From Alphaproteobacteria bacterium (GTDB lineage: Bacteria; Pseudomonadota; Alphaproteobacteria; CAAHEQ01; UBA3637), in NCBI GenBank assembly GCA_015062245.1, contig SUVA01000003.1, positions 21,372-85,371 of the forward strand: a stretch of DNA of 64,000 bases. Reading direction: 5' to 3'. The position numbers and the translations under genes were made by a program. This document shows positions 1 through 64,000 of this stretch, one piece after another. The first letter of the stretch is position 1. Each line of letters starts with the position of its first letter. Under the pieces are notes generated by a model. The model had not been told where the DNA came from, did not search any database, and saw nothing but the letters and a program-made list of their open reading frames with translations.

Positions 1-9767: not shown

Positions 9768-12700
9768 ATGTCTAAAACAAAGATGTTAGATGCAAACGAA
9801 GCCGCCGCTGCGGTGGCTTATAAGCTGAATGAAATGTCTATCATTTATCCGATTACCCCGTCTTCACCGATGGGTGAATGGGCCGATGCTTGGGCAGCCG
9901 GTAAGCAAACAAATATCTGGGGAAAAGTTCCGGAAGTATTGGAAATGCAATCTGAGGCCGGTGCTATTGGTGCCGTTCATGGTGCTTTGCAGGCTGGTTC
10001 TATGACCACAACATATACAGCTTCTCAGGGCTTGTTGTTGATGATTCCCAATATGTATAAAATTGCCGGTGAATTGATGCCGTTTGTGATGCATGTGGCC
10101 GCCCGTACAGTTGCCGGTCATGCTTTGTCCATCTTTGGTGATCATTCTGACGTGATGGCCTGTCGTCAAACAGGTTTTGCCATGTTGGCTTCCAATTCAG
10201 TTCAAGAAGCCCATGATATGGCTGCCGTGGCCCAAATGTCCACTTATTTATCACGCATTCCTTTTTTGCATTTCTTTGATGGTTTCCGTACATCTCATGA
10301 AATCAATAAAATCAATATGATGAGTGATGATGATTTGCGTGCTTTAATGGCCGATATCCCGACAGATTTTACCGGTAAAAACGCTTTGACACCGGATAAT
10401 CCTTCCGTACGTGGTACAGCTCAAAACCCGGATGTGTTCTTCCAAATTAAGGAAGCTGCCAATAAGTATTATCAAGCTTGCCCTGAAATTGTTGAAAAAT
10501 GTATGCGTAAGTTTGAACAAGTTATTGGTCGTTCTTATCATATTGTGGAATATTTTGGTGCACAAGATGCCGAACACGTTGTTGTGGCTATGGGTTCAGG
10601 TATTGAAACATTACAAGAAACAGTTAAAGCTTTGAATGCCAATGGTGGAAAATATGGTGTTGTGGCGGTTCGTTTGTATCGTCCTTTCCCATCCAAAGCT
10701 TTTGTGGATGCCTTGCCCGCTACTGTTAAATATATCACCGTTTTGGATAGAACAAAAGAAGCCGGCTCTGTTGGTGAACCGTTGTATTTGGATGTTGTTT
10801 CTGCATTGGCCGAAGCTGCTGTCAATGGTCATGTTATGCCAAAAGTTTTGGGCGGTCGTTATGGTATTTCTTCAAAAGAATTTACACCCGCAATGGCCAA
10901 GGCTGTTTTTGAAAACAAAGAAAAGAATCACTTTACCGTTGGTATCAATGATGACGTAACTCACGCATCTTTGGCTTATGATGCCACCTTTAATACAGAA
11001 GGTGATGATGTCAGCCGTTGTATTTTCTTTGGTTTGGGTTCCGATGGTACAGTGGGTGCCAATAAAAACTCAATCAAAATTATTGCAGATAATGATGATA
11101 CATATGGTCAGGCTTATTTCGTGTACGATTCCAAAAAATCAGGTGCGATGACAACATCTCACTTGCGTTTTGGTAAAAATCCGATTAAAGCCCCTTATTT
11201 AATTACATCTGCCAATTTTGTGGCCTGTCACCATGAACCATTCTTGCATAAGATTGATTTGTTGGCTGTTGCTGCCCCGAAATCAGTGTTTTTGTTGAAT
11301 ACACAAACACCCATTGAACACGTTTGGGATAGTTTGCCACAAGAAGTACAACAGGAAATCATTGCCAAAGAAATTAAGATGTATGCTATTGATGCTGTGG
11401 CCGTTGCCCAAAAAACAGGCATGGGTCGTCGTATCAATACAATTATGCAGGCTTGTTTCTTTGCTATTTCCGGTGTTTTACCCAAAGATGTGGCTATTGA
11501 AAAGATTAAAGCGGCCATTACGAAAACATATATGCGTAAAGGTCAGGAAGTTGTTGATGCCAATATCAAAGCGGTTGATGCCACTTTGGATCATTTGCAT
11601 GAAGTTCAAATCGGTCAAGCCAATTCAACCATTCGCCGTCAACCCGGTATTCCGGCTTATGCCCCTGAATTGTTGCAAAAAGTAACCGGTGCCATTATTG
11701 AAGGCCGTGGTGAAGAATTACCTGTCTCAGCCTTTGAATGGACAGTTGATGGTAAATGGCCAACCGATACGGCAAAATATGAAAAACGTCGTGTGGCAAC
11801 ACAAATTCCGTGCTGGGATCCTGAAACATGTATCCAATGTGGTAAATGTATTTCAGTGTGTCCGCATGCCGCTATCCGTGCCAAAGTGGCAAAAGCCGAA
11901 GCCTTAGCAAATGCACCGGCCGGCTTTAAGTCTGCTGATTACAAAACAGCTGAATTTAAAGGTGATAAGTTTGTGATTCAAGTGGCACCGGAAGATTGCA
12001 CAGGATGTACTTTGTGTACTCAGGTTTGTCCGATGAAGGCCAAAAACACATTGGTAATGGAACCGGTTGAAAAGAATTTGGATAAAGAAATCAAAAACTT
12101 TGATTTCTTTGAAAAATTGCCGGATGCCGATCGTTCAAAATTGAACACAAAGATGATTAAGAGCGTGGCCTTAATGCGTCCGTTGTTTGAATTCTCGGGT
12201 GCTTGTGCCGGTTGTGGTGAAACACCATATGTTAAAATGATGACACAATTGTTTGGTGATCGTTTGTTGGTTGCCAATGCCACAGGTTGTTCGTCTATTT
12301 ATGGTGGCAACTTGCCAACAACACCATATGCCAAAAACAAAGATGGACGTGGTCCGGCTTGGGCAAACTCTTTGTTTGAAGATAATGCTGAATTTGGTTT
12401 GGGTATGCGTACTTCCGTTGATTCCAAAACAGAATTTGCCATTCAATTGTTGTCTGAATTAAAAGACAGCATCGGTGTTGAATTGGTGGATGCCATTTTG
12501 AATGCTGACCAAACAACAGAACAGGGTATTGCCGAACAACGTGCCCGTGTTGCCTCTTTAAAAGAAAAATTGGCAGGTTTGTCTGGTGAAAAAGTTAAAT
12601 TACTTGTTGAACATGCCGATTACTTGGTCAAAAAATCCGTTTGGATTTTGGGCGGTGACGGTTGGGCCTATGATATCGGCTACGGTGGATTGGACCACGC

Positions 12701-13277
12701 CTTGTATTCAGGTAAAAACGTGAATATCATGGTGATGGATACGGAAGTGTATTCCAACACCGGCGGACAACGTTCCAAAGCCACACCGATTGGTGCCAGT
12801 GCCAAATTTGCCGTTTCGGGCAGTTCTTTGCCCCGTAAAGACTTGGGCGCTATTGCCATGAGTTCGGGTGAAGTTTATGTGGCCAGTATTGCCTTGGGTG
12901 CTAATGATATGCAGGCTTTGAAAGCTATGAATGAAGCTGAATCCTTTAACGGACCAAGTTTGATTATTGCTTACAGCCATTGTATCAACCATGGTTATGA
13001 TATCGGTAAAGATGGATTGAACCATCAACAAATGGCTGTCAAGTCAGGTTTGTGGCCTCTTTATCGCTTTGACCCGCGTTTGAAAGCAGAAGGTAAAAAT
13101 CCGTTCCAATTGGATTCTAAACCTTCCATTCCTGTGGCTGACTTTATGGCAACAGAAACACGCTTTAAGTATGTGAAACAACAAAACGCAGAAAATTACG
13201 AAAAGTTGTTGAAACAGGCTCAAGCGCAAGTGGATGAACGTTGGGCGTTCTATACAAAACTTGCCGAAGGCAAATAA
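9768..13277 (+). CDS. nifJ: Pyruvate:ferredoxin (flavodoxin) oxidoreductase, single-polypeptide type (1169 aa)
   Basis: Fused PFOR domains; two 4Fe-4S motifs (CIQCGKCISVCP, CTGCTLCTQVCP); TPP-binding GGDGWAYDIGYGGLDH; size typical of NifJ/PorA-type enzyme. Confidence 0.9.
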   Translation: MSKTKMLDANEAAAAVAYKLNEMSIIYPITPSSPMGEWADAWAAGKQTNIWGKVPEVLEMQSEAGAIGAVHGALQAGSMTTTYTASQGLLLMIPNMYKIAGELMPFVMHVAARTVAGHALSIFGDHSDVMACRQTGFAMLASNSVQEAHDMAAVAQMSTYLSRIPFLHFFDGFRTSHEINKINMMSDDDLRALMADIPTDFTGKNALTPDNPSVRGTAQNPDVFFQIKEAANKYYQACPEIVEKCMRKFEQVIGRSYHIVEYFGAQDAEHVVVAMGSGIETLQETVKALNANGGKYGVVAVRLYRPFPSKAFVDALPATVKYITVLDRTKEAGSVGEPLYLDVVSALAEAAVNGHVMPKVLGGRYGISSKEFTPAMAKAVFENKEKNHFTVGINDDVTHASLAYDATFNTEGDDVSRCIFFGLGSDGTVGANKNSIKIIADNDDTYGQAYFVYDSKKSGAMTTSHLRFGKNPIKAPYLITSANFVACHHEPFLHKIDLLAVAAPKSVFLLNTQTPIEHVWDSLPQEVQQEIIAKEIKMYAIDAVAVAQKTGMGRRINTIMQACFFAISGVLPKDVAIEKIKAAITKTYMRKGQEVVDANIKAVDATLDHLHEVQIGQANSTIRRQPGIPAYAPELLQKVTGAIIEGRGEELPVSAFEWTVDGKWPTDTAKYEKRRVATQIPCWDPETCIQCGKCISVCPHAAIRAKVAKAEALANAPAGFKSADYKTAEFKGDKFVIQVAPEDCTGCTLCTQVCPMKAKNTLVMEPVEKNLDKEIKNFDFFEKLPDADRSKLNTKMIKSVALMRPLFEFSGACAGCGETPYVKMMTQLFGDRLLVANATGCSSIYGGNLPTTPYAKNKDGRGPAWANSLFEDNAEFGLGMRTSVDSKTEFAIQLLSELKDSIGVELVDAILNADQTTEQGIAEQRARVASLKEKLAGLSGEKVKLLVEHADYLVKKSVWILGGDGWAYDIGYGGLDHALYSGKNVNIMVMDTEVYSNTGGQRSKATPIGASAKFAVSGSSLPRKDLGAIAMSSGEVYVASIALGANDMQALKAMNEAESFNGPSLIIAYSHCINHGYDIGKDGLNHQQMAVKSGLWPLYRFDPRLKAEGKNPFQLDSKPSIPVADFMATETRFKYVKQQNAENYEKLLKQAQAQVDERWAFYTKLAEGK

Positions 13278-13295
13278 GTTGAAATGATCAACCCG

Positions 13296-13327
13296 AGGCC
13301 TTCCTTAAAAAGAAGGCCTCTTTTTTA
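13296..13327 (+). terminator. Rho-independent terminator after PFOR (gaggccttc-loop-gaaggcctc + T-run)
   Basis: Perfect 9-bp stem followed by TTTTTT read directly. Confidence 0.5.
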
Positions 13328-13521
13328 ATAAGGAAATAAAATGAGTAAATTTAGATTTGGGTACTTTATGGCCATGTGGGCTATCGCTGAAGGTGAAAAA
13401 AGAAAACAAGAAGAACGCTATCATCAACGTCAAGAAAGTAAAAGAAATTTACAAAAAATCCACAAACAGAATGTTTCTAAATCATTAGGACAACATAGAT
13501 ATACGTATTTATTTAATCGTT

Positions 13522-14061
13522 CTAGATAATTTCCAATTTGATTTTATTATCTTCGTGCGTCCATTTTAGGGTGTGATTTTCTTGATTTAGCTGATGCATC
13601 AACCATTCTGCTTCTAATGTTTGAATGTCAGATGATGCCGGTGGATTATTTGATAAAATTTCAAGTATATTATTATTTAATATCAAATCGTTAGATAATA
13701 TAGTTAAAGTATTATCTGAATATAAAATTTCACCACCGGCCATGACAAATTGAAGTCCACAGGCGACCAAAGAAAGTTCTAATCGTGTATTAATTTCGCC
13801 TGAAAAAGAAATTTTTGGTCCCAATGTTTTTAAATAATCTAAAATCAGGCCCTTATCAATGGATTTTGTTTGTGTTCCGAACAATGCCCGATAATACTTT
13901 AATCTGGCCATCAGCATATCCGTATTTTGTTTTAACATTTGAGGGGCTTCATTGACAAAAGACGGATCTAAATTCATTAAATCAACCGTGCTGGATAGAG
14001 CTCCGATACCACCGGCTAAATCGTGTGAAAGTTTGACCGTTAAACACTCAGAAAAATTCAT
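13522..14061 (-). CDS. chpT: ChpT-like histidine phosphotransferase (CckA-ChpT-CtrA relay)
   Basis: N-terminal LTVKLSHDLAGGIGALSSTVDLMNLDP and later LMARLKYYRALFG parallel the ChpT/HPT motif (LCHDLISPxxAIxxGLELL ... FxRxAFG); start overlaps stop of upstream gene. Confidence 0.55.
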   Translation of the reverse strand: MNFSECLTVKLSHDLAGGIGALSSTVDLMNLDPSFVNEAPQMLKQNTDMLMARLKYYRALFGTQTKSIDKGLILDYLKTLGPKISFSGEINTRLELSLVACGLQFVMAGGEILYSDNTLTILSNDLILNNNILEILSNNPPASSDIQTLEAEWLMHQLNQENHTLKWTHEDNKIKLEII

Positions 14062-14951
14062 TGTTTTCCTTTCTTCTGTTTCATTGAATTGAAAATCTTT
14101 TGACCAATTTCATCAACATTTTCTATAAAATTGATATTGGCTTTTTCAAAGGCTAGTTTTTTTTGTTCAATGATATCCGAAAACAAAACGGATTCCATGC
14201 CAAGTAAAGGCCTTTTTGTGGAACGGTTTAAAAAACGCCCCGGTATGTAGGCAAATATCTTTTTATGTTTTTTTTGCGTTTTGATAAAATCGGCCAATTC
14301 TTGTTCCAATTGGCCATGTATTTGACCGATAATTAAAATAATTTCGGAAGTTTTATCCTTTAAAAGAGATTGAACAACGGGAACGAAAGTTGTCCCGATA
14401 AGATGATCTGTTCCCAAAGTAACACATTTTGAAACACCTAAACCCTGTTCATTTAATTGAGAAACAGCTTCATATATCAAAGAGGAGGAACGCCCGACAA
14501 TGGCAACTTTTCCGCTTTTAAATAAATGAGAGGGTAGAGTTCCGACTAAGGCTTGATCAACATTTAAAATACCGTTAGAGGATGGCCCCAAAAGTTGAAC
14601 CCCATTTTCTTTTGCAACCATTTTCATCTTTAATGCATCGTGCATGGGGACATGTTCAGTTGTGCAGATTATCAAAGGAATGCCGGCTTTCGCGGCCTGA
14701 ATAACGTCCTCTAATGCGTGGGCAGGGGTAGAAAAAATAACACTGATTTTAGGTGCGTATTTTTTTACAGCCTGTTTTACTTGATTAAAAACAGGAATTC
14801 CCATCAAATTGGTTAAATGACTTTCTTGACTGATACCTGCAACAACATTTGTTCCATATGCCAAAGCTTTTTCCAATTGATATAAGCCCATTTCACTGGT
14901 AACACCTTGAAAAATAACGGGGGTTTTTGAATTAGGAAAGCAAAACATCAA
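14058..14951 (-). CDS. Succinyl-CoA synthetase alpha (SucD)-like protein, apparently lacking the catalytic phosphohistidine
   Basis: Collinear with SucD (VIFQGVTSEMG, GISQ, IVGRSSSLIYEAV, LGTDH). At the position of the conserved KRMGHAGAII it reads KRPLLGMESVLF (no His). The CoA-contact Cys of GPNCPG is GPSSNG here. Confidence 0.6.
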   Translation of the reverse strand: MMFCFPNSKTPVIFQGVTSEMGLYQLEKALAYGTNVVAGISQESHLTNLMGIPVFNQVKQAVKKYAPKISVIFSTPAHALEDVIQAAKAGIPLIICTTEHVPMHDALKMKMVAKENGVQLLGPSSNGILNVDQALVGTLPSHLFKSGKVAIVGRSSSLIYEAVSQLNEQGLGVSKCVTLGTDHLIGTTFVPVVQSLLKDKTSEIILIIGQIHGQLEQELADFIKTQKKHKKIFAYIPGRFLNRSTKRPLLGMESVLFSDIIEQKKLAFEKANINFIENVDEIGQKIFNSMKQKKGKQ

Positions 14952-16087
14952 TATCCCTCCTTGGCTTGTTTAATAACCTCTTGAACGGCTAAATCTATTT
15001 GTGATGTATAATAAAAAGGAATAAGTGATTTTCGTAAAATGGCTTCGCCTTCCGTTGCATCCAAGCCCACCATTCGCACAACAATAGGAACGCCTATGGC
15101 GATTTCACCAGAGGCATCAACTAAGCCCTGTGCAATGTTTTTGCAACTGGTCAATCCGCCAAAGATGTTGACCAAAATGGCATCCACATCCGGTTCGGCC
15201 AAAGCCAATTTCAATGCGGTTGTGATGGATTTAATGGTTGGATTTGTTCCGACATCCAATAAACAAGCAACGGAAGCATTGTTTTTATGGATTAAATCAA
15301 CTGTGGCTAATCCCAGCCCGATTCCGTTACTTAAACAGGCAATGTTTCCGTTTAATTTCGTATATCTGAAAGCATTTTTCTTGGCTAATGCTTCCCGTTC
15401 ATGTCCTAATTTTGTTTCACGACATTGTTCCAATTCAGGAAAACGAAACAAAGAATCCGGATCAAAAACCAAACGACCGTTGACCACAATTAATTTTTCA
15501 TTTTTGCACACAACCGGACTTAATTCTATGGCCATAGCGTCATAAGATAAAAACAACTGAAATGCCTTATTTAAAATTGAAATAAATTGTTTTTTTATTC
15601 CGGCTTTTTTTAATTTTAATTTGTCACAGACTTTTTTGTAAAAATCGTTATTCAGTTTCAAATTTTCAATTTGCAAAGATAATATTTGAGAAGTATTTTG
15701 ACAGATGGAAAAAGTGATTCCTGGATTTTCAAAATCAACACGAAAAACCAAACGGCAAAAAGCATCCAATGTCGTGGCCTGTTCAATATAAAGGCGTTGT
15801 ATAGTGGAAGAAAAAACGGGGTTCGGTTCATGAAAAGATTCGCCTAAAATTAAAGTGGCGCTTTGTTCAACTTCCTGAGGTGTTGTGGCAAAAAATTTGT
15901 GTTGCAGTTCTTCATCAGTATAGGGTGGGGCAGAGGTCATCATTTGCGGTTTTAACCAAAAAGCATCGCCCCCCATTTGCTGGGCAACTTCTTTGGCCTC
16001 TTCTGGTGTATAGGTAATCTGACCGTCCAAAACAGGCAATCCTGCAGAACGAAAGATTTGCTTTACATAATATTCGTTTAATTCCAT
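14948..16087 (-). CDS. Succinyl-CoA synthetase beta (SucC)-like ATP-grasp protein with degenerate nucleotide-binding loop
   Basis: N-terminal MELNEYYVKQIF (cf. MNLHEYQAKQLF). C-terminal ligase-CoA motifs are conserved (NGNIACLSNGIGLGLATVDLI, ILVNIFGGLTSC). The GGRGKAGG ATP-binding loop is replaced by PQMMTSAPPY. Confidence 0.6.
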   Translation of the reverse strand: MELNEYYVKQIFRSAGLPVLDGQITYTPEEAKEVAQQMGGDAFWLKPQMMTSAPPYTDEELQHKFFATTPQEVEQSATLILGESFHEPNPVFSSTIQRLYIEQATTLDAFCRLVFRVDFENPGITFSICQNTSQILSLQIENLKLNNDFYKKVCDKLKLKKAGIKKQFISILNKAFQLFLSYDAMAIELSPVVCKNEKLIVVNGRLVFDPDSLFRFPELEQCRETKLGHEREALAKKNAFRYTKLNGNIACLSNGIGLGLATVDLIHKNNASVACLLDVGTNPTIKSITTALKLALAEPDVDAILVNIFGGLTSCKNIAQGLVDASGEIAIGVPIVVRMVGLDATEGEAILRKSLIPFYYTSQIDLAVQEVIKQAKEGY

Positions 16088-16137
16088 ATTCCCCTCTTTT
16101 TTACTTAATCATATAGAGATAAAAAGATATTGTCAAG

Positions 16138-17004
16138 TTATTTATCACTTAATGATTTTAATTTTTGCCAAAAAGTTTTTGGTGGATTTTTTTGAATCAA
16201 GGATGATAAAAATTCAGGCAAAGCCTTTTCCAATTCGTTCATTTCATAAAAGGTTTGAACTTTTCCGTCTTGGATTAAAGAAACATCACCCGTTTCTTCG
16301 GATACAACCAAACATAAAGCATCTGTTGTTTCGCTTAAACCGATGGCTGCACGATGACGTGTGCCGTATTTCCAACTGAGAGTTGCATCTTTTGAAAGCG
16401 GAAGAATGACGCCGGCCTTGGCAATACGATTTTGGGAACAGACAACCGCTCCGTCATGCAAAGGAGTATTGACAAAAAACAAATTTATCAAAAGCTCTGT
16501 TGAAATTTTGGCATCTAATGAGATTCCGCCTGTGCAAACGGTATTGACGGGTTCCATTCTTTCAAAAGCAATTAAAGCGCCCGTTCTGTATTTTCGCCAA
16601 TAGGCAATGGATTGTATTAAGATGTTGACTAAGCTGTCGGATAATTGTTTTCGTTTTGCTTTTGTGAAAAAGGTTACCTGATTGCCCAATAATGACATTA
16701 ATCGTCTGAGTTCGGGCTGGAAAATAATAACAGCCGATAAAATCAACAATAAAATAAAGTTTCGCAGAAGTCCGGCTAAAATTCTTAAATGAAAGAGCAT
16801 GAAAAATTCACTGATCAACCATGTAAAAACCAAAAAGAAGAGCATTCCTTTAACTGTTTTTTCGGCCGGTGAGTTTTTAACAAAGCTTTTATAACAAAAC
16901 CATAAAAAGAAGACAATAATAAATAATTGCAACAAAAAGCTGACCCATGAGAGCCCGGTGTTTCCCAATAATTCTTGCAACTCTGTTTTTAATGTGCCAA
17001 TCAT
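16138..17004 (-). CDS. cdaA: Membrane diadenylate cyclase (c-di-AMP synthase) CdaA
   Basis: Three N-terminal TM helices then IIFQPELRRLM (matches B. subtilis CdaA IIFQPELRRAL). DAC domain motifs PLHDGAVVC, RIAKAGVILPLS, YGTRHRAAIGLSETTDALCLVVSEETGDVSL. Confidence 0.8.
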   Translation of the reverse strand: MIGTLKTELQELLGNTGLSWVSFLLQLFIIVFFLWFCYKSFVKNSPAEKTVKGMLFFLVFTWLISEFFMLFHLRILAGLLRNFILLLILSAVIIFQPELRRLMSLLGNQVTFFTKAKRKQLSDSLVNILIQSIAYWRKYRTGALIAFERMEPVNTVCTGGISLDAKISTELLINLFFVNTPLHDGAVVCSQNRIAKAGVILPLSKDATLSWKYGTRHRAAIGLSETTDALCLVVSEETGDVSLIQDGKVQTFYEMNELEKALPEFLSSLIQKNPPKTFWQKLKSLSDK

Positions 17005-17095
17005 AAAAATCCCCTTTCTTTTTGTATCGTAAATAAAAAGTATGAATAAGTCAAGAAAATATCTTGCAAAAATTAAAAAAATATGCTTATATTAA

Positions 17096-18217
<1,122 letters not shown>

Positions 18218-18234
18218 TCGTATTTGCTAAAAAT

Positions 18235-18268
18235 TTAGCCCTCAAATTTATAGAGGGCTATTTTTTTG
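18235..18268 (+). terminator. Rho-independent terminator after gap (agccctc-loop-agagggct + T7)
   Basis: Read directly. Confidence 0.5.
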
Positions 18269-18383
18269 CCAACTATTACACCAAATAATAAGTATTTTTG
18301 ATAATATTTTATATTTTTAGTTGCAATATGTATGAAATATACCTATAAGTATAAAACAAACAATTTAAAAAAGGAGAAAAAAA

Positions 18384-18665
18384 ATGTTAGTTTGTAAAAA
18401 TGTTATTGTCAATGGGCGCAGAACCAGTATGCGCTTGGATCGTGAAACGTGGATATCTTTATCGGATATTTGCCAAAGGGAAGGGATCACAATTCACGAA
18501 TTGTGTTCTAAAATTGATGCCAGCAAAGGTGGATCGGGTTTATCATCGGCCACACGTTTGTTTGTGCTGACGTATTTTCGGTTTTTGTTGAATCAATACG
18601 AACACCATAATATCATGCAAAACAAAACCTTTAATCCAGAACCGGTGTTAAAACAAACGGTATAA
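18384..18665 (+). CDS. Ribbon-helix-helix (RHH_4-type) DNA-binding protein
   Basis: RTSMRLDRETWISLSDICQREGITIHELCSKIDASKGGSGLSSATRLFVLTYFR follows the alphaproteobacterial RHH_4 pattern (RSISL...ALxEIAxxxG.S...L..ID..R..GNLSSAIRVFVL); AGGAG RBS. Confidence 0.55.
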   Translation: MLVCKNVIVNGRRTSMRLDRETWISLSDICQREGITIHELCSKIDASKGGSGLSSATRLFVLTYFRFLLNQYEHHNIMQNKTFNPEPVLKQTV

Positions 18666-18683
18666 AGGTTGATATCAATATAA

Positions 18684-18712
18684 AAATCCCCCACTGCTTG
18701 GTGGGGGATAAG
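18684..18712. terminator. Bidirectional terminator hairpin (atcccccac-tgcttg-gtgggggat) between convergent genes
   Basis: Perfect 9-bp GC-rich stem flanked by A/T runs on both sides. Confidence 0.4.
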
Positions 18713-18728
18713 TGAGGTATAAATCCAC

Positions 18729-19919
18729 TTATGGATCCCGACAAATGGCGGAGTTGTTGAGGTAGCCACTGTAGCGAGAGTCGTCGAGGACAGCACCGCT
18801 GTTGTGGGAGACAAAACGCGTGCCACAGGAACCTGACTTGCTATTATCCGCTAGCCAAAGACTACCAGATTCTCCAAAGACATCTGTACTTCTAATCGCT
18901 ACATTTGTGGCCGAACAATCACTATCTGATCCGCCATTGCAAATACAAGGTTTCGTTGCGTAATTTGAGTGTGAACTGTTAAAATAACAGTGTGTATTCG
19001 TGCCACTGTCCGCCAGCCCTAAATCAGACATAGTCACAAGTTGTTTGCCATGCGCTTGACACAGGTTGGACGCACTCCACCAGTTCATTGTGCCTGAACT
19101 CTTATACACCGTTAAAGCACCACCGGGCAGGTTGAGGGTTTTGACCGTAAAATCATTTGTATCATCCAATTCTCCCTTATCCGTACACGTTCCCGTCCCC
19201 GGATTCGTACAACTACCATCACTGAACTTGCAGTATTTTGTCGTATCCACATTGCCTTCGGCATCCTTACAATCGCCGTTCTGGGTACACCCACTCGTTG
19301 GTTTGGCGCAGATGTATGTTGAGGTATTCGTCCCCTTTGCACAATACGTCCCTTCGGCGCAACATTCTGTCCCGCACATAAAGACACCGTTCGGACATTT
19401 GCATTCGCCGTGGAAACACTTTAGTCCGTCATCACATGTTACATTCTTACAGGCTGGGTCAAACTTTCCCCCTGTTGGGCTTTTTTCGCCTTCGGCCTCT
19501 GTGGTTGCCAAGTTTTTGTAATAAGTGATGGTAGCATTGCCTGATTCATCACAAACAACATCACGCACCATACCGCCTTTGGAATTTTTCATTTGTGTGC
19601 AAACATCTTTATCAATGCCCGATAGTGTTAAATTAAATTGAGTGCCGTTATCGGTAAGAGTGGTTGCATAGCCTGAGTTGGCAAAATCGGTGATTGTTGA
19701 TGGTAATTTCCCGTCATTGGTCATGGCATAAGCCGACACCGTTGTTGCCATCATGGATGCTTTATGCAAGGCCTCATTGGCTTTGTGTTTTTCCACCGCT
19801 TTGGAATAGGCCGATATGCCACCAACACTCAACACGCCCACAATGGCCAGCACGCCCAGCATTTCAACCATACTGCGCCCCTTTTGACTTCTTTTATCAT
19901 TTTTGTTTGTTTTATTCAT
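18729..19919 (-). CDS. Type IV pilin-like N-terminus fused to Cys-rich EGF-like repeats and a C-type-lectin-like C-terminal domain (396 aa); candidate adhesin
   Basis: Class-III signal-like N-terminus QKG|RSMVEMLGVLAIVGVLSVGGISAY with Glu at +5 and a hydrophobic helix; central CxxGxC repeats (CDDGLKCFHGECKCPNGVFMCGTECCAEGTYC); C-terminal WWSASNLCQAHGKQLVTMSDL resembles a CTLD start. Confidence 0.5.
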   Translation of the reverse strand: MNKTNKNDKRSQKGRSMVEMLGVLAIVGVLSVGGISAYSKAVEKHKANEALHKASMMATTVSAYAMTNDGKLPSTITDFANSGYATTLTDNGTQFNLTLSGIDKDVCTQMKNSKGGMVRDVVCDESGNATITYYKNLATTEAEGEKSPTGGKFDPACKNVTCDDGLKCFHGECKCPNGVFMCGTECCAEGTYCAKGTNTSTYICAKPTSGCTQNGDCKDAEGNVDTTKYCKFSDGSCTNPGTGTCTDKGELDDTNDFTVKTLNLPGGALTVYKSSGTMNWWSASNLCQAHGKQLVTMSDLGLADSGTNTHCYFNSSHSNYATKPCICNGGSDSDCSATNVAIRSTDVFGESGSLWLADNSKSGSCGTRFVSHNSGAVLDDSRYSGYLNNSAICRDP

Positions 19920-19939
19920 AATTTTTACTCCCTTTATTT

Positions 19940-20140
19940 AAACAAAACACGCCTTGATGAGAGGCGGGTTGGAAGTTCGAAACTATAAACGCTATAGCAT
20001 TACATATTTGGGTTGGATAACCCTTATTTTGTAACCATCCAACCCTGACAGTTGGATTTTACGTCTTTCAGACGGCGTTTGAAGGATTTCGAAGCCTCCA
20101 CTGCGAGAATCACCCGACAGCAGTTCCAGTATAAAATGAT
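19940..20140. other. GC-enriched, hairpin-rich intergenic block; candidate structured ncRNA or long 5' leader (unclassified)
   Basis: Local GC clearly above flanking AT-rich DNA; nested inverted repeats (gggttggataaccc / ggttggat...atccaacc, cgtctgaaagacg); no ORF. Confidence 0.2.
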
Positions 20141-20170
20141 TAAATTTTTTTTGCAAGTAAAAAATATGCT

Positions 20171-20199
20171 TGACATTATAAAATCATTTGTGTAAAATA
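20171..20199 (+). promoter_or_regulatory. Near-consensus sigma70 promoter (TTGACA-17-TAAAAT) immediately upstream of the tRNA-His 5' remnant (probable native tRNA-His promoter)
   Basis: ttgacattataaaatcatttgtgtaaaat read directly; it drives only the truncated tRNA fragment at 20216. Confidence 0.4.
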
Positions 20200-20209
20200 T
20201 AAACTATTC

Positions 20210-20256
20210 ACCAGATGGCGGATGTAGCTCAGTTGGTTAGAGCGCTGGTTTGTGGT
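20210..20256 (+). repeat. Distal attachment-site repeat: 47-nt exact copy of the 5' half of tRNA-His (leader through anticodon loop)
   Basis: accagatggcggatgtagctcagttggttagagcgctggtttgtggt is identical to 27809-27855; the sequences diverge right after the anticodon GTG. Confidence 0.7.
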
Positions 20257-20619
20257 TCCGCTTTTCAACTTCCAAATTTTCTGATAAACACCGCATAAAA
20301 GACAAGAGCAGAATTCTTGTATTGAATTTGTTATAAGTCCTGTCATTATTGTTCTATCTTGAAATTTGAATGAATGGAAAGGTATCTTTTGGGCGCTTAA
20401 ATTTTGGAAATTCAGAACGCCTAAAAGCTCAAACCTCATTTTCTATCCCTAAACTCTCCCTAAACGATGGAATAATCACTTTTGTAAATGGGAAAAAGGA
20501 CTTTTTTCTTTGGCATTTACATTAGCCTCATTAGCCGCATTTGCCCCTTACATTAATATTATGCCCGAAATTTTTGAAAATGTCAAAAGAAATTAAGGGG
20601 TTATTTAAAAATAAACGCG

Positions 20620-21108
20620 TTATTTTTCACGAAATGATAGCATAAAATCCAAATTTCTTTTTGTAATCCAAAAAGAAAAAAGTAATCCTAAGAATGAAAT
20701 AAGTGCATAATAGGAAGAGATAACTAAACATACTTTCCATTCTGTTGTGGAAAACAAAAAGGCAAAAATTATTGATAGTAAGCAGGTCATAATTGTCCAT
20801 GATAGAAAATTGAGTAAATTTTTCAATGGTCGATATTGTTCTTTTTTCCAGCCATCTTTGTATTCTGATTTTAAGTAATTGGTGTAATCTTCTTTATCAT
20901 ATAATTTTTCTTTCATATGTGGTATTAGGAAACTTTGCATTGTAAATAAGATGGAGGCAATAGCAAAATATGCAGAAATCCAACTTCCTGTTCCATTAGG
21001 ATCTTTTGGAACTAATGGAATGAGGGTCAATACAAAAGATAATTCCTTTACTTTGAAAGAAATAACCAAAGGAATAATAAAAGTAAATATTGTAAAAAAT
21101 ACCTTCAT
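20620..21108 (-). CDS. Small integral membrane protein (162 aa, ~4 TM), island cargo
   Basis: Four hydrophobic segments (FFTIFTFIIPLVISF, ISAYFAIASILFTMQSFLI, LSWTIMTCLLSIIFAFLF, LVISSYYALISFLGLLFSFWI); 3 nt downstream of the 292-aa gene. Confidence 0.5.
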   Translation of the reverse strand: MKVFFTIFTFIIPLVISFKVKELSFVLTLIPLVPKDPNGTGSWISAYFAIASILFTMQSFLIPHMKEKLYDKEDYTNYLKSEYKDGWKKEQYRPLKNLLNFLSWTIMTCLLSIIFAFLFSTTEWKVCLVISSYYALISFLGLLFSFWITKRNLDFMLSFREK

Positions 21109-21111
21109 TTT

Positions 21112-21990
21112 CTAAATAATCCCTAAATCTCTACAGATAACATTTGATTTTACAAAATCTAACATATGAACAATAGTTGGATGGGTACTTAACTCTTCTG
21201 TATTAAATTTTTTTAATTCCCGTGTTACGTCATCGTAATCATAAGATGTTAATGGCCTAAAAATATTGTCTAAATTTATAACTTCCCTTTCTCCTTCTTC
21301 ATTTTTCCCAACCACTTTCAATTTTTTAGTACCTAATTCTTTTAAGTCAAGAATTTTAGGGATTATATCAGATAAAGGAGCCTTCCTTTTAAAAATTATT
21401 TGTTTTTGTTCGGATTTTACAAAATCAGGAGTAAAAATAGAACGTTTTGTAGATTGCTCTAAATACGATATTGAAGTGATTGAAAAAAACCTATTCAATG
21501 CCATAGAAGCTTCTTCAGCCTTTATTATTTGGATGCAAGAAATCTTATTTTTTCTCTTAAAGCTCAGTGACGAGCTGTCGTAGCCTTTTAGTGAAACAAA
21601 ATCATCAAAAAACTTTCTTAAAATTTTTTCTAACACAGATAATGAAGCAGAATTAGCATATGTCAACCATATCCCTGATGTAGTATTTTTATTCAAAATG
21701 AAAAAGTTGTATTCCGCACCATCTTTGATTTCGGCTATTTCTGTAGAATATCCCCCATTAGGATTTACTACTACTCTGCAATGTGCTGAGTAGTCTCGAG
21801 AAGAAAAAAGTAGTCCGGCGTAATAAGAGGAGGAAGCAACTGGTTGAATAAAAAGATTTCTCTTTTTTTTACAGATATCAATTGGTCCTTCTTTTTGAGA
21901 AGTTATATAATCAAAAAGATCTGAAATGGAAAAATCGATATCTTTTTGCTTTTTTAAAATAATTTTAAAGGGATATGCGTTTATATTCAT
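21112..21990 (-). CDS. Hypothetical cytoplasmic protein (292 aa), island cargo, no recognisable domain
   Basis: Long ORF co-directional with and between the XRE gene and the membrane-protein gene; composition typical of the element (very AT-rich, Lys/Ser/Phe-rich). Confidence 0.45.
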   Translation of the reverse strand: MNINAYPFKIILKKQKDIDFSISDLFDYITSQKEGPIDICKKKRNLFIQPVASSSYYAGLLFSSRDYSAHCRVVVNPNGGYSTEIAEIKDGAEYNFFILNKNTTSGIWLTYANSASLSVLEKILRKFFDDFVSLKGYDSSSLSFKRKNKISCIQIIKAEEASMALNRFFSITSISYLEQSTKRSIFTPDFVKSEQKQIIFKRKAPLSDIIPKILDLKELGTKKLKVVGKNEEGEREVINLDNIFRPLTSYDYDDVTRELKKFNTEELSTHPTIVHMLDFVKSNVICRDLGII

Positions 21991-22050
21991 CTAAGACTCC
22001 AAAAAAAACTGTACTATTTATAGCAGAATTTTAAGAAAAAATCAAATTGT

Positions 22051-22389
22051 TTATTTCATTTCCAAAAGGGCCTCAATCTGTTTAAGGGCGGTTTTGAGTG
22101 TCTTTTCATCCTGTCCTTCTAATAATCGGGTAATAGTCTTTAATGTGTCTGAATGTGGTTTGTTCTGTGTGGATATATCAGTCAATAAATCTTGAACGGG
22201 GACATTGAGTGCGTTAGCAAAGGAAAGAAGTGTTGTAATTTTGGGGTCACTGAGTCCACGTTCTACATTTGAAATGGTATTTATCATTTTACCGGATACT
22301 TCGGCAAATTCCTCTTGTGAAAGTCTTTTTTGTTTGCGTAAAACGGCAATACGTTTACCAAGCGTTTGTAAAAATACTTTATTTGTCAT
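22051..22389 (-). CDS. XRE-family HTH transcriptional regulator (Cro/cI-like)
   Basis: LRKQKRLSQEEFAEVSGKMINTISNVERGLSDPKITTLLSFANALNVPVQDLL = classic HTH_XRE; start placed at MTNKVFLQ (the upstream in-frame extension lacks an RBS). Confidence 0.7.
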   Translation of the reverse strand: MTNKVFLQTLGKRIAVLRKQKRLSQEEFAEVSGKMINTISNVERGLSDPKITTLLSFANALNVPVQDLLTDISTQNKPHSDTLKTITRLLEGQDEKTLKTALKQIEALLEMK

Positions 22390-22465
22390 AATACCTCTTT
22401 TGTTATGGTAGTATTTTCCTATTTTGCTGTGTAAAAGACCATAACGGTAAAATGTGTATTTTGGC

Positions 22466-22494
22466 TTGACATTTCTAAAAATACATATTATACT
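22466..22494 (+). promoter_or_regulatory. Sigma70 promoter (TTGACA-17-TATACT) for the PD-(D/E)xK-like gene
   Basis: cttgacatttctaaaaatacatattatact read directly. Confidence 0.45.
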
Positions 22495-22519
22495 GTGTTT
22501 ATTGATTACAATAAACACA
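22494..22519. promoter_or_regulatory. Perfect 11-4-11 palindromic operator (TGTGTTTATTG-atta-CAATAAACACA) between -10 and RBS
   Basis: Exact inverted repeat read directly; positioned to block transcription; the divergent XRE repressor is the obvious candidate binder. Confidence 0.45.
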
Positions 22520-22531
22520 TGGGAGTATGAA

Positions 22532-23467
22532 ATGAACGGTCCAAACATCTTCGATTATGCTACCAGTGAGCTCTCTCAAGATGCTTTTTTGTGTTATCTG
22601 TTAGCCTTTGGAAAAGAAAAATATAAAATGGATTTTCCGAAAGAGTATATGCTTGCTCATAAGTTTCTTGCAAAATGTGGTATTGATGAAAAAGAGGAAA
22701 TATTGTCCGTTGGACAACAGGTGGAACATATTGATGTTTTAATTATTACAACTTCCCACATTCTTATTATTGAAGATAAAACTTATACTGATGAACATGA
22801 TGATCAAATAATTCGTTATGTGAAAAATATGAGGAAATCTGAAGAAAAATTTTTAAATGATAAAAAAATTAAGGTATGTTTTTTAAAAACAGGCGATTAT
22901 GTTAAATCCTATTCTTCAAGTGATGAAAGTGTTTTACAAAATAAAGATTGTTGTTCTTTAAGACGTAAAAATTTATTGGAATTACTAAAGGATTATTATA
23001 AGTGTAATTTAGTATTTGAAATGTTTTATAAACGACTTCTTTCCGTTGAAGAAGCTATAGAACAATGTGATAGTGAAAATATATTTGATTGGAATCGCTA
23101 TAAATGGTTCGATTTCCTTTATAATACTTTAATTGAGAAAAAGAAAGTTTTTGACATAAAATGGGTTCATAATCCTAATGGCGGTTTTTATGGTTGTTGG
23201 TTTGGTTCTCATAAACTAGGAGAAATTGAGAAGTATAAACAAATTGAAATTCATTTCAATGAAAAGGGAACAGAATTTGTAGATTTGTGCTTAAAATGTT
23301 CATCTGAAAGTAAAGAGAAAACTCAGAAATATAAATCAGATATGGAAAAGTGGCAAAAGGAATCTGGTTTTAATCGTCCTGATCGTTGGCGTATTGGTCG
23401 GACAACAACCTATGCCACAAAACAAGCAATCAATGTTCGGGATATTCAAAACTTTATCAAAAAATAA
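22532..23467 (+). CDS. PD-(D/E)xK nuclease-like protein (312 aa), island cargo
   Basis: E...D...E-x-K arrangement (SELSQDAF ... HIDVLIITTSHILIIEDKTY) with the hydrophobic-strand context typical of restriction-endonuclease-fold nucleases; GGGAG RBS 6 nt before the ATG. Confidence 0.4.
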   Translation: MNGPNIFDYATSELSQDAFLCYLLAFGKEKYKMDFPKEYMLAHKFLAKCGIDEKEEILSVGQQVEHIDVLIITTSHILIIEDKTYTDEHDDQIIRYVKNMRKSEEKFLNDKKIKVCFLKTGDYVKSYSSSDESVLQNKDCCSLRRKNLLELLKDYYKCNLVFEMFYKRLLSVEEAIEQCDSENIFDWNRYKWFDFLYNTLIEKKKVFDIKWVHNPNGGFYGCWFGSHKLGEIEKYKQIEIHFNEKGTEFVDLCLKCSSESKEKTQKYKSDMEKWQKESGFNRPDRWRIGRTTTYATKQAINVRDIQNFIKK

Positions 23468-23496
23468 CAACTGAAAGGAAAGGAAGATGGCAAAAG

Positions 23497-23616
23497 TATA
23501 TGTAACACAGTATGATTATCAAGCAGATTTAAAAGTTTATAAAGTACAAAATGACTATCAGGCAAAATGGCAAACAAGCAATCCTTTTATTAGTCGATTA
23601 GGATAATATAACTCAT
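23497..23616 (+). CDS. Small ORF (39 aa, MAKVYVTQYDYQADLKVYKVQNDYQAKWQTSNPFISRLG) with strong RBS
   Basis: aggaaaggaag RBS then ATG; below the ORF-track cutoff; followed by a terminator. Confidence 0.25.
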
Positions 23617-23652
23617 AATAAGGCATGTCTTTGACTTTGAAAAAAATTTTAA

Positions 23653-23688
23653 AGGATAGGGCGGAAAAACTCCGCCCTTTTTCTTTCT
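23653..23688. terminator. Bidirectional terminator (gggcggaaaaactccgccc flanked by T-runs) between convergent island genes
   Basis: Read directly. Confidence 0.45.
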
Positions 23689-25925
23689 TACACGGAATCA
23701 AAAACTTCTGGATTTACTATATAAAGTGTTTTTTGACGACCCCTTGATTCCCCTGGTCGAGATATTTTTTTAGTTTTTAACCATCCATATTTTATCAAAA
23801 TAGAGGTTGCTTTTTCCGCTTGTTCCTTTCGCCGAATTCCAGGAACAACTGCGTTGTAATAGATATCCCTTAAGGTAAAGCTCTCAATTTTGTTGTTTAA
23901 GATATATTGAGCTAATTTTCTGGCTTCTTGCTGATATTCTGGCGCCATATAAATTCCATAAACACGTTTTGCCATAGGAAATAAGTACTGTTCATAAAAA
24001 TTTATAGCAGTATTAAGAGCATTTAACCCAATGAAATCAGGCTCTGGATTTTCGCTATCTGCCCACCATAAATATTCAAACATCAAACTTAAACGAACAA
24101 CAACACCCTGTCCTTTATTCAAGAAAAAACCCAATTTTTCATCTTCCCGTTCAATCGCTTGTGCAAAATGGACGTGTTTTAAGTACCACTGATTAAACAT
24201 TTCCTGAGCCTCATCAGAAAATTTTAATTGCTTTTTGGGATTCTCAGCATTATCCCCATAAGGATTGACTAAATTGAATAATTTTTTAAGTGCACGGAAC
24301 ACTTTTTCGTTATTCGGAGCTACTTTGGGGATAGCAGGGGCTACAACCTCTGGATAAGCCCAAAGAAAACGAGGGACAAGCCCGTCTTCGGCGTTACCCA
24401 AAAAGGCGTCTATGACCCTTTTAGGCTGGATAGTGCCAAAAATTGAAATAAGCAAATGTGGTACTTCAATTCTATCTTCCCCAAATTTTACACGATCGGA
24501 AGAATAATATTTACCATTATAGGTTTCAAGCCAAAAACTTTTTTCAGCGTTGCCACTGGTGTATCGATTCATTCCTGCTAACCATCCATACAGCTCGTCT
24601 CGAAAAACGATTGCCCCAGTTGTATTGTTTTGTAAGTTTTGAAGAAGTGCTTCCTGCGTTGTATCACAAAAACAAAAACGATATGATTGTGGTTTTGGAG
24701 GCTTATTCAAATTATCGGGAATCGTTTGTTTTTTATCTGGATTTTTTTTGATATCCTTATACCAGTTCTTTAACTTTTTTTCATAAGCTATATTTTCACC
24801 TTTCCAAACGTTATAAGCCCTCTCAAACTCTGGCTTACGTGATTTTTCCAAATCACATAAAATGCTTTTTATAGGACTGATAGTCGGCGTTTTTCTTGAG
24901 CTCGGATCTCCAACAATTCCCATAAAAAAACAGGGGTATTCTACAAAACCAGGCCATGGGGAAAGGCTGCGGGCTAATCCCATACAGGCACCCGTTGCTG
25001 CTATTAAAGAAAATCCAACATAGTCAACTGCTGCATTACAACTGGCAGCTGTTTCCACTACCCATTCTTCCATAGTTTGAAAACAATCGGTTTTCATCCT
25101 TGGAGCAGGTTCAATAATTTTTTCCTTTAAAATGGATAAATCAAGTTCTTGGAAATCTGGATTATCCAAGGTTTCAGAAAAAGAGATTGAATTTTCTAAT
25201 GTTCTTTCTACTTCTTCAATTTCAAGTCCACTTTGTAAAGCTGACTTAATAATTTTGTTATATATATTTGCCATATTTAAACTCCTTTCTTTGGCAAGTT
25301 GTTGGATGCGAATTGATTTTCGCAAAAGTGTATCATTGCGTTTACCCTCTGGGGCATTTGAAATGTCTTCCAAAAGTGCTGATATATCGTTAATTCTGGC
25401 GTTTTTGCCTGTTATAATTTCTAGCAACCATTCAGGCGCTTCTGGAAAAGTTAAATCATTAGGATTTACATTTTCCCAATGATATTGGTTACCGTTTTCA
25501 TGAACGGAAAAGGGGGCAACAATATATCCCCCGTCTGCACGTATATCAATATGCGGGGCAATTTTACTGGCGCTTGACCTAATAGTTATATTTTCGGGGT
25601 ATTTAAAATAAAGGTGTTTTCCTCGCCCTGTTAAAACGGCTGGGGCATTTAATTTACCATACTCTTTTTCCAAAAGTTGAAGTGATTCAAATCCTTCTTG
25701 TTCGTCAATATCAACTACGAAAATACCATTTTCTTCCCCAGTTGGGAGACCAATATTACAAGGGGAAAATTTTTCACTCCATTCCGTTATTTGTTTTAAG
25801 TCTGTTGTGGCTCCCTTAAAACCTGTTTTAATAAGGGGAGCCTTTCCACGATATTTCACGGGGAAGACTTTCATATTTAACCGAACATATTGTTTGGCGA
25901 TGTTATAAAAGTTGTTTTCAATCAT
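23688..25925 (-). CDS. Bifunctional DNA primase/polymerase (AEP Prim-Pol N-terminal domain) with C-terminal P4-alpha-like/DUF3987-type region; element replication protein
   Basis: VVDIDEQEGFESLQLLEKEYGKLNAPAVLTGRGKHLYFKYPENITIRSSASKIAPHIDIRADGGYIVAPFSVHENGNQYHWEN matches the Prim-Pol signature (lDiD...tpsGGrHlyf...G.DvRgdGGYvvaPpSvh.sG..Y.w); 745 aa. Confidence 0.75.
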   Translation of the reverse strand: MIENNFYNIAKQYVRLNMKVFPVKYRGKAPLIKTGFKGATTDLKQITEWSEKFSPCNIGLPTGEENGIFVVDIDEQEGFESLQLLEKEYGKLNAPAVLTGRGKHLYFKYPENITIRSSASKIAPHIDIRADGGYIVAPFSVHENGNQYHWENVNPNDLTFPEAPEWLLEIITGKNARINDISALLEDISNAPEGKRNDTLLRKSIRIQQLAKERSLNMANIYNKIIKSALQSGLEIEEVERTLENSISFSETLDNPDFQELDLSILKEKIIEPAPRMKTDCFQTMEEWVVETAASCNAAVDYVGFSLIAATGACMGLARSLSPWPGFVEYPCFFMGIVGDPSSRKTPTISPIKSILCDLEKSRKPEFERAYNVWKGENIAYEKKLKNWYKDIKKNPDKKQTIPDNLNKPPKPQSYRFCFCDTTQEALLQNLQNNTTGAIVFRDELYGWLAGMNRYTSGNAEKSFWLETYNGKYYSSDRVKFGEDRIEVPHLLISIFGTIQPKRVIDAFLGNAEDGLVPRFLWAYPEVVAPAIPKVAPNNEKVFRALKKLFNLVNPYGDNAENPKKQLKFSDEAQEMFNQWYLKHVHFAQAIEREDEKLGFFLNKGQGVVVRLSLMFEYLWWADSENPEPDFIGLNALNTAINFYEQYLFPMAKRVYGIYMAPEYQQEARKLAQYILNNKIESFTLRDIYYNAVVPGIRRKEQAEKATSILIKYGWLKTKKISRPGESRGRQKTLYIVNPEVFDSV

Positions 25926-25951
25926 TTTTTATCCTTTCATTTAGATTGAAT

Positions 25952-26365
25952 TTATTCTTCACAATTAAAAAGTCTATCCAAATAGCTACAAGCTGCTTCA
26001 ATGGTGTAATATACTTTTTTGTTTACACACACGTATTGGGAATGATCATCTCTTGTAATAACTCCTTCCAGCATAGAATCTTTATTTCGTAAAGTATTGC
26101 AATTTAGAAATCCGCAAACTTCACAGAATTTTGTTCTTGCGATTGTTTCACCATATGTCTTGATTTTTGCCTTTAATTTGTATAACAAATTTGGGCTGAT
26201 ATAATTTTTGATCATTTTAAAGACCTTTGTTTTTAGGTTATGGGGATCCCAGATTAAAACCACTGTTTTTCTGTTCCCACCTAAAAACGCAGCAAATCTT
26301 ATTTTCACCTTTTTATTTTTATTTATTTTATAAGTTTTTGATTTTAAATAATTATATCTAATCAT
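25952..26365 (-). CDS. Hypothetical Cys-containing protein (137 aa) between integrase and primase
   Basis: ORF only; CEVCGFLNC ... CVNKK ... C pattern suggests a zinc ribbon; start overlaps integrase stop. Confidence 0.35.
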   Translation of the reverse strand: MIRYNYLKSKTYKINKNKKVKIRFAAFLGGNRKTVVLIWDPHNLKTKVFKMIKNYISPNLLYKLKAKIKTYGETIARTKFCEVCGFLNCNTLRNKDSMLEGVITRDDHSQYVCVNKKVYYTIEAACSYLDRLFNCEE

Positions 26366-27542
26366 TTTCTGACTCCGAATTGAGCGTGCGAACAGCTTTA
26401 CGCAAAGAATTATTGGATAAATGTGAATATCTGAGGGTCATGGAAATATCAGAATGCCCTAAAAGTTCTTTAACCACAAAAATAGAATTTCCTTTTTCCA
26501 CAAGGCGACTTGCATACGTATGTCTTAATGTGTGAAAGACAACCTTTTGCCGTCTATCAGTGATTCCCTGATTGAGGCCCAATTTTTTCACGGCTCTTTC
26601 ATAAGTTCTTGATACATGTTCAATTTTTTTACCATTTCGGCTTGGAAAAAGGTGTTGATTTGTTTCTTTGTTTGGAAGTTTTGAAACTTCTTCAAAAACA
26701 CGATCTGTCATAAAGGCAAAACGGTTTTTCTTGTTTTTTGTATCTTTTAGAGTGAATTCTTTTTGATTCAAATTGACATCCGCCCAAGTCAGATTAAAAA
26801 TTTCTCCTGCTCGTAATCCACAGTCTGCCGAAATTAGAGCCATTAAATATACTTCATAGCTTCTCTTTTTAAGTTCTGTAAATAGAGCTTCCAATTCTTC
26901 AGCTGTTAAATAGCGTATGCGCCGATTGTCTTCTTTTTTACATTTTATTTTTGACGCAGGATTTTCCAAGCCAAAGTATAAATTTTCTTTTTTTGCAAAA
27001 TTGAACACTTGGCGCATAAGGGCAATCGCATAATTTTGACTTCGGACAGATAGTTGTTGATCTGCCATTATATTTTGCACCCTAATGAGGCTATTGCGGC
27101 TTATTTTTTCTAAGGGTAAAGAGCCAAAATAAGGTTCAAGCCATTTTTTAAATAAAACAAGCTCTCTATCATTTGTACTCTTTTTATGATATATTTGGCA
27201 ATAAGGCATATAACAAAGAGAAAAGATTTCCCTAAAAGTTTTGCTTTGAATACAATTCCTCTTATTACGTTCAAGAAGTTCATTGTTTTTCTTTTGTTGT
27301 TGTTGGGCTATTTCTTTTAAAGAGAATGCTGTACCAGCTTTTATACGTTGTTTTAAATCCCCTAATATATGATAAGCCTTTTCAGCTGTCCAACCCAGCG
27401 ATTTAAAACCAATCGGTTCTTCGTATTGTTTACCATTAACAGTATAGCGGATTGAAAAATAAATATCTTTCTTTCCTTGAGAGACACATTCTCTTTTTCT
27501 TACCCCTGGAAAATTTTTTGTCATTTTTACACTTCCTTTCAT
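26358..27542 (-). CDS. int: Tyrosine-type site-specific integrase
   Basis: Catalytic region HTLRHTYASRLVEKGNSIFVVKELLGHSDISMTLRYSHL (R...HxxR...Y); N-terminal SAM-like/arm-binding region; lies 270 nt from tRNA-His, reading away from it. Confidence 0.85.
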   Translation of the reverse strand: MKGSVKMTKNFPGVRKRECVSQGKKDIYFSIRYTVNGKQYEEPIGFKSLGWTAEKAYHILGDLKQRIKAGTAFSLKEIAQQQQKKNNELLERNKRNCIQSKTFREIFSLCYMPYCQIYHKKSTNDRELVLFKKWLEPYFGSLPLEKISRNSLIRVQNIMADQQLSVRSQNYAIALMRQVFNFAKKENLYFGLENPASKIKCKKEDNRRIRYLTAEELEALFTELKKRSYEVYLMALISADCGLRAGEIFNLTWADVNLNQKEFTLKDTKNKKNRFAFMTDRVFEEVSKLPNKETNQHLFPSRNGKKIEHVSRTYERAVKKLGLNQGITDRRQKVVFHTLRHTYASRLVEKGNSIFVVKELLGHSDISMTLRYSHLSNNSLRKAVRTLNSESEND

Positions 27543-27769
27543 GTGTTTTTTTGTTTGACAAAATTATCCCATATTTAAGAGAGAAAAACACGTCACTCAA
27601 TGCGTCACTCAGCGTTTTTCGTAAGTAATACATAACAAGTTTGATAAATATTTTAGGACAGCTTAATTTTTTAATCCCTAAATACCCCCTAAATTTTTGA
27701 GAATACATTTTAAAAATCTTCAAAAATAAAGGAAAATAGGTTTGAGAGGATAAAAATAGATTTTTTACT

Positions 27770-27798
27770 TGACTTTTGGTAAAAAATCTGCGAAAATA
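27770..27798 (+). promoter_or_regulatory. Weaker promoter-like sequence (TTGACT-17-GAAAAT) driving the intact tRNA-His; sits inside the element side of the repeat
   Basis: acttgacttttggtaaaaaatctgcgaaaat read directly. Confidence 0.3.
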
Positions 27799-27815
27799 AG
27801 GCTTATCAACCAGAT

Positions 27816-27893
27816 GGCGGATGTAGCTCAGTTGGTTAGAGCGCTGGTTTGTGGTACCAGATGTCGTCGGTTCGAGTCCGATCTTCCGCCCCA
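27816..27893 (+). tRNA. tRNA-His (anticodon GTG) with G-1 and encoded CCA
   Basis: Cloverleaf folded by eye: G-1, acceptor GCGGATG/CTTCCGC, D-arm GTAGCTCAGTTGGTTAGAGC, anticodon loop TTGTGGT, T-arm GTCGG-TTCGAGT-CCGAT, discriminator C, CCA. Confidence 0.85.
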
Positions 27894-27912
27894 TTTTTTT
27901 CAAGGAGTCTTT

Positions 27913-28134
27913 ATGGCAAAAGAGGAAGTATTGCAATTTACAGGTACCGTTGTGGAAGCTTTACCCAACGCAACTTTTCGTGTTCAATTGGAAAACGGTC
28001 ATGAAATTTTGGCGCATACCTCCGGAAAGATGCGTAAGTTCCGCATTCGTGTGATGGTTGGGGATAAGGTGGATATTGAAATGACCCCCTATGACCTGTC
28101 CAAAGGACGTATTTCTTTCAGACATAAAGCCTAA
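27913..28134 (+). CDS. infA: Translation initiation factor IF-1
   Basis: [73 protein letters not shown] matches IF-1 along its whole length; the track ORF's N-terminal extension across the tRNA is spurious. Confidence 0.9.
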
Positions 28135-28161
28135 TATATATTAAAAGGGGAGGGCTTATCT

Positions 28162-29271
28162 ATGTGGTTACTTTTGTTGTGTGTGGTGCTGTTTTGTGCC
28201 TGTCTTTTTTCATTCCGTTTGGGGCAAAAGAACTTTATAAAATCATCTAAACTGTTAGCAAAAGAGTTAGATAACTTTTCGGCTTTTATTTTAACAGCTT
28301 CCTTTATTGTCGGAACTGCTTTTTTATCTGCTGTTAAAGGATTGCCGATTTATACATTAAATATTTTTGTGGGACTGTTGTTGGCTGTTTTTTATTTTTC
28401 ACAAAAAAAATTGACAAAGTTGAAAAAAAACTTGATTTACTTTGCCTTGTCTTTGGTGGCGGTTTTGGGGTTGTTATTGCCACAGGAAAGCTTTTCTTTT
28501 TATTATCTTTTTGGATGTTCCTTTTTGGCGTTGTTATGGTTAATCGGATGGCGGTTATTTTGCCATTTTGATAAAGAACCCTTGGTTTCATATATAACTG
28601 CAACTTCTTGGGCTTTTGCTTTGTTTTTGGTCGGGATGATGATACCTGTTTTTGGGAATGTTTTGGGTGTTTTTTGCGCCATTATCGGTGTAAGTGTATT
28701 TGCCGTTTTGCGTTCCAGATTAAACTTAGGTGTTTTGAATTTCGGTCCTTTTGCCTCGGAAATTATCGGCTTTGTTTTTGGTGGTGTTTGGACTTTGGTT
28801 ATATTGAACACTAATCCGCTTCTTTTGATTTTACCCTATGGTTATTACCTGATGGAAGTATGCCGAACATTGATTGCAGATGTAAAAAAACAAAATCCGG
28901 AAACATTGTTTTCTGTGGCTTTAAAAAGCGAAGTCAGAAAGAAAAGAGCTATATCTGTTCTTTTTTCGCATATTTTTCTTTTAAGTGTTTTGGCCGGCGT
29001 TTTATCATTACTTGGTTTTAATGTTCAAAAAAATAATTTGGTCGTTTTATGTTTGTTGGTGATTGTGGGGTTTGATTTATATAATAATTTGGTCAATTTG
29101 GAAAGACCTGTCGGAACATGGAAGGATATGTTTTCTTCAATAAAAGAAGGAATAAAACAATTACCAAAAGGCATTAAAAGCGCTTTGAATACCCCAAAAG
29201 AAAGATTAAAAAAGAAAAAAACAACTAAAAAGTTAAAAAGTAAAACGAAAGAAAAGGGGCGTAAAAAATGA
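28162..29271 (+). CDS. Polytopic membrane protein (369 aa, ~10 TM) with C-terminal poly-Lys tail; function unknown
   Basis: Hydrophobic throughout; ends [24 protein letters not shown]; stop overlaps uvrB start. Confidence 0.45.
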
Positions 29272-31289
29272 TTCCTCTTTATAATAAACCGGAATTGTTG
29301 GGGGACGCGGATTTTCATCTGGAGTCCCCTTTTTCACCCGCAGGTGATCAACCTCAGGCGATACAGGAATTGATAGACGGCCTAAAAAACAACGAACATA
29401 ATCAGGTTTTACTGGGTATTACAGGTTCAGGAAAAACATTTACAATGGCCCATGTGATTAATGCCGTTAAACGTCCGACTTTAATTTTGGCGCACAACAA
29501 AACTTTGGCCGCTCAATTGTATGGCGAAATGAAATCTTTCTTTCCAAACAATGCTGTGGAATATTTCGTTTCCTATTATGATTATTATCAACCCGAAGCT
29601 TATATTCCCAAAACAGATACTTATATTGAAAAAGATTCGGCTATCAACGAACAAATTGACAGATTACGCCATTCGGCCACACGCCATTTGTTGGAAAGAC
29701 GTGATGTGATTGTGGTGTCATCTGTATCCTGTATTTATGGTATCGGTGATGCCGAAAGTTATTCGTCCATGGCTTTTTCGTTAAAAAAAGGTGATACTGT
29801 TGATTTAACACAACTGACCCGAAACTTGACAGAATTGCAATACAAAAGAAATGATATCGCTTTTGAACGAGGTTCTTTTCGTTTAAATGGTGATGTTTTG
29901 GATATATTCCCCAGCCACTATGAAGATTTGGCATGGCGTGTTATGCTGTTCGGGGACGAAATAGAAGACATTTTTGAATTTGATCCTTTAACGGGAAAAA
30001 AGAAAATGCAGTTGCCTGAAATCACCGTCTTTCCGGCCAGTCACTATGTTACACCAAGACCGGCTCTTTCCCAAGCCATTAAAACGATTCGGCAGGAATT
30101 AAAGGAACGAATTAGTTATTATAATGAACACAATATGCCCTTGGAAGCCGAAAGAATATCCCAAAGAACGCGTTATGATTTGGAGATGATGGAAGCCACC
30201 GGCTCATGCAAAGGTATTGAGAACTATTCCAGACATTTAACAGGGCGAAAATCCGGTGAAGCCCCGCCCACATTGTTTGAATACCTGCCAAAAGACGCTT
30301 TGGTTTTTATTGATGAAAGTCATGTGACTATTCCCCAAATAGGTGCGATGTATAAAGGTGACCGTTCACGAAAAACAACTTTGGCAGAATATGGTTTTCG
30401 CCTGCCATCATGTATGGATAACAGACCTTTAAAGTTTGAAGAATGGGAAAAAATGCGACCTGATACCATCTTTGTTTCGGCAACCCCTGGACAATGGGAG
30501 TTGGAACAAACAAAGGGGGTTTTTACCGAACAAATTATTCGTCCCACAGGTTTATTGGATCCCGAATGTATTGTGCGTCCTGTATCCACACAAGTGGAAG
30601 ATTTAATATCGGAATGTCAGTTGGAAACGGCCAAAGGCCACCGTGTTTTGGTAACAACTTTAACAAAAAAAATGGCCGAAGATTTAACGGATTACCTGAA
30701 CGAAAACGGTGTTCGGGCTAAATATATGCACTCGGATATTGATACTTTGGAAAGAATTCAAATCATTCGTGAGTTACGATTGGGTGAATTTGATGTGTTG
30801 GTTGGGATCAACCTTTTGCGTGAAGGTTTGGACATTCCCGAGGTTGCCTTGGTGGCGGTTTTGGATGCCGATAAAGAGGGTTTTTTGCGTTCTTCCACTT
30901 CATTGATTCAAACGATAGGGCGGGCGGCCCGTAATGCCGAAGGACGTGTGATTTTATATGCCGATAAAATGACAGGTTCGTTGGAATATGCATTGAACGA
31001 AACGAATCGTCGTCGTGAAAAGCAAATCGCCTTTAATTTAGAAAATCATATTACGCCAAAAGGTATTCAAAAGTCTATTCCGGATTTAATTAAAGACTTT
31101 AATGATTTAACGGGAAATTCTCAAAGCAAAACGGTTAAAATTGAAGAATCTGTGGAAGAATTGAAAAAACAGATGTTGGCAGCGGCCGAAGACTTGGATT
31201 TTGAACGGGCAGCCGAACTACGTGATAAAATTAAAAAGTTGACAGATATTGAATTGATGGATGGGGAAACATTAATATGGAAAAAATGA
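29268..31289 (+). CDS. uvrB: Excinuclease ABC subunit B
   Basis: Walker [13 protein letters not shown], helicase motifs, C-terminal UVR domain [16 protein letters not shown]; 673 aa. Confidence 0.9.
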
Positions 31290-31972
31290 TTTATGGTCTG
31301 CTTATATTATTGGTTTTAATTGGGATATTTTTTTATTTAAGTATTCCTAAAACATTCCACTATAAAGACAGAAGTCAAAAAATTCAGTTTTTGGTGGTTC
31401 ACAGTTTCGCTTTGCCTGTTGATGAAATGATAAAACGTTTAGATGAATTGGGGGTTAGCACGCATTATTTGATAGATGAAAACGGAAAAATCATTCAATT
31501 GGTTGATGATGATAAGGTGGCTTTTCATGCAGGGGTCAGCTATTGGAAAGGTCAGACAAGCTTAAATGAAACAAGCATTGGCATTGAATTACAAAGTAAG
31601 ACATTGGGGCAAACACCATTTTCACCAAAACAATTGGAAGTATTTAAAAACTTGACAGAAAAATTGATAAAAAAATATGATATTCCAAGGGAAAATGTTG
31701 TGGGACACAGCGATATTGCCCCAACACGGAAAGTGGATCCCGGTAAAATGTTCCCATGGCGTGATTTACAAATTGGCCCCAAGGATATAGAGCAGGGGGA
31801 TATTCGTCAAAAATTATCCCAAATCGGCTATGATACGACGAATTTAAAGGCGGCCGAAGTGGCGTATTATCGCCATTTTCATCCGGATTTGGTTGAAACA
31901 GATGAAGATATCATGCATATGGAAGAAAATTTGGCTCAATTAATTGATGATAAAAACAGCCCATTAGAGTAA
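31277..31972 (+). CDS. N-acetylmuramoyl-L-alanine amidase (amidase_2 / AmpD-AmiD family) with N-terminal membrane anchor
   Basis: VVHSFALP ... [11 protein letters not shown] ... IGIELQ ... [16 protein letters not shown] motifs; N-terminal TM segment. Confidence 0.7.
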
Positions 31973-32036
31973 ATAATTCTTGATTTTTTTTACTTTTTTT
32001 TGTACAATTTCCCCTATTCAAAGAAGGAGTTTGGAT

Positions 32037-33101
32037 ATGCAAGAAAAATTGTCTGAAATTAAATCAACGGTATTACCGGCTGTTGAAAGTGCGAAAACTT
32101 TGGCAGAATTGGATGCCGTTCGTGTGGGCGTTGTCGGCAAAAACGGTTCTTTAACAGCCATGATGAAAGAAATGGGGGCTTTAAGCATTGAAGAAAAAAA
32201 GGTTTTCGGTGCTGCCATCAATGCTGTTAAAATGCAAGTAATGAAAGCGATTGAAGATAAAAAATCAGCACTGGAAGATGCTGAATTGAATCAAAAATTA
32301 CAAGCCGAAAGTATTGATGTAACATTGCCGTGCCGTCCGCAAAATGTTGGCCGTATCCACCCGATTACTCAGGCCATTGAAGAATCTTTGACAATCTTTG
32401 CTCAAATGGGTTTTGATTTGGCAGAAGGCCCTGATATTGAAGATGATTGGCATAACTTTGAGGCTTTAAATTTACCAAAGGAACATCCGGCCCGTCAAAT
32501 GCAGGCAACATTCTTCTTTGATAATAAAAATATGTTGCGTACCCAAACTTCGGGTGTTCAGATTCGTACGATGGAAAATCAAAGACCGCCTATTAAGATT
32601 GTATGTCCCGGTCGCACATATCGTCGTGATTACGATGCGACACATACACCGATGTTCCACCAAATTGAAGGTTTGGTTATTGATGAAAAAACAAATTTGG
32701 CCAACCTGCGTTCCGTGTTGATGGAATTTTTTAAGCTGTTTTTTGAAACAGATGATGTTGCTTTCCGTTTTAGAACTTCTTATTTCCCATTTACAGAACC
32801 ATCTTATGAAATGGATTTGGGTGGAGTCATGGCCCGTAATATCGGTAAAGAATGGTTGGAAATGGGCGGATGCGGTATCGTTGACCCCAGAGTGTTAAAA
32901 AATTGCGGTATTGATCCCGACAAATATCAAGGTTTTGCTTTTGGTATCGGTTTGGACAGATTGGCCATGATGAAATATGGGATTAAGGATTTGCGTCCTA
33001 TGTTTGAAGCTGATATGAAATGGATTAAACATTATGGCTTCTTGCCTTTGGATGTGCCGACAATTACCAGTGGTCTTTCCTTGAATGGAGGTAAAAAATG
33101 A
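32037..33101 (+). CDS. pheS: Phenylalanine--tRNA ligase alpha subunit
   Basis: Class II aaRS motifs (FRxSYFPFTEPS, GCGIVDP); start set at MQEKLSEIK. Confidence 0.9.
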   Translation: MQEKLSEIKSTVLPAVESAKTLAELDAVRVGVVGKNGSLTAMMKEMGALSIEEKKVFGAAINAVKMQVMKAIEDKKSALEDAELNQKLQAESIDVTLPCRPQNVGRIHPITQAIEESLTIFAQMGFDLAEGPDIEDDWHNFEALNLPKEHPARQMQATFFFDNKNMLRTQTSGVQIRTMENQRPPIKIVCPGRTYRRDYDATHTPMFHQIEGLVIDEKTNLANLRSVLMEFFKLFFETDDVAFRFRTSYFPFTEPSYEMDLGGVMARNIGKEWLEMGGCGIVDPRVLKNCGIDPDKYQGFAFGIGLDRLAMMKYGIKDLRPMFEADMKWIKHYGFLPLDVPTITSGLSLNGGKK

Positions 33102-35461
33102 GATTTTCTTTAGAACATTTAAAACGTTATTTGAAAACAGATAAATCGGTAAATGAGTTGGCCGAAAAATTAACGATGTTAGGTCTTGAAATTGAAGAAA
33201 TTCAAGATTTGGCATCTTCTTTGGATGGTTTTGTGGTTGGTGAAATTATGGCTGTTGAACAACACCCCAATGCTGACAGATTGCATGTTTTACGTGTTTT
33301 TAACGGGCAAGACACTCTGCAAATCGTTTGCGGTGCCCCCAATGTACGGGTGGGGATGAAGTCTATTTTGGCTGTCCCTGGGTGCTTGATTCCGAAATTT
33401 CAGGAAAAATTACAGGCCGGTAAAATTCGTGGTGTTGAATCCAACGGTATGATGTGTGCCGAAGATGAACTTTTAATTGGTGAAGATCATACCGGTATTA
33501 TTGATTTAAAAACAGATTTACCGGCAGGAACACCTGCCGCCAAGGCTTTGAATGCCGATGTCATTTTTGATATCAATGTAACTCCAAATCGTCCGGATTG
33601 TTTGGGCGTAAAAGGTATTGCCCGTGATTTGGCTGCCGCCGATATGGGTGAATTTGTGCAAGCTGATATTCAGGAGATTAAAGGCAGCTTTGAAAGCCTC
33701 ATAAAAGTATCCATTCAAGATGAAACATGCCCAATTTATACGGGCCGTTATATTCGTAACGTCCAAAACGGTGAAAGTCCCGAATGGATGAAAAAAGCCT
33801 TGATTGCCGCAGGATTGCGTCCGATTTCGGCTTTGGTGGATATTACCAATTATTTAAATATCAGCGAATGTCGTCCTTTGCATGTTTTTGATGCCGATAA
33901 ATTGACAGGAAATATCACTGTTCGATCGGCCAAAGAAGGAGAAAAGATTCAAGCTTTGGATGATAAAGAATATACTTTAACGTCAGATGTTTGTGTAATT
34001 GCCGATGATTCAAAAGCACTTTGTATGGCCGGTATTATGGGGGGTGTAGATACAGCCGTTTCAGCTGAAACCAAAAATGTCTTTTTGGAAAGCGCCTATT
34101 TTTTGCCGGCAAAAATCGCCAGAGCAGGGGGACTGACCAATGCTTTGTCCGATTCACGTTCACGCTATGAACGTGGTATTGATCCGGCCAGTTGCGAAGC
34201 CGATAATAATCGTGCCACCCAAATGATTTTGGATATATGTGGCGGTGAAGCAAGTGCTATTGAAATTGCGGGTGCTGTCCCAGATTGCGAAACACAAATT
34301 CAATTCAATTATGATGAAGTCAAACGTTTAACGGGAATGGAAGTTCCTAAAGAAAAAATGCAACAAATCTTGACAAAACTCGGTTTTAAAGTTGACGGTA
34401 ACAGTATAACCGTTCCGTCCTGGCGTTGTCATGATGTTTCTTTACCGGCCGATTTAGTGGAAGAAATCGTGCGTGTTTATGGTTTGGAAACTTTACCTGA
34501 AGAACCTATGCGGGCTGATACTTTGCCTATTGGAACTTTGTTGCCCCAACAAAAAAGGGAAGTGGCCGTGCGTCGTGCTTTGGCATTCCAAGGTTTGAAT
34601 CAAGTAATTACATGGTCGTTTATGGATTCTAAATTGGCTAAATACTTTGATTCAAAGGGGTTGAAATTATCAAATCCGATTTCATCTGATTTAGATGAAA
34701 TGCGTCCGTCTTTGGTTGCCAATTTATTGTCTGCCGTTAAACGTAATCAAGATATGGGTTGTGGTGATGTTCAATTATTTGAAGTAGGTCCTGAATTTTT
34801 CAAGGATACACCTGATGGTCAACGGTTAGTTGCCTGTGCTGTTCGTGCGGGAAAATACTTACCAAAAACTTGGACGGAAACGAATCGTTTCGTGGATGTT
34901 TTTGACGCCAAGCAAGACGCCATAACGGCTTTAATGGCAGCTGATGCCCCCGAAAGTTTGACGGTTTATAAAAATGCACCATCTTGGTATCATCCCGGTC
35001 GAAGTGGTTCTTTACAGTTGGGGAAAAATGTTTTGGCTGTTTTTGGTGAAATTCATCCGAAAGTTTTAAAAGCATTTGATATTAAAACGCCTGTGGTGGC
35101 CTGCGAGGTTTATTTGGACACAATACCAATGCCAAAAAAACGTAATAATAAGATGATGAAAGAGTTCAAAAAATCACCATATCAGGCTGTTACACGTGAT
35201 TTTGCTTTTGTGATGGACAAGGGGGTTGAGGCCCAAAAATTATTGGCCAGCATTCAAAATACAGATAAAAATTTGATTCAATCTGTTACTGTTTTTGACG
35301 TCTATCAAGGCGATAATTTACCGCAAGGCAAAAAACAAGTCGCTGTTCAGGTTGTTATCCAATCTATGGAAAAAACATTAACGGATGCCGAAATTGAAGG
35401 GGTTTCACAGCGTATTATAATAAATGCCCAAAAAAATGTCGGCGCTGAATTACGACAATAA
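33098..35461 (+). CDS. pheT: Phenylalanine--tRNA ligase beta subunit
   Basis: 787 aa; tRNA-binding N-terminal domain, B3/4 and B5 regions; overlaps pheS stop. Confidence 0.9.
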   Translation: MRFSLEHLKRYLKTDKSVNELAEKLTMLGLEIEEIQDLASSLDGFVVGEIMAVEQHPNADRLHVLRVFNGQDTLQIVCGAPNVRVGMKSILAVPGCLIPKFQEKLQAGKIRGVESNGMMCAEDELLIGEDHTGIIDLKTDLPAGTPAAKALNADVIFDINVTPNRPDCLGVKGIARDLAAADMGEFVQADIQEIKGSFESLIKVSIQDETCPIYTGRYIRNVQNGESPEWMKKALIAAGLRPISALVDITNYLNISECRPLHVFDADKLTGNITVRSAKEGEKIQALDDKEYTLTSDVCVIADDSKALCMAGIMGGVDTAVSAETKNVFLESAYFLPAKIARAGGLTNALSDSRSRYERGIDPASCEADNNRATQMILDICGGEASAIEIAGAVPDCETQIQFNYDEVKRLTGMEVPKEKMQQILTKLGFKVDGNSITVPSWRCHDVSLPADLVEEIVRVYGLETLPEEPMRADTLPIGTLLPQQKREVAVRRALAFQGLNQVITWSFMDSKLAKYFDSKGLKLSNPISSDLDEMRPSLVANLLSAVKRNQDMGCGDVQLFEVGPEFFKDTPDGQRLVACAVRAGKYLPKTWTETNRFVDVFDAKQDAITALMAADAPESLTVYKNAPSWYHPGRSGSLQLGKNVLAVFGEIHPKVLKAFDIKTPVVACEVYLDTIPMPKKRNNKMMKEFKKSPYQAVTRDFAFVMDKGVEAQKLLASIQNTDKNLIQSVTVFDVYQGDNLPQGKKQVAVQVVIQSMEKTLTDAEIEGVSQRIIINAQKNVGAELRQ

Positions 35462-35476
35462 TGGAGGTAAAAGAAC

Positions 35477-36043
35477 ATGAAAATAGATTACAATAAATTA
35501 AGAGAAATTTTTCAAAGAGATAATGCAGCTAGAAAATTTTTACTCAATGCACCGGAAGAAGAGACTATTGCACTTTGGAACCAGATTGGAAATGGATTTT
35601 CAAAATTGGAAAGTAGGGCTGAATGTAATGAGTTTTTGGGAATAATTGCAAATGCAAATGGCGCTTTATCAATTAAAGAGCGTAAAGAAGTTTTAAAACG
35701 CTTTAGAGATACTTATCATCACTCTTTGGTCGGCTCAATAGCAGGAGGAAACCCTCTGCCGATTTCTTTGTCTTTTGATGATTATGATTTTATAAAAAGT
35801 GCTTTTTTACGTTCTCAAAAAGCTCAATTTACAAAGACTGCCCGTGAACAAACCGCCCAAAAATTGAAAGAACTTCATAAAGATGGTATGTCCTTAGAGG
35901 GTAGAAAAGCCTATCTTGTTGAAACAGCCAAAAACACTTATCCTTTAAAGAAAAAAGGCAAAGGAGATGCAATCATCCATCGGACATTAAAGGAAAGAAG
36001 TAAGCTACAAAAACTAAAAAAGTTTTTAACCCGAACAAAATAA
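35477..36043 (+). CDS. Hypothetical Lys-rich protein (188 aa)
   Basis: ORF with RBS; no domain recognised; terminator hairpin follows at ~36052-36090. Confidence 0.4.
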   Translation: MKIDYNKLREIFQRDNAARKFLLNAPEEETIALWNQIGNGFSKLESRAECNEFLGIIANANGALSIKERKEVLKRFRDTYHHSLVGSIAGGNPLPISLSFDDYDFIKSAFLRSQKAQFTKTAREQTAQKLKELHKDGMSLEGRKAYLVETAKNTYPLKKKGKGDAIIHRTLKERSKLQKLKKFLTRTK

Positions 36044-36249
36044 AGAATAATAGCTCTGATAAATTGTCAGAGCTATATTTATTTTAAAATTAACCAAATA
36101 TAAAGTATTTAAAAGTTATCAACAAAGTTATCCACATATTTTATAAGTATTTGTTTTTTAAAGAGAATAGCGCGTTTTTCTTAAATACAAAATGTCGCAT
36201 AATTTATATTATGTATAGTATATGGCAATTTTAAGAAAGGAAAAAGAAT

Positions 36250-37020
36250 ATGACAAAGACATTGACCGAATTGATTTTTTATGATAAAATTATACAAAAG
36301 GAAAAAATAATGAAGAATTTACCAACAAACACTTATCAGCCAGCTGAACAGAAAATTTTTTCTAATTTATCTCTATCACCGCTTCAAATATCTTTATTGG
36401 ACAGATTGAATAACTTTGCCACTTATCAGGCGCAAAACAATTCTGAAGTTCGTCGAATGGCCAATAAGACGGTCTATCAGACAAATTATGAGCTAAAATT
36501 GGCTTTGGTAGCCTTGCTGACGACATGCGCCTTACTGGATCCCACACGTGAAGGCCAAGAAACTGAGAAGTTTTTTAATTCCCAAATAAACATCATTCAA
36601 AAAACACCTCAGGAAAAAATGATTTATTTTGGCCCTATCCGTCCATTTTTACTTCAAAATTTTTTAATTCCTGAAATGGTTGATGATTGGATTACTTACC
36701 GTGATGCACATGGTGACGGCATTTATGCGTTGAAAGATAAAAAAACACGTTTGCAAGGCTTAAATTCGTTTTCTCCAGGCGGTTCACCTGTTATGGAATT
36801 TGCCCGTTTTTATCGTAAATTTATGGAAGAAAAGATAAAGAAAGAAAATGATTTTCGTCAACAATTTCAACAAACAGCTTTAAAAAGCCTGACGGACGAA
36901 ATTGTACGCCAACAACTGCAAAATGGTCGTAATCCTGCTGAGATTTTATCACATATAATGTCTGCTGATTTATTGTCAAGTGATTGTAATGATCAGCAAT
37001 TATCACTTCCAAAAAAATAA
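36250..37020 (+). CDS. Hypothetical protein (up to 256 aa; true start possibly at MKNLPTNTY, 36310)
   Basis: ORF only. Confidence 0.4.
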   Translation: MTKTLTELIFYDKIIQKEKIMKNLPTNTYQPAEQKIFSNLSLSPLQISLLDRLNNFATYQAQNNSEVRRMANKTVYQTNYELKLALVALLTTCALLDPTREGQETEKFFNSQINIIQKTPQEKMIYFGPIRPFLLQNFLIPEMVDDWITYRDAHGDGIYALKDKKTRLQGLNSFSPGGSPVMEFARFYRKFMEEKIKKENDFRQQFQQTALKSLTDEIVRQQLQNGRNPAEILSHIMSADLLSSDCNDQQLSLPKK

Positions 37021-37073
37021 TATCGTTGACAAAGTCTTATAAATGAAGTAAAACAATAAAAAAGAGGTGAAAA

Positions 37074-37433
37074 ATGACAAAAAAAACACAAGAAAACAAA
37101 ATTTTGTTGAATAGATTGGCTTATTTTTTCAAACATTTTAAGCCTGAGCAGAAAAAATTTATGTCCAAATCTATGGATGATTTTTTGAATGAATCAAAAA
37201 AAACGGCGCCGACATCTAAAAGTTTATATAAAATTTTGGATTTTATGACGGAAAAAGTTTTCAAACCCATCGGAAAAATCAAAAAATCAGTTCAAAATTT
37301 AAAAAAACGTCGTGAAAAAATGAAACCATCACTTTTGTTGTTGCACGATTCACCTGAACGTGTTCAACAAAGATATCGGGGCTATTTAAAACCACGTCGT
37401 GTGCGCAAAAGAAATACATCCAAAAACAGATGA
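37074..37433 (+). CDS. Hypothetical highly basic protein (119 aa)
   Basis: ORF with AGAGGTG RBS; K/R-rich C-terminus; stop overlaps queH start. Confidence 0.35.
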   Translation: MTKKTQENKILLNRLAYFFKHFKPEQKKFMSKSMDDFLNESKKTAPTSKSLYKILDFMTEKVFKPIGKIKKSVQNLKKRREKMKPSLLLLHDSPERVQQRYRGYLKPRRVRKRNTSKNR

Positions 37434-37963
37434 AAGAAAAATTATTATTGGTTTCGTGTTGTGCCCCCTGCTCTGTAGCGGTTATTCAGGATTTAAAATC
37501 CAAAAACACTGACTTTACAGTGTTGTTTTACAATCCAAATATTCAACCAAAAGAAGAGTATTCCCGTCGTTTAGAGGAAAACAAAAGGATTTGTCAACTT
37601 TTTGATATCCCTTTCGTTGATTTGGAATACACACCTGAATTATGGCAAAAAAAGACAAAGGGATTAGAAAACGAACCCGAAAAAGGAAAACGTTGCGATA
37701 TATGTTTTTATATGCGCTTAAAACGGGCGGCAGAATATGCAAAAACAAATGGTTTTACACGGATATCTTCTGTTCTTGGTATTTCCAGATGGAAAGATTT
37801 TGATCAAGTTTGCCGTGCCGGTAAAAAGGTTGAATCAGAAACAGGAGTTATTTATGATACAACCAATTGGCGCAAAGAAGGCCGTTTGGAAAAATCCGAA
37901 AAACTATCCAAAGAATTGGGATTATATCGCCAAAAATATTGTGGTTGTAAGCCTAAAAGCTAA
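37430..37963 (+). CDS. queH: Epoxyqueuosine reductase QueH (DUF208)
   Basis: Signature LLLVSCCAPCS plus CDICF...R and KYCGC motifs. Confidence 0.7.
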   Translation: MKEKLLLVSCCAPCSVAVIQDLKSKNTDFTVLFYNPNIQPKEEYSRRLEENKRICQLFDIPFVDLEYTPELWQKKTKGLENEPEKGKRCDICFYMRLKRAAEYAKTNGFTRISSVLGISRWKDFDQVCRAGKKVESETGVIYDTTNWRKEGRLEKSEKLSKELGLYRQKYCGCKPKS

Positions 37964-37999
37964 TTCAAAGTAAAAAAATTAAAAAAAATAAATTTTTTA

Positions 38000-38028
38000 C
38001 TTGACTATTGTTTTAAAATAGGATAAAA
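38000..38028 (+). promoter_or_regulatory. Promoter candidate TTGACT-17-TAAAAC upstream of tRNA-Cys
   Basis: Read directly. Confidence 0.3.
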
Positions 38029-38044
38029 CTATCACTGTTTTGAT

Positions 38045-38119
38045 GGCCGGTTGGCAGAATGGCTTATGCAGAGGACTGCAAATCCTTTTATACTGGTTCG
38101 ATTCCGGTACCGGCCTCCA
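38045..38119 (+). tRNA. tRNA-Cys (GCA), U73 discriminator, CCA encoded
   Basis: GGCCGGT acceptor pairing ACCGGCC, anticodon loop CTGCAAA, T-loop TTCGATT. Confidence 0.8.
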
Positions 38120-38177
38120 AAATTAGCAAAAAAAGTTCTTGCAATAAAAAATTTTTTTTGCTATAATAACCACTGTT

Positions 38178-38252
38178 TCCAGCGTAGCTCAGTGGTAGAG
38201 CAATCGGCTGTTAACCGATTGGTCGTAGGTTCGAGCCCTACCGCTGGAGCCA
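38178..38252 (+). tRNA. tRNA-Asn (GTT), CCA encoded
   Basis: TCCAGCG/CGCTGGA acceptor, anticodon loop CTGTTAA, T-arm GTAGG-TTCGAGC-CCTAC. Confidence 0.8.
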
Positions 38253-38314
38253 TTAAAATAGAAAGGGGATTTCAGTTTATACTGATCCCCTTATTTCTAT
38301 ATGAAGGAGACAAA

Positions 38315-38776
38315 ATGAAGAAACAAGGTCTTTCTGCCACGAATCGCGAAACGAACATTCGTTTTAATAAGGCTTTGATAGCTTTGAAAAGTTTTTCCAT
38401 CAAGTGGAATGAAAATGCCAAACAAATATTGGTTTGCCAATTAGTTAAAGGCATTAGAGAAGCAAAATTTGGGGATAAAAAAGTGGCCGAAAATTATCTG
38501 AGAGAAGCTTTATCTGAACGTTTTTATAATGATAAAGATGATCAATTTTACTGGGGTCTTAAGGGACAACAGTATCTTGGGGAAGCTATCCAAGATTTCG
38601 TTCCGGTTGCTGTATTATGCCGACCAATACACATGCGCCAAATCCATCAATTTTGCCAAGAAGTGTACCCAGCGGAACTTGCTTATTGGCCAAAGGATAC
38701 ATTTACTAATCCTAGAAAGAAGGAGCCCTTAGCGCATCTTTATTCCATTTTTACGCAACGCCACAAGGAAATATAA
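38315..38776 (+). CDS. Hypothetical protein (153 aa); the track ORF's upstream extension across the tRNAs is discarded
   Basis: ATG at 38315 preceded by GAAGGAGA RBS. Confidence 0.4.
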   Translation: MKKQGLSATNRETNIRFNKALIALKSFSIKWNENAKQILVCQLVKGIREAKFGDKKVAENYLREALSERFYNDKDDQFYWGLKGQQYLGEAIQDFVPVAVLCRPIHMRQIHQFCQEVYPAELAYWPKDTFTNPRKKEPLAHLYSIFTQRHKEI

Positions 38777-39279
38777 TGAGTTATAAAGATAAAATATTAA
38801 AAAAAAGATTGTTTTGCCAATCTTTAATGACTTTAAAGGATTTTGCTTGTTCTAAACCAGAACTATCATTAGAAAACAAACAAGCTATTATTGGTGCTAT
38901 TGCATTAGGTGGAAGTTTGCAAACTCCCGGTCCTCGAAATAAAATACAAACCTATTATCATTTTAATTATCATTATACTCAACGTGGACTTATTCGGGCT
39001 TTCTCGGACAAACTTATCCAAACAGATTCTGAAGAAAAACAAAAAGTAAAAAAAGCAATTTGTATTATTTCGTCTTTATCATCTTGGGCAAATGAAAACC
39101 CTCAATTAACCTCGGATGCATTCCTAAATTTTTCAAATCAAGTTCTTGATAAAAACAATCAATTGGATGCAGTTGCACAAGCCCAAAGGAACTTAAAACA
39201 AAAATATGGACATGAAGTTTTGTTAGACTTGGTCACAATGTCCGGTAATCGTTTTTATAAAAAATATAATCAAAGATAA
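38776..39279 (+). CDS. Hypothetical protein (167 aa)
   Basis: ORF overlapping the previous stop (ATGA); no domain recognised. Confidence 0.4.
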   Translation: MSYKDKILKKRLFCQSLMTLKDFACSKPELSLENKQAIIGAIALGGSLQTPGPRNKIQTYYHFNYHYTQRGLIRAFSDKLIQTDSEEKQKVKKAICIISSLSSWANENPQLTSDAFLNFSNQVLDKNNQLDAVAQAQRNLKQKYGHEVLLDLVTMSGNRFYKKYNQR

Positions 39280-39333
39280 AAAATAATCTTGACAAGTTAA
39301 AAAAATTATTATAGAATAATATCCATTGAACTT

Positions 39334-39408
39334 GGGTGCGTAGCTCAGCGGGAGAGCATTACCTTCACACGGTAGGGGTCACAGGTTCAATCCCTGTCGC
39401 ACCCACCA
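39334..39408 (+). tRNA. tRNA-Val (CAC), CCA encoded
   Basis: GGGTGCG/CGCACCC acceptor, anticodon loop TTCACAC, T-arm ACAGG-TTCAATC-CCTGT; preceded by TTGACA-17-TAGAAT promoter. Confidence 0.8.
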
Positions 39409-39420
39409 TTTACTGACTGA

Positions 39421-39448
39421 GACCTTATATTTTAAGGTCTTTTTTTAT
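39421..39448 (+). terminator. Rho-independent terminator after tRNA-Val (gaccttatattttaaggtc + T-run)
   Basis: Read directly. Confidence 0.5.
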
Positions 39449-39496
39449 AAAAATAAGGGGCTTTTAAGCCCCAAAATTATGATAAATAATATAGGT

Positions 39497-40264
39497 TTAT
39501 CGTTTCAATTCTGTTCTGAATTTTTGGGAAAGATATGTCTCTTCCAACAAACCTTTGATTTTTCCTTTAAACCGTTTCAAATGTTTTGGGCAATGTTCTC
39601 CGTTAATATGGTGGAACAGCATTGTTTCATACATTCCTTCTGTTATATAATTCGGGTCGGCAGGATTAAAACTATACGATAATTTACCATCTTGGATGAT
39701 TCTCATGGAAACTTCCGGATTTTGATGAGATTTTTTTCCTGTTAAAGCAGTAAAAATAGCATTCAATTCTTTTTGATTTGCCATCACAATAATATGTTTT
39801 AATCCTCTTTTTTCTAATGAATTAAAACTATTTTGAATAAGTTTCGTATGAAATCTGGTCAAATATTCTTCGGATAAAGCAGATTCTGATAATGATTTTA
39901 ATTTTATAACAGGAACCTTAAATCCCAACCGGTATAGTTGTCTTCTTAAAATATGAGCTGATTTTAGTGAATTAGAATTTTCTCCACACAAAATAACGTC
40001 TGGTCTTGCTTGAGGATGTTCTTCAACAGAAATTTCCCAATTTTCACCATCTTTGTTGACAAACAAAGGTCTTTCTCCACAAGCATATGCCAATCTTAAT
40101 GAAGATTTTGAAATATCTGTAATATGATTACTTGGTAAAAATTCAAAAGTTTTGCCGTTTTCCGTTTCTGTTTGACACAGTCCCTGACGAATTAATGTAA
40201 TATCCATGATAATACCCCTTTCAGATAACTTTTCTATTTTATCATGAAAGTTGAATTTTGTCAA
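39497..40264 (-). CDS. Hypothetical protein (255 aa; possibly a degenerate histidine-phosphatase-fold protein), start uncertain
   Basis: ORF only; ITLIRQG near a candidate start loosely recalls the RHG motif but His is absent. Confidence 0.35.
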   Translation of the reverse strand: MTKFNFHDKIEKLSERGIIMDITLIRQGLCQTETENGKTFEFLPSNHITDISKSSLRLAYACGERPLFVNKDGENWEISVEEHPQARPDVILCGENSNSLKSAHILRRQLYRLGFKVPVIKLKSLSESALSEEYLTRFHTKLIQNSFNSLEKRGLKHIIVMANQKELNAIFTALTGKKSHQNPEVSMRIIQDGKLSYSFNPADPNYITEGMYETMLFHHINGEHCPKHLKRFKGKIKGLLEETYLSQKFRTELKR

Positions 40265-40290
40265 TATTTTTTATTTTTAAGAAAAACAAT

Positions 40291-41079
40291 CTATTTTAAT
40301 ATAACTTTTTCACCAGGTTTTGGAGTATTAAAAAGCTTGGAAGCCGAACCACCACGCAAACAAATTTCACAAAACTTATTATTCTGCCAACCGGACGAAC
40401 CAGGAGCCAAAATCAAAGAACCGTCTTCTATATCAAAAATACCTTTTCCGACAGAAATATTCTTTTCAATTCCATTTATTTCAACAAATTGAATTGATGA
40501 ATCAATTTTGATATTTGTTTTCAAATTACCATAGCCATCTATTCCCAATATTGTATTTTCGGGAATATTTGGAAGGTTTTCAACTAATTCCCCTAATAAT
40601 TCCCAATCCGTTAATGGCTTTCCGGCGTGTTGAGCTAAACTGGCCACACAGGGCGGAAATACATCCCGTGATCGGAACTGAGAACCTTCTGCGGCACATT
40701 TGACACGATAAACAGGATGATTTAAAAGCGAAAAAGAAAATCCGCCATATACACCAATCACCCGCACGCCATTTTCCAATTCACAAACGGCCAAAAATTC
40801 ACCGGCATTATTTTCTCTGGCTGATAATTCATCTTTTCTGGGGGCTGTATTATGATAGACAATATGATTTTTTCCCAAGCGTGAATTTTGTGCCAATTGC
40901 GCCACAACAAAACCGGTTTCCACAGTATTAAAGGGATGAACGGATAAATTTTTAATCATTGGAAAATCTAAATCCAATTTTGAAAATTCTTCACATAAAC
41001 GTCTGTCAACTTCGGAAAAAGCCAAATCATCCTGACCGCTGATTAAACCGTAATCGGCAATAAAATCAATGTAAAACAT
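40291..41079 (-). CDS. S-adenosyl-L-methionine hydroxide adenosyltransferase (DUF62 SAM hydrolase family)
   Basis: FIADYGLISGQDDLAF (cf. LTDFG..D.YVG), ILGIDGYGNLKTNI (cf. IDRFGNLITNI), APGSSGWQ; start placed at second Met. Confidence 0.55.
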   Translation of the reverse strand: MFYIDFIADYGLISGQDDLAFSEVDRRLCEEFSKLDLDFPMIKNLSVHPFNTVETGFVVAQLAQNSRLGKNHIVYHNTAPRKDELSARENNAGEFLAVCELENGVRVIGVYGGFSFSLLNHPVYRVKCAAEGSQFRSRDVFPPCVASLAQHAGKPLTDWELLGELVENLPNIPENTILGIDGYGNLKTNIKIDSSIQFVEINGIEKNISVGKGIFDIEDGSLILAPGSSGWQNNKFCEICLRGGSASKLFNTPKPGEKVILK

Positions 41080-41145
41080 TATGTCTCCTTTATAAAAAAA
41101 CAAAAAGGCAGAGAAAATGATATTCCCCTGCCCTTTAAAAGTATA

Positions 41146-42912
41146 TTATCTTAATTTGATATGTGTTTCACGCAATTGTTTTTCCGTTACCGGTGAAGGT
41201 GCATGCATCAAAAGATCCTGCGCCTGTTGATTGAACGGGAAGGCAATCACTTCACGAATGTAGTCTTCGTTTTCCAACATCATCACAATACGGTCAAAGC
41301 CAAAGGCTGCTCCTCCGTGAGGAGGCGCGCCGTATTTAAAAGCATTCAACATACCACCAAATTTGGCCTCAACAACTTCTGGGCCATAACCGGCGATTTC
41401 AAAGGCTTTGTACATAATATCGGGTCTGTGGTTACGAATAGCACCGGAGAGCATTTCCAAACCGTTGCCAACCATATCAAATTGATAAGCTTTGATTTCC
41501 AACGGATTCTTTGTCTGTAAAGCTTCCAATTCGCCTTGGGGCATAGAAAACGGATTATGGCTGAACATAGGCTTGCCTGTTTCCGGATCCATTTCATAGA
41601 ATGGGAAATCCACCACCCAACAAAAACGGAAGGCGTTCTTTTCAAACAAATCCAATTCTTTACCAAACAAATTGCGAACTTTTCCGGCAAATAAGGCCGT
41701 TTTTTCACCTTGTCCACAAACGAAGAAAACGCTGTCGTTCACTTCTAAACCAGTCAAGTCAAACAATTTATTCAAACGGTTTTCATCCAATTTCTTAGCA
41801 ATAGGACCTTTGTTCCCCTCTGCTGTACGAACGATATAGCCCAAACCGCCCATTTCATTTTCAACCGCAAAAGCATTTAATTTATCAAACCAACTGCGGG
41901 GTTTGTCAGCCGATTTCGGCGCACGAATGGCACGCACAAAACCACCGTTTGCCACAGTATTGGCAAAAATGCCAAATTCAGAACCGGCAAAAACTTCCGA
42001 AACATCCACAATTGTAAGCGGGTTTCTTAGATCTGGTTTATCTGTTCCATAGGTGAGCATTGCTTCATGGTAAGGGATGCGTTGAAACGGCGCTTCGGAA
42101 CAAACGGAATTAGGGGCAAATTCTTTAAAAATAGCCGTAATTAAATCTTCCCCAACTTTTAAAATTTCATCCTGAGAAACAAAGGACATTTCCCAGTCAA
42201 TCTGATAAAATTCACCTGGTGAACGATCGGCACGACTGTCTTCGTCACGAAAACACGGAGCCAACTGAAAATAACGATCAAAGCCAGCCACCATTAATAA
42301 CTGCTTAAATTGTTGCGGTGATTGTGGTAAAGCATAAAATTCGCCTTTATGAACACGGCTGGGCACCAAATAGTCACGGGCGCCTTCGGGACTGGAAGAT
42401 GTCAAAATAGGTGTTTGGAATTCCGTAAAACCCATATTCCACATAGCATCACGCACAAATTTATTTAAACGGTTACGCATTAAAATGTTGGCGTGCGGTT
42501 TGGCACGACGCAGATCCAAAAAGCGATAGGTTAAACGCTGTTCTTCGGATAATTCGGCAGAATCTGACGTGATTAAAAACGGCAGTACTTGGGCTTCACC
42601 CAACATATCCACCTTATCCACCACAACTTCAATTTCACCGGTGGGCATTTTGGGATTGATGGTCGCCCCGTCACGCAAAACAACCCTTCCTTCCACACGA
42701 ATAACGGATTCAGGGCGTGCTTTTTCCAAATCCTTAAAGCACGGCGCATTGATATCAACCACACATTGGGTGATGCCGTCATTATCACGCAAATCAACAA
42801 ATAAAAGATTTCCATGGTCGCGTTTTGTTTGAATCCAACCGGATAAAACGACTTCTTTGTCAGCATCGCAAGCACGCAACTGACCACATAATTTAGTTCT
42901 GTAAGTTTGCAT
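41146..42912 (-). CDS. aspS: Aspartate--tRNA ligase
   Basis: 588 aa class IIb: OB-fold N-terminus, motif 2 FRDEDSRADRSPGEFYQID, motif 3 GGAAFGFDRIVMML. Confidence 0.9.
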   Translation of the reverse strand: MQTYRTKLCGQLRACDADKEVVLSGWIQTKRDHGNLLFVDLRDNDGITQCVVDINAPCFKDLEKARPESVIRVEGRVVLRDGATINPKMPTGEIEVVVDKVDMLGEAQVLPFLITSDSAELSEEQRLTYRFLDLRRAKPHANILMRNRLNKFVRDAMWNMGFTEFQTPILTSSSPEGARDYLVPSRVHKGEFYALPQSPQQFKQLLMVAGFDRYFQLAPCFRDEDSRADRSPGEFYQIDWEMSFVSQDEILKVGEDLITAIFKEFAPNSVCSEAPFQRIPYHEAMLTYGTDKPDLRNPLTIVDVSEVFAGSEFGIFANTVANGGFVRAIRAPKSADKPRSWFDKLNAFAVENEMGGLGYIVRTAEGNKGPIAKKLDENRLNKLFDLTGLEVNDSVFFVCGQGEKTALFAGKVRNLFGKELDLFEKNAFRFCWVVDFPFYEMDPETGKPMFSHNPFSMPQGELEALQTKNPLEIKAYQFDMVGNGLEMLSGAIRNHRPDIMYKAFEIAGYGPEVVEAKFGGMLNAFKYGAPPHGGAAFGFDRIVMMLENEDYIREVIAFPFNQQAQDLLMHAPSPVTEKQLRETHIKLR

Positions 42913-42929
42913 ATTTTTTACCTTTGTTT

Positions 42930-43100
42930 TTGTTAAGCGTCAGGGCGAATTTCGTCCGCTGTGCCACCTGACTTCAGGATCCAATGAATCCCCTTAATCA
43001 CGCTGTATCGGGCGCAACCCGAGAGGTTCTAATAAGCCAAAAGCCGTTCTTCCCCTGCGCTCCCCTGTGTCGGCAGGATCATAGCAAAGTTCATTATATC
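42930..43100 (-). other. GC-rich structured 5' leader / candidate ncRNA upstream of aspS (unclassified)
   Basis: Marked local GC elevation; stems such as gtcagg...cctgac; no ORF; oriented into aspS. Confidence 0.2.
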
Positions 43101-43178
43101 AAATAAAAAAACAAAAATCAATCACTAATTTTTATTGCTTTTTATAAAAAGTTAATATAAACTTAAAAAAAAGGATTT

Positions 43179-43868
43179 ATGATGCACATTTTAGTTATAG
43201 AAGATGACAAAATCACCAATCAAAACATCTGTCTTTTATTAAAAAAAGAAAAGATGATACCTGAATCTGCTTTTTGTGCCCATGACGGGTTAGAGTTGAT
43301 AAAGTTATATGATTACGATTTAATCTTACTTGACTTAATGTTACCGGATAGACCTGGTCTGGAAGTTTTGAAACAAATTCGCTTGCTGGGAATTAAAACA
43401 CCCGTTTTGGTGATATCCGGTTTACATCAAACGGAAAAGAAAGTGGATTGTTTAAATGCGGGGGCTGATGACTACCTGACTAAACCTTATGAACGAAGTG
43501 AGCTTTTAGCCCGTGTCAAGGCTTTAATTCGTCGCAGTTCAGGTTTGGCTGAATCAGTTATCAGAATCGGTAAAATGTCCATAGATATCAACAAAAAAAA
43601 TGTTTCTATTGATAATAAGACAATTCCCCTCACCCCGAAAGAGTATGCTTTAATAGAATTACTCGCTCTTAAAAAAGGGGTAACTGTCAGTAAAGAAACT
43701 TTCCTTAATCAGCTTTATGGTATTATGGATGAACCGCCTGACAGCAAAATCATAGATGTCTTTTTATGTAAAATGCGCCGCAAAATTAAAAAGGTTACAA
43801 ATGGCGAAGATTATATTCAAAATGTTTGGGGACACGGTTATATTTTAAAATCACCGGATAAAAAATAA
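43179..43868 (+). CDS. ctrA: OmpR-family response regulator, CtrA-like cell-cycle regulator
   Basis: MHILVIEDD ... DLILLDLMLPD ... receiver motifs; C-terminal winged helix; synteny with ihfA/MerR and presence of ChpT. Confidence 0.7.
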   Translation: MMHILVIEDDKITNQNICLLLKKEKMIPESAFCAHDGLELIKLYDYDLILLDLMLPDRPGLEVLKQIRLLGIKTPVLVISGLHQTEKKVDCLNAGADDYLTKPYERSELLARVKALIRRSSGLAESVIRIGKMSIDINKKNVSIDNKTIPLTPKEYALIELLALKKGVTVSKETFLNQLYGIMDEPPDSKIIDVFLCKMRRKIKKVTNGEDYIQNVWGHGYILKSPDKK

Positions 43869-43875
43869 ACAGAGT

Positions 43876-44211
43876 TTATAAATACTCTGCTAATTCGTTT
43901 TTAATATCTATAATTTCGGCAATAAATTTATCGTGATGTTTTTGGGAATCTGATTCGTTTAAAATGGTTTGAGATTCTTCACCCAACGATAAACGTTTTT
44001 GAACACCTTTAATTGTTAAAAAATCTTTATACAATAAATCACGAATACGGGCCAATAAAACAACATCTTCAGCCTGATAATAGCGTCGTCCCATTCTTTT
44101 TAAAGGCTTTACCTGTTTAAATTGAGTTTCCCAAAACCGCAAAACAGATGGTTGAACCTGCAACAATTCGGAAACTTCGGCAATGGTACGATAGGCTTTT
44201 TCGGATTTCAT
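43876..44211 (-). CDS. MerR-family transcriptional regulator
   Basis: YRTIAEVSELLQVQPSVLRFWETQF ... RRYYQAEDVVLLARIRDLL typical MerR HTH. Confidence 0.7.
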   Translation of the reverse strand: MKSEKAYRTIAEVSELLQVQPSVLRFWETQFKQVKPLKRMGRRYYQAEDVVLLARIRDLLYKDFLTIKGVQKRLSLGEESQTILNESDSQKHHDKFIAEIIDIKNELAEYL

Positions 44212-44219
44212 GGCAAGAC

Positions 44220-44513
44220 CTATTTTTTATTGTTTTTCAAAGCAGGAGACGGTTTAAAAGCCAAAACAGTACGTTGACAAATCGGATATTCTTTTCCTGT
44301 TTTGGGATTGCGACCAATACGTTCTTTTTTTAAGTACGGTTCTATTGTGGCAAAGCCTGAAATTTTAACACTGCGACGTGTGGCCAATTCGGCTGTTATA
44401 ATAGAAAATGTCTTTTCAATCAACTTAAAAGCATCAGCACGAGAAAAACCTAATTCCTGATGAATGGCCTCAGCAATGTCTGAACGAACGAGTGTTTTTA
44501 CTTTTTCTGTCAT
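44220..44513 (-). CDS. ihfA: Integration host factor subunit alpha
   Basis: RIGRNPKTGKEYPICQRTVLAFKPSPALK beta-arm and N-terminal helices of IHF/HU; start set at MTEKVK. Confidence 0.8.
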   Translation of the reverse strand: MTEKVKTLVRSDIAEAIHQELGFSRADAFKLIEKTFSIITAELATRRSVKISGFATIEPYLKKERIGRNPKTGKEYPICQRTVLAFKPSPALKNNKK

Positions 44514-44573
44514 TTTTTCTCCTTTGTCCTGCATAAGAGTGCCATATTTTCAAAAATTATGCAAGCATTTTTT

Positions 44574-45626
44574 TTAAGGAGCCGTTGTATCGTCCAATGC
44601 TGACATATTTAAAACTGTGGCAATTTCTTCTTTCGTTTTTTCGCAAATATCATTTTGTGCCATTTTTATGGCGGATTCAATCGCACAAGAAAAACCATAA
44701 GCATCTGTGCCACCGTGGCTTTTAACCGAAATTCCCTTTAATCCCAAGAACATAGCACCATTGTAAATACGCGGATCAAATTTTTTCTTAAATTTTGACA
44801 AACTGGAATGAGCCATTAAAAAACCAAACATTGAAATCCAAGAACCTTTAACTTCTTGCTTTAATGCTTTGGCGATGAATTTAGCAGCCCCTTCAATTGT
44901 CTTTAAGGCAATATTACCCGAAAATCCATCCGAAACAACAACTTGAGTTTTGCCGGCCGAAATATCATTCCCTTCAACAAAACCTTGATAATTGACCTTT
45001 TCACCCATTTCACGCAAAATAGCGGCAGCCTCACGGATTTCTTCACGGCCTTTGGTGTCTTCCGAACCAATGTTTAACAACCCGATAGACGGTTTTTCTT
45101 CATTGAATAAAACGTGGTAAAGTACTTCCCCCATCAACGAAAATTCAACCAAATTCTGCGGATCACATTTGGCATTCGCCCCCAAATCCAACATAACGAT
45201 AGGGCCGTTAGCCGAAGGTAAAATACCCGCAATAGCAGGACGATCAATCCCTGCCAACGTCCCCAGGCAAATTTTACTCATCGCCATTAAAGCGCCTGTG
45301 TTTCCAGCAGAAACAACAGCCTTTGCATAACCATTGCGCACAGCCATAATGGCCTTCCACATACTGGTTTCACGACCAGCACGCAAAATTTGGGCCGGTT
45401 TTGCATCAGCACGCACATAATCGGTTGTATGGTGAACTTTATAACACTTGGGATCCAAACCCACTTCCTGAATAATCGGATTCAGTTTTGCTTCATCCCC
45501 GAATAAAAAGAAAAACAATTCATTGGGATGATTTTGGGCCACAATTGAAACCCCTTCTATGACCGAACGAGGAGCATGATCGCCCCCCATCGCATCAATT
45601 GAAAGAATCAATGTTTCTTTCGTCAA
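44574..45626 (-). CDS. plsX: Phosphate acyltransferase PlsX
   Basis: LSIDAMGGDHAP start, SHGGTD motif; 350 aa. Confidence 0.9.
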   Translation of the reverse strand: MTKETLILSIDAMGGDHAPRSVIEGVSIVAQNHPNELFFFLFGDEAKLNPIIQEVGLDPKCYKVHHTTDYVRADAKPAQILRAGRETSMWKAIMAVRNGYAKAVVSAGNTGALMAMSKICLGTLAGIDRPAIAGILPSANGPIVMLDLGANAKCDPQNLVEFSLMGEVLYHVLFNEEKPSIGLLNIGSEDTKGREEIREAAAILREMGEKVNYQGFVEGNDISAGKTQVVVSDGFSGNIALKTIEGAAKFIAKALKQEVKGSWISMFGFLMAHSSLSKFKKKFDPRIYNGAMFLGLKGISVKSHGGTDAYGFSCAIESAIKMAQNDICEKTKEEIATVLNMSALDDTTAP

Positions 45627-45640
45627 GGGATATTTCCTTG

Positions 45641-45817
45641 TTAGGCCTTAACCAAGACTTCCTTTTTACGGTATGTACCGCAAGAAGGACAGACATGGTG
45701 AGGACGCATCATTTCGCCACATTTTGGGCATTCAACAACGGCGTTGGAAGCCAAAGCATCGTGTGAACGACGCATATCACGTTTAGATTTTGATGTTTTC
45801 TTTTTTGGTGTTGCCAT
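45641..45817 (-). CDS. rpmF: 50S ribosomal protein L32
   Basis: Translated by hand: [58 protein letters not shown] (58 aa, below track cutoff); classic plsX-rpmF pairing. Confidence 0.8.
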
Positions 45818-45864
45818 TTTATTTTCTCACTTTCATTATAATATTTTTACATTATACACAGATT

Positions 45865-46689
45865 TTATTTCTTTTGCAAGGTTTTTTTGACTTTTGGTAA
45901 AAATTTTACCACCTCATCCCTTAATTCCATTGTTGTGGCCAAGAATGTACCTTCTGCTATAATATCTTTTAAATCTGTTTTTCCCGACCAACTTTGAATA
46001 ATACCGCCAGCTTCTTTAACCAACAAATACCCTGTTACAATATCCCACAAATGGATTCGGCTGTCGGCAAATATATCAGATTGACCCGCTGCCACACCGG
46101 CCAAAGCTAAGGTTGTACTGCCATTGATTCGCAGCGAAAGATTTTTCTTTAAAAGTTCCGCCAACGTTTCAGGATAGGCCGATAAAAACGAACCATTTAC
46201 CGAAAGAACCGTTGTTTCCAATGAACGACGGTTGGACACACGCAAACGTTCATCACCCGTTGGACGCATCACAAAAGCCCCCTGACCTTTTTCAGCATAA
46301 TAAAGCTCGTTCAAAACCGGATTAAATATAACAGCATTCAAAACTTCATCCCCACGCATCAAAGCCAAAGAAATAGCAAATGTCGGATTGGCATGAATAA
46401 AATTTGTTGTCCCATCAATTGGATCAATAACCCAACGATACGGCGAATCGTTTTTTGGGGCAATAACGCCACATTCTTCCGAAATAACACCATAATCCGG
46501 TTTGGCTTCCTGTAAATAAGAAATCAATTTTTTTTCAGTCATTAAATCAGCACTGGAAACAAAATCTCCGGGGCCTTTTTTACTTAACTGCAAATGTGAA
46601 ACTTCATGAAAATCGCGCAACAAAGACGAAGAAGCACGACGCACAGCTTTAACCATCAAATTCAATGTTGGCGACAAGCTGTTTATCAT
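45865..46689 (-). CDS. suhB: Inositol monophosphatase family protein (SuhB-like)
   Basis: EECG ... WVIDPIDGTTNFIHANPTFAISLAL motif; start set at MINSLSPTLNLMVKAVRRA. Confidence 0.7.
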   Translation of the reverse strand: MINSLSPTLNLMVKAVRRASSSLLRDFHEVSHLQLSKKGPGDFVSSADLMTEKKLISYLQEAKPDYGVISEECGVIAPKNDSPYRWVIDPIDGTTNFIHANPTFAISLALMRGDEVLNAVIFNPVLNELYYAEKGQGAFVMRPTGDERLRVSNRRSLETTVLSVNGSFLSAYPETLAELLKKNLSLRINGSTTLALAGVAAGQSDIFADSRIHLWDIVTGYLLVKEAGGIIQSWSGKTDLKDIIAEGTFLATTMELRDEVVKFLPKVKKTLQKK

Positions 46690-46960
46690 CTTTTCTTCAC
46701 GGGTTTGTGGGCGTTTTTTCATGGCCGAAGCACGTGGTGTTATTTTCTGATGCATTACAACAGACATATATTTCCCTTTCGTTAAACGTACTATATCATA
46801 TCAAAATATTGTTTAAAGTGCAAGGAAATTTTTAAAAATTATTTAATATCATCACCCAAGGATTTTAATCCCAGTATTATAAAAAGACCTATAATAAAGC
46901 TTTCCATTGTCATTGTCTTCCTTTCTGTAATGTGTATTTTATCATTAAAATTTATTTTTG

Positions 46961-47710
46961 TCAAGCTTTTATATTTACAACCAATCCATCATAAGCTGGT
47001 CTGATATATTTCGGTAATTTTTGACACAGCGTATCATAGTCCATATGGGTTCCAATATGGGTTAAAAACACCCGTTTGGGTTTTATTTTTTCAACCCAAG
47101 ACATTGCCTCATCAAATGAGATATGTTTATTATTTTCTTTTCTGGTCCATCCGCCTAATACCCAAGTATGAATCCCCTGCAAAGCATCAAAGCCTTTTTT
47201 ATCCATTTTTTTTAAATCTGTGGAATAGGCAAAATCCCCTATTCTGTACCCCACTGAAATCAAATTGTCGTGATATTGTTTGATGGGTAAAACCTCTAAA
47301 TGATTGACCTGAAACGCTTTAAACATTTGAATTTTATGTAAATGATAATACGAATCTTTAAAAATATAAGCCTGATGATTTTTAAAATAATCCAAATCCT
47401 GTTGGCTGGCATAAACATCCAAATGACGCCCTTGATCCATCACCATTTTATTGACATCGTCGGCACCACCGGTATGGTCATAATGTAAGTGAGTGTATAA
47501 AAGAGCATCCAATTTTCTGTTTTTAACGCCCAATAATTGCAATCTGATTTCGGGCGGTGTATCAATCAAAATTTGAGTTCCTTTATCTGAAATCAACAAA
47601 GAACTGCGAAAACGGATATTTTTGGGATTGTTTGGATCGCATTCGCCAAATCCACGTGTCAAAGACGGCATACCGTATGATGGACCACATCCTAAAATCC
47701 TTACTTTCAT
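46961..47710 (-). CDS. MBL-fold metallo-hydrolase
   Basis: THLHYDHTGG metal-binding motif; located after tatD as in many Alphaproteobacteria. Confidence 0.65.
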   Translation of the reverse strand: MKVRILGCGPSYGMPSLTRGFGECDPNNPKNIRFRSSLLISDKGTQILIDTPPEIRLQLLGVKNRKLDALLYTHLHYDHTGGADDVNKMVMDQGRHLDVYASQQDLDYFKNHQAYIFKDSYYHLHKIQMFKAFQVNHLEVLPIKQYHDNLISVGYRIGDFAYSTDLKKMDKKGFDALQGIHTWVLGGWTRKENNKHISFDEAMSWVEKIKPKRVFLTHIGTHMDYDTLCQKLPKYIRPAYDGLVVNIKA

Positions 47711-48492
47711 TTATCCCCCTTGAAATACAAACGATTAAAGTTTTCGTCCGTTATCTTTTCCATTTGTTCAGCGGAAATCCGTTTAATTTCGGCCAATTTT
47801 TCCAATGTTTTTTGCACATATGCCGGTTGATTTTTTTTACCACGATAAGGTGTGGGGGCCAACCACGGGGCATCAGTTTCCACCAATAATCTATCCAAAG
47901 GAATTTGGGCAAATATATCTCTTAATTCATCTGCTTTTTTAAATGTAATAACACCAGATGCGGATATATAAAGTCCCACATCCAATGCTGATTTTGCCAA
48001 TTTCAATGAACCCGTAAAACAATGAACAACACCACTGTTTTTTAACCATCCTTTTTGATGCGCTTCTTTTAAAATTTCAATTGTATCTTCTTCGGCATCA
48101 CGGGTGTGAATCATAACCGGTTTATTTAATTTATGGGCAATTTCCAATTGTTTTTGAAATAATTGTTTTTGATTTTCAATTGTTTGCGGGGCCTCGTGAT
48201 AATCCAAGCCCATTTCACCGACAGCAACCAATTTTGGATTTTGGGAAAACAAGTTTTCCAATTTATCCAAATCTTTTTGAAAATCATAATCGGCATATTC
48301 GGGATGTAATCCGATTGCACCATAAACCACTTTTTCTTTTTGAATTAAATCCAATAATTCAGCCCAATCTTTCGCCTCACAGGCAACCCCTAAAATTTTC
48401 CCCACACCATTTTCAACAGCGCTTTGAATTATTTCATTTAAAGGCAAATCATAATCTTGCGCACTTAAATGACAATGTGAATCAATCGTCAT
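47707..48492 (-). CDS. tatD: TatD-family deoxyribonuclease
   Basis: MTIDSHCHL start, GEMGLDY, ETDAPWL motifs. Confidence 0.85.
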   Translation of the reverse strand: MTIDSHCHLSAQDYDLPLNEIIQSAVENGVGKILGVACEAKDWAELLDLIQKEKVVYGAIGLHPEYADYDFQKDLDKLENLFSQNPKLVAVGEMGLDYHEAPQTIENQKQLFQKQLEIAHKLNKPVMIHTRDAEEDTIEILKEAHQKGWLKNSGVVHCFTGSLKLAKSALDVGLYISASGVITFKKADELRDIFAQIPLDRLLVETDAPWLAPTPYRGKKNQPAYVQKTLEKLAEIKRISAEQMEKITDENFNRLYFKGDK

Positions 48493-49412
48493 GATAAAGT
48501 CTCCGAAATTTTTAAAATAATATCTGTTATAACTTGCGCTTTATCCAAATAAAGTGAATCAGATTTTCTGGTCAAAGATTGTACCCAATCATAAAGTTTG
48601 GTATATTTTTGAGCCTCATTCAATGAATTTGAAAAAGCTTGCTCATTTAAAAACCTTTGAATAAAATGTATGGTTAAATCCCATTGAACTGAATCTTTTG
48701 ATACTTCTTTTGAAAAAGAAAAAACCAATGACAGATTTAATTGATTTAAAGGAATTAAAAATCCCTTTAAACGTTCATATAACTGCACACCGTTATTTTG
48801 AATAATTTTATTGGCAATCCCAGGCATCCCATCTGATACTTCAGCAATCCATTGGGCGTTTTCTTCTTCGGGGTAATCTTGATTTATTTTTGTTGTTAGT
48901 TCTGAAACAGACATCGGATGCAAATAAATTTTTTGACAACGTGATAAAATTGTCGGCAACAATCGGGCCGGATTTTCCGTCAATAAAAAGATTAAAGTTT
49001 TATCAAAAGGTTCTTCCAAGGTTTTTAAAAAAGCATTTTGTGCATTGATATTCATCTGTTCGGCCAAAGATACGACCAAAATTTTGCAGGGCAAAGATGT
49101 TTTAAGCGACAAAAAGCCCATTGTTTGGCGGATATCTTCCACCGTTATTTCACTTTTTTTATCTTCATCTGATATTGATTCAACCGAACGACCTTCCAAA
49201 ATTTCCTTTTGAATTTTCTTTTTGGCTTCTTCGGTTAAACCGCATTCCAAAACTTTAAAACCAGATGCCATTCCTTGTTGTCCCAATAATTTTTGGGCAA
49301 TTAAACGCACTGTATCCATTTTGCCCATACCGGCACCACCCACAATCATCCAAGTCATCGCCCTTGGATTTTGCGTATATGAGTCACAAATACTTTGAAT
49401 ATAATCAGACAT
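48489..49412 (-). CDS. holB: DNA polymerase III delta-prime subunit
   Basis: AAA+ clamp-loader: GGAGMGKMDTV Walker-A-like, FLKTLEEP, SRCQ sensor; tmk-holB synteny. Confidence 0.75.
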   Translation of the reverse strand: MSDYIQSICDSYTQNPRAMTWMIVGGAGMGKMDTVRLIAQKLLGQQGMASGFKVLECGLTEEAKKKIQKEILEGRSVESISDEDKKSEITVEDIRQTMGFLSLKTSLPCKILVVSLAEQMNINAQNAFLKTLEEPFDKTLIFLLTENPARLLPTILSRCQKIYLHPMSVSELTTKINQDYPEEENAQWIAEVSDGMPGIANKIIQNNGVQLYERLKGFLIPLNQLNLSLVFSFSKEVSKDSVQWDLTIHFIQRFLNEQAFSNSLNEAQKYTKLYDWVQSLTRKSDSLYLDKAQVITDIILKISETLS

Positions 49413-50037
49413 ATTGTTTTACAATCTCCATTATATCCTGATGTATATCGTCCACCGAACGATTCGTTTGAATAACATGACAACGTTGACTATCCTGCTG
49501 GGCAATTTTTAAAAAGGCCTGACGTAAATTTTGATGAAATTGGATATCCATATCTTCAAATCGGCGTTCATTATTACCTAAGCGATCGCAACTGCGTTTC
49601 AGACCTATTTCAGGCTCTACATCCAAAATAAAAGTTAAATCAGGACGAAAATCCCCTGCAATCATTTGATATAAATCCATCAATTTTTGCTGTAATTCTT
49701 TATCATCTTTACGACCATAGCCCTGATAGGCCAAAGTGCTGTCAGCAAAACGATCACACAGAACAATCTTACCTTCTTTTAATGCGGGCCAGATTTTATT
49801 TACCAAATGATCACGGCGAGCGGCCGAAAACAGTAAAACTTCGGTCAAAGCGTCCCAATTAGCATTACCGCAAACCAATAAAGGACGAATCTTTTCGGCG
49901 CCTTCACTGCCACCGGGTTCACGTGTCAAAAGAACGGATTTTCCCATTGATTCAAGAGCCTGAGCCAACAAACGAATTTGTGTTGTTTTTCCCGACCCCT
50001 CTCCGCCTTCAAAAGTAATAAATAAGCCCGCCATCAT
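49405..50037 (-). CDS. tmk: Thymidylate kinase
   Basis: FITFEGGEGSGKTTQ P-loop, DRF motif. Confidence 0.9.
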   Translation of the reverse strand: MMAGLFITFEGGEGSGKTTQIRLLAQALESMGKSVLLTREPGGSEGAEKIRPLLVCGNANWDALTEVLLFSAARRDHLVNKIWPALKEGKIVLCDRFADSTLAYQGYGRKDDKELQQKLMDLYQMIAGDFRPDLTFILDVEPEIGLKRSCDRLGNNERRFEDMDIQFHQNLRQAFLKIAQQDSQRCHVIQTNRSVDDIHQDIMEIVKQYV

Positions 50038-51176
50038 TAACCACCAAATAATGCTTTGATTTTTCCGAAAAAGCCCACTTTTTCTACATTTTCAGCGGCC
50101 AATAAATCCGTTTCCACCAAAGTTTTATCCGGTAAAATCGTTGTTATTGTTCCTAATTTTTGTCCTTTTTTTATCGGAGCCAATACCGGTTGTTGATAGC
50201 GCACAACGGAAGAAGCCTGAATATCATCTGATATCAAATGGGTTTGGATTAAATTTTTGGCCGCAACCGCATTGACCGTTTTGGCCTCACCCAACCAAAC
50301 ATCCACAGAAGCCAACGGTTTTTGGGTATCCAATAAATTGGAATTTTGGAAATTCGCCAACCCCCAGCTCATCATCTTACGGGCTTCCTCGGCACGCTCA
50401 TTCATACTTTTTAATCCGTTAATGACCATAATTAAACGGCGACCGTCCTTTGCTTTAACAGATGCTGTTAAACCATATCCGGACTTTTGTGTATGTCCTG
50501 TTTTTAAACCATCAGCACCGTCCAAAGAATATAATAACGGATTACGATTGCCTTGTTTAATTCCATTATATGTGAATTCTTTTTGTGAATAAATTTCATA
50601 TTGTTCGGGATAATCACGAATGATATGTTGCGACAATAAGGCCAAATCCTTAGCGCTCATCAAATGTTCGGGATGTGGAATACCTGTGGCGTTTTTAAAA
50701 GTGGAATTTTTAAGTCCCATTTTTTTTGCTTTTTGGGTCATTTTGGCGGCAAAAGCCTCCTCAGTTCCTGCCATATTTTCGGCCACAACAATACAGGCAT
50801 CATTTCCCGATTGAATAATAATTCCTTTTAATAAATCATCCAAACGAACTTTTTGTTTAGGTTCCAAAAACATTGTGGAACCACCCGTGGCAGCCCCGCC
50901 CTTTTTCCAAGCATTTTCAGAAACTTCAAATTCGTCATCCCATTTGTATTTTCCTGATTTGACAGCCTCATCAATCATATAAGCTGTCATCAATTTGCTC
51001 ATAGAAGCGGGATGCATTGGCTCATCGGCTTTTTTATCAAACATAATATACCCTGTATCGGCATCCATCAACAGAGCATACTTTGCCTTTGTTTTTAAAG
51101 TCTCAGCCGAAAGCGGTGTTGCAAACACCGCCCCGACCAAAGCCAATATACATAATTTACTTTGTGATATACGCAT
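50037..51176 (-). CDS. dacC: D-alanyl-D-alanine carboxypeptidase (PBP5/6-type)
   Basis: Signal peptide; SMSKLMT (SxxK), SGND (SxN), KTGHT (KTG). Confidence 0.8.
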   Translation of the reverse strand: MRISQSKLCILALVGAVFATPLSAETLKTKAKYALLMDADTGYIMFDKKADEPMHPASMSKLMTAYMIDEAVKSGKYKWDDEFEVSENAWKKGGAATGGSTMFLEPKQKVRLDDLLKGIIIQSGNDACIVVAENMAGTEEAFAAKMTQKAKKMGLKNSTFKNATGIPHPEHLMSAKDLALLSQHIIRDYPEQYEIYSQKEFTYNGIKQGNRNPLLYSLDGADGLKTGHTQKSGYGLTASVKAKDGRRLIMVINGLKSMNERAEEARKMMSWGLANFQNSNLLDTQKPLASVDVWLGEAKTVNAVAAKNLIQTHLISDDIQASSVVRYQQPVLAPIKKGQKLGTITTILPDKTLVETDLLAAENVEKVGFFGKIKALFGG

Positions 51177-52032
51177 CTTTATAGCCTTGTTGTTTTAATT
51201 GTTGCAAAATTTGTTTTGCCTGTTCTTTATCGGTGAACGGTCCAACTTTAACAATTGATAAAGTCCGATTATTGCGTTGAATTTGTTCAACCTGAACAGG
51301 ATATTGTGATAATTTTTTCTGTAAATTCAAAGCATTTTGATGATTGGCAAAACTACCTAATTGAATTTTTGGCCCATTCAAAACGGCTGGGGTTGTATCA
51401 ACAGATTTTACCATTTTATCTGTACCATCATAAAGCGGTGTTTCATTCATAGGTTGTATTGCAAATAAATCTTTTTCCTGAGCTGTTTTTCCGGCAGGAA
51501 TTCCCTGTTGATAAACACGTCCTGCTTCAACCAATTGTTGTTTTAAAACGGCGCTTTCTTCCGGCATCAAATCCACTTGAACCAAAACAGTACCGGAAAC
51601 AGGCATTCCCAATTCACGGGCAGCACTTTGTGATACATCAATCAAACGATTATTAACCATTGGACCTCGGTCATTGACACGGGCAATTATACTTTTATCG
51701 TTTTCCAAGTTTGTAATTTTAACAATACTTGGCAAAGGTAATGTTTTGTGACGTGCAGACGGAATATTGACATCATAAATTTCACCATTGGCTGTTAAAG
51801 CCGAATCACCGGCCGGCATATACCATGATGCCAATCCTCTTTCTGTGTATTCTTCTTGTTCGGCTGGTGTGTACCAAACACCTTTTATTTCATATGGTTC
51901 TTCCACACGATAAAGAGCGTTTTGGGTGTTGGTATCAGCATATTCCCCCCAAGAATGAACCAAAGGTCCGTTGGATGAACATCCGGCCAATAACATTGTA
52001 CTTAAAATTGTTGTATATATATATTTATTCAT
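51157..52032 (-). CDS. rlpA: Septal ring lytic transglycosylase RlpA with C-terminal SPOR domain
   Basis: Lipoprotein-like N-terminus (LLAGCSS); DPBB region GLASWYMPAGDSALTANGEIYD; C-terminal SPOR-like QLGSFANHQNALNLQKKL. Confidence 0.7.
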   Translation of the reverse strand: MNKYIYTTILSTMLLAGCSSNGPLVHSWGEYADTNTQNALYRVEEPYEIKGVWYTPAEQEEYTERGLASWYMPAGDSALTANGEIYDVNIPSARHKTLPLPSIVKITNLENDKSIIARVNDRGPMVNNRLIDVSQSAARELGMPVSGTVLVQVDLMPEESAVLKQQLVEAGRVYQQGIPAGKTAQEKDLFAIQPMNETPLYDGTDKMVKSVDTTPAVLNGPKIQLGSFANHQNALNLQKKLSQYPVQVEQIQRNNRTLSIVKVGPFTDKEQAKQILQQLKQQGYKDAYITK

Positions 52033-53239
52033 ATTTTTCCTCCTTGTTATGAATATTTAGTTTTGTTAAAACTTGTGAATTTGGATAACCGTCAACCATC
52101 ATATTATTATCACGTTGGAACATGCGGATGGCTTTGCGCATATTTGTCCCCAACAATCCATCAACTGCATCGGCATAATAACCTTTATCCAATAAGATTT
52201 GTTGCAGTTTTTGAAATTCTTCTGTTTTCAGCGGTTCAAAATTTTCAGGGCGAACAGGGGCTGTTCTGCGCCCTGCTATCATATCTGCTAAAATTCCTGT
52301 TGTAAGGGCGTACAATTCCAACTTATTCCAACGATTTAGCAATTTAAAATTTGGATAGGTCAAAAAGAAAGGACCATCCGCCCCCAATGGCGCACGCAAT
52401 TTTGCCAAAATAACAGATTCAGAATCAGAAAATTTCTTATTTCCAATTATTTTAACACCCATTTTTTGCCACTCATTCACATATTTTGATTCACCTATCA
52501 AGCTGTAATCAAAATTTACCGACAAAACCACTTCCCTGCCCCAAGGCTCTGACTCTTGCCAACCCATTTGGTGCAAATAATTGGCGGCCGAAGCCAAAGA
52601 ATCGGGAATGCTGCCAGTCAAACTTTTTGTCCCATTTGAATCGGCATCCACAGCATAAGCCATAAAAGTTGTCGGCATAAATTGGAAATTTCCGATACCG
52701 CCATCCCAAGCACCCAAGATAGGTGGGTAAGGTTCGGATTCCAATATGCGAAAATAAGCCAACAATTCTTTTGTAAAAAATTCACGACGTCTGGGGTGAT
52801 AGGCCAAAGTTCCCAAAGAATCCAACAATGGTGTTTTTCCCATAAATGAACCAAAATTTGTTTCCATACTCCAAAGCGCCAAGAGATATTCTTTTGGGAC
52901 ATGATAATTTTTTGAAACACGATTTAACCAAGTTGTATAAGTGTTTTTCATCTTTTGGGCGTTTTTGACTTTTTCTTGGGTCAAACGAGTGGCTATATAA
53001 TCCCAAAAGTTGCGAATATACTCAGGCTTTTTCACATCTGTTGCAATAACACGTTCCTGTAAAACCATTTTAGGCATATAAAAATCCAAGGTTTTTTGTA
53101 AAATTCCTTCTTTCAGAGCCCGAATTTTAAACTCTTCCTGCCACTTTTTAAAATCTTCATCTTGTGCATGAGCAGAAACAGCACATAAAATTGCCCCTGC
53201 AAAAAAAACGCAACGCATTGATTTTAAAAGTTTTTTCAT
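52025..53239 (-). CDS. Lytic murein transglycosylase (MltB/Slt35 family) with C-terminal peptidoglycan-binding domain
   Basis: Signal peptide; LALWSMETNFGSFMG (catalytic ES.F region); C-terminal LQQILLDKGYYADAVDGLLGTNMRKAIRMFQRD = PG_binding_1. Confidence 0.7.
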   Translation of the reverse strand: MKKLLKSMRCVFFAGAILCAVSAHAQDEDFKKWQEEFKIRALKEGILQKTLDFYMPKMVLQERVIATDVKKPEYIRNFWDYIATRLTQEKVKNAQKMKNTYTTWLNRVSKNYHVPKEYLLALWSMETNFGSFMGKTPLLDSLGTLAYHPRRREFFTKELLAYFRILESEPYPPILGAWDGGIGNFQFMPTTFMAYAVDADSNGTKSLTGSIPDSLASAANYLHQMGWQESEPWGREVVLSVNFDYSLIGESKYVNEWQKMGVKIIGNKKFSDSESVILAKLRAPLGADGPFFLTYPNFKLLNRWNKLELYALTTGILADMIAGRRTAPVRPENFEPLKTEEFQKLQQILLDKGYYADAVDGLLGTNMRKAIRMFQRDNNMMVDGYPNSQVLTKLNIHNKEEKYE

Positions 53240-53356
53240 ATTTTTCCCCGATTCGTTTATTTTATGATACCTTATTTTTCATAAAAAATCACTTGATTTT
53301 TTTATTTTTTTTGAATAAAATGCATCTGTCTGATAAATCCAAGACAAAATCCCATA

Positions 53357-53446
53357 GGAAGGGTGGTCGAGTGGTTTAAGGCACCGGTCTTGAAAACCGG
53401 CGTGGGGGCAACCCCACCGAGGGTTCGAATCCCTCCCCTTCCGCCA
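53357..53446 (+). tRNA. tRNA-Ser (TGA), long variable arm, CCA encoded
   Basis: GGAAGGG/CCCTTCC acceptor, anticodon loop CTTGAAA, variable stem-loop GTGGGGGCAACCCCAC, T-arm GAGGG-TTCGAAT-CCCTC. Confidence 0.85.
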
Positions 53447-53477
53447 ATTAGCATCTCGATTAACGAGATGTTTTTTT
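53428..53477 (+). repeat. Direct repeat copy 1: tRNA-Ser 3' end plus terminator hairpin (catctcgattaacgagatg + T-run)
   Basis: aatccctccccttccgcca-a-ttagcatctcgattaacgagatgttttttt recurs at 53579-53629 with one substitution. Confidence 0.6.
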
Positions 53478-53578
53478 ATTTAAGGGATGAGAACCCGAGC
53501 AGAGGGTTCGTTCACGAATGAAATGAGTGGACGCCTTTGGGCAGTCCTGAGCAAGGTGAAGGATGAGCGCTAGCGAAC

Positions 53579-53629
53579 AATCCCTCCCCTTCCGCCAGTT
53601 AGCATCTCGATTAACGAGATGTTTTTTTT
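53579..53629 (+). repeat. Direct repeat copy 2; the preceding ~95 nt (53486-53578) contain a second, interrupted tRNA-Ser T-arm fragment
   Basis: ccgagcagagggttcg | ~70-nt insert | aatccctccccttccgcca reads as a tRNA 3' pseudo-fragment split in the T-loop. Confidence 0.55.
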
Positions 53630-53680
53630 ATTGACTTATTTGCAATTTTTTTTCTACAATAATCAAAAAGGATATATAAT

Positions 53681-55015
53681 ATGATAAAAACCAACAAAGA
53701 CAACATTTCTTTTGATGAAATTGTAGAAAGTATTCCCTTTGAACAGTTTAAAGCGAGTTTTTTGTCGGCGGAAGAAAAAAAACTGAGTGATACATTGGAA
53801 AAAATAGCAAACAAAGAAACAACACCTTCAAAGATGGAAATAATATTAAGAGGGTTTCTTGAAAACATAAGAAAAAATCTTTCTGATTCAGACAAAGCAG
53901 CTGTTCAATCAAAAGCCTTTGATCCTTTGTACAACATTGCCTATTATGCCCGAGCCATATCACAAATGCATCCGGGATTCAGCCCAGAAGGACAAAAGGC
54001 AGGCTTTGAAACGGAAGATTTTAAATCAGAAGTCGTGAAACTGTATCAAAAATATCAGAGTGAAAATTTAAAACTAATAAATGAAGGCAAAGTCAATCAG
54101 TTACTGACAGACCTTTTAGGAATAGGTCTTACCACCTTACAGGACAATCATTTCAACATTAAAACGGCCCAAAATACACGGGTATATAAAAATGAAGCCG
54201 AAACTTTTTCAAAATGGACTCAGGAACGACCATTAAAAACGAAGCATCCCCAAAAAGGAAATGTTGGTCAAAATGTTGCATATTGTGCCGATAAGTTAAC
54301 AAAAATCCTGATGCAAGAAAATCTTGGAGCAACAGAAAATCAAAGCCCCTTACTTGTTGCTGAACATAAAATAGCGGGAAAAACTTATGGGGTGGTCGCA
54401 ATAAGTTCGGGTATTATTCATTGGGGAACACCCGCACAAGAAGAGGAAGAACAAAAATTTAAAAAACTGAGTGAAAATTTTGAAAAACATTATAAAAATT
54501 GGGATGGAGTTATTATCGATGTCCGTGGTAATGGCGGAGGAGACGGCACAATCAACAGAACAATTACACGAATGCTATCCGGGGAAGAACCACCTTACTG
54601 TTTAAAGGCAACAAAGCGAAAAACGAAAGAAGCCGCATTAAGAGAAGTAAGTTCACCTGCAGTTCCTGAACAAAAAGAATGGATCCCGAAAACCTTTCAT
54701 GGGGCCCATAAAGTCTTTGTTCTGACAGATTCACTAACAAGTTCTGCCTCAGAAAGTTTTGTACCCATGTTAAAACATTATGAAAAGGCAACTTTTATTG
54801 GAGAAAACACGAATGGTTGTTGCCAATATGGTGCAATAAAACCCGTTCATTTACCCTGTGGTGGGATTATGAATATAGGGACACTTTTCAGAACATATGA
54901 AGACGGAATGGTGGAATGTGTTGGACATAAACCAGATATCAATTGTCAGGGACGAGATGCTCTGCAAGTTGCCTTTGAAGAAATTCAAAAGGAAGGAAAA
55001 GGAAAAAAATCATAA
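53681..55015 (+). CDS. S41-family (C-terminal processing/tail-specific-like) peptidase with unknown N-terminal domain
   Basis: GVIIDVRGNGGGDG and VFVLTDSLTSSASESF correspond to the S41 IIDLRxNxGG / TASAAE signatures; 444 aa. Confidence 0.5.
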   Translation: MIKTNKDNISFDEIVESIPFEQFKASFLSAEEKKLSDTLEKIANKETTPSKMEIILRGFLENIRKNLSDSDKAAVQSKAFDPLYNIAYYARAISQMHPGFSPEGQKAGFETEDFKSEVVKLYQKYQSENLKLINEGKVNQLLTDLLGIGLTTLQDNHFNIKTAQNTRVYKNEAETFSKWTQERPLKTKHPQKGNVGQNVAYCADKLTKILMQENLGATENQSPLLVAEHKIAGKTYGVVAISSGIIHWGTPAQEEEEQKFKKLSENFEKHYKNWDGVIIDVRGNGGGDGTINRTITRMLSGEEPPYCLKATKRKTKEAALREVSSPAVPEQKEWIPKTFHGAHKVFVLTDSLTSSASESFVPMLKHYEKATFIGENTNGCCQYGAIKPVHLPCGGIMNIGTLFRTYEDGMVECVGHKPDINCQGRDALQVAFEEIQKEGKGKKS

Positions 55016-55103
55016 AATGATACTCTTTCAAATTTATCCCTAAAAGGTGGTCATTTTAAGAAATGGTTGCATTCTCTTCGTCATAAAAACAAACAAAAAT
55101 AAC

Positions 55104-56711
55104 TTACTCCTTTATTTCACTTTCATTTTTTAAACGTTCGTAATCAGGCGAAACCTTGGTTAAATCTTGTGCCTCTGGGAAAAGCTGGTGCAAAGCTTTT
55201 TCCAACCAATATACCGCTTGCAACTTATCAGGGCGCTCATTTTGATAATAATCAGCCAAATAAAGCTGTGCCTGAACCTCACCACTTTGGGCGGCATAAG
55301 TATACCATTGTAGGGATTTTTCCAAATCTTGATGAGCTTTATTATCCGAAAAAATCTGCCCCAATTTCAACATAGAGGGAAAATGTTCTTGTTGAGCCGA
55401 TAATTGATAATAATATATGGCCCTTGAAATATCCTGAGGCACACCGATACCCTTTTCAAAAATTTGACCTAATTCGTATTGGCTGAGAGCATCGCCCATC
55501 TGAGCCATTTTTCCTGTCCATGCCAAATCCCAATTTAAATCGTTTGAAAAGTTTTCAGCTTTTAACGGAAAAACAAGCACCAAACAAAGAAAAAAACAAG
55601 CAAGGGATTTTAATAATTTTTGGGCTATTTTATTTTCAGGATAACTTTTCACCCAACCTTTGGCAAATTTTTTGGCCAATTTTTTATTGGTTATGAATAA
55701 TTTTTCTATGCAATTTTTAATTTTTAAATTTAAACCCTTACAATTTAGTGTTTGTAAGCGAAAGTAGAGCCCCAAAGCCTCATCATATTGTCCCAAAGTT
55801 TCTTGAATAACGGCTAAGGCCAACAACGCCTGAACATCCTGATTGTCATACTTTAAAACGATTTGGTAATAATCCAAGGCCAATGGTAATTTCCCTTGTT
55901 TCATCATTAAACGCCCCATTGATTTATGCGCATCCAGATTATTTTTATCCAAAGAGAGCAATTTATTATAGTAATATTCGGCTGTTTCTAAATCATTTAA
56001 ATTTTCCGCACAAACGCCAGCCATCAAAAACGCATTCAATTCATAAGGATTTTTCTGAATGTATTTTTTTAAAACATCCAATGCTTGATTATAATCTTTT
56101 TTTTCTATTAAACATTTTGACAATAATAAATCATCATCAATAAAATCCAAATATTTTTCAATTTCATCCAGTTGCCTTTTTTCCAACAAATAAACAACAA
56201 TATCTTTTGCCACAATCGGATTCGTTTTTAATTGAAAAGAGGTCGTTAAATTTTTAAGTTTATTTTTTTTACCCGAGCAAAATGCCAATCCGTGATAACC
56301 AAGATAAGCGTAATCGGTTGAGACTAGTTTTTCAAAAATATTTTTAGCCATATCCTTTTTATTCTGCGCCAAAGCAATCCATCCCAACTGCGCCTGAACA
56401 TTCGGCATATCGCAAAAAGGTTGATAGGTTTTTATTGCTTTATCATATTGACCGCTGTGTTGATAAACTTCCCCCAAAGCCAATTGATAATTTTTTTGAT
56501 TAGGATAAGCTTTCACCGCCAGATTTAAAAGGTCTATCGCTTGGACATAAATACCTTTTTTATAGGCAATCAATCCCAATAAATAAAAACAATCACCATG
56601 TGTCGGCGCCCAAACCAATACATCTCTTGCTTTTTGTTCGGCCTGATTTAAACGACCATTATTATAATCGTCAAAAGCCAAATCCAAAAGGTTGTCAATG
56701 TCATTCATCAT
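55104..56711 (-). CDS. TPR / Sel1-repeat protein (535 aa)
   Basis: Multiple TPR-like 34-mers; C-terminal Sel1-like repeats (ALSQYELGQIFEKGIGVPQDISRAIYYYQLSAQQ..., AQLYLADYY). Confidence 0.65.
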   Translation of the reverse strand: MMNDIDNLLDLAFDDYNNGRLNQAEQKARDVLVWAPTHGDCFYLLGLIAYKKGIYVQAIDLLNLAVKAYPNQKNYQLALGEVYQHSGQYDKAIKTYQPFCDMPNVQAQLGWIALAQNKKDMAKNIFEKLVSTDYAYLGYHGLAFCSGKKNKLKNLTTSFQLKTNPIVAKDIVVYLLEKRQLDEIEKYLDFIDDDLLLSKCLIEKKDYNQALDVLKKYIQKNPYELNAFLMAGVCAENLNDLETAEYYYNKLLSLDKNNLDAHKSMGRLMMKQGKLPLALDYYQIVLKYDNQDVQALLALAVIQETLGQYDEALGLYFRLQTLNCKGLNLKIKNCIEKLFITNKKLAKKFAKGWVKSYPENKIAQKLLKSLACFFLCLVLVFPLKAENFSNDLNWDLAWTGKMAQMGDALSQYELGQIFEKGIGVPQDISRAIYYYQLSAQQEHFPSMLKLGQIFSDNKAHQDLEKSLQWYTYAAQSGEVQAQLYLADYYQNERPDKLQAVYWLEKALHQLFPEAQDLTKVSPDYERLKNESEIKE

Positions 56712-57864
56712 CTATGGACCCCAATCTGCCAATCACCATTTCCTGATTTATTTTAACGCATTCCATCAAACCGAAACTGATAAACAATGTCATCATAGCT
56801 GTTCCACCATAGCTCATCATCGGTAAAGGCACTCCAACAACCGGCATCAATCCCATCACCATTCCCAAATTGATAAAGACATAAAGGGCTAAATTGATGG
56901 TTAAACCGGCGGCCAAAACCTTGCCAAAAAAATTATGAGATTTTAAAACAATCCAAAAACCGTAACCGATTAAAAACATATACAGGCCAACCAATAAACA
57001 TGAACCCAACCAACCAAACTCTTCGGCAAAAACGGTGAAAACAAAATCCGTGTGTTTTTCGGGAATAAAATTTAGCTGACTTTGTGTTCCCTGCATAAAA
57101 CCTTTTCCGAAAAAACCACCCGAACCCAAAGTAATTTTAGATTGCGAAATATGATATCCAGACCCCAAAGGATCCTGTTCCGGATTTAAAAAGATTAGAA
57201 CACGTCTTTTTTGGTAATCATGCAATAAAGACCAAATAATCGGAAAAGCGCCCAAAGCCCCTAAACCTAAAATAATGAATTTCCAAATTTGAACACCAAC
57301 CAAAAAGAAAACAGCCAAACTCATAAAAACCAACATCATGGCCGTACCCAAATCAGGCTGTTTCAAAATCAACAAAACAGGCATTCCCACCATCAAAACG
57401 GGAGGTATCATTCCTTTTATAGAACGAATAACCGATAAATCCGTTGCATGAAAATAACGGGCCAATGCCAAAACCAACGCAATTTTCATTACTTCTGATG
57501 GTTGAACGTTCATAAAGCCCAAATTTAACCATCGTTGAGCCCCCATTCCCGTATGCCCAAACAATTCAACCGCCACCAACATCAACAAGGAAATACCGTA
57601 AATCCAGTAAGCATATTTCATCCATAATCTCAAGTTTGAAAAAGCAATGATGAATAACACCCCCAAACTTAAAACAAAACGAAAAGCCTGACGTCCTCCC
57701 CATGGGGAAAAATTCCCCTTACCTGCCGAATATAAAACCCCCAGACCGATAAAGACGATTAAAGAAATAAAAAATAAATACACATAATCAAACCCTCGGA
57801 TTTTTTCCATCAGGCTGAGATTATAATTTTTCATATAACAGTTTCTGTCTTTAAAAAAGCTCAT
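56701..57864 (-). CDS. rodA: Peptidoglycan glycosyltransferase RodA (SEDS family)
   Basis: Ten TM SEDS protein, PEKHTDFVF..., GVPLPMMSYGGT motif; follows mrdA. Confidence 0.85.
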   Translation of the reverse strand: MSFFKDRNCYMKNYNLSLMEKIRGFDYVYLFFISLIVFIGLGVLYSAGKGNFSPWGGRQAFRFVLSLGVLFIIAFSNLRLWMKYAYWIYGISLLMLVAVELFGHTGMGAQRWLNLGFMNVQPSEVMKIALVLALARYFHATDLSVIRSIKGMIPPVLMVGMPVLLILKQPDLGTAMMLVFMSLAVFFLVGVQIWKFIILGLGALGAFPIIWSLLHDYQKRRVLIFLNPEQDPLGSGYHISQSKITLGSGGFFGKGFMQGTQSQLNFIPEKHTDFVFTVFAEEFGWLGSCLLVGLYMFLIGYGFWIVLKSHNFFGKVLAAGLTINLALYVFINLGMVMGLMPVVGVPLPMMSYGGTAMMTLFISFGLMECVKINQEMVIGRLGSIDDE

Positions 57865-59675
57865 TTTCTATCCTCTATTTCTAAACGCAATGCTTCTTGC
57901 AATATCTTTGATGCAATCGGTGCTGCCACACGTGAACCGCCACCACCGTGTTCCACCACAACAACAATGGCATAGCGAGGTTTATCGGTTGGGGCATAAG
58001 CTGCAAACAAAGCATGATCTCTGTATTCCCAAGGAATATCATCTTCTTTCCATCCTTTTTCACGTTGTTCTTTTGTAATACGCCTTACTTGAGTTGTAGC
58101 GGTTTTTCCGGCCATTTTCATGCCGTTTAAATTAAATCTGGAACCATAGGCAGTAGCCCCTTGTTCATTGACAACCTGAAACATTCCGTCACGTATAATA
58201 TCCAAATTTTTGGGATTAAATTTTAAATCCGTAACTGTCGGTTTTGTTGAGCGTAATAAATGTGGCTGAATCAATTTTCCGTTGTTGGCAATAGCCGAAA
58301 CGGCACGCACGATTTGTAAAGGCGTTACATTTAAAAAACCTTGCCCTATACTTAAATTTAAAGTATCACCCATACGCCAAGAATCTTTGTATTTTTTCTT
58401 TTTCCATTCAAATGACGGAACCAATCCCTGTTTTTCACCCTCTATTTCTATTCCTGTTTGTTGTCCAAAACCCAATTTTCGTGCCGTTGATAAAATATCC
58501 TCAGCCCCAATTCGTTGTGCAGTTTCATAAAAATATACGTCACAGGAAGAGGCCAAAGCCCCAATCAAATCCAAAGGACCATGCCCTTCGTGTTTCCAAC
58601 AATGAAAGCGTTGTTGGCCTAGATTTGTATAACCACCACAATCAATTGTTGTTGAATGCTTTATTGATTTGTTTTCCAAACCGGCCAATCCCACAACCAA
58701 CTTAAAAATTGACCCTGGTGAATAAGTCCCCTGTAAAGTTTTATTTTGAAGTGGCGCCCTTTTGTCATCCCGTAATTTTGACCAATTTTTTACACTGATA
58801 GGCGCCAAAAACAAAGAAGGATCAAAAGCCGGTGCCGATACCATCGCCAAAATTTCACCTGTATTTACATCCATTACAATTGCACTGGCCCCATGATTTG
58901 ACAAAGCCGAAAGAGCATAGCTTTGCAATCTGTTATCAATGGTTAAATGAATATCCTGCCCTGGAACAGGTTGGGTTTTATCCAACAATTGGACCGAACG
59001 CCCGGCTGCATTAACTTCTGTTTTTAATACCCCTGGAATACCTTTTAAAGTGTCATTTAATGTTTTTTCAATACCTGTTTTTCCAATACGATAACCGGCT
59101 AAATTTAAAAGCGGATCATCCTTATCTTTGGCATCTGCATCCGTAAATAAGGAAACATACCCGATTGTATGGGCGTATAATTTTTGTTCGGGATAAACAC
59201 GAATTTTTCCCTGCTCTATCTGAATCCCGGGTAAATCAGGTGCATTTAAATGAAGCAATGCCATCTCTTTATCCGTCAGATTGTCTTTTATGCGAACCGG
59301 CATAAAGGCACGCTTATATTTCACTATTTTTTCAATATGTTCTTTATCTTCTTCATCCATTGGAATTATTTTATAAAAACGTTCCAATGTTTTTTTATAG
59401 TCTTTGGTCTGCTCTTTAATCAAAACAGCCTGAAATGTATTTTTATTATCGGCCAAAATAACGCCGTTTCTATCATAAATTTTACCTCTGTCGGGCATTG
59501 TCAAACGAATTGACAAACGATTTTTTTCGGCCAGCAAAAAGTATTTATCCCCCAAAATAATTTGCAAATAAAATAACCGTATAACTAAAATCAGAGCCAA
59601 TATCAGAAAAAATCCGGATAGCACCAATAATCTTTTTGATAAAATATGATCTTTTTCATAACGCCATACAGCCAT
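57861..59675 (-). CDS. mrdA: Penicillin-binding protein 2 (elongasome transpeptidase)
   Basis: PBP dimer + transpeptidase domains: SPGSIFK (SxxK), SSCD (SxN), KTATTQ (KTG); start set at MAVWRYEKD, overlapping the mreD stop. Confidence 0.8.
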   Translation of the reverse strand: MAVWRYEKDHILSKRLLVLSGFFLILALILVIRLFYLQIILGDKYFLLAEKNRLSIRLTMPDRGKIYDRNGVILADNKNTFQAVLIKEQTKDYKKTLERFYKIIPMDEEDKEHIEKIVKYKRAFMPVRIKDNLTDKEMALLHLNAPDLPGIQIEQGKIRVYPEQKLYAHTIGYVSLFTDADAKDKDDPLLNLAGYRIGKTGIEKTLNDTLKGIPGVLKTEVNAAGRSVQLLDKTQPVPGQDIHLTIDNRLQSYALSALSNHGASAIVMDVNTGEILAMVSAPAFDPSLFLAPISVKNWSKLRDDKRAPLQNKTLQGTYSPGSIFKLVVGLAGLENKSIKHSTTIDCGGYTNLGQQRFHCWKHEGHGPLDLIGALASSCDVYFYETAQRIGAEDILSTARKLGFGQQTGIEIEGEKQGLVPSFEWKKKKYKDSWRMGDTLNLSIGQGFLNVTPLQIVRAVSAIANNGKLIQPHLLRSTKPTVTDLKFNPKNLDIIRDGMFQVVNEQGATAYGSRFNLNGMKMAGKTATTQVRRITKEQREKGWKEDDIPWEYRDHALFAAYAPTDKPRYAIVVVVEHGGGGSRVAAPIASKILQEALRLEIEDRK

Positions 59676-60178
59676 CACGACCCCCTGATATAATAATTTA
59701 ATTTTGCCGTGAACCACGTTATAATCGGATAACATAAACAGGTAAATACATATTGGACAAACCAAAATGAAGGGCTAACCCAAATTCCCGTTGTCAAACG
59801 CCCCAACCATGCCCATGCGATATCCGTTATCAACATTAAAACACAAAAAAATAGCCATAAATATTTAAATGAAAAATTTTGAATATAGGGTTGTAAAAGA
59901 TTGGCCATAAAAAACATCAATACATAAATAAAAGCATTTAATCCCAAAGCCCCCATAGACAAAAAATCAGCAAATAATCCCAAAAGAAAAACAACCAAAA
60001 CATTTAATTTTTTATAATTAAATAAAGCATAATAAAAAATAACGATCAAAACCAATGGCAAATTTTGATGATAATTTTGCCATAAACGAACGGGAGAAAA
60101 AGAAACGCACACCAAAAGAAATGCCCATAAAAAAGGCATCAAAAAAAAGAAAAAATGTTTTAAGCGTTTTAATTTCAC
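59675..60178 (-). CDS. mreD: Rod shape-determining protein MreD (by synteny; polytopic membrane protein)
   Basis: Five hydrophobic segments; positioned between mreC and mrdA. Confidence 0.55.
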   Translation of the reverse strand: MKLKRLKHFFFFLMPFLWAFLLVCVSFSPVRLWQNYHQNLPLVLIVIFYYALFNYKKLNVLVVFLLGLFADFLSMGALGLNAFIYVLMFFMANLLQPYIQNFSFKYLWLFFCVLMLITDIAWAWLGRLTTGIWVSPSFWFVQYVFTCLCYPIITWFTAKLNYYIRGS

Positions 60179-60180
60179 GA

Positions 60181-61026
60181 TTATTCATCCAATTTTAAAA
60201 GATTTTCTGTAATGCCTAAATTCAGCAATCGTACATAAGTTAAAGAATTGGTGTCTTCAAACAGTGCAACCCGAATTGTTTCTTGATTATCATCAAACAC
60301 AACCCCTATCGGCAAATTAGATGGAAAAACCCCCAAATAACCCGAGCTCATTACAATATCCCCTTTTTTGGCAATATAACCTTCATTTGGAAATTGCAAA
60401 TAAGGCTTATCTGTATTATCCCCGATTAAAAAAGCCGTCTTTTTATCATCCCCAACAAAAACAGGCACTCGGGACATATAATCTGTCAAAGGCATCAAAC
60501 GACTGTAATTGTCATCTACTTGAACTATTCTGCCAAACAAAGCTTTGGGGCCAAATCCCAGCATTCCTTTTACAACGCCTTGATTTTTGCCGGAATTTAC
60601 CACAAAAGAACGGGAAAAAGCTCCCCCTTCATCTAAAACAATTTCTGCCAACAAGTGATTTGATTTTTGGGGCGGAACAAATTTTAAATGTTCTTTCAGT
60701 TCTTTATTTTCCGTTTCCAATTGTAAAGCATATAAACGCCACTGCTTTAATTCATTATTTTGTTGTTTTAAGGCCTTGTTTTCATCATAAGCAAAAAACC
60801 AATTTTTAACACCATCAAAACCGCCCTTTACCCAATACAGAGGCTGACGCACAACCGTTATAACAGGCGAAAAACATGAATGCATAAAAGAACGAACAGA
60901 AACAACATTCGGATTGTCCGAACGCACCAAAATCATAATTAACAGAGCAAACAATAAAAACAAAAGGGGCAAAAACCGACGAATCTGTGCTTTTATTCGC
61001 TTTAAACGAAAAATTTTGCACTCCAT
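60181..61026 (-). CDS. mreC: Rod shape-determining protein MreC
   Basis: N-terminal TM, coiled coil (LKQQNNELKQWRLYALQLETENKELKEHLK), beta-rich C-terminus with GD/GYLGVFP motifs. Confidence 0.75.
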   Translation of the reverse strand: MECKIFRLKRIKAQIRRFLPLLFLLFALLIMILVRSDNPNVVSVRSFMHSCFSPVITVVRQPLYWVKGGFDGVKNWFFAYDENKALKQQNNELKQWRLYALQLETENKELKEHLKFVPPQKSNHLLAEIVLDEGGAFSRSFVVNSGKNQGVVKGMLGFGPKALFGRIVQVDDNYSRLMPLTDYMSRVPVFVGDDKKTAFLIGDNTDKPYLQFPNEGYIAKKGDIVMSSGYLGVFPSNLPIGVVFDDNQETIRVALFEDTNSLTYVRLLNLGITENLLKLDE

Positions 61027-61043
61027 GGGTGCCCCCTTTGATA

Positions 61044-62111
<1,068 letters not shown>

Positions 62112-62175
62112 TCAATAAGTTTTCCTATTGTAATACACGAATTTTAATGAAAAAACAAGTCTTTTTTGTGTTTTT

Positions 62176-62916
62176 TTAATTTTTTCTTTCACATAACTTC
62201 TTAACCATTCGATAAAGAGTTTTGATTTCAGAAGAAGTTAGTTCATTTCGCGTAAAAATATTGCGCATATTTTGAAGCATCCTTAACCTTTTTTCAGGCC
62301 ATTGAAAATACCCGCTTTTATCAAGTTCTTTTTCAAAGAATATCAAAAAGTTATCAAGCTCTTTTTGAGTAGCAATTGAACTTATTTTTTTGTCCTTTTC
62401 TGTCCTGTTTTTACTTTGCCACCACGACCAACCAATCAACAAAACAGCCTGAGCCAAGTTTAATGAAGAATGAACAGGGTTTAAATCAACCGAAATAATG
62501 GCATTTGCCAATATAAGGTCTTCATTTTCCAAACCGGTTCTTTCCGGCCCAAAAACAAAAGCAACTTTTTTATCTTTTTTTAAAAAAGATTTTGTCTTTA
62601 ATGAAGCCTTTTCTGGATTCAAAACCGGCTTTTGCATATCTCTGACTCTGGCCGTTGTTGCAAAAGAATAATGGATATCAGCCAAAGCATCTTCCAACGT
62701 GTTAAATATTTCAGCCTGTTTTAAAATCATTTGAGCGCCAGAAGATGCCGAAACAGCCTCATCAGATAAATGAGATTGTTTTGGTTTTACCAATCGCAAC
62801 TCAGATAAGCCACAATTCATCATTGAACGGGCAACCATCCCTATGTTTTGCGCCAACTGTGGTCGCACTAAAATAACAACAGGGGCTTTTGTATGTATGT
62901 TATCTTTACACTTCAT
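62176..62916 (-). CDS. SpoU/TrmH-family RNA 2'-O-methyltransferase (TrmJ-like)
   Basis: VVILVRPQLAQNIGMVARSMMNCG, FVFGPERTGLENEDLILANAII SPOUT knot motifs; 246 aa. Confidence 0.65.
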   Translation of the reverse strand: MKCKDNIHTKAPVVILVRPQLAQNIGMVARSMMNCGLSELRLVKPKQSHLSDEAVSASSGAQMILKQAEIFNTLEDALADIHYSFATTARVRDMQKPVLNPEKASLKTKSFLKKDKKVAFVFGPERTGLENEDLILANAIISVDLNPVHSSLNLAQAVLLIGWSWWQSKNRTEKDKKISSIATQKELDNFLIFFEKELDKSGYFQWPEKRLRMLQNMRNIFTRNELTSSEIKTLYRMVKKLCERKN

Positions 62917-63425
62917 TCTATGTTATTTGTATAGACAGCCGGAACCGTACCCGCACCAATATCAGGACCTGCCTCTGTTGCCATAATTAAAAAGTCCGAA
63001 ATGGCTCTATTATTTATATTGCCTATCGCTTGCATATCCGAACGTGTCATTTTTGGAATTTTATAATTTTCCACAAATGTCATAAAAGCTTCAAACGGGT
63101 CAGCATCAATTTGTGCTTCCAATTCTTCCCAATTCATTTCATCCAAATTATTAACTTTTTTATCAAGAATTTTATCTTTTAAGATAGCCGTATCTTCTTC
63201 AGAAAAAATCACACTATAATCTACATCATCTGACGAATATGTATTATCCCGCATCATACGGATGGCATTTTTTACGAATGCAGCATCGTGATACATTTTG
63301 GTATCAAACAACTCACGTAATCTTTCCACTCCTTCTTTTGACGGTTTTCTATTTTCAAAATCAGCAGTTTGGGCCTGAAGCAGAAACGGTGTTAAGCAAA
63401 CCAATGTTAAAAGTATTTTTTTCAT
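62913..63425 (-). CDS. Hypothetical secreted/periplasmic protein (170 aa)
   Basis: Signal peptide MKKILLTLVCLTPFLLQA; no domain recognised. Confidence 0.4.
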   Translation of the reverse strand: MKKILLTLVCLTPFLLQAQTADFENRKPSKEGVERLRELFDTKMYHDAAFVKNAIRMMRDNTYSSDDVDYSVIFSEEDTAILKDKILDKKVNNLDEMNWEELEAQIDADPFEAFMTFVENYKIPKMTRSDMQAIGNINNRAISDFLIMATEAGPDIGAGTVPAVYTNNIE

Positions 63426-63444
63426 AATAATCCCCCTTTTGTTT

Positions 63445-64000
63445 TTATGAAATTGATTTTCTTTTGCTTTTTAAAAAAGCAATGATACCAACAGGTATTG
63501 ATAAAATATACACCAATCCAAGCAAACTCAAAACACCCCAAGTATGAGTTATTAAACCGGCAATAAATAACAACAAGGCAATCACCAAAACCGAGGCATA
63601 ATCTTTTTTTACATGAATATGCTTTAAACAAACTGTCGGAATTTTACTGGCCATCATTACACCGGCAAAAACAACAAAGAATCCGGCAAACCAAGGTGTA
63701 CGTAAAAAATGCACTCTACCGTCGGTTGCCAACCACATAATCAAAGGCAACATAGCCAAAGTTCCACCGGCCGGTGCGGGAACGCCCATAAAAAAATGTT
63801 TCCAATAATCAGGTTGTTTTTCATCCAACATTGTGTTAAAGCGTGCCAATCTGGCCGCACAGCACATCGCCAAAAACAAAATAAAACACCAGGCAATTCC
63901 AACAGCCATCGGTTTATAATTGATATCATGCATGGCAAGCAAGCGCAAACGTTCATCCATTGTCCATTGATACATCAAAAGCCCCGGCGCCACACCAAAG
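63445..64000 (-). CDS. pssA: CDP-alcohol phosphatidyltransferase (phosphatidylserine synthase-like), C-terminal part; gene continues beyond the window
   Basis: Polytopic membrane region with CCAARLARFNTMLDEK resembling the DG..AR...G...G...D motif; ORF open at the window edge. Confidence 0.45.
   Translation of the reverse strand, partial: FGVAPGLLMYQWTMDERLRLLAMHDINYKPMAVGIAWCFILFLAMCCAARLARFNTMLDEKQPDYWKHFFMGVPAPAGGTLAMLPLIMWLATDGRVHFLRTPWFAGFFVVFAGVMMASKIPTVCLKHIHVKKDYASVLVIALLLFIAGLITHTWGVLSLLGLVYILSIPVGIIAFLKSKRKSIS

Follow-up and report, generated by a model that had tools for sequence, protein, structure and literature searches.

An alphaproteobacterial integrative element of 7.6 kb, with a probable replicase of its own, that brings the promoter and 5′ half of its tRNA-His target

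Results

Insertion at tRNA-His

A DNA element of 7,599 bp lies at the tRNA-His gene of the window, by which we mean the whole 64-kb stretch of DNA analysed. The element is real, and it is quite probable that it is an integrative element with its own replicase, whose tyrosine integrase exchanges strands in the anticodon loop of tRNA-His. ARAGORN, in agreement with Rfam, located tRNA-His(GTG) at 27817-27893 on the forward strand, and the exact copy of its 5′ half that the earlier note had claimed 7.6 kb upstream was recovered as a 47-nt direct repeat (20210-20256 and 27809-27855, spacing 7,599 bp). Beginning with 7 nt of the leader, the repeat continues through G-1 and tRNA-His positions 1-38 and stops at the final base of the anticodon loop. 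The stem reads CTGGT here and the loop TTGTGGT; the next bases are ACCAG in the tRNA-His gene and TCCGC at the left copy. The element can equally be described as 20210-27808, as the crossover point within the repeat is unreadable from the sequence. Only these two copies exist in 64 kb, even with up to 3 mismatches, and none was found in 100 shuffles. A dispersed repeat family, the objection that the earlier note had raised against itself, was therefore rejected.

Empty sites were located with infA as the host marker. In relatives at 85-90% nucleotide identity, the left flank and native promoter are joined to an intact, identical tRNA-His gene and infA, as had been predicted. Two of these genomes (L001 and L008) share the left flank with the window (88.6-89.9% identity over about 490 bp, abutting the identical tRNA-His) and are collinear in the right flank for 5-10 kb; in the other two (L002 and L003) the native promoter and tRNA-His gene are present, but behind different left flanks. 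Because the empty sites show the native flank joined to tRNA-His, the promoter and 5′ half are supplied by the 7,599-bp insert, indicating that integration 5′ of the gene had been read correctly, with promoter and leader to be added to what the element brings. The empty-site genomes represent related species rather than the same strain. Every contig of the source strain, from several samples, is occupied by the element with 100% identity, and the search yielded no empty site within the species, so that present-day mobility is putative. The alternative that part of the tRNA gene was duplicated locally, next to core genes and with no insertion at all, draws on nothing beyond the repeat itself and has practically no chance of being correct, as it is refuted by the four empty sites, which lack exactly the inter-repeat interval. 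Moreover, this interval holds an integrase and a replicase, and its G+C content (0.27-0.39) is below that of the flanks (0.35-0.47).

Integration by crossover in the anticodon loop, also proposed in the earlier note, was supported by comparison of the att layouts of relatives. Three layouts occur in gut Alphaproteobacteria, namely the tRNA-His 3′ half (L015 and L099), the tRNA-Trp 5′ half (at least 16 loci) and the promoter plus tRNA-His 5′ half (the window and L098). Overlap between the His 5′ and 3′ blocks is limited to the anticodon loop plus 3 stem bases, and since the three layouts have only the anticodon loop in common, crossover at this point is supported. Distant relatives use Lys, Asn, Ala, Arg and Val tRNAs, with a 3′ half that begins at positions 26-38 as att.

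Sequence comparison shows that attP holds a diverged tRNA-His promoter together with an exact copy of leader, G-1 and positions 1-38, all of which lie on the stretch from int to the crossover point. On integration, the host promoter and 5′ half were cut off from their gene and stayed behind at the left junction, while an unchanged tRNA-His was rebuilt at the right junction from the element 5′ half and the host 3′ half. The distance from CTTGAC to the repeat is 41 nt for both the element-borne and the native promoter, and the same layout is found in L098, whose integrase is 75% identical to that of the element. tRNA-His would now be driven by the element promoter, and so, probably, would infA (19 nt downstream), which is probably co-transcribed with it.

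Repair of a tRNA gene by an element's own promoter and 5′ half is an uncommon arrangement, but already known. Islands with a displaced 5′ tDNA fragment were described as having 'reversed target gene orientation' (Zhao & Williams 2002 J Bacteriol 184:859, as cited in PMC6563490), Islander contains 159 such cases among 3,919 islands (PMC4383910), and 5′-distal recombination is considered 'considerably less frequent' (PMC6563490). As in the present element, a tyrosine-integrase island precedes an intact tRNA gene in these cases, its far end is marked by a 5′ fragment, and the crossover is anticodon-centred. In contrast, the element places its promoter and 5′ half between int and the crossover point, and sister lineages of its integrase clade use the tRNA-His 3′ half or a flipped tRNA-Trp 5′ half.

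Table 1. Features of the element and its junctions (window coordinates)
Feature	Position	Strand	Basis
Native tRNA-His promoter, TTGACA-17-TAAAAT, displaced to left junction	20170..20198	+	Promoter scan 11/12; same directly upstream of tRNA-His in L001, L002, L003, L008
attL core: displaced native leader (7 nt), G-1, positions 1-38	20210..20256	+	Exact repeat of 27809-27855; continuous with native left flank as in empty sites
Inserted element, 7,599 bp	20257..27855	.	Absent from L001, L002, L003, L008; low G+C
Candidate arm-type integrase sites, TCCCTAAA x2, 11-bp spacing, cargo-side (P′) arm	20446..20464	+	Motif copies, relatives
Diverged family non-coding block, GGCTAATGAGGCTAATG, iteron-like; candidate origin or protein-binding site	20520..20549	-	Conserved in relatives
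Outward promoter-like site, TTGACA-17-CATAAT	20558..20586	-	Promoter scan 11/12
RexB-like partner, 162-aa membrane protein, four hydrophobic segments	20620..21108	-	Hydropathy pattern resembles lambda RexB
RexA-like protein, 292 aa, cargo	21112..21990	-	Predicted structure
XRE/cI-like HTH repressor, 112 aa	22051..22389	-	PF01381 6.3e-14
Divergent promoter TTGACA-17-TATACT, then perfect 10-bp inverted repeat GTGTTTATTG-ATTA-CAATAAACAC	22466..22519	+	Promoter scan 11/12; repeat read from sequence
PD-(D/E)XK nuclease family protein, 311 aa	22532..23467	+	PF14281 (PDDEXK_4) 1.5e-05; weak PADLOC match to PDC-S26
39-aa ORF, weak DUF6150/Septknot match	23487..23606	+	Terminator-like hairpin after, 23658-23678
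Replicase of 745 aa, fusion of AEP primase-polymerase with DUF3987 helicase-like ATPase	23688..25925	-	PF09250 6.4e-39; PF13148 3.5e-54
137-aa protein, possible AlpA/excisionase-like winged helix	25952..26365	-	8-nt overlap with integrase stop codon
Tyrosine integrase, 388 aa from ATG with ribosome-binding site	26358..27524	-	PF00589 4.9e-33; phrog_1 3.9e-64
Two direct GAGTGACG copies in tandem, 49-68 nt upstream of int; candidate arm or regulator site	27591..27610	-	Only two exact copies in 64 kb
Candidate arm-type sites, TCCCTAAA + CCCCTAAA, integrase-side (P) arm	27675..27693	+	Pairs with 20446..20464; conserved in L098
Element-borne promoter upstream of tRNA-His, TTGACT-17-GAAAAT, TG before	27769..27797	+	Promoter scan
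attR core: element-derived leader, G-1, tRNA positions 1-38	27809..27855	+	Exact 47-nt repeat
Reconstituted tRNA-His(GTG), G-1 at 27816	27817..27893	+	ARAGORN, Rfam; 77 nt identical to gene of empty-site genomes
infA (IF-1), host gene	27913..28134	+	PF01176; starts 19 nt past tRNA-His

Genes and non-coding sites

The integrase, AEP primase-polymerase and XRE regulator that had been read in the interval all received domain matches, as did the PD-(D/E)XK protein (Table 1), and the seven main ORFs are intact. The longest integrase ORF extends to 27542, and the catalytic residues R238, K263, H331, R334, H357 and Y366 are invariant in 15 homologues. Homologues of the 137-aa protein stand at the same position in all relatives. 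It has no Pfam match, and its single-sequence AlphaFold2 model was unusable (pLDDT 40); the top PDB match of its conserved-domain profile is AlpA (8c3t_A, E 0.049, whole domain), and the protein is best called borderline AlpA-like. In the replicase, the AEP motifs D72-x-D74, G-K-H104 and I-D127 can be read from the translation, and DUF3987 has been demonstrated to be a 5′-3′ helicase (PMC11724360). No Pfam family above threshold was found for three ORFs of the interval.

The XRE repressor lacks an autocleavage domain and is encoded upstream of the RexA/RexB-like genes on the same strand; it is 55-62% identical in relatives, where variable cargo always comes next. Many relatives encode the PD-(D/E)XK protein at 49-61% identity, whereas others have a Septknot/DUF6150 gene in its place. 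The 292-aa cargo protein is RexA-like by its predicted structure only, and it has no PADLOC match. The 162-aa protein matches RexB weakly by BLASTP (E 0.006), yet at equivalent positions, and its gene recurs (38% identity) together with the 292-aa gene as a cassette in an unrelated element (L101/L102). The order resembles lambda cI-rexA-rexB (RexAB exclusion; PMC11077077), in which a repressor is followed on one strand by a RexA-fold protein of ~290 aa and a four-segment membrane protein of ~150 aa. Unlike in lambda, however, the repressor is a short XRE protein without the cleavage domain, sequence-level similarity to RexA was not detected in the 292-aa protein, exclusion is putative, and the setting is a 7.6-kb element, not a prophage.

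The origin, operators and arm sites of the element are candidates. Exact TCCCTAAA occurs 7 times in 64 kb, 6 of them within the element, and homologous GGTTTAGGGATA motifs are found in relatives at the position equivalent to 20446-20464. Ten related loci, among them the minimal variant described below, have the block GCTAATGAGGCTAAYGYRGCTAATG at their cargo end; a search for conserved RNA structure in it found none, and comparison of the non-coding motif with phage sequences gave no convincing counterpart, the single viral match being a chance CTAATGAGG repeat. The outward promoter-like site would read over attP to int in the circular form only; no strong promoter immediately upstream of int was predicted by the promoter scan. 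The inverted repeat behind the divergent promoter may be an operator, and in relatives other tandem repeats occupy the position equivalent to 27591..27610.

Discussion

Relation to satellites and other replicons

The P4-like/PICI-like satellite gene set that the earlier note had seen in the interval is matched only loosely. The integrase, possible AlpA-like protein, replicase and repressor are present, whereas Pfam/PHROG-level domain searches of the ORFs did not detect Psu, Sid, Delta, TerS, a capsid protein or any gene for capsid morphogenesis in the element. As these searches yielded neither capsid nor terminase nor hijacking genes, the membership tests fail, with at most 3 of 7 P4-like and at most 3 of 5 PICI markers, both below the published thresholds (SatelliteFinder definitions, PMC10085698), a negative cfPICI test, and 2 of the 4 PICMI markers missing (PMC10803314). 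Searches with integrase and primase returned no close relative of either in IMG/VR or the phage collection. P4-like satellites and PICIs resemble the element in size class, in the terminal position of the integrase and in having a regulator, a primase-replicase and a defence hotspot, but Psu, Delta, Sid, epsilon, TerS and capsid-morphogenesis genes are not shared. P4 alpha is a Toprim/D5-type primase-helicase, in contrast to the AEP PrimPol-DUF3987 protein of the element. PICMI of Vibrionaceae (~6-8 kb) likewise combine an integrase, a small int-overlapping gene, an AlpA-type regulator and a DUF3987 primase, without packaging or capsid gene and with protective cargo; however, they adjoin fis rather than lying in a tRNA gene, their AlpA matches PF05930/PF12728 whereas the element has a borderline PDB match only, and their helper phage is demonstrated (PMC10803314), while the element comes from another host group and has no known helper.

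That the element is a true phage satellite, minimalist and PICMI-like, induced and packaged by a helper phage without a packaging gene of its own, is a hypothesis we hold to be unlikely. Its 7.6-kb size and its int, possible AlpA-like gene overlapping int and DUF3987 primase match the PICMI core (PMC10803314), a repressor without autocleavage domain and defence cargo are also seen in P4-like satellites and PICIs, and 15-kb IMG/VR contigs (L127) carry distant int and PrimPol relatives beside large terminase, portal and major head protein; the missing packaging genes, viral relatives, phage motif counterpart and helper, and the marker counts below threshold, argue against it. An integrated plasmid-like replicon that spreads phage-free, e.g., by conjugative mobilisation, vesicles, gene transfer agents or transformation, is conceivable but doubtful, because no relaxase, oriT or coupling protein was detected in the element and free plasmid relatives cover at most 64% of the replicase at about 25% identity. 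Nevertheless, small, mostly non-mobilisable plasmids carry PrimPol/DUF3987 replicases, vesicles are enriched in comparable tRNA-targeting elements (tycheposons), and a published class of replicative mobile elements combines, next to a tRNA, an integrase, PrimPol, a DUF3987 helicase and defence cargo (PMC11724360). The latter, AgaPP/AgaPH, and tycheposons (bioRxiv 10.1101/2020.12.28.424599) share with our element a tyrosine recombinase, a primase-helicase module, exchangeable cargo and the use of tRNA genes, but the host group differs, and where AgaPP/AgaPH have integrase, PrimPol and PriCT-DUF3987 helicase, the element has PrimPol and DUF3987 fused and no Argonaute. Finally, a decayed or domesticated island, immobile, fixed in the lineage and retained because its tRNA promoter and defence genes are useful, would agree with the uniform occupation of all strain contigs and with one contig (L110) that may hold a 223-nt right-end remnant joined to unrelated DNA. 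We find this quite improbable, as the ORFs, catalytic residues and 47-nt repeats are all preserved, and relatives with exchanged cargo are integrated at two tRNA genes across many species, indicating ongoing mobility of the family.

Proposed life cycle and family

As an integrative element with its own replicase, it would be excised by Int and the overlapping AlpA-like 137-aa protein, and the circle would be replicated by PrimPol-DUF3987, possibly from the conserved iteron-like block close to its cargo end. Quiescence would be maintained by the XRE repressor, whose gene, in the lambda layout, may be co-transcribed with the RexA/RexB-like pair, which would exclude phages. More speculatively, since genes for transfer or packaging are missing from the element, movement between cells would probably depend on a helper, be it a phage, a conjugative element, vesicles or a gene transfer agent. 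Two metagenome scans gave no match to an excised circle or attP junction, but the known attL junction was also missed.

The family is found in many gut or rumen Alphaproteobacteria MAGs, and its backbone consists of int, a ~140-aa protein, PrimPol-DUF3987, PDDEXK_4 or Septknot, and XRE, followed by variable cargo. The host of the present element is an uncultured gut or rumen alphaproteobacterium. A minimal natural variant (L013) holds only int, a 148-aa protein, PrimPol, the non-coding block and the tRNA promoter plus half, and an MmeI-like type IIG restriction-modification enzyme is among the cargo of relatives.

Insertion of the element into tRNA-His

A repeat finder and direct reading of the sequence both confirmed the exact direct repeat of 47 nt, with its two copies on the same strand and 7,599 bp apart (see the table). 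The repeat consists of 7 bases of the leader, G-1 (encoded) and tRNA positions 1-38, and its end coincides with the final anticodon-loop base; there the gene has CTGGT-TTGTGGT-ACCAG, and the left copy continues with TCCGC. Only these two copies were found in the 64 kb even when up to 3 mismatches were allowed, and none was found in 100 shuffles, indicating that the repeat does not belong to a dispersed family, the alternative that the earlier note had set beside its claim of an exact repeat of the tRNA-His 5′ part. An Rfam scan gave no match besides the tRNA. The configuration is of the Islander type, because the island has an intact tDNA at one end and a directly oriented cognate fragment at the other, this fragment is from the 5′ part and situated 7.6 kb upstream of the tDNA, a tyrosine integrase gene is located inside the interval, and the uninterrupted target site is present in L001, L002, L003 and L008, genomes of related species with 85-90% nt identity.

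These empty sites were obtained by a look-up of contigs encoding exactly the infA product of the window, which returned loci both with and without the interval, including one contig identical to the window (L004). L001 and L008 have the left flank of the window, with its promoter TTGACA-17-TAAAAT, over approximately 490 bp at 88.6-89.9% identity. Directly after this flank comes an intact tRNA-His, all 77 nt of which match the window gene, and then infA and 5-10 kb of collinear DNA of 83-85% identity. L002 and L003 have the same promoter-tRNA-infA unit with other left flanks. The empty site that had been predicted, namely promoter, intact tRNA-His and infA, thus exists in four related genomes. 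Judged from this sequence comparison, the interval is an insertion, which can be delimited as 20257-27855 (7,599 bp) or equally as 20210-27808, and its G+C content is below that of the flanks.

Every same-strain contig retrieved carries the element at 100% identity, and a look-up with the 369-aa downstream protein for an empty site of the same strain gave only contigs with the right end of the element. When metagenome contigs were scanned, the attP junction had 0 matches. A control pattern common to attL and attP had 0 matches as well, though it is present in L004, a JGI contig; the scanned collection thus lacks this contig, and the negative result is uninformative. The 8-mer ACCAGATG occurs twice, in the tRNA-His leader (27809-27816) and directly past the anticodon loop (27856-27863), and does so likewise in the empty-site genomes. 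In attB, therefore, the other 39 nt of the 47-nt repeat (G-1 to position 38) lie between direct 8-mers.

Features of the element and its attachment sites (window positions)
Feature	Position	Strand	Remarks
attL core	20210-20256	+	47-nt repeat, left copy
Paired TCCCTAAA motif, left arm	20446-20464		
Conserved non-coding block, diverged	20520-20549		
162-aa membrane protein (RexB-like)	20620-21108	-	
292-aa protein (RexA-like)	21112-21990	-	
XRE repressor	22051-22389	-	
PDDEXK_4 nuclease	22532-23467	+	
39-aa DUF6150-like ORF		+	followed by a terminator-like hairpin
Replicase, 745 aa	23688-25925	-	AEP primase-polymerase (Prim-Pol, PF09250) fused to DUF3987 (PF13148)
137-aa ORF	25952-26365	-	8-nt overlap with the integrase stop codon
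Tyrosine integrase	26358-27524	-	PF00589, 4.9e-33; catalytic R, K, H-x-x-R, H, Y conserved
Paired TCCCTAAA motif, right arm	27675-27693		
attR core	27809-27855	+	47-nt repeat, right copy
tRNA-His(GTG)	27817-27893	+	ARAGORN; Rfam agrees
Predicted attP junction			...AAGGCTTATCA-ACCAGATGGCGG...TTTGTGGT-TCCGCTTTTCAAC
Predicted attB junction, allele of this strain			...AAACTATTC-ACCAGATGGCGG...TTTGTGGT-ACCAGATGTCG

Gene content and putative RexAB-like cargo

The DUF3987 part of the replicase belongs to a domain that has been demonstrated to be a 5′-3′ helicase (PMC11724360). Homologues of the 137-aa protein occupy the equivalent position in all the relatives and carry the motif I-S-R-x-x-L-C...N-T-L-R-N...G-I...Y-Y...Y-L; word-index and exhaustive phmmer searches gave only 2-4 true homologues. 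The domain profile of this family had as its top PDB match the AlpA-family regulator 8c3t_A (E 0.049), over the whole winged-helix domain. The protein had no Pfam match, PF05930 and PF12728 (AlpA) included, hhalign against one HTH_17 protein gave no match, and the single-sequence AlphaFold2 model was unusable (pLDDT 40). An AlpA-like nature of this protein would be a borderline assignment.

The 292-aa protein is predicted to have a RexA fold, with a split globular domain and a dimerisation domain, RdgC-like. The 162-aa protein, encoded immediately downstream, has four hydrophobic segments in a layout like that of lambda RexB according to hydropathy, and a weak BLASTP match with RexB (E 0.006) at equivalent positions. 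Repressor, RexA-like and RexB-like genes follow each other on one strand in the same order as lambda cI-rexA-rexB. A similar pair, with overlapping genes and 31% and 38% identity, recurs in L101/L102, an element that is unrelated and has another integrase. At the sequence level, no similarity of the 292-aa protein to RexA was found by hhalign (probability 0.3%), and the pair had no PADLOC match, so that a putative RexAB-type phage exclusion pair is assigned from predicted structure and gene architecture only. For the other genes, the PADLOC output was limited to generic HTH matches and, for the PDDEXK protein, weak matches to PDC-S26.

Probable replacement of the tRNA-His promoter

Upstream of the right repeat, the promoter scan detected TTGACT-17-GAAAAT with a TG extension, and the distance from CTTGAC to the repeat is 41 nt, equal to that of the native promoter. 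By sequence comparison, the attP of the element thus includes a diverged tRNA-His promoter together with the leader and 5′ half. Integration has left the host promoter and 5′ half stranded at attL, and the working gene at attR is a hybrid of the element 5′ half and the host 3′ half, which supports the integration model of the earlier note, where the element supplies the promoter and 5′ half of tRNA-His. The infA start is located 19 nt past the tRNA with only a ribosome-binding site between them, so that the element-borne promoter probably drives infA as well. At the left end, no terminator-like site was predicted on the + strand in 20170-20620, from the stranded native promoter (20170-20198) and truncated 5′ half up to the cargo genes, and this strong promoter may therefore read antisense through the RexB-like, RexA-like and XRE genes.

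In a 2.1-kb contig (L110, JGI 3300018494; positions 1-560), an unrelated TPR-like ORF is joined to window position 27633, so that of the element just the terminal 223 nt are left, with tRNA-His and infA next to them; two further contigs (L107 and L108) begin exactly at 27633. L110 is either a remnant variant with only the element promoter and 5′ half, or the product of a chimeric assembly or a graph break.

Attachment layouts and the proposed crossover site

When every locus was oriented by its integrase gene, three layouts were observed. In layout A the tRNA 3′ part, beginning at positions 26-38, is used and the displaced copy is 166 nt from the integrase gene; it is found with tRNA-Lys, -Asn, -Ala, -Arg and -Val in distant relatives (approximately 40% identity; Desulfobacterota and others) and with tRNA-His in L015 and L099. 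Layout B comprises at least 16 loci with the promoter and positions 1-41 of tRNA-Trp, where the tRNA is flipped relative to the integrase gene and the displaced native copy is 172-176 nt from it in most loci and 190-227 nt in three. Layout C, found in the window and L098, combines the promoter with tRNA-His positions 1-38; the orientation is that of layout A, but these sequences lie between the integrase gene and the crossover.

The 5′ and 3′ blocks of tRNA-His have in common only the anticodon loop and three stem bases. Provided that the integrases cut at the homologous place, the crossover would thus lie in the anticodon loop, as had been proposed for the window, which supports this part of the integration model; strand exchange would then fall within the 7-nt loop. 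In the anticodon-loop sublocation of att sites, reportedly described by Williams in 2002 (PMC1635311, PMC4383910), the identity block ends at the loop, with symmetric stem arms around it; the block of the window ends at the last loop base, and those of the relatives start or end at the anticodon stem-loop. In a neighbour-joining tree, drawn with no support values, the three att types were each monophyletic and the outgroups of the clade were all 3′-half users, implying at least two changes of polarity.

Recombination at the 5′ part is called "considerably less frequent" than at the 3′ part in a statement of PMC6563490 that cites Zhao & Williams 2002, and a 5′ fragment is found in 159 of the 3,919 islands in Islander (approximately 4%; PMC4383910), indicating that the 5′ polarity is uncommon but known. 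The present element is a clean and fully delimited case of these minority islands that replace the 5′ half and promoter of a tRNA, and both empty sites and sister elements of the usual polarity are at hand for comparison. The occurrence of three layouts in one integrase clade adds interest and makes it a usable system for the evolution of integration polarity and tRNA specificity around the symmetric anticodon stem-loop. The probable take-over of the tRNA-His/infA promoter and the lambda-like layout of the RexAB-like cassette add to the interest of the element.

At the tRNA-Trp-type loci (L011:9785-10001 and others), the integrase gene is approximately 175 nt from the displaced native promoter and 5′ half, which are directed into it, and is thus downstream of a tRNA promoter in the integrated and circular forms alike. 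In the window, in contrast, the integrase gene and the tRNA promoter diverge. In a Desulfarculus MAG (L040:9737-9846 and 19319-19428), a distant integrase relative lies between two full-length tRNA-Sec copies (110 nt identical), instead of a gene and a fragment.

Element family and conserved non-coding sites

Integrase homologues of 56-62% identity are numerous in MAGs of uncultured gut and rumen Alphaproteobacteria, and one relative reaches 75%. The family backbone consists of the integrase, the ~140-aa protein, PrimPol-DUF3987, PDDEXK_4 or Septknot, and XRE, followed by variable cargo, which is a 670-aa hypothetical protein, an MmeI-like type IIG restriction-modification enzyme or, in the window, the RexAB-like pair. 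The MmeI-like enzyme (962 aa; N6_Mtase, MmeI_Mtase, Eco57I) occupies the cargo slot of the His-3′ relatives (L015:16968-19856), suggesting that the slot after the XRE gene is a defence hotspot. Small replicase-bearing elements of uncultured gut Alphaproteobacteria are thus predicted to carry exchangeable anti-phage cargo. A natural 4.9-kb deletion variant of the tRNA-Trp type (L013:9785-14830) has only the integrase, a 148-aa protein, PrimPol, a conserved non-coding block and the tRNA promoter with the 5′ half, and provides a natural guide to the minimal function set.

All members have the conserved non-coding block (GCTAATGAGGCTAAYGYRGCTAATG and flanking conserved sequence) at their cargo end, the copy of the window being diverged. 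The block had no supported RNA structure (-4.4 kcal/mol, zero covariation), and we read it as a candidate site acting at the DNA level, namely a replication origin or a part of the integrase arm. A search for the motif in viral contigs gave a single match, a threefold CTAATGAGG repeat between tail genes of the viral contig L100, which was rejected as chance because no similarity extends beyond the CTAATGAGG repeat. The TCCCTAAA motifs are paired on both arms, and 6 of the 7 exact copies in the 64 kb are inside the element; the pairs are kept in L098 and have counterparts in other relatives.

Possible relationship to satellites

The earlier note regarded the gene set as that of P4-like or PICI-like satellites. 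The integrase, the replicase and the repressor agree loosely with this claim, while the family markers do not. P4-like satellites are defined in SatelliteFinder (PMC10085698) by at least 5 of the 7 markers int, psu, delta, sid, alpA, epsilon and alpha, of which 3 at most are present in the element. The 7 main ORFs gave no Pfam or PHROG match to the psu-delta-sid operon (capsid size, transactivation), and the alpha-type primase-helicase of P4-like satellites is absent, Prim-Pol with DUF3987 being its functional analogue and no homologue. For PICI, at least 4 of int, regulator, pri-rep, capsid morphogenesis and terS are needed (5 markers; PMC10085698); no small terminase or capsid-morphogenesis gene was detected with Pfam and PHROG, leaving at most 3 of 5. 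By the same searches, the cfPICI capsid, portal, head-tail adaptor and terL genes are absent from the element; among the relatives they were seen only in distant IMG/VR contigs of 15 kb such as L127. PICMI are marked by int, AlpA, a DUF3987/DUF5906 primase and a site next to fis, and rely on a helper phage for excision, packaging and transfer (PMC10803314). The element resembles them in having an integrase and a DUF3987 primase, but it is located in tRNA-His upstream of infA with no fis adjacency, and has no AlpA at the Pfam level, the 137-aa protein being a borderline candidate for it.

Searches of IMG/VR with the integrase and with PrimPol gave no close relatives; with the integrase alignment, only relatives of at most 41% identity were obtained, mostly on prophage-sized contigs. 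Annotated phage and plasmid collections likewise gave no close relative, only distant single-domain matches of at most 37% identity. Two IMG/VR contigs of approximately 15 kb (L127:1-11176 and L114) encode a distant integrase (37-38% identity) and a primase-helicase of the PrimPol type; next come genes for an ERCC4 nuclease, large terminase, portal and major head protein. They look like capsid-forming satellites or very small phages, and the distant integrase and PrimPol modules in L127 are a weak lead towards a satellite connection. As a replicative, cargo-carrying island, the element can also be likened to AgaPP elements and tycheposons. The element possibly works like a minimalist satellite; it is not assigned to any named satellite family, falls short in the satellite membership tests that could be run, and the satellite label is unproven.

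A wider reading, which we offer as speculative and on balance improbable as a whole, is that these elements form an as yet undescribed group of minimalist elements that depend on a helper (satellites or other hitchers) in uncultured gut and rumen Alphaproteobacteria, and that their anticodon-loop integrases switched the donated tRNA half at least twice. The 5′-half donors, because they carry their own promoter, would bring an essential tRNA, and here probably infA too, under transcription from it, and remnants, as L110 hints, could become fixed as a host promoter. If a helper phage exists, minimalist satellites would reach beyond Vibrionaceae.

Flanking host genes

Comparison of window 18729-19919 with L001:1854-9607 showed that approximately 6.3 kb of host genes present in L001 and L003 are missing from the window, namely RsmB, Pth, ribosomal protein L25, a two-component pair and a 144-aa ORF, none of which was found elsewhere in the 64 kb. 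In L001 and L003 this block is located between two paralogous Cys-rich proteins with pilin-like N termini, and the window has a single 396-aa copy. L002 has still another left flank (LexA, SufE). These differences indicate that the region upstream of tRNA-His is a synteny breakpoint independent of the element. Farther to the left, the window encodes a 1,646-aa ankyrin-repeat protein and pyruvate:ferredoxin oxidoreductase (465-5405 and 9768-13277), which fits an anaerobic, host-associated alphaproteobacterium.

Follow-up and report, generated by a model that had tools for sequence, protein, structure and literature searches.

The rexA-rexB gene pair of phage lambda (RexAB) is the oldest known phage-exclusion system, going back to Benzer's rII work, and its mechanism is still unresolved. 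The two genes are expressed together with cI from the maintenance promoter. RexB is an inner-membrane protein of about 144 aa with four transmembrane helices, and its gene lies directly after rexA. RexA forms dimers and binds DNA non-specifically. It is believed to detect infection and then to switch on the RexB channel, so that the cell loses its membrane potential and ATP and the infection is aborted. The same protein tunes the CI-Cro switch and interacts with both CI and Cro, and exclusion may be a by-product (PMC11077077).

According to Rosendahl et al. 2026, only five Rex-like systems have been described so far (PMC12894663). Their study showed that both genes of RexABpp (PP_5643/PP_5644), located in prophage P1 of P. 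putida, are needed for phage defence, and that activation of the system leads to partner-dependent growth arrest and membrane permeabilisation (PMC12894663). BLAST gave no functional clue for PP_5643/5644, and it was HHpred that tied PP_5643 to RexA, with a probability of 98% (PMC12894663). Pairs of a soluble and a membrane protein are also carried by temperate actinobacteriophages (Sbash gp30/gp31, CarolAnn gp44/gp43, Toast gp42 and Butters gp30/gp31). These pairs exclude other phages, several of them lie beside the immunity repressor, and their RexA-like proteins dimerise and bind DNA non-specifically. In Butters the roles are reversed: the soluble protein is the toxic effector and the membrane protein sequesters or restrains it.

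Here we compare with these systems a three-gene locus found in the window, that is, the whole 64-kb stretch of DNA analysed, which stems from an uncultured alphaproteobacterium.

Three genes at the end of a tRNA-His island

The locus belongs to a 7.6-kb island inserted in tRNA-His, whose features are the following (window coordinates).

20194-20259, plus strand: island boundary, a partial tRNA-His copy (5' half) with upstream bases, found as a direct repeat
20620-21108, minus strand: membrane protein of 162 aa with four helices, a proposed RexB-like effector, from hydropathy and gene position
21112-21990, minus strand: RexA-fold cytoplasmic protein, 292 aa, proposed sensor/activator, from predicted structure
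22051-22389, minus strand: XRE/Cro-CI-type HTH regulator, 112 aa, Pfam HTH_3
22390-22531, no strand: control region from which the XRE gene and the 311-aa gene diverge, with candidate operators
22452-22463 and 22478-22491: half-sites related to the palindrome below, candidate operators
22466-22494, plus strand: promoter-like site TTGACA-17-TATACT, a sequence motif
22494-22519: perfect palindrome TGTGTTTATTG-ATTA-CAATAAACACA (11-nt inverted repeat, 4-nt spacer), candidate operator
22532-23467, plus strand: divergent PD-(D/E)XK nuclease-like gene, 311 aa, Pfam PDDEXK_4, E 1.6e-5
23688-25925, minus strand: replication protein Prim-Pol + DUF3987 (primase-helicase), 745 aa, Pfam 6.4e-39 and 3.5e-54
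25952-26365: 137-aa ORF, overlapping the end of the integrase gene
26358-27542, minus strand: tyrosine integrase, 394 aa, Pfam Phage_integrase, E 4.9e-33
27793-27858: direct-repeat partner, inside the intact tRNA-His gene 27817-27893

The initial annotation had described three co-directional genes, separated by 60 and 3 nt, which close the distal side of an integrative element. Coordinates derived anew from the sequence agree with this description: all three genes lie on the minus strand, with 60 nt between the XRE and the 292-aa gene (21991-22050) and 3 nt between the 292-aa and the 162-aa gene (21109-21111, TAG-AAA-ATG). Likewise, the tRNA-His direct repeats bracket an island that carries an integrase and has the three genes at its distal end. 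The boundary repeat measures 66 nt, with 88% identity and an identical core (repeat search), and the tRNA-His calls come from ARAGORN and Rfam.

GC content is 29-32% over 20-24 kb, whereas large parts of the DNA on either side have about 36-40%. The island may be a P4-like or PICI-like phage satellite. It is small, is flanked by tRNA-His repeats and encodes an integrase, a Prim-Pol/DUF3987 protein and an XRE regulator; we identified no capsid-redirecting, packaging or helper-interaction genes on it. The same backbone is present in a related element, locus L004, where a partial gene encodes a product 49% identical to the Prim-Pol/DUF3987 protein and the XRE counterpart is 65% identical. The slot between primase and repressor holds variable cargo, with different genes there in L004. 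In the window this cargo is the 311-aa protein, which also matched the PADLOC candidate PDC-S26 (E 1e-6).

Homologues of the 292-aa protein at 31-39% identity and the recurrence of its gene pair in nine of nine independent loci (described below) indicate that the three ORFs are real genes and not chance ORFs. The XRE gene has an ATG start preceded by an AAGAGG ribosome-binding site, within a longer 165-aa ORF that extends to 22548, and a GGAG lies 7 nt upstream of the start of the 292-aa gene. The XRE gene and the pair are probably co-transcribed, in the manner of cI and rexA-rexB in lambda.

Profile searches bore out the XRE assignment of the first gene (Pfam HTH_3, E 1.6e-14). Its product also matched the PADLOC HTH_VI and capH-like models, as well as the NCBIfam RstR phage repressor at 3.5e-11, a score under that model's own cut-off. 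The Pfam, NCBIfam and PADLOC profiles detected no S24 peptidase domain in this 112-aa protein, which differs in this from lambda CI with its cleavable C-terminal domain. It is probably the island's own repressor, in the position of cI. The exact palindrome arm motif occurs in the 64-kb window only as the two arms listed above, against 0.46 expected by chance, and two matches were reached in 7 of 100 shuffles. Based on these motifs, it is plausible that the palindrome and the half-sites are operators for the XRE protein.

Predicted fold of the 292-aa protein

The 292-aa protein had no match in Pfam, NCBIfam or PADLOC at E<=1. Its one hit, over nearly the full length and with E 4e-12, was to phrog_2802 of PHROG, a family whose function is unknown. 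It is identical to the MAG protein E7021_01590, and its close homologues are scarce (four clusters, 31-100% identity). A word-indexed homologue search with a 76-sequence alignment returned only 5 proteins, and a search for related loci with a narrow alignment returned one genome locus. A relation to H-NOX (Kordia algicida, 6bdd) was considered and discarded, the match of the family profile to this PDB sequence being borderline (E 0.013).

AlphaFold2, given the 76-sequence alignment, produced a confident model (pLDDT 90.8, pTM 0.74). When this model was compared with the PDB by Foldseek, lambda RexA (8TWQ) was the best match (E 5.6e-6, probability 1.0), followed by RdgC (1.2e-4) and then CHL4. 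Taken together, the matches below RexA (RdgC, CHL4/CENP-N and IML3) form the very set of structural relatives published for RexA (PMC11077077). In a viral structure library, the best matches were uncharacterised phage proteins of about 280-315 aa and one "recombination-associated protein".

In the model, a beta-sheet domain makes up the N-terminal part (about residues 1-135). An alpha/beta domain occupies the centre (about 142-240), and the chain ends in helices (248-292). This linear order parallels the layout of RexA, in which globular parts at 1-139 and 248-279 flank a dimerisation domain at 143-234 (PMC11077077). The global TM-score between the model and RexA is low (0.28), as would be expected if the two domains were oriented differently from those in the RexA crystal; RexA crystallised in a closed form and is thought to open (PMC11077077). 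Judging from the model, the 292-aa protein adopts the RexA/RdgC fold with its two domains, of which the alpha/beta domain is inserted into the globular beta-sheet domain and splits it. By analogy with RexA, it is probably a DNA-binding dimer.

The initial annotation had seen no recognisable domain in this protein. As far as sequence is concerned this holds, since it matches nothing named, but its predicted structure is that of the RexA/RdgC fold. No assignment to a housekeeping or phage-morphogenesis family, which the initial annotation had named as speaking against its reading, emerged either: RdgC came only second, clearly weaker than RexA.

The likeness to RexA in fold is not accompanied by detectable sequence similarity. 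Neither the window protein nor the 76 family members matched RexA at E<=1 in Pfam or PADLOC, and none of the 76 matched any PADLOC model at E<=0.01. As a positive control, lambda RexA itself was recovered by the PADLOC RexA model (PDLC02339, 9e-110) and by phrog_12654 (6e-163), a PHROG family different from that of the window protein. Profile-profile comparison by hhalign of the 292-aa family with a four-sequence RexA alignment gave a probability of 0.1%, and a comparison with lambda RexA alone was also non-significant. The best local stretch, residues 189-209 of the window protein against 196-216 of RexA, has 38% identity, which is suggestive and statistically meaningless. The RexA and RexB profiles that we used were shallow (four sequences each, below the depth of HHpred), since the phage collection holds few canonical RexA proteins (19 records).

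The membrane partner and the spread of the gene pair

Four-helix membrane proteins are common. Hydropathy gave four hydrophobic segments in the 162-aa protein (about residues 1-27, 46-63, 98-123 and 124-148), in line with the four helices proposed in the initial annotation. In size, predicted topology and gene position, this protein fits RexB. It differs in the loop after the second helix, which is about 12 aa in RexB, whereas in the window protein it is a conserved, charged stretch of 35 aa (MKEKLYDKEDY...YRPLKNL).

Searches of Pfam, NCBIfam, PADLOC and PHROG assigned the 162-aa protein to no family and returned sub-threshold, composition-like matches only. One of these, Erg28 (E 5.9e-4, 20.5 bits against a curated cut-off of 22.2), was taken as an effect of composition. 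There was no match to RexB at E<=1 in Pfam, PADLOC or PHROG, while lambda RexB used as a positive control was detected by the PADLOC RexB model (PDLC02340, 8.6e-61) and also strongly by phrog_14878. hhalign of the partner alignment against a four-sequence RexB alignment gave a probability below 1%, and lambda RexB alone was again non-significant. The structure model of the membrane protein was poor (pLDDT 60) and unfit for a fold comparison with RexB.

The pairing of the two proteins was examined with local HMMs for both families in nine independent loci, namely the window and the following eight.

L001 and L004: other alphaproteobacterial or metagenomic islands
L005: Alphaproteobacteria MAG
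L006: marine contig
L009: Pseudoalteromonas
L012: E. coli phage mEp460
L016: metagenomic contig
L017: Desulfohalobiaceae MAG

A homologous membrane protein with three to four helices is encoded directly downstream of the RexA-fold gene in all nine. At every locus examined the partner gene encodes 146-196 aa and is separated from its neighbour by 0-4 nt or overlaps it, and the charged-loop motif is common to the partner proteins across loci. The partner at L006, a distant relative, does not have the first helix. Since both proteins stand side by side in 9/9 loci and the partners share this loop motif, the core unit is a two-gene pair. The repressor lies outside this core, as the more distant loci have no HTH gene ahead of the pair.

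We therefore rejected the XRE gene as a general component of the module: a repressor is found directly upstream of the pair in only two of the nine loci (the window and L004), and the upstream genes at the other loci examined are non-HTH. Moreover, the XRE protein is 65% identical to its L004 counterpart, but the RexA-fold and membrane proteins reach only 37% and 36%, respectively. Given this difference and the absence of the XRE gene from the seven more distant loci, it seems to be part of the island backbone and not of the module. By the same identities, the pair looks to evolve faster than the repressor.

An exhaustive HMM search of 1.84 billion representatives retrieved 420 proteins at E<=1e-3, of which 205 reached E<=1e-10, so that the family comprises at least 420 clusters at 50% identity. 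Nearly all its members are 290-320 aa long and align end to end, and they range from Alphaproteobacteria to Pseudoalteromonas, Desulfohalobiaceae and E. coli. We consulted the source records of ten members, and any name they gave was "hypothetical protein".

The E. coli version, a pair of 308-aa and 182-aa proteins (WP_000868396.1/WP_001131905.1), is present in 219 of 5,426 complete genomes (about 4%) and is always chromosomal. Both genes are annotated as "hypothetical protein" in the eight records listed, and in the mEp460 record the membrane gene is wholly unannotated. At the two loci inspected, phage mEp460 and an O145:H28 chromosome, the pair lies in a lambdoid prophage beside the Q antiterminator gene and on the opposite strand, a typical moron position. 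Elsewhere, the pair adjoins an integrase (L001) or toxin-antitoxin and IS genes (L017). The pair thus belongs to mobile or accessory DNA.

Possible function and relation to known Rex systems

The module has all the computational hallmarks of RexABpp, and a stronger structural score. For these reasons we consider it rather probable that the window pair is a sequence-divergent phage-exclusion module of the RexAB type, acting in a manner similar to abortive infection. The initial annotation had proposed a cytoplasmic sensor and a small membrane effector as defence cargo of a satellite-like island. Computationally this is the best-supported reading, which our analysis sharpens to a RexAB-type pair with a putative anti-phage role.

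If it resembles lambda RexAB and RexABpp in its mechanism, such a module could operate as follows. While the island is quiescent in the chromosome, the repressor operon would yield low amounts of the RexA-fold protein and its membrane partner. Upon infection, the RexA-fold protein, presumably as a DNA-binding dimer, would sense a phage product or a phage DNA-protein intermediate. It would then interact with the membrane protein and activate it, which may compromise membrane integrity or energisation, and growth would stop and the infection abort.

A different role would be mainly regulatory, with the RexA-fold protein biasing the island between quiescence and induction together with the XRE protein at the divergent operators, the membrane protein modulating this, and exclusion absent or incidental. 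The precedent is lambda RexA itself, which interacts with CI and Cro and stabilises the lytic state independently of RexB (PMC11077077), and the 292-aa gene does lie directly after the conserved repressor of the island, next to a divergent region with a palindromic candidate operator. However, the feature that is invariant across the nine loci is the membrane partner and not the repressor, which precedes the pair directly in only the two cases noted above, and in E. coli prophages the pair stands by itself, at a distance from the immunity region and on the other strand. We therefore regard a mainly regulatory role as unlikely.

The tight coupling of two genes, one of them for a small membrane protein, on mobile elements would also suit a selfish stabilisation or toxin-like module, or a superinfection exclusion at the membrane such as a block of DNA entry; here the membrane protein would be the toxin, held back or directed by the soluble protein, with no sensing of infection and no abortive outcome. 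The sequestration of a toxic soluble protein by the Butters membrane protein lends this some precedent, but the RexA/RdgC fold forms a clamp that binds DNA and is not known to serve as an antitoxin or to block injection, and nothing else in our data points in this direction, so that we hold it to be quite improbable. It is very unlikely, finally, that the 292-aa protein is an RdgC-like modulator of recombination or replication, serving the DNA metabolism of the island next to a functionally unrelated membrane protein. E. coli RdgC (PDB 2OWL) does have the same two-domain fold and is the second-best structural match, at a lower score. On the other hand, it is a chromosomal, recombination-associated DNA ring protein without a membrane partner, RexA matches clearly better, and the 292-aa protein has no Pfam RdgC match at E<=1. 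The homologous membrane partner next to it in every locus, many of them without replication genes, also argues for a two-protein unit.

Returning to the RexAB-type reading, the parallels with lambda extend beyond the fold. In lambda RexAB, too, the gene for a soluble protein (about 280-290 aa in the two systems) is immediately followed by that for a membrane protein with four helices (about 145-160 aa), and the pair is likewise carried by an integrated mobile element, in its case a prophage, whereas the carrier in the window is an integrase-primase island. The co-directional order of repressor, RexA-fold and membrane gene in the window is that of lambda cI-rexA-rexB, found also in Klebsiella and Hafnia phages; within the family it recurs in L004 and not in the more distant members. 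The window locus is thus a small integrase-primase island with a lambda-like layout, a repressor gene and then a putative exclusion module. Among its differences from lambda is the sequence of both proteins, in which no similarity was detectable.

Tentatively, the window pair may represent a large unrecognised Rex-like branch, in which a RexA-fold sensor is combined with a membrane effector non-homologous to RexB, though we lean slightly against so strong a claim. If true, this would imply either a very ancient RexAB lineage or a separate event in which another membrane effector was recruited; trigger and membrane mechanism might then be peculiar to this branch. If the pairs are functional, the diversity of Rex-like systems, so far a few phage-specific cases, would rise to hundreds of clusters in several phyla. 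PADLOC v2, Pfam and PGAP naming all miss the family, which exposes a gap in the annotation of defence systems. The family offers many natural variants for studying the communication between a RexA-fold protein and a membrane effector, and the E. coli lambdoid prophage pair (WP_000868396.1, WP_001131905.1) is an easily testable representative.

Among the described systems, RexABpp is alike in having a four-helix membrane partner and a position just downstream of a Cro/CI repressor gene, and our comparison with it was based on its published description. HHpred linked PP_5643 to RexA, whereas the smaller profiles of the window family gave no such link. We also scanned viral and metagenome contigs with primer patterns for PP_5643/5644 derived from the supplement, which returned nothing or chance matches; since the machine-read supplement gives the reverse primer in two conflicting versions, the 34-nt pattern may hold reading errors. 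The actinobacteriophage pairs, likened to the window pair by description as well, differ in their actinobacterial hosts.

Altogether, the kind of system is already known, and the window family is a sequence-distinct variant of it that resembles RexABpp as described. In principle such a finding is unsurprising. It is useful for widening a classic and poorly understood system, the one first known from lambda RexAB.

The tRNA-His junction and the gene beyond it

We found the 5' half of tRNA-His in two copies as a result of the island, both sharing an identical core that extends through the anticodon:

window 20194-20259 and 27793-27893: tRNA-His 5'-half duplication

Since the island integrase gene adjoins the intact tRNA-His, the element appears to have supplied the 5' half of the working gene; the promoter region of that gene possibly comes from the element as well. 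The part more usually supplied by an integrating element is the tRNA 3' end.

Immediately beyond the island lies a gene whose segment has a GC content of 46%, above that of both flanks (roughly 33-39%):

window 18729-19919, minus strand: cysteine-rich protein, 396 aa, with a type-IV-pilin-like hydrophobic N-terminus

Cargo slot and candidate operators

The slot between the primase and the XRE gene is occupied by a nuclease-like gene transcribed divergently from the XRE gene, and a perfect inverted repeat was also located:

window 22532-23467, plus strand: PD-(D/E)XK nuclease-like gene, 311 aa (Pfam PDDEXK_4, E 1.6e-5; PADLOC candidate PDC-S26, E 1e-6)
window 22494-22519: perfect inverted repeat (11-nt arms, 4-nt spacer)

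Because the related element L004, which has the same backbone, has this slot filled by three other genes (DUF6150, 337 aa and 169 aa), our data suggest that the slot is a variable cargo hotspot, and it may here hold a second defence gene. The inverted repeat and its related half-sites, all within window 22452-22520, overlap with a promoter-like site, and we regard the repeat and half-sites as candidate operators of the XRE repressor.

Relatives of the RexA-fold and membrane protein pair

When the profile of the 292-aa family was compared with the PDB, a borderline sequence match (E 0.013) was obtained to the H-NOX domain of Kordia algicida (6bdd/6bde), spanning the conserved region GLLxTxKD...FNFF...Y.HY..S. 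Neither of two structure searches supported an H-NOX relationship. In one family member, P0049 (436 aa), the RexA-fold region is preceded by about 150 additional N-terminal residues, which may represent a fused extra domain.

On the marine contig L006 (7393-12915), two co-directional ORFs of 1,153 aa and 725 aa come after the pair, the latter length being partial as the ORF continues past the end of the stretch examined. Neither ORF had a Pfam match; they may encode additional parts of the system or be defence genes that happen to lie nearby.

Homologous pairs were also identified in phage mEp460 and E. coli:

L012 3855-5316: homologous pair, 308 aa + 182 aa (phage mEp460, LR595868)
L023 4001-5462: homologous pair, 308 aa + 182 aa (E. 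coli O145:H28 RM12761)

Both genes of the E. coli pair (WP_000868396.1 and WP_001131905.1) are labelled "hypothetical", and in the mEp460 record the membrane gene is unannotated, a small opposite-strand ORF being called in its place. The pair is present in 219 of 5,426 complete E. coli genomes and, at the two loci inspected (L012 and L023), adjoins the Q antiterminator gene of a lambdoid prophage.

Follow-up and report, generated by a model that had tools for sequence, protein, structure and literature searches.

The window, a stretch of 64,000 nucleotides of an alphaproteobacterial contig, includes a 7.6-kb island at a tRNA-His gene on which a nuclease gene is found together with genes for an integrase and a PrimPol protein. 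The intact tRNA-His (27817-27893, plus strand; ARAGORN, and Rfam tRNA with 65 bits) forms the right boundary and the attachment site, and a leftover copy of its 5' 42 nt (20218-20259, plus strand) marks the left boundary as part of a 66-nt att direct repeat (20194-20259 and 27793-27858); an Rfam scan of the island gives nothing beyond tRNA. The island backbone on the minus strand comprises a tyrosine integrase of 394 aa (26358-27542; Phage_integrase, E = 4.9e-33), an ORF for a protein of 137 aa with no assigned function (25952-26365; weak orthologues in L011, L018, and L027), and a PrimPol-DUF3987 replication protein of 745 aa (23688-25925; Prim-Pol, E = 6e-39, and DUF3987, E = 3.5e-54), whose orthologues are 46-50% identical in 11 related loci where the same backbone recurs. 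The preliminary description had placed the nuclease on a mobile element, and the integrase, the PrimPol gene, and the tRNA-His att duplication bear this out; in fact, the locus combines a tyrosine integrase and a duplicated tRNA att with its own replication initiator and a variable slot that holds known defence systems in related elements. The island ORFs show no methyltransferase domain, and no capsid or packaging genes are found on the island. It resides in an alphaproteobacterium of the gut or rumen.

An XRE-family regulator of 112 aa, putatively a repressor, is encoded at 22051-22389 on the minus strand and consists of an N-terminal HTH (HTH_3, E = 1.6e-14) and a conserved C-terminal helical region. 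In PADLOC it matches HTH_VI, Control_protein (to E = 7e-8), and capH, the latter end to end (E = 3.8e-7), and its closest solved relatives are SinR, C.BclI, DdrO, ImmR, and P22 C2. The segment SGKMINT(I/V)SN(I/V)ERG, nearly invariant in 8 orthologues, probably holds the recognition helix; none of the island genes encodes a protease or sensor that could be the partner of the regulator. The XRE gene lies between two cargo slots, one co-directional with it and one divergent. In the window the co-directional slot is occupied by genes for a 292-aa protein with no assigned function (21112-21990, minus strand; phrog_2802, E = 4e-12; only 4 homologue clusters) and for a predicted membrane protein of 162 aa without a firm family match in profile searches (20620-21108, minus strand), whose gene closes the XRE-side operon and is variable cargo; the same pair is also located downstream of XRE in L084 and L085. 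The divergent slot contains the nuclease gene and a 39-aa remnant of a DUF6150 gene (23487-23606, plus strand; DUF6150 E = 1.4e-4 vs 4.5e-19 for the orthologue in L001), whose full-length form (93-96 aa) belongs to the island backbone. An intrinsic terminator (23658-23678, plus strand), whose 8-bp stem includes 6 GC pairs and precedes a T run, ends the nuclease operon and points towards the PrimPol 3' end.

The XRE and nuclease genes lie on opposite strands with a spacer of 142 bp between them, divergent as previously described. A near-consensus promoter and an exact palindrome had been reported in this spacer, and both are present: a sigma-70-type promoter of the nuclease operon (22466-22494, plus strand) is composed of TTGACA (22466-22471), a 17-nt spacer, and TATACT (22489-22494), with an 11/12 match in the promoter scan, while the 11-4-11 palindrome (22494-22519) is composed of TGTGTTTATTG (22494-22504), atta, and CAATAAACACA (22509-22519), with arms that are 100% complementary. 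The support for these elements is due to their conservation since the chance levels alone are unimpressive: promoter-like sites in the 8-kb region number 38 vs 31.4 +/- 5.6 in shuffles, and perfect inverted repeats (arms of 11 nt, loops of at most 10 nt) number 3 in the window vs 0.7 expected, at least one being found in 44% of Markov shuffles. The palindrome by itself is not statistically rare within the window; scaled from the window-wide count, about 0.0015 such repeats are expected in the 142-bp spacer. Across 10 diverged intergenic regions the TTGA of the -35 hexamer, the TAnAnT of the -10 hexamer, and the flanking CA...TG are invariant, and when the promoter at this site is picked in 24 regions, TTGACA stands at 17 nt in 11 of them and a match of at least 5/6 at 16-17 nt is found in 20.

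A 16-bp dyad, O_B (22483-22498; ACATATTATACTGTGT, family consensus ACAyATTAnAnTGTGT), is centred on the -10 hexamer, and a dyad at this position scores at least 8/10 in 23 of the 24 distinct XRE intergenic regions, whatever gene is downstream; in total, dyad matches amount to 55 vs 5.9 +/- 2.7 in shuffles of the 24 regions, about 9 times the expectation. In contrast, the palindrome, which the preliminary description took as the operator, has its full geometry in only 4 of the 24 regions, a score of 10/10 for TGTGT-N16-ACACA being restricted to the window, L001, and L081, with an N15 version in L084. Judging from the alignments, the conserved operator is the 16-bp dyad, a putative site of an XRE dimer, and the earlier view of a promoter overlapped by an operator holds in the sense that dyad-symmetric sites accompanying the XRE gene in the 24 regions overlie it. 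The left arm of the palindrome corresponds to the conserved right half of O_B and is the sole part shared with it, while the right arm adds another inverted half-site, conserved in the nearest relatives only; in L026 the right arm is identical and the left arm is absent.

Other elements of this kind are present in the spacer. An upstream dyad, O_A (22417-22432; TCCTATTTTGCTGTGT), is located 28-43 nt from the XRE start codon and reads TCACA-N6-TGTGT in most relatives, with a variant left half in the window; its position scores at least 8/10 in 16 of 24 regions and 7/10 in the window by direct reading. Upstream of the -35 hexamer a lone TGTGT half-site (22453-22457, plus strand) corresponds to the invariant columns T67-T71 of alignment A2. 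A candidate site overlying the ribosome-binding site, O_C (22515-22530; ACACATGGGAGTATGA), might be a third dyad, hypothetical at present, which scores 8/10 in the window, L001, and L081 and 9/10 in L026 (ACACAAAGGAATGTGA), the chance rate of 8/10 dyad matches being about 0.25 per region. For a promoter of the XRE gene itself, no convincing -35/-10 pair was found; the minus strand does contain a perfect TATAAT (22487-22492), which was rejected because no -35 accompanies it and it shows no conservation as a promoter. A role of the palindrome in RNA was also rejected since the expected transcription start, at about 22500-22502, falls inside the left arm and therefore only a 4-bp hairpin is possible in the RNA.

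The nuclease gene (22532-23467, plus strand) starts with the ATG at 22532, preceded by the ribosome-binding site GGGAG (22521-22525), and its stop codon ends at 23467, which gives a product of 311 aa and not 312 as first stated. The protein has two domains, a PD-(D/E)xK core (PF14281) at about residues 1-150 and an alpha/beta domain at about residues 150-311 with no assigned role. The match to Pfam PF14281 (PDDEXK_4) covers residues 62-144 with 25.5 bits, above the gathering score of 22.3, and this family is precomputed for nearly all the listed homologues. The HIDVLI and IIEDK motifs already pointed out are present, and their residues are conserved across 54 homologues, in whose alignment E13, D17, Q63, D68, D82, K83, Q92, and Y96 never vary and E81 is nearly invariant (at least 90% conserved); the layout of the catalytic site is maintained, with E on helix 1, D on strand 2, and (D/E)xK on strand 3. 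The AF2 model (pLDDT 91.6) predicts an alpha-beta-beta-beta-alpha-beta core made of H16-25, E57-64, E67-73, E76-83, H90-102, and E112-119. From the family match, the conserved residues, and the modelled fold, the 311-aa product is predicted to be an active-looking PD-(D/E)xK nuclease, as had been suggested.

Foldseek searches with the full model against PDB and viral structures returned only weak nuclease matches, with TM of about 0.25 or less, including N.BspD6I (E = 2e-3) and a phage PD-(D/E)XK protein (E = 6e-4), and the family profile matched none of the PDB chains at E <= 10 in a sequence search. The C-terminal domain, modelled by itself with pLDDT 95.4, has DR_1245 as its best structural match (E = 0.016, TM 0.37-0.39), which offers no functional lead, and the structure search found no solved relative of this domain; NCBIfam and PHROGs gave no match with the nuclease. 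The two-domain PF14281 family includes 3,776 cluster representatives, mostly full length (about 3,800 clusters, counted at 50% identity). In the 2012 classification of PD-(D/E)XK proteins the function of PF14281 is given as 'Unknown' (PMC3424549), and the family is currently labelled just 'PD-(D/E)XK nuclease family protein'.

The families proposed for comparison, Shedu/DUF4263, Cap4, and NucS, gave no match at E <= 0.1 with the Pfam and PADLOC profiles, no validated defence model of PADLOC matches the full-length nuclease, and other named defence nucleases were rejected because profile searches gave no match. The best PADLOC hit is PDC-S26 (E = 1e-6), limited to an 85-residue stretch of the core (residues 47-131, profile positions 77-164 of 413), while a true PDC-S26 member aligns over positions 2-382 of 389 with E = 4e-47; the best BLASTP E value of the nuclease against bona fide PDC-S26 proteins is 0.49, and a nuclease homologue from Psychrobacter compared with the neighbouring PDC-S26 protein gives E = 1.2. 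Membership in PDC-S26 was rejected since the profile match is core-only and pairwise similarity is absent. The nuclease resembles PDC-S26 and Shedu-type single-gene PD-(D/E)xK defence nucleases in being one gene with a PD-(D/E)xK core in defence-island neighbourhoods, a true PDC-S26 gene being two genes away from the homologue in Psychrobacter; it differs from them in its distinct C-terminal domain.

The comparison of related loci shows several alternative cargos, the nuclease being one of them. The XRE-side slot of sister islands carries bSEFIR (9e-93), LmuB, PDC-M19A/B (1e-105 and 1e-99), or AbiLi (3e-84), and the known-defence occupants of the variable slot of related elements also include a REase-like gene. 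The XRE gene is found without the nuclease in 6 of 11 XRE-anchored islands (L084, L087-L090, and L092), where lipoprotein or membrane-protein genes take its place. The cassette of XRE, promoter, and operator is maintained even when the XREs are only 42% identical and the downstream genes are unrelated, and in sister islands it drives lipoprotein and membrane-protein genes; the control therefore belongs to the island and not to the nuclease specifically. Among 31 loci with close nuclease homologues, 9 have XRE next to the nuclease gene and 3 have it at a distance of about 1 kb; the other 19 show no XRE within about 6 kb and have unrelated upstream DNA, with all catalytic residues kept. The XRE-less islands have a 180-nt leader (L013, 5825-6005). 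In a decayed island (L001, L081, and L082) XRE, nuclease, and DUF6150 genes persist beside tRNA-His without integrase or PrimPol, and the nuclease gene stands alone in chromosomal contexts and in decayed islands that have neither integrase nor PrimPol (L001, L004, L005, and L012). WYL-WCX regulators adjoin a nuclease homologue in about 18 of 80 loci, and neighbours of homologues include HEC-05 (1e-187), Orf5/HEC-06, LmuB, PDC-S18, and PDC-S23. Some homologues, for example in Bacillus-type genomes, are found among transporters and two-component genes, and 4 plasmid-borne records show no clear functional context. A tblastn search of 50,697 phage genomes revealed no homologue of the nuclease and IMG/VR viral contigs gave no relatives of XRE, so that a phage origin was rejected.

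Our judgement inclines slightly towards an account in which the 311-aa nuclease is a replaceable island cargo under XRE that, once derepressed, would cut DNA. The XRE-side slot would be co-transcribed with XRE, and the divergent slot would be read from the conserved sigma-70-type promoter, where an XRE dimer on O_B, over the -10 hexamer, is expected to block RNA polymerase. The 26-bp palindrome would be a lineage-specific elaboration, in which an extra inverted half-site near the ribosome-binding site is added to the right half of O_B and may extend the occupancy of the repressor from the -10 hexamer to the ribosome-binding site. When repression is lifted, possibly as the island enters a new cell or as a phage infects, the nuclease would be made and would cut DNA, the likeliest targets being invading phage or competing foreign DNA. 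A role as an inducible defence nuclease is plausible, and from the context so is the single-gene defence nuclease put forward in the preliminary description.

An unlikely but serious alternative is that XRE acts as a master repressor, like Stl or cI, and that the nuclease is the first gene of an induced early operon serving the element and not standing host immunity, for example through DNA processing during replication or recombination, or through cleavage of the helper phage or of the host genome at induction. In particular, the nuclease gene of sister islands is followed by small, tightly spaced genes and then by a DnaB_C helicase-like or DnaQ-like exonuclease gene, all running towards the PrimPol gene; the nuclease is upstream of PrimPol and converges on it in all 11 sister PrimPol loci and in the window, and the WYL-regulated versions (L050 and L056) have these downstream genes too. 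Since the same promoter also drives the DnaB_C and DnaQ-like genes in the larger sisters, the operon could serve island replication. However, the nuclease is absent from 6 of 11 XRE-anchored islands and is therefore dispensable for the element, it persists alone in chromosomes and decayed islands, and neither phage homologues nor a nearby recombinase partner were found.

The palindrome has also been considered as the operator of a single XRE dimer, with the nuclease as a toxin or addiction factor that needs its cognate repressor; its perfection, its location between the -10 hexamer and the ribosome-binding site, and the retention of XRE, nuclease, and DUF6150 by the decayed island agree with this view, which we judge quite improbable. 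The N16 geometry is restricted to 4 of 24 regions although the HTH segment of XRE is nearly unchanged, and the half-sites of the palindrome are oriented opposite to those of the conserved N6 dyad, so that one dimer geometry cannot suit both. The addiction toxin raised in the preliminary description fares poorly: co-occurrence is not obligatory, 19 of 31 close homologues having no XRE nearby; the two genes, on opposite strands, share no operon; and lipoprotein genes that do not look toxic stand under the same cassette. The intact copies of the nuclease without XRE indirectly argue against toxicity of the unrepressed enzyme. An ordinary constitutive nuclease gene, with palindrome and hexamers arising by chance in AT-rich DNA, is hardly credible: the window does have promoter-like sites and perfect 11-nt inverted repeats at near-chance levels, but the position-by-position conservation of hexamers and dyad in 24 diverged regions and the excess of dyad matches over shuffles largely refute it.

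If the nuclease of the favoured account protects against phages, a large unannotated family of thousands of clusters joins the defence genes; if it serves the island life cycle only, the finding is routine. The island family would also offer a compact model in poorly studied gut and rumen bacteria, with one small repressor over two exchangeable defence slots, and the operator consensus opens the regulation to direct testing. The pair of 292-aa and 162-aa genes, in the position that known defence systems occupy in sister islands, is a candidate for a new system. A joint reading, tentative and somewhat improbable as a whole, would make the two-domain PF14281 family an unrecognised single-gene anti-phage nuclease, whose expression appears to be gated in three independent ways according to lineage (XRE operators on the -10 hexamer, a WYL repressor in divergent position, or a leader whose structure sequesters the Shine-Dalgarno sequence), and the XRE cassette a two-sided, portable hotspot for defence in a new minimal PrimPol satellite family of gut and rumen Alphaproteobacteria.

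Among known systems, the arrangement recalls the switches of phages 434, P22, and lambda, with an HTH_3 dimer-type protein, 16-bp operators with half-sites about 11 bp apart (ACACA-N6-TGTGT), and several operators in a divergent spacer, one of them over the -10 hexamer; P22 C2 is a relative of the window XRE detectable by sequence, and the operator of phage 434 is ACAA-N6-TTGT. In contrast to these switches, the window has no Cro-like second regulator, its XRE has no peptidase domain for RecA-type cleavage, and the genes controlled are cargo and not lytic functions. Similarity to the C proteins of restriction-modification systems consists of a small XRE beside a nuclease gene, the Control_protein matches, and the presence of C.BclI and C.AhdI among the closest solved structures; however, the XRE gene is divergent and not upstream in the nuclease operon, and the operator sequence is presumably unlike C-boxes. 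C-protein-controlled restriction-modification was rejected since a cognate methyltransferase is absent from the island ORFs.

Regulators of the WYL family co-localise with defence systems (PMC9122601; CapW, PMC9122588), and the window shares with BrxR/CapW and CapH-CapP a repressor beside the gene and dyads that overlie the promoter of a possibly harmful defence gene and to which XRE would bind. Distant nuclease homologues sit by WYL-WCX regulators, the repressor is divergent in the window and in several homologue loci, and XRE matches the capH model over its whole length; on the other hand, the window regulator is a small XRE without the WYL sensor domain and the island encodes no CapP/ImmA-type protease. 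Control of the CapK/CapS type does not apply, CapS being a STAS protein. PICMI are small satellites carrying defence hotspots (PMC10803314), and the window island resembles PICMI, P4-like satellites, and PICI in its small size, integrase and primase-type replicase, conserved integration site, and anti-phage slot of high turnover, with bSEFIR, LmuB, AbiLi, and PDC-M19 in sister islands. It differs from them in its gut or rumen alphaproteobacterial host, its PrimPol-DUF3987 replicase, its integration in the 5' half of tRNA-His, and its two cargo slots around one XRE; a putatively repressor-gated cargo nuclease on a mobile island fits an already known pattern.

The promoter facing the nuclease gene is composed of a -35 TTGACA (22466-22471) and a -10 TATACT (22489-22494) separated by 17 nt, a pair scoring 11/12 in the consensus scan, and is followed by the palindrome TGTGTTTATTG-atta-CAATAAACACA (22494-22519), whose arms are perfectly complementary, and by the ribosome-binding site GGGAG (22521-22525) in front of the ATG at 22532. 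The XRE gene (22051-22389, 112 aa) lies on the opposite strand. These three elements are read in the sequence as the preliminary description had reported them, and only the length of the nuclease is corrected, from 312 to 311 aa (ORF 22532-23467). Neither the promoter alone nor the palindrome alone is rare: promoter-like sites in the 8-kb neighbourhood number 38 versus 31.4 ± 5.6 in shuffles, and perfect inverted repeats of the palindrome's class in the 64-kb window number 3 versus 0.7 expected; the case for function therefore rests on the comparison with related sequences. The window-wide count also includes the perfect palindrome AAAGAAATCAAA-aac-TTTGATTTCTTT at 12084-12110.

The alignment of the XRE-nuclease spacers from ten loci reveals a conserved sigma-70-type promoter with dyads on or near it. 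The invariant columns are TTGA in the -35, the T, A, A and T of the -10 (TAnAnT), the CA (22484-85) and TG (22496-97) that flank the -10, and a lone TGTGT half-site upstream of the -35. The 16-bp dyad O_B (ACAyATTAnAnTGTGT, 22483-22498 in the window) is centred on the -10 hexamer, and a second dyad of the same form, O_A, is located 28–43 nt from the XRE start codon and reads TCACA-N6-TGTGT in most loci. A metagenome search with the XRE protein as query, instead of the nuclease, gave 25 further loci; the cassette of XRE, O_A, lone half-site, TTGAC(A/T), 17-nt spacer and O_B is kept where the divergent gene is not a nuclease (a lipoprotein of 280 or 282 aa, a 238-aa protein together with a membrane protein, or a protein of 154 or 195 aa) and also for XREs only 42% identical that adjoin chromosomal lipoprotein genes. 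In 24 distinct regions ACACA-N6-TGTGT occurs 55 times at a score of at least 8/10, versus 5.9 ± 2.7 in shuffles (maximum 14); the dyad lies on the -10 in 23 of these regions and its column counts are nearly invariant. The linked XRE has a nearly invariant HTH segment, SGKMINT(I/V)SN(I/V)ERG, almost constant among orthologues, which is taken to hold the recognition helix. On the basis of this phylogenetic footprinting, it is concluded that the XRE protein probably recognises TGTGT/ACACA half-sites about 11 bp apart and would occlude the -10 of the divergent promoter.

The palindrome itself had been proposed as the operator, a view that is right in kind, because a putative repressor site does overlap the promoter, but about 16 bp off in position. 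The left arm coincides with the right half of O_B; the right arm recurs unchanged in L026, where the left arm is missing, is similar in the related loci L001, L081 and L002, and is missing from ten other XRE-linked loci. A perfect TGTGT-N16-ACACA geometry is confined to the window, L001 and L081, with an N15 version in L084, and its half-sites are oriented opposite to those of the conserved dyad, so that a dimer built for O_B cannot pair the two arms. The right arm may form the left half of a third dyad covering the ribosome-binding site (ACACATGGGAGTATGA, 22515-22530), which scores 8/10 (9/10 for its L026 counterpart, ACACAAAGGAATGTGA); since matches that good are expected by chance about once per four regions, this dyad is put forward purely as a hypothesis. 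With or without it, the sub-lineage of the window has extra putative repressor half-sites between the -10 and the ribosome-binding site.

The nuclease scores above the curated cut-off for Pfam PF14281 (PDDEXK_4; 25.5 bits, threshold 22.3), and its sole other library match is the PADLOC candidate PDC-S26, limited to the 85-residue core. A word-indexed search found 456 homologues and an exhaustive profile search 3,776 cluster representatives (1,094 at E <= 1e-30), most of them of 310–350 aa and matching end to end. The PD-(D/E)xK site is intact: among 54 aligned homologues E13, D17, Q63, D68, D82, K83, Q92 and Y96 are invariant and E81 nearly so, in an E...D...ExK...QxxxY arrangement that we take to be typical of RecB/Cas4-like superfamily members. 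The AlphaFold2 model (pLDDT 91.6, pTM 0.84) has the canonical helix/strand order around these residues. The comparison of this predicted fold adds little, the top PDB match being the nickase N.BspD6I (E = 2e-3), followed by Avs4, Cdn1, Can2, Cap4 and EcoO109I, and the top viral structures being phage 'PD-(D/E)XK nuclease superfamily' proteins (E ~6e-4); the family profile found nothing in the PDB by sequence. The C-terminal 160 residues modelled alone give a confident fold (pLDDT 95.4) with no significant solved relative (top DR_1245, E = 0.016, TM 0.37–0.39). In one related locus (L028 3567-4124) a separate 185-aa ORF, flanked by a WYL regulator on one side and a full-length homologue on the other, corresponds to this domain alone, which suggests that it can act as an independent unit. 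The function of PF14281 was entered as 'Unknown' in the 2012 survey of the superfamily (PMC3424549), and a literature search found no later characterisation.

A locus scan for nuclease homologues, with one genome per species, returned 80 loci. The 31 close homologues (38–66% identity, at least 48% in 28) nearly all come from MAGs of gut and rumen Alphaproteobacteria, and an identical copy is present in a MAG labelled Alphaproteobacteria bacterium. XRE is adjacent to the nuclease in nine of these 31 loci, about 1 kb off behind a lipoprotein gene in three and absent from 19; the copies that lack XRE are preceded by unrelated DNA and retain every catalytic residue. Conversely, among the XRE-anchored islands with enough flanking DNA, five have the nuclease (L081, L082, L083, L085, L086) and six lack it (L084, L087-L090, L092). 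Nuclease and XRE, which occur separately, are therefore independent modules and lack the main prerequisite of an addiction or toxin-antitoxin pair; the earlier suggestion of an addiction toxin is not supported. In sister islands without XRE (L013 5825-6005; also L003, L018, L020, L022 and L029) the nuclease gene is preceded by a conserved four-hairpin leader of about 180 nt (MFE -54 kcal/mol, z-score -4.9), whose last hairpin is terminator-like and lies within a stem in which ACUCUCC pairs with the Shine-Dalgarno GGAGAGU. Six closely related sequences together show two compensatory pairs and one broken pair, the latter loop-closing and in a single sequence; the leader, for which no Rfam match was found, may be a cis-regulatory RNA keeping the nuclease off.

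The region between the tRNA-His copies is an integrative island of 7.6 kb: a duplicate of the 5' 42 nt of tRNA-His (27817-27893) lies at 20218-20259, inside a 66-nt direct repeat (20194-20259 and 27793-27858) formed by these 42 nt and upstream bases. It comprises, in order, genes for a 162-aa membrane protein, a 292-aa protein without assigned function and XRE; on the strand opposite XRE, the nuclease, a 39-aa DUF6150 remnant and a terminator; and, converging on the nuclease operon, PrimPol-DUF3987, a 137-aa ORF and a tyrosine integrase. The insertion point is the 5' half of tRNA-His, the 3' end of a tRNA being the more usual site; the integrase gene adjoins the intact tRNA, which has thus received a new 5' half and promoter from the island. 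At this integrase-proximal end, just upstream of tRNA-His, a promoter-like site (TTGACT-17-GAAAAT with TG) has its TTGACT -35 inside the perfect inverted repeat AGATTTTTTAC-N10-GTAAAAAATCT (27758-27789). The integrase-PrimPol backbone is shared by 11 of the 31 close-homologue loci, at tRNA-His or tRNA-Trp. The 39-aa ORF (23487-23606) is a shortened DUF6150 gene, full-length copies of which (93–96 aa, internal Y-x-A-D-h-K-h-Y repeats) lie at the end of the rightward operon nearest PrimPol in many sister islands, whether or not the nuclease is present. A decayed mini-island beside tRNA-His, between dnaX and dut (L001 5517-7412; L081; L082), has only XRE, nuclease and DUF6150, without integrase and PrimPol, a module that selection may retain.

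The alternative cargo of this mobile island includes defence systems. The XRE-side slot of sister islands holds bSEFIR (E = 9e-93), Lamassu LmuB, PDC-M19A/B (1e-105, 1e-99) or AbiLi (3e-84), to which a second scan added one more bSEFIR and a restriction-enzyme-like gene; elsewhere, nuclease homologues neighbour HEC-05 (1e-187), Orf5/HEC-06 (1e-101), LmuB, PDC-S18 (1e-123) and PDC-S23. A WYL-WCX regulator adjoins the nuclease homologue in about 18 of the 80 loci, divergently in several, and regulators of this class are known to occur alongside defence systems and to repress them (BrxR, PMC9122601; CapW, PMC9122588). In Psychrobacter the order is WYL regulator, true PDC-S26 gene (4e-47), LRR protein and nuclease homologue. 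A search of 50,697 phage genomes found no nuclease homologue, and 72,556 plasmids yielded only four. The carriage of a defence hotspot by a small satellite has well-established precedent (PICMI, PMC10803314).

In the window the XRE-side slot is occupied by the 292-aa and 162-aa membrane protein genes (20620-21990, minus strand), co-transcribed downstream of XRE, and the same pair follows XRE in two more islands (L084 2993-4377, L085 2765-4134; 41–45% identity). Homologues of the 292-aa protein form only 4 clusters among 5.8 billion proteins, and its match to phrog_2802 is weak; the pair is put forward as a candidate for a new two-gene defence system. Immediately beyond the island, the N-terminus of a 396-aa protein (18729-19919, minus strand) is prepilin-like (MVEMLGVLAIVGVLSVGG) and its long C-terminal region is Cys-rich; a 142-aa ORF in L005 has a near-identical N-terminus.

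As a whole, the locus is best described as a cargo nuclease, putatively repressor-gated, on a small integrative island resembling a satellite. XRE dimers on O_B and, in the lineage of the window, on further half-sites down to the ribosome-binding site would keep the nuclease operon off, and O_A, beside the XRE start, would provide autoregulation. Repression would be missing in a naive cell entered by the island and may also be lifted by a signal; the nuclease would then cleave DNA, with its C-terminal domain targeting or restraining it. Alternatively, the nuclease could serve the island itself, or attack a helper phage, upon island induction: in larger sister islands its gene is closely followed by small ORFs and a DnaB_C or DnaQ-like exonuclease gene, and the XRE-controlled promoter looks like the early or replication promoter of the island. 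This role is rather unlikely, with the nuclease missing from half of the islands and persisting on its own elsewhere, and it overlaps with a defence role because in both the nuclease is made upon derepression. The original observation is confirmed, and its interpretation partly supported.

PF14281 is a large, uncharacterised family, and the regulation proposed for XRE can now be tested precisely. A repressor-gated cargo nuclease is of a known kind, and none of the findings contradicts current understanding. The island encodes no protease partner for XRE; like SinR, DdrO, ImmR and CapH, XRE would have a linker and a C-terminal oligomerisation region.
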